A stretch of 64,000 nucleotides of DNA from Trichoplax adhaerens. Taxonomy: Eukaryota; Animalia; Placozoa. This document shows, piece after piece, positions 1-64,000 of the stretch. The translations under genes were made by a program, and so were the position numbers. The notes beneath the pieces were generated by a model that was given only the letters and a program-made list of their open reading frames with translations, was not told where the DNA came from and searched no databases. Positions within the stretch are counted from its first letter, which is position 1, and every line of letters begins with the position of its first letter. The stretch is taken from contig NW_002060951.1 of assembly GCF_000150275.1 (NCBI RefSeq), forward strand, positions 1,498,297-1,562,296. Reading direction: 5' to 3'.

Positions 1-1185
1 TAGTTAAATATATTAAATATTGATTACTTATATTCACTGTTGAAAACTCAACTGGCCTTAAATCAAGGTTTGCAGATTAGCATAGTAATATCGTGGCTAA
101 TTACGTAACTGTATTTCGTAGCCATAATAACATTTCCGTAGTTATTTTACTACTAATGGTGAATAACGTCTACACGTTAAAGCTACGGTACAATAATTTT
201 ATTTCTACAAATTACTATGAGAAGAAAACATCTACATAAAATGCTATTTTATGCTATAGATAAAAGGTGCTGAATTGATATCTTTTAGGATTCAATCTCT
301 TTTAAAATTTAAGATTTAATATCTTTCATCCAAACAAACAACTTATGCAGTTAGTCTTGCTGCAATTCTCAGTATATTACAAATGTTGTTCAACCTTTTA
401 ATTCGCTTTCCGCCGAGGTTATGCATCAATTCAATTACTAGGTTAAATTGCAGCATTCACGAATAATCAAGTCATCATAAAGGTTTTCAATATTGATTTC
501 TACTTCCATTTTAATCAAAATTGAATCTTAAATATACGGTAGTCTTTAGTTGATATGACAATTGTGACATGGTACGTACCTTGATTACTTTATTTTTATT
601 TCCATTGTTTCATACAAATCAAGTTATAGTAATTGAAGTCCAAGCATAGAAATAAAAATCATCAGTTTCGTCGAATAACTGAAGCAAAATTTTACAAAGC
701 AGAATCATAAATTCGCTCCCTTAGTATCTAAAAGACAATAATAAGCGTAATTAATTTTACTGACGTCATTTGTAATCAATTTAAAATTTACTAACAGAAA
801 TATACTAAGTTATAAGAAATATTGACTTTTCATAGTCAAAACTAGACATTGACATTTCGATTTTATATTATTTATACATACTGACAGATTAAACAATTAA
901 CCCGTGGGTATCGCTACAGATGAAGTTGAGCTGTTCTCAATTATGCAAAACTGTCAACAAATTGAAATCATATTCAATCTTTTTCCAGTATTATCTACTT
1001 ATAGTAAATACTTGTATGATTCAATCTTTGCATCAATTTACACTTTGTATTTTATTACACTGCACATTGTTATTACCAAGGTATAAATAAAAGCAACATC
1101 AGTAATACGAATTCATTAATCGTTTTTCGAACTGTCGTAATTTTGATCATTTACGTGATATTAACGACATCAAGAAGTTAAGAAT

Positions 1186-4100
1186 ATGATTAAGAAAGAC
1201 CTTTACTCAACTTCAACACTGTGTTTCTGTTATTTGGCGTTATGTATTCTTCCAGTTTACTCGTCTGGTACCAAGACGCCGTTACATTTAGGAGGTACAT
1301 ATCCAGCAAGTTACGTCTACCTTAAAAGTTCGATGAAGATGATGAAAAATGTAGCAGATATGGCAATACGTGATATTAATGCGAGAAGCGATGTTCTCGA
1401 GCAGTATGAACTCAAGCTAAAGTTATTAGATGACGGGGTAAGCACTTTGCGTTAACGGTTAATCGTGCTCATGTGTCTTAAAGTTTCAATTTTTTCTATA
1501 ATATTAATTCTTAAATACGGCAACGGTTGTGGACATTACATATTTTCTCCTAGTAGTATAACAAAATTATTGCTGGAAAAGTCTTTGTCAATGAAGTTCT
1601 ACACGGTCCACAACTTATGGCTTTACTGGGACCTTATACGTCTCATTCGTCTTCAGTGGTTGCTACTATAGCTCGTTACTGGAATCTTATTCAGGTTTTG
1701 ATGATAGTTTATTATTACTTGTAATTTAGACTGATTTCCTTTGATATCTCTAGTTATTTTTCTTATTTTCTGATGCTATAGCTGTCAGCTGGGGCCACAT
1801 CAACACAATTCAGCAATCGAGAGGAATTTCCCTACTTCTATAGTAGCCTATTGACGGATATTACATATAACTCTGTTCGTGTAGGATTAGTGAAAAGATT
1901 TGGATGGAAAAGAGTAGCTATCTTGTATCATAGCGATGTATTATTTGACAATGTTAGTAAGCGTACTGACATATCTTAGCGTGGTCTATATTTCATAAAA
2001 TATGAGTATCCATCTATCCATATGTGTGACATTTATCGATTTAATTAATTATACCCACACTTTAGTGTAGTATTACAATTATTCTTTACTATAATTTGAA
2101 AGTATAAAGTTTAATGATCGATGTATTTATATTATAGGGAGCCCAGCACTTGCAAACAGAATTGGAGAAGGCTAGTATCAATATTATTGCAAGGGAAACT
2201 TTTGTCACTGAACCTGATTTACAAGTTAAAACGTTAAAGGTAACAGTGAATGTCAAAAAAGAATTTTGTATTTTAATTTAAAATTTTGATTATTGAACGT
2301 AGCTACAACCTAAGTTATGTTTCTAAATGGAATATCAAACGATATCAAAGCAAGAGATATTGCCCAATAAAATGAAAGTGAGATCACAGACGTAATTTAC
2401 GGGTGCTTCAATACTCTGATCGCGAAGGCGATTACACTATTTGTACTTGCTATTGTACAGAAGCACTTCTTAAATAAATCTTTTTGGAAACGATATAAAA
2501 AAGGGCATCGCAGCTGATAACAGCACTAATCATAAATAAGCGACTCTTACGTAGCATAATAAATTGCTTTATTCAGTGCCAATTTGAATAGCTTAAATAG
2601 CGCCGGCATTAATATTCAATTTTATCGAATACAATTACGATATTTTTTGATATTTTCCTAGGAAAAAGGTGCTCGAATTATTTTCCTGTTTGGTTATCCT
2701 CGCATAATGGCCAGAGTTTTTTGCCACGTAAGTTATAGGATATTTTATTGTTTAATTTTTTAATTTAATATCTAGTTACCATAGTTTATAAGCTGAGCAA
2801 TCTGGTAGTAATAAAGCCAAATTTCTTTAGCAGCTATTGTCATACCTTGCTATGCTAAAATATCTGATTAAAAATTAAATTCTTTTTGTTTTATTCTTAT
2901 CTGAATCAATCCTTGTTTAATTTAAGTTACGCCTTATAAATGCCAAAAATACCTTTTACTTCTTATCATCATTGATCAGATATAAAATACCAGTACTTTA
3001 ATCTTTAGTCCTTCAATGTAATTGTTTTACGGTTTTTATGGAACTATAGTACTTTTTCATTGTATGTACATTGTACAGTATAAGGGATTACTCAAAGGAA
3101 GTATTACACATCTTATTATTTTTCATATTCTTACTCACTTAAACTGGGCTAAATTGGAATGGATAAATTTACAGTTGTTATTTTCTTACTGAAAAGAATT
3201 TTATCATAAAATTAAAACAATACTACACTTTCGATTTATAATAATTAACAATCATTATTTTACGCGATTGTCACATAAATCAAACTATAGGATAGTGTTC
3301 AGGCGGAATTAAGGTAACTTTATTTTGAATAAAAACACACGAAACCATGTTTATTGTTATCGATACATAAAATCTCGTGGTCCTTCCTGTTCAAAAGAGC
3401 TTCAGGTCAAATATCATTTATCATTTGTTCCAGATTACCTCAAGTATAGTAGATTGCCTTGAATGATTCAACGAGCAAAACATTAGCATTGATTCCAACG
3501 TCAGATGTTGACGCTCGTATTATCAATATTCTACAGTATTTACCCTTAATAGAAGGCTATTATTCCTCTATTTTCACACGAATTTTTATAGACATGAAGC
3601 TTTTAATAACGGTCTTCAAATAGTAGATCGCCATTGATTTAAATTTTATGCCCTAGTAAATTTTAAAAAGAATAGAATAATGTTCATATCTGGTACTCGT
3701 ATTATCAGTATTCTATTTAATCTTTAAGAAAGCTATTATTTCTTCATCTTCATATGAATATTTGTGGATATGGAGCTTTTAATAACGGTCTTTATATATT
3801 AGATTGCCATTGCTATAAATGTGATGTCTACGTAAATCCTATAATTTGATGAATGATATTTGCATTTGTGTATTGATCTAAGTAATTATTCTCATCAGTA
3901 CGGTACGGTCTGCTCCTATGTTGGTTAAATTATGAATATATACTATAATGTTGTCAAGTTACATTGCAAAATTTATTAAGAAATGATTGGATCTCAGCTA
4001 CTCGAACAATTAAGAGAGCATAAACCGAATAACTTCGTTTACAAATCTGTTAACCCATGTTTTATGCATTATAATTATTGAAGATTTATTTTTTCACATA

Positions 4101-7100
4101 GCCGATATTACATGATTTGATTAACCATAACTTTATTCGTAATATATATTAATTAAGTGCATATTAAATATATGGTGGTACAAAATTAAATCAAATATGT
4201 CAACCTTTATTTGTTAACAAAGAGACTAAAATAGAGATTTGCTTTGGTTTATTATCTTATTCACTGTGTTCTCCAGTTCCAACGATAACTTTTGATGGGA
4301 TTCTCAGTTTTTCAATTTTTTTTTTCTAATGAGTCTCAATAAGCGTCTTAGGGGATGTGCTATTTACATTACAACGTTGTATCGGCATTAGTCTTAGGCT
4401 TGGAACCATTTCTACATAGTATATTAATCTAATCAATCTTTCGACAACTGAAAAGGAATTTATACTTCCGTTATCGTCATTGTAATATTAAATTTATTAG
4501 TTTAAGTATTGAATATTGCGTTATGTGCTGCTAAAAATTCCTTAACGCAACGTAATATGATTTAGGCTTACAAACTTGGCATGTATGGAGAAAACTATGC
4601 TTGGTTTGGCTCGATCTTTACACAGAGGTTATGGTGGAATCGCTTTGCACCATTAACTAACTGTTCAGCTTACGAAATCCTTCAAGTAGCCAAAGGTTAC
4701 ATAGCCTTTCGTAACACGAATGCTCCACTCCTTTCTGATTTTAACACAATGACCGCTCCGGGACTTGTAAGTTGCATATAACATGATACTTATTGATTAG
4801 GAATGATGAGCAAACCATGATTGAGCTCTATCTTTTAAAATCCGTAAATGTTTTGCTCTAATTTCGTAAAGTGACTAAACCATATTAAATTATAGGGTTT
4901 AGTAAGCTAATGCATAAAGTAATTATTGGTTGTAATTGTCTTTTACTATAATTCTTCTTATAGACATTTCAAGAATTCTTAGATAATTATGATAAATTTA
5001 CCAACACAACTCGAAGTAGTAGTGACGATTATCCGAATCCTTTGGCTTACGATTCATTATGGTGTCTTGCATCAGCTCTAAATGAAACAGATAATAAATT
5101 ACGGCAACTCAATTCAAGCCTCGCTGATTTTAAATACGACGCCAAGATAGCAGAAATATTCAATATTGCTATTCAAAAGACTAGTTTTTTAGGATTAACC
5201 GTATGTATAAAAGTGTAGATAAGACTTTATGATCTTTTTCTAGACGGATTCGTACGCACGATGATATCAATTAAATTGAGGATATAGTTGTAATAGTGTA
5301 CCATAATTGGTAATTCTATCCATACTTAGGAAAATTTGAATTTTAATGTTAATTCAAAAATTAATTATGATGAAACATTACCAAAGTACGAGTAGTAAAT
5401 TTCCTGATTTGGATCTTAAATAAATTATCTCTCATAAAAGGGTCCGTTCAGTTTTTCAAGTGGAGCAAGGGTTGGGAATGCCTATATACAGCAGTTCCGA
5501 GGTGAGAATAAGAATATAAATGATTTTTATACCTAGGGTAGATTTATAGTAATGTTAATGTACTGGCTGTAGAAATGATTTCTGATGTTAGCGAGCCGTT
5601 TAATCTATAATTGTTAGCGATTATAAATTTCTGCTGTGCGAGAATCTTTATAACATGATCTTAGTAATGTTACACTAAGTAAAAGAATGTGAGTAAATGG
5701 TTATTTTAATAGTTATCGTAATCGTAAATAATCCTATCATAGGCAATATTTCATCTACTGGATTAGTTGTGGTGGGATCGTATAGGAGTGTAGGTCAAGT
5801 GATAACTTTTAATGAAAGTGAACCACTTATTTGGCCAGGTATATTCCTTAAATTTTTTCCAATGGTTACCATCTATAATGAAGTGTATACTTTAGTTTTA
5901 ATCGTAAGTATTAAAATCTTTATTCCGCAGGGGGTCATGTTCCGTTCGATGGATTTATAACTAGCTACTTGGAAAAGTACATTACCATAGGGGTATTCGT
6001 TGCTATGTCAATTTTATCTGTGATTGGTATGATAGCTGCCCTTACATTTTTGTACATCAATTATTTGCATCGCAATTTGCGGTAAATGTCGTACTAGTAC
6101 ATCATATCATTTGGCCAATCTTGCAAATTGGCCTATAAAATTTATATTAAAGGGATAAATATACTCGATAACTTATCTCAACTGTTTTTAATTCGTTTAT
6201 GTTAGGGTTATCAAAATGTCAAGTCCAAGAATAAATAATCTCATATTAATTGGTTTTATATTATGCTTTGTGGCTGTTGTTATGTTTGGAGTAGACTCTG
6301 GTACAGTTAATAAAATCTATCTACCAGCGATTTGTACTGCTCGTGTTAGTCTATTATCTTTAGGATTTACACTATCATTCGGCGCTATGTTCGCTAAAAC
6401 TTGGCGAGTCCATGTTATTTTTACAAACAAGACGAGTACAAAAGTGGTAATTAACTTCTTTTTATTTAATTTAACTCGAATTTATTCGTATACTCTTGTT
6501 AAATAACATTTCATCATACTATACAGTAGTGTTTAGATCAAGATTTCGTATTCTATAATGCTAGTATAACAACGAAATAGCTTTACGATTCGATTAAAGT
6601 TAATTTACTAAAGTACTTTGATGTAATTTAATATATTATTAAAGGTTATCAAAGACCATTCTCTTTTTGGTTTAACATTCTTGTTATTTGTGGTTGATTT
6701 GATTATTTTGGGAGTATGGATAGCTATTGATCCGTTTACAGGTCAATATGAAAAGTTTACATCCTATGTAAGTTATTCTTATTATTTACAGTATATTAAA
6801 TTTAAACGGTCGCATAAATTTTATTGTATTTAATAGAAGTAATAATCAATTATTTATTATAAATTTGTTGAATGTTTGTACTTTATTTAAATAATAGCCA
6901 TCTAAGCTTGGATCCAATATTATTATACAACCGCAAACGATGATTTGCAGTTGTCAGTATAGTTCTATTTGGCTAGCAATTATCTACGGATATAAATTTC
7001 TGTTACTTGTATTTGGTACATTTTTGGCATGGGAGACACGAAGTGTTTCGATTGCAGAATTAAACGATTCTCGTCATATTGGATTAGCTATCTATAACGC

Positions 7101-7565
7101 TGTTATATTCGCAACAATCGGTGTATTAGTGGGTCAATTGACACAAACTGGTATAGATGGAGGATATATTATTAATTCGTCATTTATACTAATTTGTGCG
7201 ACATCTAGTATGTGTCTTTTCTTTATACCGAAGGTAAGGATAACTATACTAAGCGTAAATAGAGATTTCGAGATTGCCTTGGTACTGTAGCTATAAGCAA
7301 TAAATTTTAGATTAAAATATTGGAAGAGTTAATGTAAGGTTTATTTATAATTAATCGATTACTATATTATACTGATTTGTGAACTTTTCATTTATTATGT
7401 TGTGTTTCTTAGATTCAGCTTATCAGAAGCTCGAACTATTCTATATTGTCAATGCGCACTAGAGAATCACTTCGAAGACCTCAATCAACTTTGTTCCAAG
7501 TTAATGGCGGAAGCACTAAAAGACAGATGACTGGAAATGGCTCTCAAGTAGATAGTTTAGCCTAA
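1186..7565 (+). CDS. GABA-B receptor-like class C GPCR, paralog 1 (signal peptide, Venus flytrap domain, GB2-like 7TM, short tail), ~775 aa
   Basis: 14 in-phase GT-AG exons: 1186-1437, 1557-1694, 1782-1952, 2138-2239, 2662-2727, 4566-4766, 4964-5200, 5441-5501, 5743-5838, 5931-6081, 6206-6446, 6645-6767, 6898-7233, 7413-7565 (2328 nt). Family motifs: ARYWNLIQLS, FGWKRVA, PLAYDSLW, IKMSSPRINNLI, FGAMFAKTWRVH, YGYKFLLLVFGTFLAWETR, LNDSRHIG, FFIPK. Confidence 0.93.
3514..3840. repeat. Diverged tandem duplication (~182-bp unit, 2 copies) in intron 5 of paralog 1
   Basis: ctcgtattatca(a/g)tattcta...gctattatt...agcttttaataacggtctt...agat(c/t)gccattg occurs at 3514 and again at 3696. Confidence 0.8.
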
Positions 7566-8520
7566 AATATTGCCAAACAATATTAGTTTAGTGTTTAGTC
7601 AAATAAATAGAGCGGATAGATTATAATTTCCAAAAGTAAGCTGAACAATTTTCGCTTTTATAAATATGATATATTAAGCGGCAAATTTTAATATTCTTCT
7701 AAGAATTTACCTACTATATCGTAGATAGATAAATAATAACGATATCTATATTATAGTATATTATAGCATTAAGATTAAAGTGTTTATTCTAGCAAATTTT
7801 AAAATGTAAGCAATTCGTTAAGATTATTATAGGATCGCCTAACTTAATCATTATTGTGTTGTATTTCGCATTATAATCTCATTTTAGTATTTAATAATGA
7901 TGATCAAATGAATATATAATATACATTTACGGAAAGCCTCCACTTTTCTGTTCTACTCACTAATCCCAGATCAATATTTACGGCGTGTTTTATGTCTTTC
8001 GATTAATGTAAACTAGAGATAATCGTATCTGATATGATTAATATGATATATCTTTCACCTATTCGCCTATAGATTTGCACCTAGATCATATATGCTTGTT
8101 TTTACAGTTCTTCTGACATAAACTAAATAGGTCTGATGGGTAGTAAGCCATGCAAATAGTGAAAAATTCAATTGATAAAGGACTAATACAATAGATAGCA
8201 ACACCTTAAATAAAATGAAATGTTGAAATACTCTGATGATGATTATGCCCCTTTCAGTGTGGAATTAATAAGCCTAAAAATATTATTAAGCTTCTAATCC
8301 TAAAACAAGTACGGTATCTTGTATTCGTAATACTACTAGATTTGTAGCATTTATAATTAATTGCCGGATATTTCTGCGATCATAGAGATAAATTATATTA
8401 CTTATGTTGCCATGTGATATAGTAAATAATTATAGCTGATTTGTACACAAGACCAGGCGCGTAAAATACCGGTAGATATTGTAATGATATGACGTGGTAT
8501 ATAGTATTACCATAGGCATC

Positions 8521-10735
8521 ATCCGTTACATTTAAATTCAGGAGAAACAAGTATGTTCACTCATAATAGCAACTTATAATGGAGTTACAAGTTTGTTATG
8601 GCACTTTATACAGCGGAAATGAATTCTAAAAATAATAATGTTTTGATGGTAGCATTATCTACTAGATGCAAAACTGAAAGAAGATGGATCTAGACTACAA
8701 CCAATAGGAATTCTTGTATATTCATAAAAAAGGTTCATTATGCTTTAGTTTACATCATGACATACTGAAAGATCAGGAAATTAAAAAATTAAACTAGAAT
8801 AAGACCTTTAAATCTATTACGTGTTATAAGTGATTTCATTACTTCCTAATGAAAGTATTTCATAGACTAGATAAGGACTACTTATCGCTTAATTCCATAC
8901 CGAGAACGATGTTATAGAATCAGTACTTACATGGCAACTAAGATTAATCAACCATATCAAATCTGCTAGATATTCGGGCAATGCTGGCTTTAGTGAAAAG
9001 AAATTGATAGGAAATTTGATTATGAAATTTGCAATTAGCTCTGTTATAAATATTTGAATAAGTATTATTCAAGCAGGAAATAATTGGTGGTCATGGGTTG
9101 AGAATTTCGACGGAAATTTAAATTGTAATTCCACCTAACAATTATCAGATCAGATCAGTCAGCTATAATATATCTTGATCTTTAATCATTACATTAGAAT
9201 ATTGAACAGCAAAGTAATTAATTTTATTATTAGTATCATTATTGGTAACAGATATATTGCTTTATAGATTCTAATTTTAAAGTATACGATCAATAAAGTT
9301 GAAAAACAATAGTATCTTAAGGTTGCAGCCAGTCTAAATAAATATTTGCTGCGTGTGTATTATAGTGCTTAACTTATATTGACATCGTTTTATATTTATT
9401 TACATTTTCTTTTTATTTTTCTCGGAAGCTTAACTAAAAATAATCTTGTATGCGATACGGTCTTAATTATTATTGCAAACGTTAGATATTTATACGGATG
9501 GCATGATAAAAGAAACTCGCCATCGATTGATAGTGAACAGGCAAGTTAAATTTCTGAAGTGAACTTGTCTAACATCTGCGATTTCGATAATGTTATTATT
9601 GCAGGCATGATTTTTACCGTTTTATAATAATAATGAGAACTGGTGTTGCTGGTGGCATCAATAGTTATTACTTAGTTAATAATTATAGAGTATCACATGA
9701 AATTCTTTAATAAAGAATTTATAATTGTATATTTTGTTACGAGATAAATTTTTTATAAGCTCTAATTTGGCCATGTTTCGATTATATTTTAAATTGAATA
9801 TTTAATTCTATGCAAGGTCGTAAATAGCTGCTTAAATATGATCCTATTGCCTGTAAGACCAAGATGCGATTCTAAAAGATTATGAAGTACCGTTACACGG
9901 ATAAATCAATAGTCTAGAGCTATGAATTCGTTCCTTACCAGACTTTATATTCAATTCTCCTATCTCGTTATTCTTTGCATTTAAAGTAGATGTGATCAAA
10001 ATGTATCTATTTTTAAAAGTGATCATTATGAGCAGATTATTAACTTATGACTTGTTGAGACCTATTACTAATACCACATTTAATGGTGCATTACAGCAGT
10101 TTCACTTACAATAAATTTCTGCCTATGAAAAAAGTTTTAATTTCGTGTTAGTAAATTAGTGAAAATCAATTGTTTGTGATCTATGGATCACTTAATTATA
10201 ACTTCTCCTATTGAGGCATTGAAAATATCAATAAAAAATTAGTCCAGTCCGATCTTTCTATTGATAAATTCCGCAACATATTAGATTTTAAGATAGTTCA
10301 CGTATATTAAATTCTGTTAAAATATTATTAATCTGCTCCCGTGCATTAATCCTTGTGACTGATATCGAATAATTGATGCAGTTGTTGATTGAGTTAACAG
10401 CGCAATGCGTGACAATATATAATATATAGGATATTATAAAGCATTATAAACACTTATTGATGCTTTTAAAGATTATGAAATACCGATCATATGCACTGAT
10501 AGCTTAAATCAACTTGTCATCGAACGTATAGCTTATATTTTTGTTTTTGTTCAGCAAGATAACAATTGAATAGTTTTATAATGAAACAAAGTATGGACAC
10601 ACATTTTATTTATATTATTGTCGCATAAAGTACTTCCATGTCTTCATTTTAGAGATTTTCAAAGTTCGCTATTAGGAATTCAAAGTTTGGGAATTAAATT
10701 AATTATATTCAAAATATCTTTTTTTATACCTTCGT
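8521..10735 (+). pseudogene. Decayed GABA-B-like paralog relic (psi-A)
   Basis: Colinear fragments. ccgttacattta (8523) is identical to paralog 1 exon 1 (1279). MAL..EMNSKNNNVL resembles MAIRDINSRNDIL. HYLLDAKLKEDG (8653-8688) resembles QYELKLKLLDDG. *ISIIQAGNNWW..LNC (TGA at 9055) keeps the W-x9-WW spacing of exon 6. SFFIP near 10720 resembles LFFIP. Stops and frameshifts are present. Confidence 0.5.
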
Positions 10736-11014
10736 AGATTATAATATAAGTTATTGCATTATTACTTCTGTTTTATTATAAGTATATAGCACCATTTATT
10801 TTAATATAGTTTAGTAGATGTGATGAAATTTCTACTATTATTGATAAATTTGTCAATAGTCTCGTAACTTAATTAATATAAAATTTGTAAAGATCTTAGG
10901 TGAAAAACGATTAGATACTTCTGCATCATGAGTCAATTGAGTGGTAATATTAGGTATTAAAAATTGTAGAATGGTTTTGTTTCCAGTTTTACCTCAAATA
11001 AACCAATCGATGTT

Positions 11015-13005
11015 TTGGCATTATTAAAATAATTTCATCACAATGATCACATTATCTTAATCACTACAAAAGATTACCGTCTTAGATTCGAAAGAAATGA
11101 ATAGTGTAAAGATTATAAAGAATTAGCTTTTCATCTAAAAGGGAATTTAAAATTTACGGCCCAAAAGCTTTCGGGCATCATTAGAGCTATTGTTAAGAAG
11201 AATTTATTCTCTGAGCCTAAACCGCAAATTGGTGCTATAAAGTTAGACATTGCGAACGGATATTTTTGTACAAGTATCTTTTGTTAGAGTTTTTCGAGGA
11301 TAATTTAAGTTAATGAACTATATATGGAAACAATATCATTTACATACAGAATACAAGATTAAAACTGGTTTCATAAGATGTATATTAGTCGTCTTCAACA
11401 ACTTAAAAGAGAAATGATGTGTAATTTGGTATTTTTTAGTTAATAAATCGTGATTGATGTCATTAAAATTTGTTTAATACCGTTATATAGATTTATTATT
11501 AGATCAAGGGCTATAATTTGGAGGCCTGAACTACTTTGCATCAAACAGCATTTTATAATTTAAAGAACTCAGATTAGTATTCTGGAAAAGTGTAATTGTC
11601 AAAGCATGTATTTCCAAACACCGCAAATTTTGTAAAATTATTAGATACTTTATAAAGTAGGGTTATCTTTAATCATTTGATAAAAATTTAGTTCAAGAAG
11701 AATTTTATGAGTAAAATTGTTGTAAGATATTTAAACATGATAACCTCGAATCACCATATTATATTTTGAACATTCTCCTTAAAGTAGCTCGAATTTTCTG
11801 TAATATCATTTAGCTGACTAATTGTTGACCATCAAAGGTATATGGAATCCTGTAAAGATATCTTATAACAAGTTCTACTGCAGGTTATTTCGCTGACTGA
11901 AAATGATTACTACTGTTATCAATACGACAGTTCTATCACACTTTATTTGTCTTATTTACTAACCTATTTGTGAAAGGTTATAGCTAATATTTTGGCCGTT
12001 GTTGTATAATTTTAGGGTGTTTAAGAATTTAATTACATAATGTAGTTACTTATTGCCGTGTGGTTAAATGATTATTGTTTACTTTAATGACATGTTTTCT
12101 TATAAAAATCATAACATATATCATTCCAGTAACATCCAGTCGCAATATTAATGTCTCTCTTAGATATTCATAGTCCTTCAATACTAGACTTAGCTACAGG
12201 TCAACAGCATAGAATGTAGGACTAATATTAAGCATGTTGCCTTAAATGTAGACCACGTTAGTAATGATGATATAATCAGATTCAAGTGATAGCATTTAAA
12301 GTAGTACTTTCTTTTACAATGTTCTATAGATAAGACATTGAATTAATTTTTTAAACCCGAACAATAGACGAATAGCATAGACTAGTAGAATGACTGCAAT
12401 AGAATGTCACTTGTTTACTTAAGAAAAATAAGGATGTTAAAATAAAATTTGATTATCAAATAGTATGATTATCACTTGCACTTCAGGTATAAGCTTTTGA
12501 AAAATATTATAAAGTTCGTTTATATTTTCTATTGGAAAAGTACTTCCTTCATGATATTTGTTATGCGTCTATACTGGTAGCTATCTATTAAGCTAAAGGT
12601 ACCAATGCAAATTAGATGATAACATGGTTCCTTTGCAAATATAAGAGTTTTCTTTATCTGTTATCTAGTTTATTGCGAATATTCAGTATTATCTATACAA
12701 TTCAAATATAAATAGTAATAAATGCTGAGGAGAAAATTTTCAACATCTTTCGTGCGCCATAATTAAATCACTATTTGACTATCACCGCAATGCTTGACAA
12801 AAGCAATTTCCTCGCTTTTTATGTGGCCTATCTTAAATAACTACATTCTTATTTTTATTGTGCGTGAGAAGAATATATGACAAAGTTGCTCACAAATAAT
12901 AACTTCATTATAATGTCATCTATTATCGAACAGCTTTGATTTTTTCTCAATTATTGTGCTTAGGTTAAATTTTATTAGTGTTGGTCATTATTTTACTAGC
13001 AGTAA
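11015..13005 (+). pseudogene. Possible further decayed GABA-B-like relic (psi-D)
   Basis: Weak colinear matches: KDYRLRF (~11070), YGPK/LSGII (11155; cf. YGPQLIALL), WKSV (11583; cf. WKRV), AGYFA (11880; cf. KGYIA), LRLNFISVG (12959-12985; cf. ARVSLLSLG). Confidence 0.3.
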
Positions 13006-13539
13006 ATTTTACTTTATAACACTACTAATGCTGTTTCTGAGGTAGGATAGGTTATAAAATTGAAGTACTAGACGACTGCGATAGGCTTACTTGAATATAT
13101 TGGGCTAAGAGCTGTAATACATCTTCTTACTAGTGTTCAACTTCAGTTTTACGTTTAGCACGCAGGAAATAATTTCACTAACGCGATAATGCTAAAAACT
13201 GATCATATATCAATATTCTGAAAAATTGCTTAAAATAATTTTATCGGTCAGTGCAGACTTTCTAAGATCTTTCAGCTAGTAGATTATGAATACAAGAAAG
13301 GCTTACCTATTTTTTATATTTTAGTATAGTTGTACAAGTATACTCAATATTTAAATACTTGACTTAGCAGAGAATGTCAATTATATTTAGATAAAAATGT
13401 AATACTTCAAAATATTTTAGTATTATTTTATCGATAATTACTCCAATCTGGAGTTAATAGCCATCAGTTGATAAGTTTTAAGTAAATCTATTGAATTCAG
13501 ATAGTGAGAATCTTTTGCAAATTTGTATTTCTAATATAT

Positions 13540-16500
13540 CTCAGATTTAGCAATTTAAGAAAAACATTAATTGTTTGATGATATTGAATTATATCTTTTC
13601 AACCAATGGGAAATTAAATTAAAGGTATGGAAAAGCGCGCTTGTTTTGCCACAAGAATTTATCTGACATAGCTGACAACCAACGGTAACTTCTGTAACCC
13701 GCTTTAAGAGCAAATTTCTTCGAGCCGGCAAAATTGTATAGAATTTAGCCAATTTAATTCCTCTCCCCTGTTAATAGCCCTTAAATGTAATAAAGATTGG
13801 CAGGGTAAGTCCTAGGTTTTGCAAAACTTATTCATCGAGTGGTCACCTATTAGATGTTCAAGAGTTAAGAGTCAAGAGTTAAGATCTTCCATTAAATTAA
13901 AATATGTCCTATTAAAAACATGCCACTTCAGAGCCATTTAGACTTATGCAAAGGTGCAGAACTCTTGTACAGTTGACTCAATCTCAGCTAAACATGTTTG
14001 CCTTATCATTGAATTTTTCGTAGATTTCACAAAGAATAGTGTGCGTTAATCTTAAAATCGAATGCATATTTAATTTGTCTGCGTATGAATTTTTAAATAG
14101 ATTTTACTAATGTAATAGATCGCAAATATTGCAATATAGCTGTCGATTATGATTTAATTTAGCAGACGATGGTCTATGACACCTACAGTTCGTTTATTGC
14201 TATGTTTGACAATGGAATTATCAACGTTACAAGGCCGTACTCCTAAGCCCTAAACTATTTTTTACATTGGATTGCACAACTAACTGTTCCTTTGCGAAAT
14301 CAAATTGCATTCATAGCAAACATCGCACGCATGAAAATAGGGATGATTGAATCATGTATAGATGGAGCTGGTTCAAACTTGCAAGATACTCTTATATACG
14401 CGTACAGTAGTTTCTATCTTTCGCTAATTTTATGTTAAATATTACCATTGGTATAATTAATGCATCTGGTCTTAGAAATCTGAAGGAAAGAGGCTGCTAA
14501 TATTACGTGATTATTACCATCAGTATACTAGATAGCTTTAGAGCATTTAATTTTGGCAATATAGTGTTAACTTCCAAATACGGTATAGTCTATTCTTAGT
14601 AAAATTTAATTTTCACTAAACTGCAGCATAACTCCTTATTTGTGTAACCTATCTTTAACAATTCACACAGTGGAAATTTGATTACTATACAGTATACTCT
14701 ACTTTGATTATATCGTAGAACTACCATTATATAGAAGTACGAAATTCTTATTGTTCATTTGTGCTTTAAAAATAATTCCAGCTGCGGTGCTTGCATTATA
14801 AAAGCTATCATCTTGTATCTATCTCGTAGTTAGTTCTGCTAGTTACACGATAAACTTACACGCTTTACCTATTTGATATTACTATAGCTATTTTACTATT
14901 CACGTCGTTGTACATGCTGTAACCTCACACGGCTTTCCTCTTTGCACTAATTCCAATAAACTCTAATTTTTTGCTAATTTAACTCTGGTAACCTAATTGC
15001 GATTATGAAATAAACCTTCCGAAATATCACGGGGCGATATGAAAGAAAAATGGATCGCTAGTTTTATGTTGTTACTACCATTAGTATTAGATAGGTTTAG
15101 AACGTCGACTCTTAGCAGATTGAAGGATAGAGAAGAGTTAGATTAATTTCGATAATAGCTATTATAAAAAGCTTGGGCGGATTTTTCCAATTTCAATTGT
15201 TCGAATTATAGTGGTAAAGCTACAAATGTAATTGATTGTTATCACTGTTCCGAGTTTATACAAGTTGCAATTAGCTCTCATGACGATATACTGCAAGCGG
15301 CTACTTATCTTCCTCACTACTTATTTGTTACTATTAACAAATCCTTATTTACTTGGCTAACGATCCTACGGAAATGACTGTGATTCTCGAACTATCTATC
15401 GAGATTAATTCTCCGTGATAACTATTAACCTTTTCCTTAGGATTCACGGCAGAAATGATGTAGACTTCCTCCTTAAGCGTAAGCAATAAAATAGCGAACT
15501 CTCTATATTGCAAAAAGTAACTCGCTTTTCTACCTTCTACTTACGGTATATTCGCAAACAGTTACAGAGTATATGCATGGAAATCAGCACTAACAAACAA
15601 CATGGCTGTCCTATATTCTTAGATCAAAATTCGTATAACTTTATACTCTACTTTAAAATACATTAAGTAAATATTTAAATATTTAAAGGTGGTCTTTCAC
15701 ACCGTGATACCTTCATAAAACAAATATACGAATATGATGTATAGATTTTGATACGGAATTATATGATCTACATCATGTCGGATTAGGCACCAAGCAATAC
15801 TACTCTTATACTCTTATATCTACTCGTATTTGCAATTATCGATATGTTGCGAACTAATAGGCAGAAATCGGCCTTAGTAGAAATAGACTGTATTTTCGGC
15901 CTTGCTATTAATTTACAGAACATCAGGATGTTTTCTTGATACCATAGTAAGAGTTTAACTCTGAACAAACTAAAACTCTTCAGAGCATACCACATAAACT
16001 AAGTCTTTCTTGGATTAATTTTCTTTGTCCTTATCGAAAGTAAAGATTCTAATTTCTGCCAAAGGCCTACAATGATGCGCTCAAAGTATAACCTAATTCC
16101 CACGATACCCTCCCCCCTTTATTGCTCGAGGATGATCCATTGATTCAGAGTAATGTATCAGGTTCCGAGTACTTAAAGAGTAAAGCTGTCACTAGTAGAA
16201 AAGCGGATTTACCCTCGTAATCAGTATCATGTAGAGTATGTTAAACTGGTACTGGCTTCACTTTTGAAAAATCCGGATTTATGCTAATTACATGATGATT
16301 AACTTTACCGCAATTTGATCTTATCGGTCTTTGGCATACTAATGGCTTATATGTAAATTAGCCTAACCATTACACTGTTGCGTGCAATGAGATTTTTGTC
16401 GAAATGATGCTGTGCTCAGCACAGATTCACATTTGCATATTCGATTCTAAGAGACCTAACCTATATCCGATCGTATTTATAGTAGAATCAAAACGTATCG

Positions 16501-16960
16501 TTTGTTCATTTAATATTTCGATATTTAACTAATCATGTTTTGTTACCGGCAATAACTTGTTAACGAAGACATTTTTAATTATGCATATTCTGTTTACATG
16601 TGACCGATATATAAGCGTTCGGTATAGCTTACTATGATAAAACCTTCATCTATTACTGTTTAAGCAGGCTACAAATTTAGGTAGACATTGTTATTTATAT
16701 GTTGTAATCAAACAGTGTATTTATTTAAGATAATTTAATTGTTGTTAGGTAACGATTAAGTTCTATCTATACTGATTAATTAAATACAGTGCAAAATATC
16801 TTTTTTAGAGAAATATAATGGAATCATTAATGGCATGCTATTGTTATTTTAATTTGCAAAGCCTAAAATAAGCCGATAAATAAGATTCCAAGACACGTAA
16901 AACTTTGTTTAATAGTATGCTCTGGATAAAATAAGTAGCAATCAGCGTTGAAACGTTTAC
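13540..16960 (+). pseudogene. Decayed GABA-B-like paralog relic (psi-B)
   Basis: Colinear fragments: DLAI..IN and QWEIKLK (exon 1); AGKIV at 13724 and PLLIAL at 13765 (exon 2); GA..NLQ at 14364 and LRNLKERG at 14471 (exons 4/5); AW..SNF...N..KAT..IDC..EFIQVA at 15171 (exon 6); ILSVFGILMA at 16318 (TM1); LCSAQIHICIFDS and VCSFNISIFN*SCFVTGNNLLTKT..HILFT at 16410-16598 (TM2-3, same C-to-KT spacing as paralog 1). In-frame stops and frameshifts are present. Confidence 0.65.
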
Positions 16961-19400
16961 GTGAAATATTTTTCTTATCGTAACTTATTTGCCTGTTGAA
17001 TGCGTAGTAAGGAAGAATGTATATGAAAGCAATTTTACTGAAACTCTAAAATATTACTACATTTAATTGAGGTTCTCATAATTATACTTTCTAATCCATG
17101 GCTTCAAATCACGTCCAATTCATGTGCCAATTCAACAGCATTTTGCATGTACTTTATTGCTCCAAGCGACCCTTGACCTGGTTTTCTCTCAACTCCTATG
17201 GTCTGTATTAGGCCACTTAATTCTAAATAGATAATACTAGCATCAATGAAGGCGGCAATGTTCATAAAAGCCAGGAGATAATACAACCTGTCTAAGACTG
17301 ATTGAAATACTACTTGTCATTCGTTCTTTAAAAGCAATAACAGCTAGATCCGGAAATGGTCAAAATATTGTAAAAAAATTTTTCTAAATCGTAGATACGA
17401 ATATATAAACAAATATAAATATTTCAGTTGCTATGATACGACGTAGATGACACATACAGTGCATACTCGGTGTCAAAATTTATCCTTACGAATTGTAGGT
17501 TAAAGTTAGAATAATGATACTAAAATGTGACGTAAATTTACGGCTGACAGTCAATTTTACTAATATACGATTGCATGCCTAAATATGACGCAGGAATACC
17601 CGTATTTTGTATATAGATCAGTTAAATATAACACCCGGTATACTATTCTACAATTAATATCTGTAAAGCGAATAATAAATATTTAATGGAAAACAGGATA
17701 CTAAATTCTATATTTTAAATCAGCGGTAAACCATGGTAAAGGTGCTTTACAAGCTTACACAGATTAAGAAGTAAAATGGAAGTGAAGAAGTTGAATTATG
17801 GCTTTAGTACTTTTGCAATAGCATGCGATAAAGATTCTGAGCGCTTTAAAGCTTAAATTAATATCTTTAGTTATACATCATTTATTAGTGGTTGTTAAAT
17901 ACACTGTAAGCTAGGATAGAAAGATCCAAAATATTTCCGGTGAAAATTGAAATAGAAAGCCATCAACTACTTGAGATAATTAAACAATTTCCATCTTTAA
18001 TGTATTTAATCTTTATTTGATTACTATCAAAACATATTAATTTAACAATATCAAGACGTTTTTGATCATCACATAGATTATTTCTGAGGACATGAAAAAC
18101 TGTATCGGCAAATATCATGTGTGATAGGTATTATTAGTTTGCAGTTTATATATTGCTTTGCCTTATTGTATATTCCACTGTGATATCTAAATAATATTCT
18201 TGTATCTATTGAGATATTATTACTTCATTCAGCATTCTATTGTAGTTATATCTTATTTTCAAATAGAGATTTTCGATTTATTGAAATAAATTAAAAATTT
18301 GAAAACCGCAGGTCAATATTTATCTTTTGATATAGCCTAGTTCCCTCTCTTCATCTTATATTGATATGTAATCATTTATTAGTGTTGGAATTATAGGCTG
18401 TAATGGAGTCACGTACAAAATCTCGTGATAGACATAATGTACGCTTCGTTCAGTTTTATTACCGATTCTTTCTTCAAAGCTTACGGACAAAAGCATTATT
18501 ATGGTACAGTTAATAGATTAAGTAAATCTTATATTATACGAGTATAACATTACAGTATATCGCCCTGGGCATAATATTCTACAAGTAATCAGATTGCCTT
18601 TAAAATCTTGAAAATGTCTTATCTCGACATCAGGTAAACAGTTAAGCATCAAAATTAAGGAATATCGATACCATACTCTGCTTTTTGATTATTTTAACTA
18701 AATTTTAAATAAAAAATCTTTATTTGTTTCGCCTATATTTGCTAAGTTCAACTCAACTATTTGTAAAATTATTATAGGAACAATATCATGATCTTCCAGA
18801 TTATCATATCGCTTTTATCATTATTATTGTGATTGTTTATCTCTAGCTAACAAATAATTGATGTATAAAGTTGATTGTTCATTAATTGATAACGCCGGAC
18901 GGTCTAAGGATTTAATGAGATATTTAATGAATGACTTTTTATTTATGATCTAAAGTGATATTAATAGTACGAGTATTATTCAAATCGATTGACGTAAACG
19001 GCTATGACTAAGTTAATAGGCTATAAATTTAGAAATGTTCCACATTATTTAGGCAAAAAGCTTATGAGCGATTGTCTTCCAAATTTCTCATTTAAGGTAA
19101 TGTTATAGATTAAGATTATTTCCTTAGAACATTATTTGCATTACTACACCTGTAATCAAATGGCTATGATCAATTGTTGGATAACTTATCAACCGAATTT
19201 ATTGCTACATTAAATCATTGCAGTATTGTCTATGTATTATCTTTCTATAGGATACGATTAGGTTCTTGAAGAAGACGTTTTATTTTTCTCTTTTATATTT
19301 TATTCTATTTATTAATAGATGGGCGCGGTATAAATTGATTAGTAACTGTCATTGATAGGGAATATATCAATCTCTACCGAAAATTATTAAAAGGGGAAAA

Positions 19401-22400
19401 ATGACTCCAAAAAATCGATGGCCAGCCTCGATTTTAAAATATAGTTGCATTTTTTTCTATGTCATCGCTCATCACATTTCCTGTGCAAAAACTCCGTTAT
19501 ATATTGGTGGTACATTTCCTCTAAGCCATCGCTATCTCCGACAAAAGATGATTGAAATGGAAAATTCTGCTAAAATGGCAATACGTGACATTAATTCTAG
19601 AAATGATATCCTGGAAACTTATGAAATGAGACTAAACCTAAAGGATGATAGGGTTAAATAATTTATATATTTACATCATCTTATTACTAACTTTTAGTAT
19701 AAAAATATCTTGAAAGTGCAATTCGACTTATAGCTGAAGTTTATCCTTATATTTTTGAATTTAAAGTTCGATAAAATTGTTGCTGGCCAAGTTATCTTCG
19801 ACCAAATCTTATATGGCCCACAACTTATTGCTTTACTGGGACCTTTTACATCGAGTTCAGCATCTATAGTAGCCCCCATGGCTCGCTATTGGAACTTAAT
19901 TCAGGTTCTAAATTTATAATTTAGTCCGTAGCCAAGTACCGATACCATCCATACTCTTCGGTTATAGGTTGCAGTATTGCTAATGGACACTTCATAATTA
20001 GGCGATATTTACGTATTTCTTTACTGTTATAGCTGTCTGTTGGAGCTACATCAACACAATTCAGCAATCGGAAAGAATATCCTTACTTTTATACCAGCAT
20101 AATAACCGATATTACGTACAATTTGGTTCGTATAAATATGGCGAAGTATTTTGGGTGGCAACGAGTAGCCATCATCTATCTTAGTGATGTTTTATTTGAT
20201 AACGTAAGTACCAGAGGATCTCGCTTCGTGTAAAATAATCGAAGTTTTTTGATCCTACAAAATTTATTACTTAATTAATTAATAGCTCTTAATAGAAATT
20301 CTTATTTTAAATCATAGAATGACCGTAGTTTTTTATAATAATTAATAACTGCTATCCATGAAACTTAATTATTAGATCATAATTTTATCTGCATAGGGAG
20401 CTCTGAATTTGCAAGCAGAATTAGAAATGGGAGGTGTTAATATTATCGCTAAGGAAAGCTTTGTATCTGATCCAGAATTACAAATTAAGATGTTGAAGGT
20501 AAAAATTAGAGCAAATTTTAATCTGAAGTACAGCTAAAACTTTACTGCGACTTTTCTTGGTCATTGAAGCTGCTTTCTGTAACAGGTTGAACTATTCAGT
20601 TTACAGATTTTGCCTTTAAGATAATCAAAAATTGCTTACGTACCACCGGGTTTATTTAGCACTTTAACTGCGTACTCGTTTGATATTTTCGATAAATATT
20701 TTCTTAAATAATACTTCATTATTCTTTTAATCGCTTTATGAATAGCTGGATAACAGTTGGTTGGGGTTATTATGAATTTTCAATGTTACGTATAACTGGA
20801 TTACTTTAAACTTCTTTGCGATAAGACAGATATCGCATATTCTGATTTTATTTACGGTGGTAATAATGCTAGAATCAGATATTTCTGACTTCTGTTGGAA
20901 AAGCTACTGATTCTGTAGCTACCAAGAACTAACTTTGTCATCATTTATATTTTACTTAGGAAAAAGGAGCAAGAATTATATTTACCTTTGGCTATCCTCA
21001 GAATTTAGCCAGTATATTTTGCCATGTAAGCTAAAATAGCATTCACATGATTTCTTTGCTCTGCTTTTGTTTTATTGAACAGTATTACGTTAATACTACT
21101 AGCTAGTAGTATCGTACCGCTTTTTGGGAGGAAGGTTATCGTTGACATCTTGTTGCTATGTTAGACTTTAAAGTTTGAATGAGTTTGCAATGAATTCATG
21201 GAATACCATATAATATTCATTTTAAAGAAATCTTTTAAACAGAAACTAATTAAACAAGATTCTAAAATCTTGCAGTTATCTTTAATTATTATAGATCTGT
21301 AAGATGTTTGCGCTTGTCAGAAATGATGATCATATTTACCTTAATTAAGCACGATTTTGTCGTTACTTTATGGGGAGCAAGATTACCCCTGCGTCAAACA
21401 CATGCACATAAATTAGTTAAATATTCTGTAGATGGAGTATTCCATAGATGAGCTTGAGGATTTACCTTGCATGATTAAATGTTCGTACATTAGAAAGTTA
21501 AGTTAAATTTTAAATTATTGATCACAATTTCATTAAGAAATGTATTAAATGGAGTGGATTAATCCAAAATCCCCTCAATTTAGGTATTGTTTAAGATATG
21601 CAAAGATTCATTTTCATGCAGTACATATGAGTTTTCTTTTATTAATACATATTGTGCATATAATCATGAATTGATTGCTGTACATTAAATGTAGACTTAA
21701 TAATCAGTAAAAAATTTAGTCTGCATAGATTGTAACGCTATTCATCTTCATTTTCTGTACAAGGTATTGCGGTAGATAATTAACTGATCTTTTTTATATG
21801 TGCTAAAGTATTTGATACATTATAAATTATAGCCGCATCCTCTCTCAAAATATAAAGCTCCTGCATATTAGATCTATGAAGTCATTAAGAGAAGAAATGT
21901 ACGAAACTTCACTTTGTGGTTGAAATTTGTTATAAAATGCATTATTAGTGTATAATTGGGGTCTTTAATGCAAATGTCTATTGGATTCACTCGTTGAGAT
22001 TCCATTACATATTCTTGGATATTGTTAAATTGTAAATAGCTTAGGACTTTGTAAATCTTTTCTATATCATCAAAACAAGAAAAGGGAAAAATTATTTAGT
22101 CGACGATAATTAATAAATTTTTTTACCTCTAAATTGATCATATGAGATGATATAGAATGAAAATGAATGAGAATCAGCTGCTAGATATCTGGAACAAAAT
22201 GTGTATTGCTTCAGTCTCTTACTGATGATATTAGTTCTCTCTTGATTATTTAAGAATACATTTAGCTCTGATGTTCATCTACTTTCCGCGTATTGATCCG
22301 CTACATCTATTACTTACTTATGACTAGAAGATTTATTGATTAACGATATCATTATATTAATGTTGTGGCAACCGATGTCATCAAAGTACATCATGGACAG

Positions 22401-25400
22401 TCTGTTAGCTAATACATGGCAGATCTTTATATTCTGAAGGTTAATACTACCTTTACTTTCCTTTATGAAAAACATGCACATTTTTTCGTGACGATAGAAA
22501 ATACACTATTGACTTCAATAAGCGGCATTGTTTATAATATACGATATGCTAAAATAATGCTGTTGTATCTACATCATCTTATCCGTTCACAAAGGATTTA
22601 ATTTAACCAAAATAGTAAATTTTTCTCATTTTTTATGACATTTTGCAATATTATTTTCATCAATTAAGAAAAAGCTGAAATCTATGGAGATAGATGTGCT
22701 GTATTCCAGTTGGCACTTGATTCTAGCTTTGGATACGGTAGTAATATAATGACTAAATATTTTAATGTAATAGCAATTAAGGATGAGGAAGTAGAGATCT
22801 ATGATTTAATTTCAGGTCTTTTGCTTTGTCTTTGATATATTAAATTAACTTAACTTTCGGAAGACAAGAATTAATAATGTATAGTATATGCTGGACTAAT
22901 CAATACTACAGCTGGCGGATATACTGTATTTGCATACTAAGCTAAAGGCTGTTCCGTTGAATATTTCTAAATGATAGCTGGCTTTCGTGATTGTTTTAAT
23001 ACAAAGACAGATAAAAATGAAGAATAAGCTTTTACTCAAGCTTAAAATTTGCGGGCATTTATGCGCTGATAAAGAGATGGGTAATGAATGGTCAAGCAGA
23101 TTTTACCTCCTGCGTACTAGCAGATTATTTATTCATTAGGAAAATTTAAGTTAATTAGAAAGTTGTCTAACCCTTCAGTAATGCTTACTTTTCTTGTAGT
23201 ATTAATACAACTAATAAAATAGAAAATTATAAGATATTCTTCATTGCAACACGTAATTCCTTATTGCAGACTACGTCGTATTACTGTAGCTAAATCGATG
23301 AAACTAATCAGGCCAAGTTGTATGAATCATACATCAAATTGTGTGCACTCCTTTCCAGTTGCAAACTTATGTAAAATAGTGATCTATGGACTTCTTGTAC
23401 TAGTTTTGGTAGCATTAGCATGGATTTATCGTCTATTCTTAGTTTTTAATAGAAAATAGTAATTGATCTTTTAATAGCTTATTGGCTGTATGCAATGACT
23501 CCATTAGGCTTATAAACTTGGCATGTATGGTGAAAATTACGCTTGGTTTGCATCTAATTTTCTCCAGCGCAACTGGTGGGAAGCAACGGCACATGGCATT
23601 AACTGTACAACGCATGAAATTCTGCAAGCCGGTAAAGGCTATATAGCTTTCGGTCAATCTTATATTTCAGAATCAGGACTGAATAATAAACTAACGGTTT
23701 CAGGGCTTGTAAGTTTCACTTACGAATACAATTTCACATATACGGTACAATAATTGACTCTAATAATGGAATTAATTTAGATCATCCTTGGAGAATTAGC
23801 GATTAATTAATAGCCTTAGCATGCTTTAAAGTCCTTATGACCATATGATGCACCGTTAAAATATTCACTAAGAATATGCAGTAGATATCTGGTTTTCTTT
23901 GTTTGCTGTTTTTTGGAATATAGATAAAACGATATTCTGAAGTAGACAAAGTTACTGTAATTGAGTAGCTGGGAATGTCATTTGCGTTATCATCGTTTAC
24001 CTCGATAATTATTGAACTGAATAAGGCTTTAATTGTTAGCTTGACCATAAAAACTAATCGCTACATTTCGATAAGCTACTATGATTTTAAATTACAGCAG
24101 AATATGGAATTAGTATTATTGTTTTAAATATTATAAACTGATAGTATACATTTAAGATAAAGTCATAATATCATCATGAATGTTGCTTGGTATCAATTAA
24201 ATTTACATATTGTTATTTCAATTTTATCATACATAGTCTACTGTAGTGCTTTACATAAATCATGAAGAAAGCTGTTTTGATTTTGTGAAAGTGTTCAAAA
24301 CTGAGTAACGTACTTTTGTAGCGCACTTGAAGATAACAGAGAAGATTAAAATAATTTCCTTGTATTTTGTTTTACAGACATATCGAAAATATTTTAAGGA
24401 ATATGAAAAATTCACCAATGGAACTCCTAGAAGTGTTTCGCATACTCCATCTGCTTACGATTCTATATGGTGTCTTGCGTTAGCTTTAAATCAAACGGAT
24501 CATCAGCTTCAGAAATATAATACAAGCCTCGCTAACTTTAACTACAATGATACTAGAACTCGAAAATTATTCAATGCCGCTATGGAAAATATATCATTTA
24601 TGGGTTTAACGGTAATTATTTAATGGTAATTAAAAGCACTTGCAAGAATTTCATCGAAAAACTGAGACAATACGTCTTCAGAGTTTTTGTAATTTACGTA
24701 AATAAGAAGCAATTTCGGGTAATCAAGAGTTTTAAATGAAAAAGATTAGCGGTTATTGTTGCTTCGTACCTGCATATATTTAGTATGATACCGATACTAC
24801 ACAGTGATTCAATAAATAAGAAGCTCTGCGTTTGTATAAGCAGTAACATAAAGTATTGCATCACATGTAATTGCAATCACTTTGAAACTGAAAAAGTTCA
24901 TAATTAATAAGTTTTAACCGATAAATTTTGTTTCTTAAGGGTCCATTTAGTTTTCTAAGCGGAGCAAGAGTAGGTGACAGCAATATCATGCAATTCAGAG
25001 GTAATTTACTGTGGCATGTCACCGTAATTACAGTACGAAATAGTTGCATTAAGTGACGGTAGATTCGCTTTAGTTAAAAATTTTCGGTGGTGGTAATAAA
25101 TGGTGTTAAATTGGTGCTAATATCTTGCCCGTAACTGTTATTGGATATGTGCAATAATTAATTAATTTCAAGTTAATAATTTTTTCTAACAATGTCATCC
25201 ATAAATTGTTACGTACCTGTAATATTGGCAAGAAATCAATAGAGAAAATGATTTTATAGTCAAAAGCTTGCTGAATAGAAGAACTAATCTAGCTATCTTG
25301 TTATAATACATTATAATCTACAAGCGAAATAAAACATGAAATTCAATGCATGTTTCTGATAACTATTCTTTTGAAAAGATTGCTAAAGATACCTTGTTAT

Positions 25401-27934
25401 TCTTTTATAATTACAACCGGTGCGTAAAATTAGTATTAGAGTCCAAGTGTTCAATGCCAACATTTCTCGTATTTCTTCTGTCGCATTAGGATGCTACTAT
25501 AAAATTATTGACTTTATGATGAAATTGTAGCGACATTGTCCTCAACATATGTCATGTCATGTAGTATAACAATGCATTGTTATTCTAGTAAAGTCTTAAA
25601 AATCTTTTGCCATTTGATATTATGCTTTAAATAGGCAATATTTCAGCATTCGGTCTGGTTAAAGTTGGTTTTTATAACAGCAGCAGCAGAGAATTAAGTT
25701 TCAACGAGACAGATCGTCTTATGTGGCCAGGTTATTTGATTCTTATTTATAAATAATACCAAAGACTACTAGAAAATCTAATTTTTCCGTAACCCATAGT
25801 TATCTGTACATTAGTATGTTGCTGCATGATTTTATGAAACTGTTATACACAAAAGCATGGTGAAATATCTATTCAATATATTTACTGTATGACTTTTGCT
25901 TTATATTGTATAATACAGGAGGACGCGTTCCAGTCGACGGATTTGAAACTAAATTTGAAGAGAATTATATTACATGTGGACTATTTATAATAGTAACGAT
26001 TTTATCTGTAGTTGGAATTGTGACTGCAATGGCATTTTTACTTATCAACTTTAGACATCGAGAGTTACGGTAATTTGATTTGCATCCATTTTTAAATGAA
26101 ATCACATAAATTTGATTATTCGATTACAAATTAACAAAATATTATTTCTTTGTATTGCCTTAGGGTTATTAAAATGTCTAGTCCTAGAATTAACAATCTA
26201 ATATTGCTTGGCTTTATATTTTGCTACGCCGATGTTGTCTTGTTTGGAGTAGACTATGGTATAACGAAACAGGAATATCTCCCTACAGTTTGTACCGTTC
26301 GTGTTGGCTTATTGTGTATAGGATTTACACTATCATTCGGTGCAATGTTTGCTAAAACTTGGCGCGTTCATGTTATCTTTACAAACAAGACAAATACAAA
26401 AGTGGTAATAAAAATCATTTTAATTTTTATATCACTATTAGATGAAAGAGAGAGTGAAAATATGCGAGAGCAAATTCTTGAGTTCCTAAATACTAAGTTA
26501 TTGTTTACAGATTGTATGATGGCATGATTAAATATATATGTGATATCAAGTATGACGGTTAAATTGTAATTAAATAGGGAGCGATTAAATTATTGAAGAA
26601 AACAATCATATCGATGTTAATCAATTTTGTGTCTACGCTTGAACAAGAAAGTCTTAGCTAATTTCATTATTGTTGATAAAATAATTTTCAAATCTAGTAG
26701 ATTTAATAAACTTTTTGGATATTAAAAATTACGAATTGATAATTATAGGTAATCAAAGATTCTTCGCTCTTTGGGATAACTAGTATCCTATTAATAATTG
26801 ATTTTATCATTTTGGCTGTATGGATATCAATCGATCCGTTTATAAATCGATATCAATCAATTTCATCATCTGTAAGTTGATATTACATAAAGTTCGGTAT
26901 TATTCTATGAAGTATATATGTTATATATAACCTAGGAAGTAGTAGACATAATCGATAATAATTAAGTGTCTTCGATGGCAGCTACGCATATTAGAAAGAG
27001 GCACCGTAATCATTTTAACTTAGTACTCTATTAATTAATGTATTATTGCGTAAAAGAAATTTGGTAGGGTAGATTCGATATTTAATCCAATAAATTTTAA
27101 TAATTAATTACCTTATTGTGACGTAGAAGGAAGTTGGATGTAATATACGAGCATTAAAGCGAGTTACGATATATTCATGTAATAATGGCTGTGTCAGTGT
27201 ATATTGTGATACTTTTTGGTTTTTGTTTGTTATGATTATTATCACGATAGTCGTCAAGTCCTGGATCGAATATCATTATACAACCGCGGACACTAGTTTG
27301 TAGTTGTCAACATATTTCTGTTTGGTTGGGGGTCGTCTATGGGTATAAATTCTTATTGCTTGTTTTCGGTACATTTTTGGCATGGGAAACTCGAAATGTT
27401 TCGATAGCGGAATTGAATGATTCTCGTCATATTGGATTAACTATTTATAATGCGGTTATGTTTGCAACTATTGGGGTATTAGTGAGCCAGCTAACACAAA
27501 CGACTGTAAATGGAGGATATATCATTATATCGGCATTTATCTTAATTTGTACGACATCCAGTATGTGTCTATTCTTTATACCGAAGGTAAATATATAAAA
27601 GATATTTCTATTATGTAAATGAACCAACTTCAACTGCAACTCGATGGGTTATTTTCCAGTTATCTCAAATAAAAATTTCTATTGTATTATATAATATTAA
27701 TATTAATAGTTAATGGGTATCTCTTGATTAAAATTAGATTATTGACTAATATTCATTCAAATATTATCTAAGATTCAACTTATCAGAAACGCAAATTTTT
27801 CGATCATTTCTGGACGACCTACAAGACCATCAGCAATTCAACGTCCTCGTCCGAGTGTAGTAAACACTAAAATAATTATACCAGAAATATCGAAGAATGT
27901 ATCTATAAAGCAACCTGCTGAACAGAATTTGTAA
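19401..27934 (+). CDS. GABA-B receptor-like class C GPCR, paralog 2, ~777 aa
   Basis: Same 14-exon structure and phases as paralog 1: 19401-19652, 19767-19904, 20033-20203, 20397-20498, 20960-21025, 23508-23708, 24378-24611, 24940-25000, 25635-25730, 25919-26069, 26164-26404, 26749-26871, 27251-27586, 27773-27934 (2334 nt). The same family motifs are present. Confidence 0.93.
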
Positions 27935-28561
27935 ACCGGAATTTAATATGATCAATTCGGTAGCGTCCTTCCTACTATACTAGAAGTGGTAGTTAATAGT
28001 GATCAGGTAGATTTACCTAGACTGGAATAATACGCAGAATAAAGTTTTCAAGTAACAAAGTTTTCGTAATAACATTACGAACGAGATTTCGATTCTTAAG
28101 AACAGGTTGTTTGCAAATTTATGATTAATCTTTTACATTATATCTTAATATTTAATTATTATGTGAGTATACATATTGATTCATATGCGTTGATTTATCT
28201 TTACCGTAACTGAATTATGACAACGGCTACATGCTCGTTGTGTTATTAACTTTACAGTATATCTCATATATATCGCATGTAACATTCTAGATTCTCATTC
28301 CGAGTCAGTGCATTGATGGTTTTCGATAATTGATTTCGCGATACTCGCTTTTAACTATTCATAAGCTATTATTAGTCATGGTATCATAGTATACTGTAAG
28401 CATAGCTTAGATAATTGTATTATTTAAGATATCGGTATTTATCAATATTATTACAATCTAACATTTTAAAGTGATTTCATAGACCTCAAGGACTCTAGGG
28501 GCCCATACTCATTGTAATGAATACGACGGAAGTTAGGATAGATCAATTTGTGATAAACACC

Positions 28562-28780
28562 CTACAGTTTGCTTCAGATCTTAATTAGTACATACGTTAT
28601 TTAATGCGTGAAATGGGTGACGTTCAGATAAAAAATTCAATAAAATGGATGACTGTTCCTTATAATCTGAGATGTTTTGTTAATGATGCAACACACCTAA
28701 CTGCCTTCGAATATAATCTCCAAAAGTTAGAGAGTATACTGCATACGAGCACATATGTGCTTATGTTGTATGGCATGCTG
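28562..28780 (+). mobile_element. Degenerate non-LTR retrotransposon (RTE-like) reverse transcriptase fragment
   Basis: LN*YIRYLMREMGDVQIKNSIKWMTVPYNLRCFVNDATHLTAFEYNLQKL resembles the RTE consensus FNLYAEYIMR...GIKI.G..INNLRYADDTTL.AE.E..L..L. The catalytic YADD is degraded to FVND, with a TAG at 28586. Confidence 0.55.
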
Positions 28781-29415
28781 GATAAACACGTGGAAGCTTC
28801 CACTTTGCTACGAGAGTTATTTATTTGGCTAAGGCAAATGGGTACAAGTTTGAAGTTTTTCTTGGATCCTACTATATAATACAATATTCGCTGTATTAGC
28901 CTACTTGCTGTCAGCCACACACAGATCAAGATGTTTAAATCATTTGTGATTTGATTCGGTACAATCAACATTTGAAAAACACATGCTATAAACTTAGTTC
29001 CTTCTTACTTTGCACTTTGATTTTAGTAGATCGCTACCTTACGCGGGTATAGAACAGCTGTGAAGCCTCTTATACAGTAGCTACATAATCTCTATTCTGT
29101 AGAATTATCATATGCAATAGAGTTTAGGACATTAATGTCTACACAGCAATTTACAATATATCGAGCACACTCGAGCACTACTGTAGAATATTGATTTAAC
29201 AGCTTTCATCTCTCAAATTGGACAGACAGACAGAAAGAAAAATAAAAAGCGTTAGAGGAGATTTGTTCATAGTGATGCATAGCCTAGTTGGTTTAGCGCC
29301 TCTTTCTTCTTTACTTCAGAATACGAGGAAAAGGTAAAGCCAGGTTGTAAACTTATAGCCAGGGTCTGGTACCATTGATGATTTGCATTATGTCATTGAT
29401 AATGATATTATCAAC

Positions 29416-29583
29416 ACTGTCTACCGATACTGATAGTAATATTTTCAAGAATATCAATCGCTTTCGGCGATATACTGTGTACATCACTAATTCATAAGAA
29501 ATATAAAAGTGAAGCTTACTGTCTACTGAAACTGATAGTAATATTCAAGAATATCATTAGCTTTGGACGATATACTGTATACA
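29416..29583. repeat. Short diverged direct repeat (~67 bp, 2 copies)
   Basis: actgtctac.ga.actgatagtaatatt..caagaatatca...gcttt.g.cgatatactgt.taca occurs at 29416 and 29518. Confidence 0.75.
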
Positions 29584-29743
29584 GATATAATATCATTGAT
29601 TGACAAGTGATACGAAAATAAAGCTTTATTAATAATAATTTTATTTAAAATTACGAAACATAAACAGTTAAACATGCATCCGAGTTCAGCTTGAATGAAT
29701 TTGCAACGTTTTTGACGGACCAATTCTTAAGCTTCCGAATGAT

Positions 29744-30335
29744 GTCAATTTTTATACCATGGAAATTGGTTATTCAAATATTTCCTGTCCCCCATTGAAG
29801 TTTTTTTTGCGAATGCCATACGTACTGTACAACAGTCTGATGAGTTCACTGATAAATCATGTATCTACTACAGTACGTATCGTATCATTTTAGCATTATC
29901 TTAACCCTAATATCGCTGAGCTCAAGCTTGCATCAGTGATCGTGATATTATTAGGCGATACTGATACTAATAGTAGGAAGAAATATCAATATCGCTACCA
30001 TCATCGGTGATATCTTTTGTAGAGGTAGAATTAGTGCTTACAGTACCGAGACACGTCAATTTTCATACCATGGAAATTGGTTATTGAAAATTTCCTGTCC
30101 TCCTTCAAGGGTTAAGTTGTAAGTTTTAATGCGGACGCACTAGACACTGTACTTATAGTGGACAGTGTACAGAAGTCTAATAAATTCCCCTGATAAATCA
30201 TTCACTGTACGTATCATATCATTTTAGTATCATGCAAATATCGCTGAGCTTAAGCTTGTATCAGTGATTGTGATACCATTAGGAAGAAAGTAATACGAAT
30301 AGCAAGCAATATCATCACTATCACTATCATTTGTT
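29744..30335. repeat. Diverged tandem duplication (~311-bp unit, 2 copies)
   Basis: gtcaatttt.ataccatggaaattggttatt...tttcctgtcc...ctgataaatcat...aatatcgctgagct.aagcttg.atcagtgat occurs at 29744 and 30055. Confidence 0.8.
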
Positions 30336-31042
30336 GGAATTCTATTCTAGTTTATGTGTTAGCTCCACGTTCAGGTACTCTGGTGAAGACTCTGAAACGA
30401 AGTAGCACACTGATAATTGCTTTAAACTGCTTTATTAGCTTCTATCCAAATAGATATGCTCTTAGCGATGTAAGAGACAAGCATAAATCACTAACGTTGT
30501 CTAAGATAGATATCCAAGAAGTACGGTGCTTTATAGTATGTAGCTTCCTGAGTTATAGATTGATTCTAGATAAGTCAGTTCAGCCGACTAAAACCAGTTC
30601 TCTAGGATCAACTAATAGCAATACAATAATATTATGATATGCTTTCCAAATTTGAGATCGTGGAGTTCCATTTCAACCAATCACCGGTTCATACCTTGAT
30701 TTAGATTCCAACAAATCAGTGATAAGTTATAACGAATACACTAGTTCCATGTACATTGTACACTTGTACCGCTTTTCAGTTGTGATATTCTTAGCCTTTG
30801 CCAAATAACCAAGTTACAACAACATCTTACGCAATCAAAACAAACAAGGGTAGAAACAATGCCGACCCTTCTCGACTGTACAACAGGGTGTGTGGAAAGT
30901 CATTTGAGATTTCTAAGTGTAATATCAGGATATTTTCCAATGATTTTCTAAACATTTTTGTACAGTATGCCGACCTTAGTTAATTAAGAACAAGTCGATA
31001 AAGACCTTGGCTGTTCAATGTTCACTCAGTCCCTGCTGAGAT

Positions 31043-31531
31043 CCAGGTCTAGTGGATTGCTATTTTGCAGGATGACGCAGCAGTACTGTATGAGGCTACA
31101 GTGGATAGGCAATACTGTACACTGCATTTTACATTGGAATGCGTCAACGCTTTTTCGATGACCGATGACCTGATGATGATGGCTAGTACTGGCACTACTT
31201 TCAGTCTACGCTATACATATACCTTACCTACAGTGTACAGTATGGAACAGTGTACTTGGACAGATGAAAAACTGGACTATCCAATCCCCAGGTCTAGTGG
31301 ATTGCTATTTTACAGGATGACGCAGCAGTACTGTGTGAGGCTACAGTGGATAGGCGATACTGCACAGTGCATTTTGCATTGGAATGCGTCAATGCTTTTT
31401 CCATGACCCATGACCTGATGATGATGGTTAGTGCTGGCAATACTTTCAGTCTACGCTATACATATACCTTACCTACAATGTACAGTATGGAACAGTGTAC
31501 TTTGACAGATTAAAAACTGGACTATCCAATC
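31043..31531. repeat. Recent tandem duplication (245-bp unit, 2 copies) upstream of PTGR1
   Basis: ccaggtctagtggattgctatttt...actggactatccaatc occurs at 31043 and 31288 in near-identical form. Confidence 0.9.
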
Positions 31532-31990
31532 ACGTTGCGCCAAAGTCGACGTCACACCTATGATACTAATTAGTATATAATGCCACATCCTCTCAATTTT
31601 TCTTTCTTCTTGACCACCAAGTGTCAAAGTGTCAGCTGATATTCAATCAGGTTAGCCAATTTTTTTCAACCTTTCTAGAGGTTATGCTCAACTTAAAACT
31701 GTGTAGGATTGAAAAACCAAATACAACTGCTACTTCCTTAGGATCAGAATACATTTTGTACTCAGATTAAAATCTTACGGCAATGATAGATGGACAATCA
31801 TGATATACAGTATATAACATAACATATATACAGACATACAGTACGATAATCGGCTTAGATAAGGAAGTACAATCGCACTTTCTATTGGATGTTGACGGTG
31901 ACAATTCAATTTTTTGGGGGGATTTTAATCTAGTGCATTCGCTATCCAGCTCGTTTACGTTCGTTCAAATAGAATCTATATCAAGACAAG

Positions 31991-35087
<3,097 letters not shown>

Positions 35088-36179
35088 GCGATTTGTTGCT
35101 GAATTCAGTTGCATTAAACATCATCAGTATTTCATTCTTATAGTTAGAGGAACTTGACCTAGATTTTATAATAGGAGCAAAGCCAAATAGTATAATAGCT
35201 ACTGAAGGTTCAGACACTACTGTTTGCGATATTAACGATTATTGCTTACTGCATGATATAACAACGATTGCCCATATTGTATTTTGAACAATGATTCGCA
35301 ATTTTTCATAAACGATTACTTTGTAAGTCTTAGACACTTCATTTTTACTTGAAGAAGGATGGCAATTGATCGTAGGAATTAAATAAATTCTAGAATAATG
35401 CAATGACATGATACATTTCGTGATTAATTTTTATGGTTAAACTATTGGCGTCTTACTGTCATTTTTACTGCTTGTAAAGATAATCAAAAATCATGTTGCA
35501 TGAATAGAAAAATTGTTGTGATAACGATATAATATTGAAAAGGCTCTCCATACACTGCACTGTAGCATAAGAATGCGGTGATTTGATCTATCATGTAGTT
35601 AAAGTAAGTACTGATGTTGTGTTATGAAGAGAAATTCTAGTTGTGATGTTAATATTCTGGATAGAAATGACAGCGCTATATTCACATGAGTGAGCATTTT
35701 ACTTACTTAGTTACCCTAATGACAAACAAAACAATGATGTTAGAGTGTAGGTCTGACAGTAGCGTACCTGCAGTATACAGTTGGTATAAATACAGTAGTG
35801 ATAACAACGAAAAAGAGCATACATGTAATTATAGTAACAATCAGATTTCAATCTTTACTGATTCTATATGAGAGCTAATCATATACGATAGAGAAATTTA
35901 TAGTATTCTTTTATCTCTTCTTTAAAAGTGCCATGATACTAGACACATTTGTAACTTTTAGAATACATACTTAATTACTGAGATACGATATTTTAATATC
36001 AAAAATGTTGATAGCTTTATTAATTTTTAATATGATCCGGAATCAATTAAATTTTCATGGCATGACGCGTGCTATAAATTTTGTTATTGATTTGTAGAAG
36101 GCTGAATAAGACTTTAAAAAAACAAGTTATATAGGAATTCACATAACGCGTAAACAGATTTTGAACTCGTAATAAATGT

Positions 36180-39100
36180 ATACGTAAGAATTGCGCAACT
36201 TATTGGGTTTGAAGTAGTGGGATGCCTTTTGAATCATGTTTTTTCACTGACCACTGGCCCTACGTGATGGATCCGTCGGTGTACTGTACTGTGATTGTAT
36301 TTTTGTGACGTACTTACATTAATTAATATAACATCGTATTCGAACATCCTTTCTCATAGACAGTGTAGTGTCTTGCTAGATTTATCATACTATTTAATCT
36401 GTGAATAGCTTGAGCAATAATATTATGGAAAGAATGTAAAGACGTATTAGATATTTGTAACACAATTAACTTCAAAATCAAAAATTGGCGTAGTATCTTG
36501 GTTACTGATAGCTATAGACACTAAAAGTTGACCGGTGATGTAATTAAGAATGGACAGACTATTATTTTACATTTAAGATAAAAACATGAAATAACAATAT
36601 GCTAGGTTGATATTGTACTCAGAAATTTATATAAGTTTTAAATTACTATAGATTACATGGAGCTTCCATTAGACTCATTTATTTATTATACTGAAAAATG
36701 AGCTTGATAGCAATGGTAGAATATCCGTCTTAATATCAAATATAGTAAAAAGTTTTACTAATTCCTCCAACCTGTCTTGAAGTCTGGCTATACAATTTGT
36801 TTGTAACGATAATCATGATCAGTATTTATAGGAGTACATCCCACATGGATGTATCACTTGTAGAATATTTATATTATGATCTCAAGTATTAACTATTCGT
36901 ATGAGTTCGCCTTATAAGATATCTCTTATAATATAAGGCTGCACTAGACTGCAGTTTCTTAATAATCAGATTTCTAAGGAATATAATGCTCTTTCTTTCG
37001 TATCATAAGATCACAATTTACACCATGTCATGTCTAAACCTGTTGACATTATCGCAGTGTTCATAGCTTATTTACGATATTCAGTAATATAAGCTACGAT
37101 TTCGAAGTATACTATAATTATGAATTATTACCATCTTATCATTTAAGAAGGTGAATTGAAAGAAATACTTTATGATGTGCAAGGATTATCTTCATAAAAC
37201 TATGGATATTTAATAATGAGTCCAAACTATAGATATTAAGATAATATGAATAATAGTTAGTATACATTTTGCCTGCTTAGATGTAAATATTTTACTGTTG
37301 TATGTATATTGCATATATTGTTATATAGGCAAAGCTTGCATAAGTTTTTAAAATTATTAATAAACGCAGGGAACAATTTATTTACTTGCCTTACAAGTTA
37401 TTATAAGTATAGTGCGTTTGTTGGAGAAGGAAAACATAAAAGAAAAAATTTTCGTTCGGCGATTCAATTTAAGGACGGAACTCAATAATTGATAATTTTT
37501 GTATCATTAATTAATTAATTATGGTGAAAGCGAAGACTATTATCGACATTAAAATTAATTATAGCTATTGTGAATAGATCAAATAAACAGATAATATAAC
37601 AAACCGGACTAATGTCATCAAGTGCCTTTAGTGCCTCGAAAATATTCTACTTGCTTAGATTACCAAATCGAACTCATACTGAATCTGAATACATAGCTTG
37701 TCCTTCAGGTTAAAATTTTGCGCCATGTGCGATATTAAGCTATAGTATGTCTTAAAGTGTTCAACTTTAAAGGCAATTTTGTAAATTTTCATTAGCTTGT
37801 ATTTTTATGTTTCGGAAATATTTCCATCTACTTAAATTATGAATTGGAGGTACACTATTGGACATATGGCATGTCTCTCATATCAGAATTTTGAACTATG
37901 CATAGTATTATTGTACAGTATATTGAAATGAATATAAGATTGTTGATCTCGTTATTTATTACAAGGAGTGTGAGCCCATTCTAGTGCAATATGGCCAGAT
38001 AGCTAATATGGTATTCATAAATTACAAATATTAATTCTAACTAATATCGTATTAGTGATAGTGTGATCTCTTTTATTAAGATTTCCAGGAACGAAGATTA
38101 TTAAACGTCATAGTTCATACTGCTTTGAACTATTATTCAATATAGTAACCACATAGGGAGAGAATTTCAGTATACTATCAATAAAATTTTCGATTTCCAT
38201 ACGACTTCATCGTACAATTCACACAGGATTCAATACCACACTTCATACAGTAATTTTGTTGTTTACTGCATACCGTACTGTATGTGCAAATTATATTTGA
38301 TGTTATTTTAGTCTTATAAAATCAAATATTTGAAACAATAGCCATTTTCCTAAATATTTTTTGTCATCTAGTATTTTAATAACATATAGTTGGGTATCTT
38401 AGATACTTTGTAGTAGAACCTGCGAGTGGTAATGTCTTGTTTATTTATGTTGATAATAATTTTATGATTGGACTGAGTATAAGGCTTTCAGCAGACGTAA
38501 ATGGCTATCGTTGTTATTGCTAAGATAGAAGACCACTTTGATTATCGTGCTAGCTGTATTCTCCAATCAAACAGAGACTTGTAGTTGTTATTGATGAACA
38601 AATTCAATATCCAACCGATTACCACAACGTCAGTAAGAGTTAAAGTTCATTCTGCGATATACGTTCTTGAAATAATTTATATTAACCTTGTCAAAGTTGA
38701 ATTTTTCAGTTTTCTGATTAACTACTGTACCTTGAATCGATTTTTGCTTCACACCCTAAATTATAAGGTATTGATATTGCATTTAAATATGTATATGAAA
38801 GGCTATAACATTAACTGAGATGAAGAACAATTGCCTAAAATCTTATTCGATTATCACTTTAATTTTCTTTCCTCTATCCACTAATTATTATCGTAAAGTT
38901 ATATGCCAAGTTTAATATTGATTGTTTTACTGTAATATGTCAGCTGTAGCCTACCCAGGTAAAATATTAATTTTAGGATTGATTAAATTTATCATATTTT
39001 TCTATCTTGCGAGCTTTTTTCTGACTATTTCAATGATAAGTCTTGGAAAACGATATTTACTTTCCTCTATTCATAAAAGAGTTAAATTACTGTAAATAAC

Positions 39101-40955
39101 ATTTTTATAAATTCATATTGTAATTATAAATCCTATTAAATGTGTGAATTAATGATTAAAATTTTAGAATAGGCATCGCCTAAAACTTAGCTCGCTAATA
39201 TAAAGTTTGATATATTGGGATAAAGAAATGAAATAATCGTATCTTCTTTTTGTTAATGCTTTATGCTCAAGCTGCTTGGTCAGAGCTACAAAATGCATTC
39301 CAAGTGGATAACATTGGCAATTGTACTATTACTTGCCTTTGGCAATATTTGTGAGTCTCGATTTTTATCGAAACCAAAGAGTAATAAGACGGCTAATAAT
39401 GATGAAAATAAGCACAATCCAATAACAAATGGCACTAATTCGTATGATGAAGAGGAAGAAAGCGATGGAGGGATGAGATCTTTATTAGATTGGCTAAAGG
39501 ATATACTATTTGGTAACAAAAACGGTAACCGAATAGATAAATTTAAGGATTGGTTGAAGGATCGCTACAATAGGACTGGTAATATGGAGGATTATGATGA
39601 AGGTGACTTTTTTGATGGGGATGATAAAGAATATGAAGATGAAGGGGAAGATTTTGAAGGTATAGATGAAAGTAAAGATGAAGAGGAGATTGGGGGTGCG
39701 GACGAAGAGAACGAAGATGAGGATGATGAGGAGTGGTCCTGGAATTGGCCATGGGGAGACGACGGCGAAGAAGAAGAAGAAGAAGAAGAAAGAGAGCTCG
39801 AAGACACTGATAAAGATAGCGAGGAAAGTTCAGAAAGTTGGAATATGTTTAATGACCTATTTGAATTCTTTACCGGCTCATCCGAGGGTGACAATGACGA
39901 CAAACAAGTCGATAAGGAAGACAAAGATAGGTATGATGATAATGAAGAGGATCGCCATGAAGATGATGATGCTTATGAAGGTGAAGGCGAATATAATGAA
40001 GATGAAGATGATGAATATTACGATGATGAAGATGAGAATGAAGAAGATAGAGAGGAAATAAATAATGGAGAAGCGGAAGAGAAAGAACTAGAAGAAGAAG
40101 CAGAAGAATTAGAAGAAAAATTAAGCGGCGATAAAGGAGAAGAAGAAGAAAATAAAAGTTTCTGGGATTTCTTCTTTTAATTTCTCTAGAAGGTGTAGTC
40201 GTGGAATGAGATAAAGATTCTCTGAAAGAAGACTATCCAAAATAAATAAAAACTAAGAATGACTACATTAGTAGTTGATCATTCTATTAATTATAAAATC
40301 CATTATAACTAAGATGATTATTTTTAGATTGGAGGTAGCAAAAATCAAGAATGCTTAGATGACAACTGCTTCATCTAATTAATTTGTGAAATGAAGTGTA
40401 AATTTTATCAATAGACATTGGCATCAATAAATGAATGAATAGACATTGATTTAAGGCATCTCTCCGCAATTGCTATGATTAAGCTCAATATTCTATTTAT
40501 TCAGTCAGCGAGAAAGATGAATTTCTTTTGGAAAAATTACGCTATTCTGGCATTTTATAGTAATGATTGCAGTACTTATTCCAGTGGATGAGAATAAGAA
40601 GTTTAAGCCAGCCATTAATATAATACGGATATAGCTAATATTGCAAACAGCGTAATTAAAACAAGTACGAACTTTCTAATAATTAATACCGCATGATATG
40701 TGCAATTATACTCTTAGTTTGAGTTTAAGCTGCTAGTGCTATTAGCTGGCATAGCATTATCCATATTTTGCCGTCAATGTTATTATCTCTTACTATCGCA
40801 TTTACTAACAACATTTTATTTCATTTTTTAGCTTTACCAAACTTGAGCTGCTATTAAATAACATTCGGGCATTGATACTAGTTTGGCAATAATTACATGC
40901 GGATATTTGTATTGTGCAACAGCTTAGCGTAGTTGTATCAACAAAATATCGCATT
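36180..40955 (+). pseudogene. Decayed GABA-B-like paralog relic (psi-C), interrupted by the acidic-protein gene
   Basis: Strongest part is 40718-40955: FEFKLLVLLAGIALSIFCR vs YGYKFLLLVFGTFLAWETR (TM5), IAFTNNILFHFLALP vs LAIYNAVIFATIGVL (TM6), GIDTSLAIITCGYLYCATA* vs GIDGGYIINSSFILICATS (TM7), joined by frameshifts. Weaker upstream pieces in order: LKNELDSNG..KSF at 36691 (exon 4), ECEPI..IWP at 37966-37998 (exon 9), LSS/FNNI*LGIL at ~38360 (exon 11), KDEFL..WM.I at ~40513-40595 (exon 12). Confidence 0.55.
39293..40180 (+). CDS. Uncharacterised intronless secreted Asp/Glu-rich protein with aromatic amphipathic motifs (~295 aa)
   Basis: Single open frame. MHSKWITLAIVLLLAFGNICES is a typical signal peptide (an in-frame upstream ATG lies at 39263). 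The mature part is about 43% D+E by hand count and has no Cys. Motifs DWLKD x2, WSWNWPWG, WNMFNDLFEFF and C-terminal FWDFFF. AATAAA follows the stop (~40241). Confidence 0.85.
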   Translation: MHSKWITLAIVLLLAFGNICESRFLSKPKSNKTANNDENKHNPITNGTNSYDEEEESDGGMRSLLDWLKDILFGNKNGNRIDKFKDWLKDRYNRTGNMEDYDEGDFFDGDDKEYEDEGEDFEGIDESKDEEEIGGADEENEDEDDEEWSWNWPWGDDGEEEEEEEERELEDTDKDSEESSESWNMFNDLFEFFTGSSEGDNDDKQVDKEDKDRYDDNEEDRHEDDDAYEGEGEYNEDEDDEYYDDEDENEEDREEINNGEAEEKELEEEAEELEEKLSGDKGEEEENKSFWDFFF

Positions 40956-43070
40956 CTACAGTTGCTCCTCGTACACGTTTATAACTATTTTATTAAGTTC
41001 GAATCACATAAGCCCTATTTTCTTTTCATAGTTATGCCGAAATAAGCTAACATCTTCTGCACCGTGATTACAAGAAATTATTGTCTTTGTCATATAATTC
41101 AGTACGACAGTATCATAGGTTCTTTATCCATCGAATTTGATTATCATTGCATGGTTAATTTAAATTCCTATCTGTTACTGTATAAATTATTAATTTTTAG
41201 TCAATCAGTTAGCGAGTCAGTTATTTTTAGATAGAGCTGATTGCAATATATATATTCGTATATTACATGTAGTTGAATAATAATTAATTAACATAAACCA
41301 TCGTTGTGCTACTAGTATCAGGTGATATGCTGTAGTTTACTAATGTTAGCTTTGTTAACTACTAATATATAGTTAATACTTGACCGTCTAGAAGTGTCAG
41401 TGGCTCTTATACTGAACCTTTTATTATTTCAGTCTTGTATGAATCAATTATAGTTACATAAGTAATTATTATTTATACTGTAGTTATGAAGTTGCCCAAT
41501 ATTTATACCGGACCGCATCGGGCATTTATAGAAAATTTTAGCTTAAGCGGGTAGACAAAAGCTACAGCAAGATCTACCGATTAATTAATTTAATTATCTT
41601 CAGTACTGTACGTGAGAAATTGTATCTATTGATGCTTTAATTGTGATTATAGAGGACTTTATTACTCTCATAGATTGAAGAAAATGTAATTGCATTTATA
41701 TGCTGCATATACAAGGACTCAGCGTCCAGACAATATTTAAAAGATTTACATTAATTAATACACAACTGCGGAATTATAATGCATATTTTTCGTTCACTTG
41801 TTGAAACTGTTCAGGCAAAGTAGTTTTAACAAACTGTGTTAAAAGTTTACAGTAAGATAATTGTTTCTAAATTGTATCTTACCTGCCTGTACAGTAGTTA
41901 TTCGGATCAATAGTTAAAACAATTCAAGTAAGTGAAGGAGTAGCTAAAGGGCAGTTTCTAAATTTGGACCCTAGTTGGTGTTGATACTGTTACATAAATC
42001 GAATATCAGCTGGAACTATTCTATATGCGTATTTAAAACTCTTGAAATACTGAGTAGTAAGAAATAATTAGTACAGTCTTGATGATACAGTATTAGTAAA
42101 TGATCATGTGGAGGTGACATTACTTGTACATTTCTGTAGGTTCGTTTAACGTCCAGTTTTTCTTTCCTTTTTTTCAACTGTGACTTTTGGGGTGTTTTGA
42201 CACTGTGACAACTTTTTGGCTTTTGGGGTGAAACTTTATCTGTAGGCGTACCTATTTAGACCATTTATTAGGACTGTTAAGTATTATAAGTAATTTTTAT
42301 TTAATTAAATCTTGAATAAGATGACTTTTAGCAGGATTGCTCAATATTTGAGGAGTCTTCGAACTATTCAGTATATTAAAAATTTTTCAAATGATCAATG
42401 GTTTCCTGCTGTCGGTTCCTCTGAAACGTTATATTAGTACTATAGTACCGATAATGATAAAGAAATTGTACCTAATATTAGCGTTGACTGTATACTTTAT
42501 ATATAGTACATAACTTAGACCAAAGCATACAAGCTATGAAACTCTGCTATGGCTTTCCTTTATCAATGATTGATTTTGAGTCACTGCCCTACACATGAGA
42601 GAGTATGGAGGAAAGAATCAGAGCACACCAATTTATTATTTAAGTTGCTTTTTCTTTTTTACCGTACTTTCAATCGGCCCTACTATCAAGTAATGGCAGT
42701 AGTACTGTGTAGTCCCAGAATAGATCATGTTTGGGACAGAAGTAATTGATGTAATTAGGAGAATTTAACAAGAAATAGAAATCTTCATATTTAAGAGACA
42801 GTTTATGGAGAGCAGAATTGTAATGAATGAAGTCAACATTAACATCAAGCAAATGGCTGCCATGGTCCTAGCCTCAATTTGCGGACAGATCTTGCCTATC
42901 CAATGAATGGATGTGTTATGCGTTATGCTTTAGTGTGCCTTTGACACACTGGAGCAAGTCCAGTGCATCATTTCTTTCCTACTGAATAAGTACTGAATTA
43001 TAGCACTCTTACCGATACTGCATAAGCAAGTTACAAGATCGTAAATCATATTATTAGATGTTATGGTGTC

Positions 43071-43121
43071 TTTAGGGTTAGGAATCGAATTTAGGGGGCA
43101 GGTGAGGGTTGGTTAGGGTTT
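43071..43121 (+). repeat. Degenerate TTAGGG-like tract
   Basis: tttagggttagg..ttaggggg..gagggttggttagggttt lies just left of the MITE array. Confidence 0.45.
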
Positions 43122-43148
43122 ACTTTTATCAATAAAGAACGACTTCTT

Positions 43149-43424
43149 GTAAGCAATTTCGCACGGGTTGCAATCCCTCGTGGCACCAGGGATTGCACTC
43201 GGGTTTTCCATACTCGGGTAGAATACCCGGGCACCCGAGCAATTTTAAATATTGATGGCATGAAACGGGATACCCTGGTAAGCAATTTCCCAAGGGTTGC
43301 AATCCCTCGTGGCACCAGGGATTGCACTCGGGTTTTCCATACTCGGGTACCCGAGCAATTTTGATATTGATGGTATGAAACGGGGGTACCCGGGTAACCC
43401 ATTTTCCACTGCTTGCAATCCCTA
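43149..43424. mobile_element. Tandem array of a hAT-like MITE (TIR AGGGATTGCA/TGCAATCCCT)
   Basis: TGCAATCCCT at 43169, 43298 and 43414; AGGGATTGCA at 43188 and 43317. The identical 9-bp spacer cgtggcacc lies between units (43179, 43308). Internal CTCGGGTA/TACCCGGG palindromes are present and the period is 129 bp. Confidence 0.7.
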
Positions 43425-44031
43425 ATGCCAAACGAGTGAGTGCATACAGGGACAGCAAATTTTTTTAGTCTTTTTTCTCGGAAAGGAGGAAAAATGGAAA
43501 CATTGCTTCGTAGCCTCCACTAGTCCCCACTGCACACTAGGGGTCTCTAGTGCTGACTACTAGAAAAAAGGAAAGAAACCTTTTTCTAGTCTACTTGTTA
43601 TTACGGCTTTAAAATAATAATATTGTACACTACAGTCTACTGGTGCTTAATAAGTTGTTCACTGCGGCAGTGGATAGGTGACGCCATTACACTCTTCCAC
43701 TTTCGCTAGTCCTTTTTTTACTCCCGTCAGTTACAGTACTGTACATTGTAACATAGACTGCTACTGTACAGTAGAAAGAGGATTGACTGCCACATCATTA
43801 TTCCAGTCATTCCACTCTATGCTCTCGCGGAAACCGTATGCCATACAGCTAGATAGGAAGGCTCTCTATTTTTAGTACTGTACACTACAGTATATTGTAC
43901 TGAGCCGTTGTTTGCTGTCTCACTCTTTTCTTTTTAGTTGTTTCCGGCTATCCGTACCTTCCGTACCTTACCTCGACGATCTGTATTGACAAATGGATCA
44001 CTTGTAGGTTGATCAAGTTAATCATATCGAT

Positions 44032-47000
44032 ATGGCCTCAGTCAGAGAGAAAAGAATCCAGAAAATTCTTCAAATTAAAGATAGACTAACTTCCAAGAAC
44101 ATCACCAAGAAGCAGGTTTGTTTCTAATTGAATGTACGCAATTGATTTTACATCAAAGTCAATCAGTGGAGGATACATTACAGTCGTTTATGCTAGTGTA
44201 CTGTAGATCCATTGATTACTGGAAGACGAAAACACTGCAGGTCATCGATAATAAGCAAAAAATAACTGTCTAGAAGTTAGTTATGGCGTAGGATGGCTAA
44301 TCATTGATCTTACTGACACTGTTAATAGGATAGGTTCTGTAGGTATCGATTTTAGTGATTGAATTAGATAAAGTTGTACAGTATTGTAGTATATTGATGA
44401 TGTACAGTACTGTCTTTGGATAGTGTTCGACACTACTACCACTGCACCTACACTTTGCATCAAGGGGTACTTCTTTTTTGGAGGCAGCATCGATCTGGGC
44501 TTTTTTCCTAGTTACCTGGGCAACTCCACTTTACACATACGCTACGTGGCTTCGTAGATTGCAATATTATACGAGGAATAGCGACTAGTTGTCTGTGATA
44601 TGTTGTCATCTATCAACAAATTCATGTAGCAAAAGCGTTGGTAATAGATAATGATGTTATCTTCTCGATTTGAACTTTAGAAAGGAAATGTGATACTTTG
44701 TGATGGATAGCTGTTGACAGTGTCTGCGAATCTTTGCCCAATACTTTAATGACATGTGATTTACTTTCACAATATTTTCAATGTATAGAGATTATTTCTC
44801 TTTCTAACAAATTATAAAATCGCATAATAATGGCTTTCAATTCTGGTTCTCGATCCTTTCTGCACTTTTCAAGCAATGGAAAGTCCCATTATAATAATTC
44901 AAATACTGCCGATACTGTATACTGTTCGACGGTGTCTGATATGCGTACTTCTTCTGCTGTGCTTAGTGAAGATTATTATTATACTGTATTTAGAATTTAT
45001 GATAATGGTCGTAACTTCAGTGATATCTCGAGTCTGATCATGTAATACAGTAGTTGGTGAAGATACTGGACGTCTTTGACTGGGTTTCGTATTATTTACG
45101 AGTATTTGACTATCATCAACCTTAGTTATCCCTTGGATATATTCGTAATTACCATTATAAAAGAAAATTGGTAGTTAGCAAAGCACTACTACAGCATACC
45201 GTATGGAAATATAGAATATCAACAATATACTACGTATTATTATCAAGATATGCTGCACTGCACTACCAATAGCCTTCATTTCAGAAATGCTAGCTAAACT
45301 GTGATGTGTTTGCAACTGCATACCCTATTAATTAAATTAAATTTGATGACATGTGAAGGCCCCCATGCTTGGAGATGATAGGTCGCCACTTAACGAATGG
45401 TTCTTGCTCATAAGCGTTAGCATCGTTTTTCTATAATGTAGAATTGTGTATAGTAAGCTACAATAAATACTGTATAACGTTTAGCTTTATAAATCTTTAA
45501 AATAACAAATCACTTTCCAGTCAATCATACTTGTTCGAAAGGAACCTCTGGAAAAACTCTGTATATTAGAATAGCCTGGCTTATAAGCATATTCCTATTG
45601 GCTGGTAGATTGCATGAATGATAATTATAATAATTTTTCAGAGTTGAAATGGAGATTACCGTTATTCTCTAAAAGTAGACATTTTTCGACAATCGATTGA
45701 CTTACTCTCTGAGTAAGTAAACATTTTAGATACACTTGGTATCAATCAAAGCTAATTAAGATATAAAATTGTAAATATAAGTCATACAAAAATGATACAG
45801 TATAGGAGGTTATAGGATAAATCTTGACGTCATTGTACTGTAGTAGTATCTGCTTGCTATATTGCTTATTTTATTTCAATGTTTAGATCATTGGTTTGTT
45901 TCGAGAATTGGATGAGATCCCCATAACCTACCAGTTATTAAAGGTTACACATTTTTGGATTTAAATTTTAGATACTGCAGTAATGTGATATAATCATAAT
46001 GCCTGTTGTATATTTCTTATTCAATGAGAGGGTCTAAACCACTATAACTTCACGGTAGCTTTTTATGCATTGATAACGTTACTGACTCAAAATGATAGCT
46101 TGACTACTTAATCTGATCATTTACAGTATAATTAAACTACAATCAATACGTTCATTACATTACGGTTGGATAATCACTTCGTTTACTGTTACTATTAACT
46201 TAATGCTGAGATAATAATATTATTTTTATTAATGTAGACTACTCTAATTGGTAAAGCTGTAAATAAATTGAAAAAACATGACGACCCAATTGGTAAAGTA
46301 GCTTCAAGAATTGTAGATAAGTGGAAGAAGATGGCTTCAGAATCGATCGCAACACCTTCCACACAAGTTGCAGCAAATGTGACATGTAGGTGTTTAATCA
46401 GCTTTCTGTTGTTGTTAATCGTTGATCGCACCTCTTGTGCTTGATGTAGAATTGTTTTCATATTGAGTAGTTTTGTATATCCTATAATTAAAATGATATT
46501 GCAGTTAAATCGTTTAAGAATGTGGGTATATTACCATGGTGTTTGGTAGACCTGCATTTTTGTACTGATTATATTATTACTAACTAATATAATACAAGTA
46601 GGATAGATAATGATGCTTCCTTGTCTTATATTTAGCCAATAGTAAAAGTGAGCAGTTAAAGACATCAAGAACGCCAGCAAATGTATTTGGTAAAGTACAA
46701 GGTTCTCATTCTGAGCGCGATAACCGAAGTAGTAATCCTGATCGAAGGTCATCTGGGATTCGACATGTAAAAGTTGATATGCCTCCAATTGTAAATATTT
46801 GTCCCCCAGTTCCTGCCAAAAAAGTCAAAAAAGGTTCATTGGCTGTAACTGTATATTGGTGCAATATAAAATTACTCATAGATGTATAAAACTTGCGAAT
46901 GATGAGAATTGCTACAAATTATATAAATAAGATATCATAGTATATTATATACGTGTTTATGGTTGCATTATAAAATAGCAAGAGAGTAACGCTCCAAATT

Positions 47001-48801
47001 TTACCATCTAAGTTATTACTGGTACACTGTGAATTTTTACGGGCGTAAAAATTTATTATATCCGCATATGGTTAGTTAAAGAATGTTTTTGGATTTGTCT
47101 TAGCAGCCCCTATTGATAGTGGAATGAATCCTGCTACTGTTAAAAAGTATGAAATGACACCCGTATTCTCTGGGAGAAAATCTCACAAATTACGTATGTA
47201 AATATCATAAGTATTTTATTTTAAAATTGCTTTATTAACATCTAAATTTTTGTCGCTCATTATAGAAGTTCAATCATTGTTTGATCTGTGTATGGATGTA
47301 TTATGTGAAAATATTGACTGTAAGGGATAATGAAGATACGCTGTTTATCAATCATTAATTTTAAGGATTGTTAAGTTTTTGTTACTAAAAGATGTTTGAA
47401 TATGCCTATTTAATGCCAAACTTTTTAGTTTGCTTTGTAGTCATAATACAATTATTTTTCAAAGCAAGCTGTAATAGTTATTTCAATATTATGTGTAATT
47501 TACTATGTGATCTGAAAATATACGAGCATATTTATCTTCTTACTATTTTTTAATGTAATCATAAGCTAATTTTAGTAGTTTGTAAAGTGCTTTAAACGTT
47601 TCTCATTCTATATTAAAGATATTTATGAACTTGGTCCTGCAGTATCCTATGATATAATTGCTCCTGTATTGTCACGGTATGTACTAAAAGATAATTTAAG
47701 GTGCTATCAAAGAGTGTATTCTTACTTGTAAATTTTACTTCTAATAGGTGTTCTGCTAAGCAGCTATCACACATTGAACAATATAATCCGGTACAAAATG
47801 ATTATATTATCTACTTATATTGTCTCAGTTATTTACTTTTAAAGATAGTAACTGAGTTGTAGTTATTACAACGATTATATTTATTATTTGAAACATCGCT
47901 GTAGCATCTGATTGATGAAACTGACGAATTATGGAAAATACATTGTCAAAGAGATTTCAAGGGATGTGAAATTTCAGGGCATGATATCTGGAAGAATTTA
48001 TATAAGGTGGGTTTCCAAAGTCCATTTATTAATAACTTTAGGCAATAGACAGTATTTTTATTTAGAATCGTAGTTCTTAGAGTAATTGATTTCTCACATA
48101 GGCTAAAACCGAAGAACGGGAAGATAAATTTAAAAGAGTTACTGCCAATATAGCAGCTTCAATGGCACACAAAAGACAGGGTATAAAAATTTAAAATTTA
48201 GATATCAAGTTAAGCTACACTGCATGTTAGGTCACTCCCAAAATGATCATGATGTAATGTACATATATACAAGCTTGAAGACTTTAAATATAAAACTTTA
48301 ATTCTTTAGGTATGGAGAAAAATAAGCCGACTGTTATTTCTATACCAAGAAAGCTTCATCGAGGTGAAACTAAGCGACGACATGTAATTCCGTTCAAGGA
48401 AGGGAAATCTGAACGTAGGTTGAGTAACATAATTATAAAACATAATTATGAAATTGCTTATTGGCTAATAGTAAAAAATTTTTATTTAATGTAATATTTA
48501 GCCCATTTAGTTTAATTCTTATGAATAAATCCATTAAAATGTGCTTAATAAATATACAATAGAGATGAATAGTAATTAGGCGAGATAGTTATTGAAAGTG
48601 AAAAATGATTTGTGATATCACGATTCTAAACTTAGATGGTTAATTTTTATTTTTGATGCTGTAGCGTCTGTCACTCCCATGATGCGTCGAACCATGAAAA
48701 TGGCAAAGATGCGGTACTTTATCTTTTGTTATTGAACCGTTCGAATCAATTTTTTTGATCTCAGCCTTTATTTGTACAGGAAGTTATCGACCGTGATTTA
48801 A
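44032..48801 (+). CDS. ELOA: Elongin A (transcription elongation factor B polypeptide 3), ~362 aa
   Basis: 13 exons: 44032-44115, 45887-45943, 46238-46385, 46636-46833, 47104-47193, 47266-47319, 47619-47676, 47748-47790, 47905-48006, 48102-48180, 48310-48414, 48665-48713, 48780-48801 (1089 nt). TFIIS-N domain (PITYQLLKTTLIGKAVNKLKKH..IVDKWKK), VFSGRK, BC-box SLFDLCMDVLCENID, LWKIHCQRDF and C-terminal PMMRRTMK. Confidence 0.9.
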
Positions 48802-50282
48802 CTATTTCTCTTCACTCAAATAGGACTCGTCAACTACGATCTGGTCGAATATGATTCTATGCGAAATTTCAATTATGTAGGAATGATGGTTAATCTAGAC
48901 CACTGCGTAATATCTTGCGCACCCAACTGATTAAATGAATTTATTTCAGAAAAATTTAAGTTATATTCTGTTGCAATACAAATTATATCCATAATAATAT
49001 CGACAATTTCGATATTATCTCCTTATTATGAATATATCATAATTTATAAGATATGAGCTCTTATACTTTGTTCGTACGGATAATATTTTTGTTTGGCTGA
49101 TTTTCGAGAACCTGACTGTTATATGGACATAATTTTTACATTGAGAATGAATCTTGTTAGCAGTACTTGCTTTACTATTAGTGAAAAACAAGTCATATAA
49201 ATCTAAAAACGTTGTATATGTAGCCTTAATATTGTGTATTCCATCTTTTACGTGAATTACTTTTATTCCCGTTTTTGAAATACCCTAAGTATAAGAAACG
49301 GCTTGTGGATAAATTACGTTATTGTTTTGGTAGGCAAGTTATCACGAGCAAGTGTATTGCTAGTTAAAATTGTGACATATTATTCTCCTTTAGCTTTTTA
49401 AGAGGCTTATCGAAATGAAGTCGTTATTAATAATGTGCTATAGTTCGAGAAGGTTAATTATTTTTAATGTTTATGTACTGTATCATGTAATATACTGTAC
49501 GTACTTCTCAAGATATAATTCTGTATCCGCTTTCTATAAATGTTCTTAGGTACTGTACACATTTAAATATACTGTAGCTACTTATGTCACATCTGTTTAG
49601 AATAGCGCAATAAACTAGGATGTCGTTATAAATCAGATAGGTTTTTTATCGAACCTTTCAACAGTGCATTCTCGTACACTTCTACAGTTGGACGATCAGA
49701 CACAGCACGATATTAAATTACAGTTAGACCGATGATCAAGTAAATTATTATTGGGTTACTACAGTCCTGTAGGACTTTACTTTGCAAGAAACACTCTTTA
49801 TCTCATCATGGTCACACTAAGCAATACAGTATATTTTGTAAGAGAAAACGAAATGTAATTGTAGCCAAAATGAAGACGAAAAAAGGTACTTCTGTTATAT
49901 AGTTTCATTGTACAATTGCATGCATCTGATTATTTTTCATTGATAAAAGGACGAACTGTTTTAGCTTGCTAAGTGAAAATCTTACGTTAGTATTTACAGT
50001 TAGTTAAGTAAGTATTATAAATTAACGCATCCTAACGCGTAGTATCCGTATCACAGTAATCAACACTCGAATGTACATGTAAACCAATCCGAAGAGCATC
50101 GAAGTTAACTGCAGCTAGATAACCTCCATCGTACTTTATTTAAGTACTTAGTCAAGTGATAATTTAAGTCACAAGTGCAACGCTTCGTTCACAGCACATA
50201 CTATTGATTTTTATTACGATAATGTTATAGTTCGCTTGATCAAGCAGGCCACGATGCGAAAGAGTCGCTGAGATAAGCGATA

Positions 50283-53200
50283 TTAATCTTTTTTCTTATG
50301 TCCAGTAGCAACAGGTTCTTCATCCTTCTCATTTCCACTGTCAGCATCCTTCTTAGAGTCTAGATAGTCCATTATAACAGACCAAATGTTATAATCTAGA
50401 GATATAAATACAATTTAAGAAAAATCGATGTCATATAGTACCTTTATTTTTCTTGGATTTTTTCCGGATTTGTTTCGATCGACTTGAAGCAGCTTCTGCC
50501 TCCTTTTGATCTCGTGTGTATTTGCTAATGACTGCGTAAAATTTCATTAGCATGTAGATTTGCAAAGCCGATATACATCCAATTGCCGCGTATCTATAGC
50601 GTAGTTTATAAAATAAGATACGAAGCATTAGGTATTAAATATAAAAAGCTATGCTACATACTGAAAAATACTTTAGGGCTATCTAACGGATACCTAACAA
50701 TAGGCTGATTAAAATTGCCCTGGCCAGTCGACGTCAATGCAGACTCTTCACCTGGAAGTGCAAATCTGTGTGATAATATTACGAGATTAACTTCGAGATA
50801 ACATAACTTGTTCAAGTGATAACTTAATAGAAACCTACAAAAAGATCCAGCCACAGAGTGCTACCGTGTCAAATCGTATGAATGGATACAAGTAACTCCA
50901 AACGGTCAAGCTGATTTTACGTATATAAAGTACATATATATAAGAAGATTAAAGCAAAGACAGTGTATTACTATTCAATTAGAACAGGCACATTATCGAG
51001 CCACATAGTATCCTACCCACTGGAACCTTGTTTAACTTTCCCAAAATAAACTAGCAAACGAGATGCATGGAAAACGATTTGCACTACATAATGACCCAAA
51101 ATGCAAACGAGTCCAAGGCGGCTAAAGCTAAAGATTAATATTCAATTACTTTCTCAATATATACTCGATAACCTGGACGATTTGTCGTCTAGTAGCTTGA
51201 TAAAAATATTGTACATAATGTGAGACTGCACTAGTATCTAGGTAAGTTTAGATAGGCAATTGTTTATTCTTTTATATGCGAAACGTAATAGGGTTAACGA
51301 AGTTTTACGATAACGCAGTTGACATAATTAATAAACTAACGCTAGTCGAAGAGTCATTAAATATCGTGAGAGTGATAATCGTATGATAATGGGCAACATG
51401 CAAAGATATCCTACAGGTTGAGAGTGATTATCTTGACTTACTTCAATATATATGCCGCTTCAGTGAATATCAAATTAAGTGAATAAAATATCACCCGAGG
51501 AGTTATTTCCTCCTATTATAATTACAAAAATTATACAATATCGTAATACGACCTAATTTAAAGTTATGATCGATGTTATGCAGCTTACTTTTTTGGCTTT
51601 TAATAGATACAGTTCGCAGAAATTATGCAGCCAAAACGCAAACTATTACAAGATATCGATTATTAGCAGAAGAAAAGTTATAAAAATACTGTTAACGTTG
51701 TTAAGAACATTATTTAGTGACAAGATATAAAGCGTATATAAATACATAACGAAATACCTGAAGCAGATAGAACATTTTCACGGCAAAACTGACAAGCACA
51801 AGCATAGATAAGGAGGACATACGATTAAACATTTGATGTTGCACATTATTCATGTACACGCCCAAAAAAGTTATTCTAATTGGCTAAACTTGTAGCTATC
51901 CTGACACTGGCAAATATGTACAGTAGTATTCAATCGATCTTTTAGAATCCTCAGCAATGCAACTTACGACATTTCCGTATGAGGGTAGTCTTTATACAGT
52001 CCGTGGATTGAATCGTTAAGAACCCATCGCTCCTACAATGTATATATATTCAATCAATTATGTTAACTGTCGTTAAAAATTACATAAAGTAGTATTAAAA
52101 CTGGTCAAATGCAATTTTGACAATTTTTAGCCGTCAGCGATATCATGAGGTAGACTAATAAAATTTTTTCGAAAACGCCGATATTAGAATAACTATCCTC
52201 TTACCTTTGTCAGTATATCGACACCATAAGCGACGCTGACAATGTAGAAAACAAACAGGTTGCAGGATTCAACGTATTTATGTTGTTTCACCTTTGACAA
52301 ACGCGTTTTTTTGATAAATTTCTGATAATAGGAATAAATTGATAGTTTTAGTGCTTAAATACCATCCATAAATATAGCACTAGGTAAGTATAGGTCTGTG
52401 TGTTTTACAGCTCTAAGTTACGACAGATACTTTCAAATAGAAGCGGTAATTTTGTATTTTTGTATTTATTTATATTACGACGCAACACGACTAATACAGA
52501 TTCATTTATCAATCCTTTAAATATCAAAATATACTATTTTGATTTCTGATGTAATCATTATGATAATATTGCTTTGTACTTACATCAATGACATATTCCT
52601 GTTCTACAGCACGGAAAATGATCACCATCAAAGTGAAAAAGAAGACCGTAAGAAGATCCCTCAGCCCGTAGGTAAAGGCAGTACTGATAGCGCGTCCAGT
52701 TTCTGGAAAGCATTTAGTGTTAATTTTTCAAGGTTAGAAGATGCTTAGCTTTATACATTAAATAGGAGAAGGTATTTATTTATCATTTTGCTATTAGTAG
52801 GTAACAGCTACTGTGTTGTGTTGATAATTTTACGTCGTTACTTTTATAGCATAAATTGAAAAGGAAATATACATTATATAATCCGCTTCATTAACATTAA
52901 TGCCATCAAATATTGCACCGTTTTTATTAAAATCGTCATTTCTAAAGTACATTAGTTGTGATGCTTTCAATCAAGAAGGTAAATCATCGTTCATAACGGT
53001 ATTTCTCCCTATCAATTTACACCTCCACACGGGTCCGTCTTTGTCCATTTTAGTAGTTCTACGGCGAATCTTTGGACAACGTACATTGTACAGTATCAAA
53101 GGTGTAAATTTATCATGATACTGTAATTTACTATAAAATATCAACTATTACCATGTGATAGTGTTATATATTTGTATAAGGTTAAATCTATTTTTACTAC

Positions 53201-56200
53201 ATATCACTACAATATAGACTACTTTACAAGTGAATATAAGTGCACATTATTGATCTATGATATACTGTAGAGTACCATAAGATAACGTGTATTGTGTATT
53301 AAGAGACCCTAAAAGGATCTTTGTTGCAGATGGTGTTCGATATACTCCAGGACTTTTCTTTTTAATTAGAAGTTTCTGATATCATAGTCGATATTGATAT
53401 AGCTAGCTAGCGACTAGGAACAGCTACTACTGTATCATAGCGTAGTACGTGAAGTACTACACAATCAGTTACAAATTTAACGATATATATAATCGATCGC
53501 TTTTAAGTTTCTGTCTCAATATTACATGTCTCGATTGGCTCAATCATGTTTTAGCTCGCTGATGAACAGCATAAACCGTAGGTTGATTGCAGATTTTCTA
53601 CAAGCAAATATTGAATGGTACAGTTTGCCTTGACTCTATCGTACAATAAATCGGCGCAAATACTACACAAAGAAAACAGCAAAACACCGCAATGTTACCT
53701 AGCGCATCGAGTCTATGCAAGTTAATTAAGTCAACACAGTCAACAGCGATGCTCAAATGAACAATGGATGAGCAGATTTTTCTCTTCATAGGATTTTGCT
53801 CTATTTTAATTCATAACTGTAGGCCACGTTTTATTCATTGATAATGTCTGGTCGTAAACAGAGTGCTGATAGTCGGGATCCAAACTGTTCATTAAAGACG
53901 CTGAGAGCTACAAGATTACTACTGTATTAATCCCGTAGAGTAATACGATTAGATCAGACAATAAACTATAAGCTATACAATGATACTGTGCTCCAGCATG
54001 GCCCGTTTTATTTTTTATAATCACTACAGAAAATAAAACCTTTCAAATGAAATTGACATCAGCTTTACCACAATAGGATCTATTTAATACTGTATAAGAA
54101 AAAGAATTGAAGGTAAGAGGCATACGATGGGTTTTAGCATGGTACTAATTTACTTTCAGTACAATGACAGGCAGGCAAAGTTGTGCTAGTACTGGAATCC
54201 CATTATATATAAATTATGCGTGATATTGTGACATGGATTTGAAGAATTTTATTTTAATTCCAAGTGCTCACAATTTAGGATAAAAAACGTCCTTCATGGC
54301 TGTATGAGATTTACAACATAATTAACGTGAACTATTTTAAATATATCAAAAAATAATCATTCTATCCGCTTCTACTTCAAAATTGAAGCCTTCACACCAT
54401 TAATTCATCATTGCCATTGAAATGCGAAGGAAAGGAGAAAAATGAATTACAGTGTTCATGGTAACACCATAAATGGGTAATTTTATGACATTGTCGATTA
54501 AAATCGGAGGGTAATAAAAGAAAGAATAAGTTGTTACTAGGTTATATGCTATCCATTTATGAATGGATGCGATCAAGTATTAGGAAAACATGTTCTAGGG
54601 AAATTAAGGCTTGGTTTTTTTCTATCGTTAGTCACGATGAGTTGCTTAGGGATTAAGGGAGAAAAATTTTTTGACGATTGTACGCGTATAAAAGGTATAC
54701 CCTCGGGCCCTGTCCACTTTTATTGTTGACTAAATTATATGCGGTACAGTTACAGTCATTAATTCTTCTAGTTTTGCGTAGTATGGCTAAACGTGGATTG
54801 TATACCATAAAACTTAGCTACTCAAAGTTTGACCGAATCGAATGAAGGCAATTCGTTGCAATTAGTAATAAGAGTTTGTGACATTGCCTTGTATGACATA
54901 ATATACTCATAGGTCCTATTTTAATTCAATAAAATGGAAGTCGTTAGGACATCAAAAATAATGCAGTGTGTGCAATATTGACTAGCGAGTAAGTGAGTGT
55001 GTGTTAGCCGATCAATTAATAGTAAGATGGACGTGTGTCCGAGAATTATGTATATTAAACGCTAATTGAACGACTGATCGATGCTAAGGGACAATTTCGC
55101 TCAAAACGCGAATCAATTTGTTTGAAAGGTAAACTACCATAGAACCAATCGGTGTACTGTGGAGTAAACAAGTTTGATTCATAGCGTTAGCGAATGCGAG
55201 TTTAAGATTCTAATATGGTTGTATAAAGCGCCGGAGGTAGTATCTCATGATGAGAATCAATCTTTTCGATAGAGGCAATAAACAGTCTATTCCTTCAATG
55301 AATATCGCAATCCTCGTATAATAGGGACAAACTATCAAGTAAAATGGTGATTTCATCATTTCTATGGGATAATGACAATAGAAAATAGTCCAAATGACTA
55401 CTTTTTCTCTTGGTAAACTGTAATGACAACAAGACTTAATGAACTGTAAGTAGTCAATTGATCTATCAGTTGTATTAAATTACAGCACAAGTTGTTATGA
55501 ATCCAATTTTTTAGCATTCCATTTTATGGCTTACCGTTATTGTAGTGGGTGATATTGTACTGCAAGGAGACGAAAGACGAACAAAAAGGGTTGGTTACCT
55601 ATAGCAAGTGATGACAAGAAGCGAATGAAACAGTTACAACTTGGAGCAATAACCGCTAGCTATAGAGAAATTATAGTCGATACAGTCACGATACAAGTGT
55701 GCTAACAAGGTCTGGATGGTGCTGGCAATAATCGTTACTACTATTACAATCAATAATCCAAGTTAACATTATCAAAATTTGACATTGATGTCTTATGCTA
55801 TCTCGAGTCCGTTTTACATGTTGAAGTTGGCATGGAGTACAGTACAAGGTGACAAAGCTATGTTCTAACTCCATGACCATGGCTTTGCAATACTATCTAG
55901 ACTAGTTGTTGTATGATAGGCAGAAGAATAGACAGATTATGGTCAAGATATACGGTGTAATCCTTTTTGGCGTAGACTTGGATAGCTTTAATTCATGTTA
56001 CTTTTCAATTTTTGTATTGATTTAATTCAAAATATTGTTGTACTGTACAAGTATGCAATGCTTGCTTGCATCGATCGGAGGTATTTGTATTAGTGTACTT
56101 TCTACTTCCTCTCCTACCCTATTGATCGTGTAAGACTGTCATGATGAACATGATTGCATGCATCAATCGGAAGCTCGCTAACATGAGTAGTGACTACTGC

Positions 56201-56506
56201 TGTAGTTTGGTAGAAATATGATCAACAGCCAGGCAAGATTGATCAAAGCTGAAAGTTAACCTTTAATAACAATTCTCCATGGCAACTCATCACTGTACAT
56301 TACTAGAATGGAGTCGACTTTGACTGGTTGGTCAAAACAAGCTTTAAATTATGAAGTTGCTATGACTATACCTTGAAAAGCAGTCCACAAACAATGATTA
56401 TACAGACAACCGATAGGATATCGGCATGATTTTCGATTACAAAATCATGACTTAAGACTGGAGGGCTTGCTTTACTGCTTTTCTTATGCAGACGCGGTGG
56501 CGGCAT
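50283..56506 (-). CDS. TRAM1: Translocating chain-associated membrane protein (TRAM1-like, TLC domain), ~379 aa
   Basis: 13 exons on the minus strand: 56506-56372, 55598-55535, 52702-52584, 52321-52205, 52032-51968, 51788-51758, 51642-51589, 51512-51442, 51127-51017, 50910-50839, 50765-50694, 50593-50442, 50359-50283 (1140 nt). Motifs SPPVLSHDFVIENHADI, LQYN, YGLRD, FWLHNFCELY, GNFN. The C-terminal KKKD fits a KKxx ER-retrieval signal. Confidence 0.93.
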
Positions 56507-56559
56507 TTTCAACGTGCACTCGTAAGTCAAGCTGAAGCAGGCGACGATGGCCAGACAAC

Positions 56560-57035
56560 TACTGTCGGGGTAGGGTACAAGTGGGTAACGACGCTGGTTG
56601 GCCTTTAATAAATGAACTCGCCTACACAGTGACTGTGGTCAGCTGGGGTTATACCGACGCTGGTTGACTTGGTCTTGAAGGTAAATGAGCTTGACTACAC
56701 AGTGACTGTGGTCAGCTGGGGTAGGGTACATACCGACGCTGGTTGACCTGGTCTTGAAGGTAAATGAGCTTGACTACACAGTGACTGTGGTCAGCTGGGG
56801 TAGGGTACATACCGACGCTGGTTGACTTGGTCTTGAAGGTAAATGAGCTTGACTACACAGTGACTGTGGTCAGCTGGGGTAGGGTACATACCGACGCTGG
56901 TTGACTTGGTCTTGAAGGTAAATGAGCTTGACTACACAGTGACTGTGGTCAGCCGGGGTAGGGTACATACCGACGCTGGTTGACCTGGTCTTGAAGGTAA
57001 ATGAGCTTGACTACACAGTGACTGCAGTCAGCTGC
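56560..57035. repeat. 79-bp minisatellite (~6 copies) directly upstream of TRAM1
   Basis: Unit gactacacagtgactgtggtcagctggggtagggtacataccgacgctggttgacttggtcttgaaggtaaatgagctt starts at 56693, 56772, 56851, 56930 and 57009 (partial). Degenerate copies lie to the left. Confidence 0.95.
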
Positions 57036-57120
57036 GGCCACAAACTCACAATGAGCATGTCCAAATCAGCAACTCCATTGTGTACGGCTTGACCGGGGTT
57101 AGTACCATAAGCATAGTGAC

Positions 57121-57138
57121 GGGGGGGGGGGGGGGGGG
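57121..57138 (+). repeat. Poly-G run (18 nt)
   Basis: 18 consecutive G in an otherwise AT-rich region. Confidence 0.9.
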
Positions 57139-57180
57139 TTTTGAGTGGCTTGGTGAGGACTTATTCCATACTGCACGCAG

Positions 57181-57561
57181 TACCATCGACGACTAGAAGA
57201 AGACCTGGACAAGACAGACAGACACTGCTGACCTCATCACGTCAAAATAGTGTGCCAAACATCTCGTTATGATAGTACTTTAGTACGGAGATGATAGATT
57301 TTAAAGTGACTGATATTTTTCTAAATTAAGTAAGTAATATTGCATCAAATCTTATCGTCTCTAACGAAAGCTCATGGTGGAATCAGCTAGATAAGATCAT
57401 CAATGTTATTGAAATGATTACCGGTGATTTAGAAAACAAACACGGAAGCTCCATACTAAAAGTACGGTATGTAACCATTATTCGATATTGACGGCCTCAT
57501 TTGCTAGTAAAAGTCCGTCGGTCCGAGGAATTGATCAGTCCAGGTCTTCTAGTCCATGGTA
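57181..57561. mobile_element. Putative ~380-bp MITE with imperfect ~24-bp TIRs and flanking TA
   Basis: Left end TACCATcgacGACTAGAAGAagACCTGGAC (57181-57210). The reverse complement of the right end (57538-57561) is TACCATGGACTAGAAGACCTGGAC. Confidence 0.6.
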
Positions 57562-59348
57562 TACTGTACAGTGTACAGTACTGTACAGCGTGTTTACATT
57601 CGCTTTAGAGTATAAGAATTCTATTTAAATGCTATTATCAATATTAAAACTGTATAGATTTTATACCAGCATGTAGCTAATGAACTAAAGATTCTATATT
57701 AGTTACTAAAAGTAAATTTTAAATAACACTTGAATCATTATATCTACATAAACTTATGGATTTGCTACAGTACATAGTAAAATCTGCTGCAATACAGGCT
57801 TGGACCACCCACTCTCTGATACTGTACAGTAGACATCGGTGCTCCGACTGGACTTACCATACAGTACATTACGTATTCAAATGTGCTGCGAAAAGCAGAC
57901 AAACCCACTTTTGAATTTATTGATCTCATTTATTTATTTTTTTTTCGTACACTCGTTGAAACTACTCTGCCAATGCATTCTCTCCCTTCTCTCTCAAGGT
58001 TTCGCCTCTTGTTTGTCTGGCTAAACGGTGAACATCGAGGCAGGAAATGACTGTCTACCCATTGTGAGATGTTGATAAGATTCCATATTATACAATGTAC
58101 AGTAAACATCAATATGCTCAGTGTCAAGTGATAATAGAATGTACTACACAGGTATTGATACAGGCCATATATGCCAAACAGGCAATATAGAAAACATTAT
58201 ACTGTATATGATATATATTGTTATCATTGCTTATATGTTATACATGTTGTATATTTAGTATATCTTGAACACAAGATAAATTCGAAACTATGGCGTAAAA
58301 GCAAAGGAAGAGTTTAATATCATATACGTATAATATACTGTATGTACTGTAGATATAAGTAATTGATCATGATCATTTATACCCAAGCTTCAATATCAAC
58401 TTTTCTAATCTAAATCTTACTATTACTCCCTAATATACTGTATGTAACAGTATCTAAATTCGGTAGAGATTGAAAACCTTTTTATGAATTTTTACTACAG
58501 CCTGCATACAATAAGTTGGTATCAGGTATCGATAAGATCGATCAAAACCCTATACTGGTAGTACAGTAGCATACTGTATATTGCAATATTCTCCTTACTA
58601 TCAGTAAGCAAGTACACGAAGCATCACGAGCTATGGGTCTAGTGATCCCCTTAAAATAACCATACAGTACAGTACAATAGACATAAGGGAGATTGCCAGG
58701 AATGCTAACGATGGAATAGTATAATACCGTAATTTGAAATACGGACGGCAAAAAGTAAACGATCACAAATGTTGGAAATTATTACTGGTATTATCACAAA
58801 ATTTTGCTTGAACACTTCAGACTATAGCCGACATGAGGGGATGCCCTGAATAAAGTTCTTTGTTGGTAAAATACGTATCAATTAAATAAAAAGTTCTTAG
58901 ATTTGCTAAATAAAACCATACTAAATGAAGATATTTCTCTCCCAGTGCGGTATTATTCGCTGCAAACTTTAAAAGACTCACGGCGTGTCTTCTTGCATAT
59001 GTGACATGCACTGTGCGTCATATACCAGTATTCAATTCATTTTTTCAAGTGTAGAATTAATAAAATACAAAATGAATATCTAAGATTCTCATTTTTAATC
59101 ACATACAATTCTAAATACATCAGATAATTGCAGTAAATTAATGAATTAATATAACATGCTATTTTATTATCTTTTATTCTATTCTATAAATTAGTATAGA
59201 AACTGTTCAAAAACAAATCCATGGTGTATTAATTGCTTTTCTTTTTTAAATAGTGCCGATGGCATTGTCTATAATCCCAAATATATATATATAGCAATAT
59301 ATGTACAAATACTGAGAGCTACAATATTTCCAATTCGAAAAGGCTATA

Positions 59349-62300
59349 TTAGCTTAATAGCGGTGATATTTCGCTAGTATCGGAAGAGTAGGAGATAGTT
59401 TTCTCAGCATCCGGGGACACTTTTCTGATAAAATAAGGATTTTTAAATAATCAATAATTATTACAAATCAGTACAGAAAATGATAATAATCTATGATTAC
59501 TCCGCTCCTACCGAAAGATGTGATTACGCTGTTTTCTTTCCCAGAGAGTCAAAAATACGATCAGCAGAGCCTTTCGGAGGAAGATAGCAAAAACATATAA
59601 TACTTAAAATCCCTTACACCTTTTTATACATTTCAGATTTATGCTTTCGTAAAATTTAAATGAATAACGCTACGGTAAGGTATTTTCTGGCGCTATGATT
59701 ATACCTGAGCTACGAAAAGAAATCCCAGTACCTACAAAGTACAGAAAATGGTTATCACGTTTTGCTATTTAGAATGGTAATAGTAGTAACAGCATAGTTG
59801 TTTTTTTGATGAAAAAGGAAAGCGTAATGAATGCTGCAACTTAACATGACATAATCAGTAAGCTTGATATTGTATCAGTAATAAATTTTGCTACAGAAAA
59901 TTGAATTTCTGGGAATTTTCAAAATCTTATTTTTCATGCTATAAAATTTTTCTTCCATTAACTTAAATTAAAAACGCTACTTGAAATAAATTACATACTG
60001 ATATGGTCCAATCGAAGGATGAGCTTGCAGAAGTAAAGGCGATGCCACTAATTACAGGACCTAATACTTGACTTTAATTAAATTTGCTATGTTATATTCA
60101 TGTTATTGGATGTTGCGTAAATTGGTAAAATTACTAAAATTGCACAAACCCTAGAGCACTGAATGCAGTAAATACTCCAGAAACCACAGAAACTGTGGTA
60201 AAATCGCCGTCACCGGTAGTCACTGCCACTTCATCATCATCACTGCTATAAAACAATTAGAAATGGTATTACTACAAATCATACGGAATATACAATTATT
60301 CCATAATTCACCCTGAATTCATCGTAGCAGAAGCCAGAATATCAGCGTAAGTTGGTGTAAATACCGCTGCAGTCCCTATTCCAGTTATAACAAGTGATGG
60401 AATAATTTGCGCGATAGAGCTAATATTATAAAACAATACTACATATTAGTGATATAGTATTTTTATGCCTCGATAGATTATTACAGCCAACTACAGTTTC
60501 GAATAATAACAAAAATACAAAAATTAATTAGAAAATATACAGCGGAATTTTCAGATATGGAGCGGGTCCAATGAATTGTGACGTTACTCCTATAGTAAAG
60601 CAACCACCAATAACGAACAGTCGATAGCCCTGGAAAGATGATACATTTTTAAAGATAAATTAAGTCAAGGCCACTAAAATGTGTTTCTTCAATGTCTAAA
60701 TCAATGAGTAAATAAAATACGCTCATACAAGATTGTTCTTTAGGGGTGTATTAATACAATTAATTTATTACAATCTAATATGAGTATAAACTAGTCCGAC
60801 AATAGCAAAATCGTATCATATTTTACGTCAATCATACTCGTAGACTCATTCATTACTAACAAAGCGGTCAGATAGGAATCCAAGTACAGGTGAAAATACC
60901 ATATAACTAATGCTTAGTGGAAGGAAAAACAAGCCCACTACCACTGGCGTAAAATGAAACTATAATTGACAAAAGCAAGCGCAAAAAATTTATTCCAATG
61001 GTATATTACAGGCCAAAATGAAGAATTAAGTATTTCGGGTTTATATAAGGCAATTGATGTTATAGTTTCATACCGGTTTGATGTGCAATGCGAAACCTAA
61101 GTCTAATGCACCAAATAGGATATTCAGTAATACCATAGTGCAGGCTTTTAAGGAAATAAATAAGACTAGGCATTAATCAACAATCGCCTTGCATTTCTGT
61201 AAATTCAAACTTTAAATTTTTTAAATTTAATATCTAATGCGCTACTGAAATTCGCATATGATTAAAGATTTTATAACAGCAGACATCATATATATTCTTA
61301 CACATTAAAATCACACGTGGGCAAATTAGTAATTTCTTCATTAGAGCTCCAGGAGCAGACGTACTAGTATCTAAAGCATAGATTATAATTATTCAATACA
61401 CAGAAATAAGTGCTCTCATGCTAATAATAAGTCATACTTAAAACATAAAATTTACATTGCAAATATTAAATACTGTATGCAAGCTCCTCTAGAAGATATA
61501 CTAGATCTAATATTTATACACTATCTATACTTCGATGAAAACTTACGTTTAATTGTAGGTAAGAAGAAAATTGCTGTAAATCCAACTACTAGCATTGTGG
61601 ACCCTATAACAAGAAAGGGTAGTTTAAAACCACCCGCCTAATAAAAAATTGAAATATGTTATTGATGATCGAAAGAACGAAAAGTAACATTTTAATCAAA
61701 TACTACCAATATTATTTAAATTCTTAAACCTGATAAAGCAATCCGCCAACGGTAGGTCCAGCTATGAAGCCTAAAGCTGTAAAGGCTTCTATCACACTCT
61801 AAATTTATTGGATAAAAAATTAAAAAGATTACCATTAATAGATCTTATAAAAAAAGTATGTAAAGTAGTTCAGTCAGCTTCTTTCATCATACCTATTGCT
61901 AAGACAAGAATTATTCTATTATCATAGTTATTGTAAGAACTACAAATTGATTTAGACTAAAAAACAGTGCATGGACATTGTTGTGTCCTCAACGAAACTA
62001 GAAAAAACCTGCTCCTATTTCATTCATATCTCACCGTTGCTGAGGCAATATTTCCACTGAATATCGATGATGTTATTGCTAGGGATGCGGTTTGAAAGCA
62101 TGCAAAACCAGTGCCTTGAATACCTCGGGTAATAAGACAAAATCCAACAAATGCCGCATTATTCAGAATGTGTGGTAAAAACCTAGGAGAACGATGGAAA
62201 GAAGATATACTCTTATGAGATATATTGCTACATGTATAAATTCAGCTAGTTATAGCGAGTAATACCACATACTTTTTTACTTCTATTTTACATCAATGAA

Positions 62301-63141
62301 CGACTAAACAATTTTGACTAGATTGAGGCTAGGTACGTAAATTAAATAGCAGATACTCGTAAATTGTAAAGAACTCGATCATAATGTATTTATTAGAAAT
62401 GCTAATTACGGCAATACTAAAGACTTGCTTTATACTATACTGGAATATAGAATAATCTGAAAATTTTTAAAATTCCTCTATTTCATCAAAATACTCGTAC
62501 TATCTTATGCAAGGGTGTGACGATAGAATTTATAATATCTCTTAAAGTAAATTGTATTATAATAGTAGTAATAATGCAGTCCAGTACACATATTGATAAT
62601 AAATATATAATCTACGAATTCAACTCGACAGAAGGCGAATTACAGTACACGATTAACAACTACAACACCGCATCCTACAAACTTACCCAAAGATTACGCT
62701 ACAGCATGATTCAATCAATATGCCAACGCTTAAAACAAACACAACCCCAATATGAGGCATCTTTTAATTGGTGGAGTATGAAATAGAAAAATAAGTAATA
62801 TTTAAAAATTTTGTAATTAATGAAATATCAAGTCTCAATTTTTATACAGTTTATCGAATACGACGATACTAAACAATATAGCACAGTATCTGAAACGATA
62901 CCCCGTACTATTAATATACAGTTACAATTGTTCCTACAGTGCTGAACTACTCTCGATAAGAACAGTTTACACATATAATACAGATTTCGAAGAAATTTAG
63001 AAAGAACTGTAATAGAGATTGTCAGCATCTAAAGAATTAACTCACCATCAACCCACATACGAAAGAAAATAGAAAGTTAGTAGCCGGATATATAGCGAAG
63101 ATTAAGCCAACTTCAAACTGATTGACATTTCTGTTGTGAGC
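59349..63141 (-). CDS. SLC18B1: MFS-type transporter SLC18B1-like (vesicular amine/polyamine transporter family); 5' exon(s) not found in window
   Basis: 15 in-phase exons on the minus strand: 63141-63046, 62760-62687, 62182-62035, 61798-61730, 61637-61547, 61370-61302, 61144-61074, 60959-60861, 60629-60541, 60419-60312, 60245-60150, 60071-59999, 59731-59705, 59570-59512, 59424-59349. Motifs VGLIFAIY, RGIQGTG, EAFTALGFIAGPTVGGLLYQAGGFKLPF, SPVLGFLSDRFG, SGVFTAFSALGQVLGP. TM1 is not seen before 64000. Confidence 0.88.
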
Positions 63142-64000
63142 CTGAAACCGATTACAAGAATAAAATGAATACTATCCAATTTCCTCTTTCACTCGGAATA
63201 TAATCTGATTGTCTTTAACGGGCTATCAATTAACTAATTAATTACATTATACTGTATATATTATATCATATATATTACAGCAACACACAAAATTAGGAAA
63301 TTTGCACACAACTCATTGCTGAAGATAGCATACCAAGGAATTTTAATTAACACAGGATTTACGATTGCTGCTGTCAAAAATAAATTCATTCACGATTGGG
63401 GAGTAAAATAGTCTACGTGATGTAGTATAACATGTCAAACGTTAGCTTAATTATCACTTCAACAATATTGCGTTGCTACAGTTTAAATTGTTAATAATCA
63501 AGTTTTTTGTAATAAGCAATTAATCCAATTGTCGATCTTACATTCTATTGTATCTGTATCACTTGATTTTTAAACATAGACTTCCTATTATTTAATTATA
63601 GTCATTTTCTTTCAATTCAATTCGAAAGAACATCGATTAGTAATTAATTGATTTACTTAACGGCTATCAATATTTAGACAATCAGATTGAGTTCAGAAAT
63701 ATTGTATAATACAACATCAACTACGGTTTACGGGATTACCGTAATAATAACATACAAGTAATACTGCTCACATAACTCAGTTTAATCATGGATTACTATT
63801 TAGTAATTGTCATTACCACAGTTGTGACATAGATAACTTTCCCTATTGAAAATATTGCTAGTTCTTAGTGAAATTATCTTATCAGCTAAATACTTAAGAC
63901 CCGCTCCACACTAGATAAAAATTCTTTTTATTAGCATAAAAGAAATTTTACTACAACTTCATCAGCCTCCTCTAGCTAGTTAATTATGAAGCTCTAGATA

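Follow-up and report, generated by a model that had tools for sequence, protein, structure and literature searches.

Within the window (the whole stretch of Trichoplax adhaerens DNA that was analysed, 64 kb in length), we identified a genuine, intact, single-exon Trichoplax gene whose product is a polyanionic protein of secreted type, for which disorder is predicted over most of its length. The most likely role of this protein would be that of a cation-binding packing protein of secretory granules. At a probability of roughly 0.4, we read it as a polyanion restricted to this lineage that acts in the lumen by binding Ca2+ or cationic cargo, its aromatic helices serving as association or membrane modules.

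Positions 39293-40180 of the forward strand hold an intact open reading frame (ORF) of 295 codons plus TAA, the longest in the window, with its ATG at 39293 and its stop at 40178-40180 as read from the sequence; an upstream in-frame ATG at 39263 would add ten residues if used. Shuffles of the ORF's own DNA gave a longest open run of 52 codons on average and 118 at most, and GAN codons are concentrated in the coding frame (117 of 273; the two alternative frames hold 9 and 13). Based on these run lengths and on the frame-specific GAN excess, the ORF is no chance open frame. Its acidic codons are a mixture of GAA, GAG, GAT and GAC, not simple repeats. The locus is flanked by a zinc-ADH-like gene on one side and Elongin-A on the other, and comprises the following features:

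39199-39204, forward strand: TATAAA, which precedes the start codon (39293) by 89 nt and could be a TATA box, read from the sequence and weak in a genome of 68% A+T.
39293-40180, forward strand: complete single-exon coding sequence of 295 amino acids, from ORF length, codon periodicity and the H2 gene model.
39767-39790, forward strand: (GAA)8, encoding eight Glu, the only pure triplet microsatellite, from the sequence and the H2 comparison.
40241-40250, forward strand: two overlapping AATAAA hexamers, a possible polyadenylation signal 61-70 nt after the stop, from the sequence and weak in an A+T-rich genome.

The sole relative found anywhere is TrispH2_005750 of Trichoplax sp. H2, a single-exon model at the syntenic site that is 99% identical; the H2 gene models were generated with MAKER using transcript evidence (PMC6057997). 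In that evidence-based annotation the gene stands by itself instead of forming one exon of a larger gene, a possibility that the first-pass annotation had weighed against its own proposal. ORF length relative to shuffles, GAN periodicity and the syntenic single-exon H2 model together identify a genuine gene. Across the whole locus, H1 and H2 share 99.1% identity; since their ORFs differ by only two substitutions and one GAA unit (an extra unit of the (GAA)8 tract in H2), purifying selection is unmeasurable between them. A possible nesting of the gene in a dead GPCR was not confirmed: Pfam scans of ten open pieces on its flanks detected no 7tm domain, and when all open pieces of positions 1-31000 were compared by tblastn with positions 35101-44000, the matches were only marginal (E of 0.001-0.009).

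Outside the H2 orthologue, homology searches returned nothing, in agreement with the first-pass annotation, which had recognised no family. Neither an exhaustive HMMER (phmmer) scan of 1.84 billion protein representatives, in which no coral or mollusc acidic protein emerged as a homologue, nor a word search found anything beyond that orthologue; a Pfam scan of the protein at E<=10 returned 0 families, and no match was obtained in a PDB sequence search, in the ESM Atlas (whole protein and residues 23-100 separately) or among JGI metagenome contigs. A six-frame search of its own genome detected no paralogue, and the search by aromatic motif that had been suggested at the outset found the WSWNWPW and FWDFFF-stop DNA patterns nowhere else in the genome, their counts matching those of reversed-pattern controls. 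A lone one-mismatch motif match was rejected as a paralogue, being a GGCATT simple repeat beside a transposase-like ORF. These blank Pfam, PDB, ESM Atlas, word, HMMER, metagenome and own-genome searches support the view that the protein belongs to no known family; as judged by sequence, it is without detectable homologue outside the genus Trichoplax and without paralogue. The gene id, accession and motif strings are absent from the full texts searched and from the available portions of the supplements to Najle 2023, Mayorova 2025 and Gruber-Vodicka 2019. The current annotation reads ‘hypothetical protein’, with an unusual sequence. Along the protein, the following features were assigned:

39293-39358, forward strand: signal peptide, residues 1-22, from n/h/c anatomy, Kyte-Doolittle hydropathy and an AlphaFold2 (AF2) helix at residues 3-24.
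39470-39511, forward strand: aromatic amphipathic helix 1, residues 60-73 (…LLDWLKDILF), predicted by AF2, hydrophobic moment 0.57.
39530-39577, forward strand: aromatic amphipathic helix 2, residues 80-95 (…FKDWLKDRY…), predicted from AF2 and sequence.
39734-39757, forward strand: Trp block WSWNWPWG, residues 148-155, from the sequence, non-helical in AF2 and with acidic runs on either side.
39833-39874, forward strand: aromatic helix 3, residues 181-194 (…WNMFNDLFEFF…), predicted from AF2 and sequence.
39932-40042, forward strand: Tyr-in-acid tract, residues 214-250, with five Tyr, each centred 11-residue window holding 7-9 Asp/Glu.
40070-40126, forward strand: Glu/Leu/Ala helix, residues 260-278, predicted by AF2, with a/d-like spacing of A270, L273 and L277 from the sequence.
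40142-40177, forward strand: C-terminal aromatic block, residues 284-295 (…NKSFWDFFF), the protein's end, from sequence and AF2.

The signal peptide described by the first-pass annotation was recovered by n/h/c anatomy and hydropathy, on which our call is based: an n-region MHSK is followed by the h-region WITLAIVLLLAF and the c-region GNICES, with possible cleavage after G17 or S22 under the -3/-1 rule. Its 12-residue core is the only hydrophobic segment in the protein (Kyte-Doolittle 12-residue maximum of 2.81, compared with 0.79 anywhere else), and the C-terminus possesses no KDEL-type retention signal; together these features support the secretory reading. Asp and Glu account for 118 of 295 residues (40.0%) in the precursor and 117 of 273 (42.9%) in the chain after residue 22, reproducing the earlier figure of about 43%, with Glu (68) outnumbering Asp (49). 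Lys and Arg make up 9.8%, giving a net charge of about -89 and a pI of about 3.5, and no region is cationic up to the terminal …FWDFFF. The reported lack of Cys holds for the mature chain only if cleavage occurs after S22, since the precursor has one Cys, C20, within the signal-peptide c-region. The reported lack of dibasic sites stands in full, with KK, KR, RK and RR absent throughout the protein, whose spaced basic motifs include RIDK (residues 80-83), RYNR (91-94) and KLSGDK (276-281).

All five aromatic motifs listed previously were found, at residues 64-73, 84-92, 148-155, 183-193 and 290-295, and helix 2 repeats the DWLKD core of helix 1. Trp and Phe cluster non-randomly: 12 pairs of neighbours lie no more than 3 residues apart, whereas shuffles average 4.7 such pairs and 0 of 5000 reached 12. 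An AlphaFold2 model of low confidence (mean pLDDT 51, pTM 0.19, made without an alignment) draws four of the five aromatic blocks as helices. This model predicts disorder throughout the mature protein of ~273 residues, interrupted only by five short aromatic/hydrophobic blocks, of which four are amphipathic helices. The notion of a sticker-spacer chain is weakened by this arrangement, the aromatics being bunched into five blocks, not spread, and four of these being helical in AF2. Asp or Glu precedes every aromatic block, a trivial consequence of an acidic content of 43%.

Candidate modification sites gave a mixed picture. S-x-E sites number 3 against a shuffle mean of 3.7 and are not enriched, and a Fam20C domain (PF06702) was found nowhere in the genome even at E<=10, in an exon-by-exon search that is insensitive and was run without a positive control; the earlier argument from S-x-E and Fam20C loses force accordingly. 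N-x-S/T sequons are present as claimed, although their excess (4 compared with 1.7 in shuffles, P=0.08) is not significant. The observation of Tyr in acidic context was upheld, 8 of 9 Tyr being so placed against 3.9 in shuffles (P=0.006), and those of residues 214-250 are candidate sulfation or cation-binding sites on sequence grounds. TPST-type sulfotransferase domains were not found in the genome by the similarly insensitive exon-wise search.

The protein would enter the secretory pathway and, carrying no ER-retention signal, may serve in the lumen of a regulated secretory granule, as a polyanionic matrix or packing protein of some gland or peptidergic cell type. At low Ca2+ and neutral pH, its charge would keep the chain soluble and extended. 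The trans-Golgi and the granule lumen are mildly acidic and rich in Ca2+; there the carboxylates would be screened by Ca2+, by cationic cargo (possibly including arminin-like peptides of placozoan epithelia) or by both, upon which the Trp/Phe helices could join each other or the granule membrane and the contents condense. The excess of Glu over Asp and the acid-embedded Tyr are nearer to granins and luminal Ca2+ buffers than to the Asp-rich CaCO3 matrix proteins. Each placozoan gland cell type is marked by lineage-restricted secretory proteins without known domains, and cationic arminin-like peptides are abundant there (PMC12013895). Set against the granule reading are the missing dibasic sites and disulphide loop typical of granins, the unmatched Pfam Granin family, the low confidence of the AF2 model, and a 19-residue hydropathy maximum of 1.64, which is borderline for a membrane anchor.

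Comparison with known systems places these features in context. Granins (chromogranin A/B and secretogranins; PF01271) likewise possess a signal peptide and are Glu-rich, very acidic, largely disordered and secretory-pathway proteins, and share, as an idea only, the proposed Ca2+- and low-pH-driven aggregation. However, sequence similarity to them is absent (the Pfam scan at E<=10 being blank), as are dibasic sites, the N-terminal disulphide loop and mature-chain Cys, while the acid content is much higher here (43%) and the aromatics lie in discrete helical blocks. We read its likeness to granins as analogy alone, with no shared ancestry. Coral CARPs/SAARPs, mollusc Aspein/Asprich and fish Starmaker are also secreted, disordered, polyanionic and lineage-restricted, and Trichoplax has a mineral target in its aragonite statoliths, but no homology to these proteins was found. 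Placozoan and cnidarian preprohormones (FFNPamide, WPPF, MFPF, LF, PRWamide and YYamide) share the signal peptide and acid upstream of aromatic-ended segments, and the C-terminal …FWDFFF resembles the F-ended placozoan peptides; the present protein differs in having neither tandem copies nor Gly-Arg or Lys-Arg, and in its much greater length and acidity. In the arminin-like antimicrobial peptide precursors of Trichoplax and Hydra, of similar size (150-250 aa), a signal peptide likewise precedes a strongly acidic region, which there neutralises a cationic amidated C-terminal peptide with a terminal Gly (PMC12013895), whereas here the whole mature chain has a net charge of about -89. Most plausibly, the gene fits best among the gland-cell orphan secretory proteins, compared here by description only, such as Ta 63786, Ta 60437, Ta 63996 and Ta 64037, which are domain-less and lineage-restricted and have a signal peptide (PMC12013895). 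One of these, Ta 63996, is described as basic and helical (PMC12013895), opposite in charge to the protein reported here.

Among other explanations, the protein could be a propeptide precursor. The acidic tracts would then be spacers from which one or more blocks are freed as bioactive peptides, a reading we consider unlikely. Tested placozoan peptides start with Asp or Glu and end on an aromatic residue (EDDLPGMFPF, EDQQNKPYNGWPPF, DDSQDGYALF and DYDDYYY-amide; 10.1101/360925), and N-terminal processing at acidic residues is a placozoan and cnidarian trait (PMC9545775). The fewest rules would be broken by a free C-terminal peptide (…NKSFWDFFF or SFWDFFF), as the protein's own C-terminus needs no C-terminal cut, and spaced basic motifs exist, as listed above; a cut at the best convertase-like site, RYNR(94) inside helix 2, could also release an N-terminal two-helix module. 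However, repeated peptide copies and dibasic or Gly-basic sites are absent, and spacers would need nowhere near 273 residues or 43% acid. While acidic residues mark the N-terminal side of peptides in Cnidaria and Placozoa, C-terminal processing there is classical, with Gly followed by a basic residue (PMC9545775); the release of a WNWPW-amide, as envisaged earlier, is weakened by Gly155, which follows WPW and is itself followed by Asp-Asp. Furthermore, systematic screens gave only twelve placozoan preprohormones (review, PMC9545775), and 0 of the 11 peptides named in 10.1101/360925 derive from this protein. A release product that does not condense granules, such as a mucus or adhesive component, a divalent-cation chelator or an anionic helper of external digestion or defence, is comparably doubtful. 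Placozoans digest externally and their ventral gland cells secrete many orphan proteins (PMC12013895), and the four sequons would suit such a product, but their excess falls short of significance and the sequence holds no specific mucin-like (Ser/Thr/Pro-rich) or adhesive chemistry.

A biomineral matrix of crystal cells, in which an acidic disordered protein would gather Ca2+, steer nucleation and set the aragonite polymorph of the statolith inside the cell, seems rather improbable, and the more specific claim that this protein is the organic matrix or Ca2+-concentrating protein of that statolith slightly more so. Its signal peptide and 43% Asp/Glu agree with such a role, and aragonite crystal cells occur in Trichoplax and Hoilungia without a known matrix protein (PMC5771587, PMC10954788). 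Acid-rich biomineral proteins are secreted, hold more than ~30% Asp+Glu and are usually Asp-dominated, while in this chain Glu prevails. Matrix proteins of this kind are usually orphans, as this protein is; those of CaCO3 are typically Asp-dominated, and the first-pass suggestion of a biomineral role suffers from the opposite bias seen here. S-x-E sites at chance frequency, the empty though insensitive Fam20C search and the absence of a coral or mollusc acidic homologue in the exhaustive search also count against it, as does, weakly given the uncertain database coverage of Hoilungia, the lack of a detected orthologue in other genera when crystal cells occur in all placozoans studied. That the gene is instead a young lineage-restricted ORF, untranslated or with little or no function, is improbable: its confinement to two near-identical Trichoplax genomes, the lack of a paralogue, the impossibility of measuring selection and the silence of the literature portions searched by id, accession or motif string would be expected of such an ORF, but 295 open codons in a 32% G+C genome, strict GAN periodicity with mixed synonymous codons, a well-formed signal peptide, patterned amphipathic helices and an evidence-based H2 gene model would not. 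Very improbable is a membrane protein anchored at its N-terminus, with an acidic, Trp-rich tail in the cytosol that binds vesicle-coat appendages through W-x-W, W-x-x-F and F-x-D-x-F motifs likened to COPI/AP-2 ligands. Positive charges are more numerous after the hydrophobic segment than before it, the 19-residue hydropathy is borderline as noted, and EEWSWNWPWGDD, WNMFND and FWDFF presumably resemble coat-binding short linear motifs; however, the uninterrupted core spans only 12 residues and leads into a c-region of small residues, as is usual in signal peptides that are cleaved and not in anchors.

Placozoan behaviour, feeding and defence run through secretory cells, several types of which are defined by orphan secreted proteins, and a probe against the gene could readily locate the cells that produce this one. 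Were it a crystal-cell product, it would open the placozoan statolith to molecular study; the statolith-matrix reading, if true, would supply the first molecular component of the gravity sensor in an animal without nerves, and with it a Starmaker-like polyanion that was invented independently. As a Cys-free polyanion of charge -89 with five aromatic modules, the protein represents a clean natural test case, which could reveal how, in an early-branching animal and without a granin homologue, granule cargo is packed or mineral is templated by a polyelectrolyte of the lumen.

The gene encoding the acidic protein is an uninterrupted, TAA-terminated open reading frame (ORF) of 295 codons at 39293-40180 (+), by a wide margin the longest of the 64-kb window (G+C 32%), in which the next independent ORFs reach 113-125 codons. 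Upon shuffling of its nucleotides, the longest open run averaged 52 codons, with a maximum of 118 in 2000 trials. GAN codons account for 117 of 273 post-signal codons in frame, versus 9 and 13 in the other two frames, and the acidic runs are short and encoded by mixed GAA, GAG, GAT and GAC codons. On the basis of its length, frame-specific acidity and short mixed-codon runs, the ORF represents more than chance. Its sole pure microsatellite, (GAA)8 at 39767-39790, lies precisely where the strain of the window's genome (H1) and Trichoplax sp. H2 differ, by one unit. Other features of the locus include two overlapping open stretches that are by-products of purine-rich triplet bias, and promoter and polyadenylation motifs which fit the gene model but are cheap in an A+T-rich genome:

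39199-39204 (+), TATAAA
39263 (+), in-frame ATG 30 nt 5' of the start, which would merely lengthen the n-region
39592-39924 (-), long open stretch on the opposite strand, overlapping the ORF
39666-40061 (+), long open stretch in another frame, overlapping the ORF
40241-40250 (+), two overlapping AATAAA

In the H2 assembly the orthologue, TrispH2_005750, is a stand-alone, single-exon gene flanked by a zinc-type alcohol-dehydrogenase-like (ADH-like) gene and an Elongin-A/Med26 gene, all three on the same strand. This organization speaks against a larger gene of which the ORF would be one exon, an outcome that the first-pass annotation had named as counting against its proposal. Further, since the evidence behind the MAKER annotation of H2 included transcripts assembled both de novo and with genome guidance (PMC6057997), the model provides indirect support for transcription.

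Additional features were identified in the surrounding sequence. Two exons at 6940-7290 (+) and 26150-26527 (+) strongly match the class-C GPCR transmembrane domain (7tm_3, E 1e-19 and 2e-19), so that at least two genes or copies of metabotropic-glutamate-type receptors lie in the window upstream of the acidic-protein gene; Pfam searches of ten open pieces around that gene detected no 7tm signal, and tblastn of other open pieces of the window against its surroundings gave marginal matches only (E 0.001-0.009, near 36277-36405). Directly downstream of the ADH-like gene, a 66-aa open piece at 35671-35868 (+) matches immunoglobulin domains below threshold (Ig_3 E=0.0017, 19 bits where the cut-off is 30) and may correspond to an unannotated or decayed Ig exon. 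Upstream of the same gene, a 245-bp unit occurs in two tandem copies of 93% identity (31043-31531), also present in H2. Finally, a G+C-richer region upstream of the Elongin-A gene (~43146-43423), comprising two ~83% identical tandem copies of a ~130 bp unit, keeps several frames open, its ORFs on the two strands reaching up to 142 aa; ARAGORN found no tRNA there, and the region is possibly a short interspersed repeat.

The sole database relative of the acidic protein is the H2 'hypothetical protein TrispH2_005750' (RDD42119.1; identity 294/296), from a 20.9 kb locus aligning with the window at 99.1%. Consistent with the first reading, which recognized no family, the protein matched no Pfam family at E<=10, and only the H2 orthologue was recovered by a word-indexed search of 5.8 billion clusters and an exhaustive phmmer search of 1.84 billion representatives of any length. 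No matches were found in the PDB (by sequence), the ESM Atlas (whole protein and residues 23-100) or JGI metagenome contigs. Within its own genome (105.6-Mb assembly, 1414 contigs), a six-frame search identified no paralogue, and DNA patterns for WSWNWPW and FWDFFF-stop each occurred once. A near-match to the Trp motif pattern at a separate locus (G000:C1408:3655230-3660250, ~2343-2885) was rejected as a paralogue, being a chance match to a (GGCATT)n simple repeat; this repeat adjoins a 131-aa minus-strand ORF resembling a transposase helix-turn-helix N-terminus. Detectable relatives thus appear confined to Trichoplax, in databases whose coverage of Hoilungia and Cladtertia proteomes is not established. 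Given that placozoan orphan secretory proteins can share just ~34% identity between genera (PMC12013895), an orthologue of that divergence and with such compositional bias would escape detection. Between H1 and H2 the ORF differs by the GAA unit and two substitutions only, leaving a selection test without power:

39638, non-synonymous, Asp to Asn
39646, synonymous

The acidic protein belongs with secreted polyanionic disordered proteins, and the annotation of the sister strain already lists it as a 'hypothetical protein'. Asp and Glu make up 40.0% of the precursor and 42.9% of residues 23-295, in agreement with the ~43% first reported, whereas Lys and Arg contribute 9.8%, giving a net charge of ~-89 at pH 7.4 and ~-83 at pH 5.5 (pI ~3.5). 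The first-pass annotation was also borne out in its signal peptide, its five aromatic motifs, its lack of dibasic sites (no pairs anywhere in the sequence, although spaced basic pairs occur, RYNR at 91-94 being the most convertase-like) and its Tyr in acidic context (8 of 9 inside acidic tracts versus 3.9 expected, P=0.006). Its absence of Cys holds outside the signal sequence, the c-region of which contains a single Cys, C20. N-glycan sequons showed no significant excess (4 versus 1.7 in shuffles, P=0.08).

Residues 1-22 have the n/h/c anatomy of a signal sequence (MHSK, WITLAIVLLLAF, GNICES), with predicted cleavage after G17 or S22 (-3/-1 rule), and form the sole hydrophobic segment (12-residue Kyte-Doolittle maximum 2.81 versus 0.79 elsewhere). 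A low-confidence AlphaFold2 model from the single sequence (pLDDT 51, pTM 0.19) places helices only in the signal peptide, in four out of five aromatic blocks and in a single Glu/Leu/Ala segment:

residues 3-24, signal peptide
residues 60-73, aromatic block, hydrophobic moment 0.57
residues 80-95, aromatic block, hydrophobic moment 0.43
residues 181-194, aromatic block
residues 260-278, Glu/Leu/Ala helix
residues 284-294, C-terminal aromatic block

Helices 60-73 and 80-95 are both amphipathic and have a DWLKD core in common, while the Trp block WSWNWPWG (148-155) is modeled as non-helical. Trp and Phe cluster significantly (12 pairs of neighbours no more than 3 residues apart versus 4.7 in shuffles; 0/5000 reach 12), unlike Tyr with its preference for acidic tracts. 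The aromatic residues thus make up five discrete modules with polyanionic linkers between them, rather than evenly spread 'stickers'.

The acidic protein is therefore a polyanion with five aromatic modules, its entry into the secretory pathway being predicted from the signal peptide. By analogy, we tentatively propose (probability about 0.4) that it serves inside regulated secretory granules as a luminal matrix or packing protein, with carboxylates that would bind Ca2+ and/or cationic cargo. Once their charge is screened in the lumen of the trans-Golgi and the granule, the Trp/Phe helices would associate with one another or with membrane. Supporting this proposal, the C-terminus (…FWDFFF) has no KDEL-type retention signal, and the excess of Glu (68) over Asp (49) together with Tyr buried in acid is more like granins and Ca2+ buffers than a CaCO3 matrix. 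The helical aromatic modules also resemble the amphipathic helices through which granule proteins are sorted and aggregated. The likeness to granins is one of analogy, not membership, as the granin profile, dibasic sites and disulphide loop are all missing. Also in keeping with granule packing, domain-less orphan secretory proteins mark placozoan secretory cell types, which make cationic arminin-like peptides in abundance (PMC12013895).

Other roles were considered less probable. A peptide precursor is unlikely. Placozoan peptides have Asp/Glu at the start and aromatic residues at the end (10.1101/360925), so that release of …SFWDFFF from the C-terminus would be compatible with the processing rules, but repeated peptide copies are absent, and the WNWPW-amide suggested to be released at acidic residues would require a cut between Gly and Asp, unlike the classical C-terminal processing of Cnidaria and Placozoa, in which a basic residue follows the Gly (PMC9545775). 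A function outside the cell, in mucus, chelation or digestion, is likewise unlikely. That the ORF is young and near-functionless appears improbable, and an N-anchored protein with a cytosolic coat-binding tail highly improbable.

A biomineral matrix protein of crystal cells is attractive, as no matrix protein is known for their aragonite statolith (PMC5771587, PMC10954788). We nevertheless consider it quite unlikely, given the predominance of Glu over Asp, S-x-E sites at chance level (3 versus 3.7 in shuffles), which weakens the earlier Fam20C argument, and the lack of a Fam20C domain match in the genome, as judged from an exon-by-exon profile search run without a positive control. Only expression in crystal cells, if true, would sharply raise the interest of this gene.
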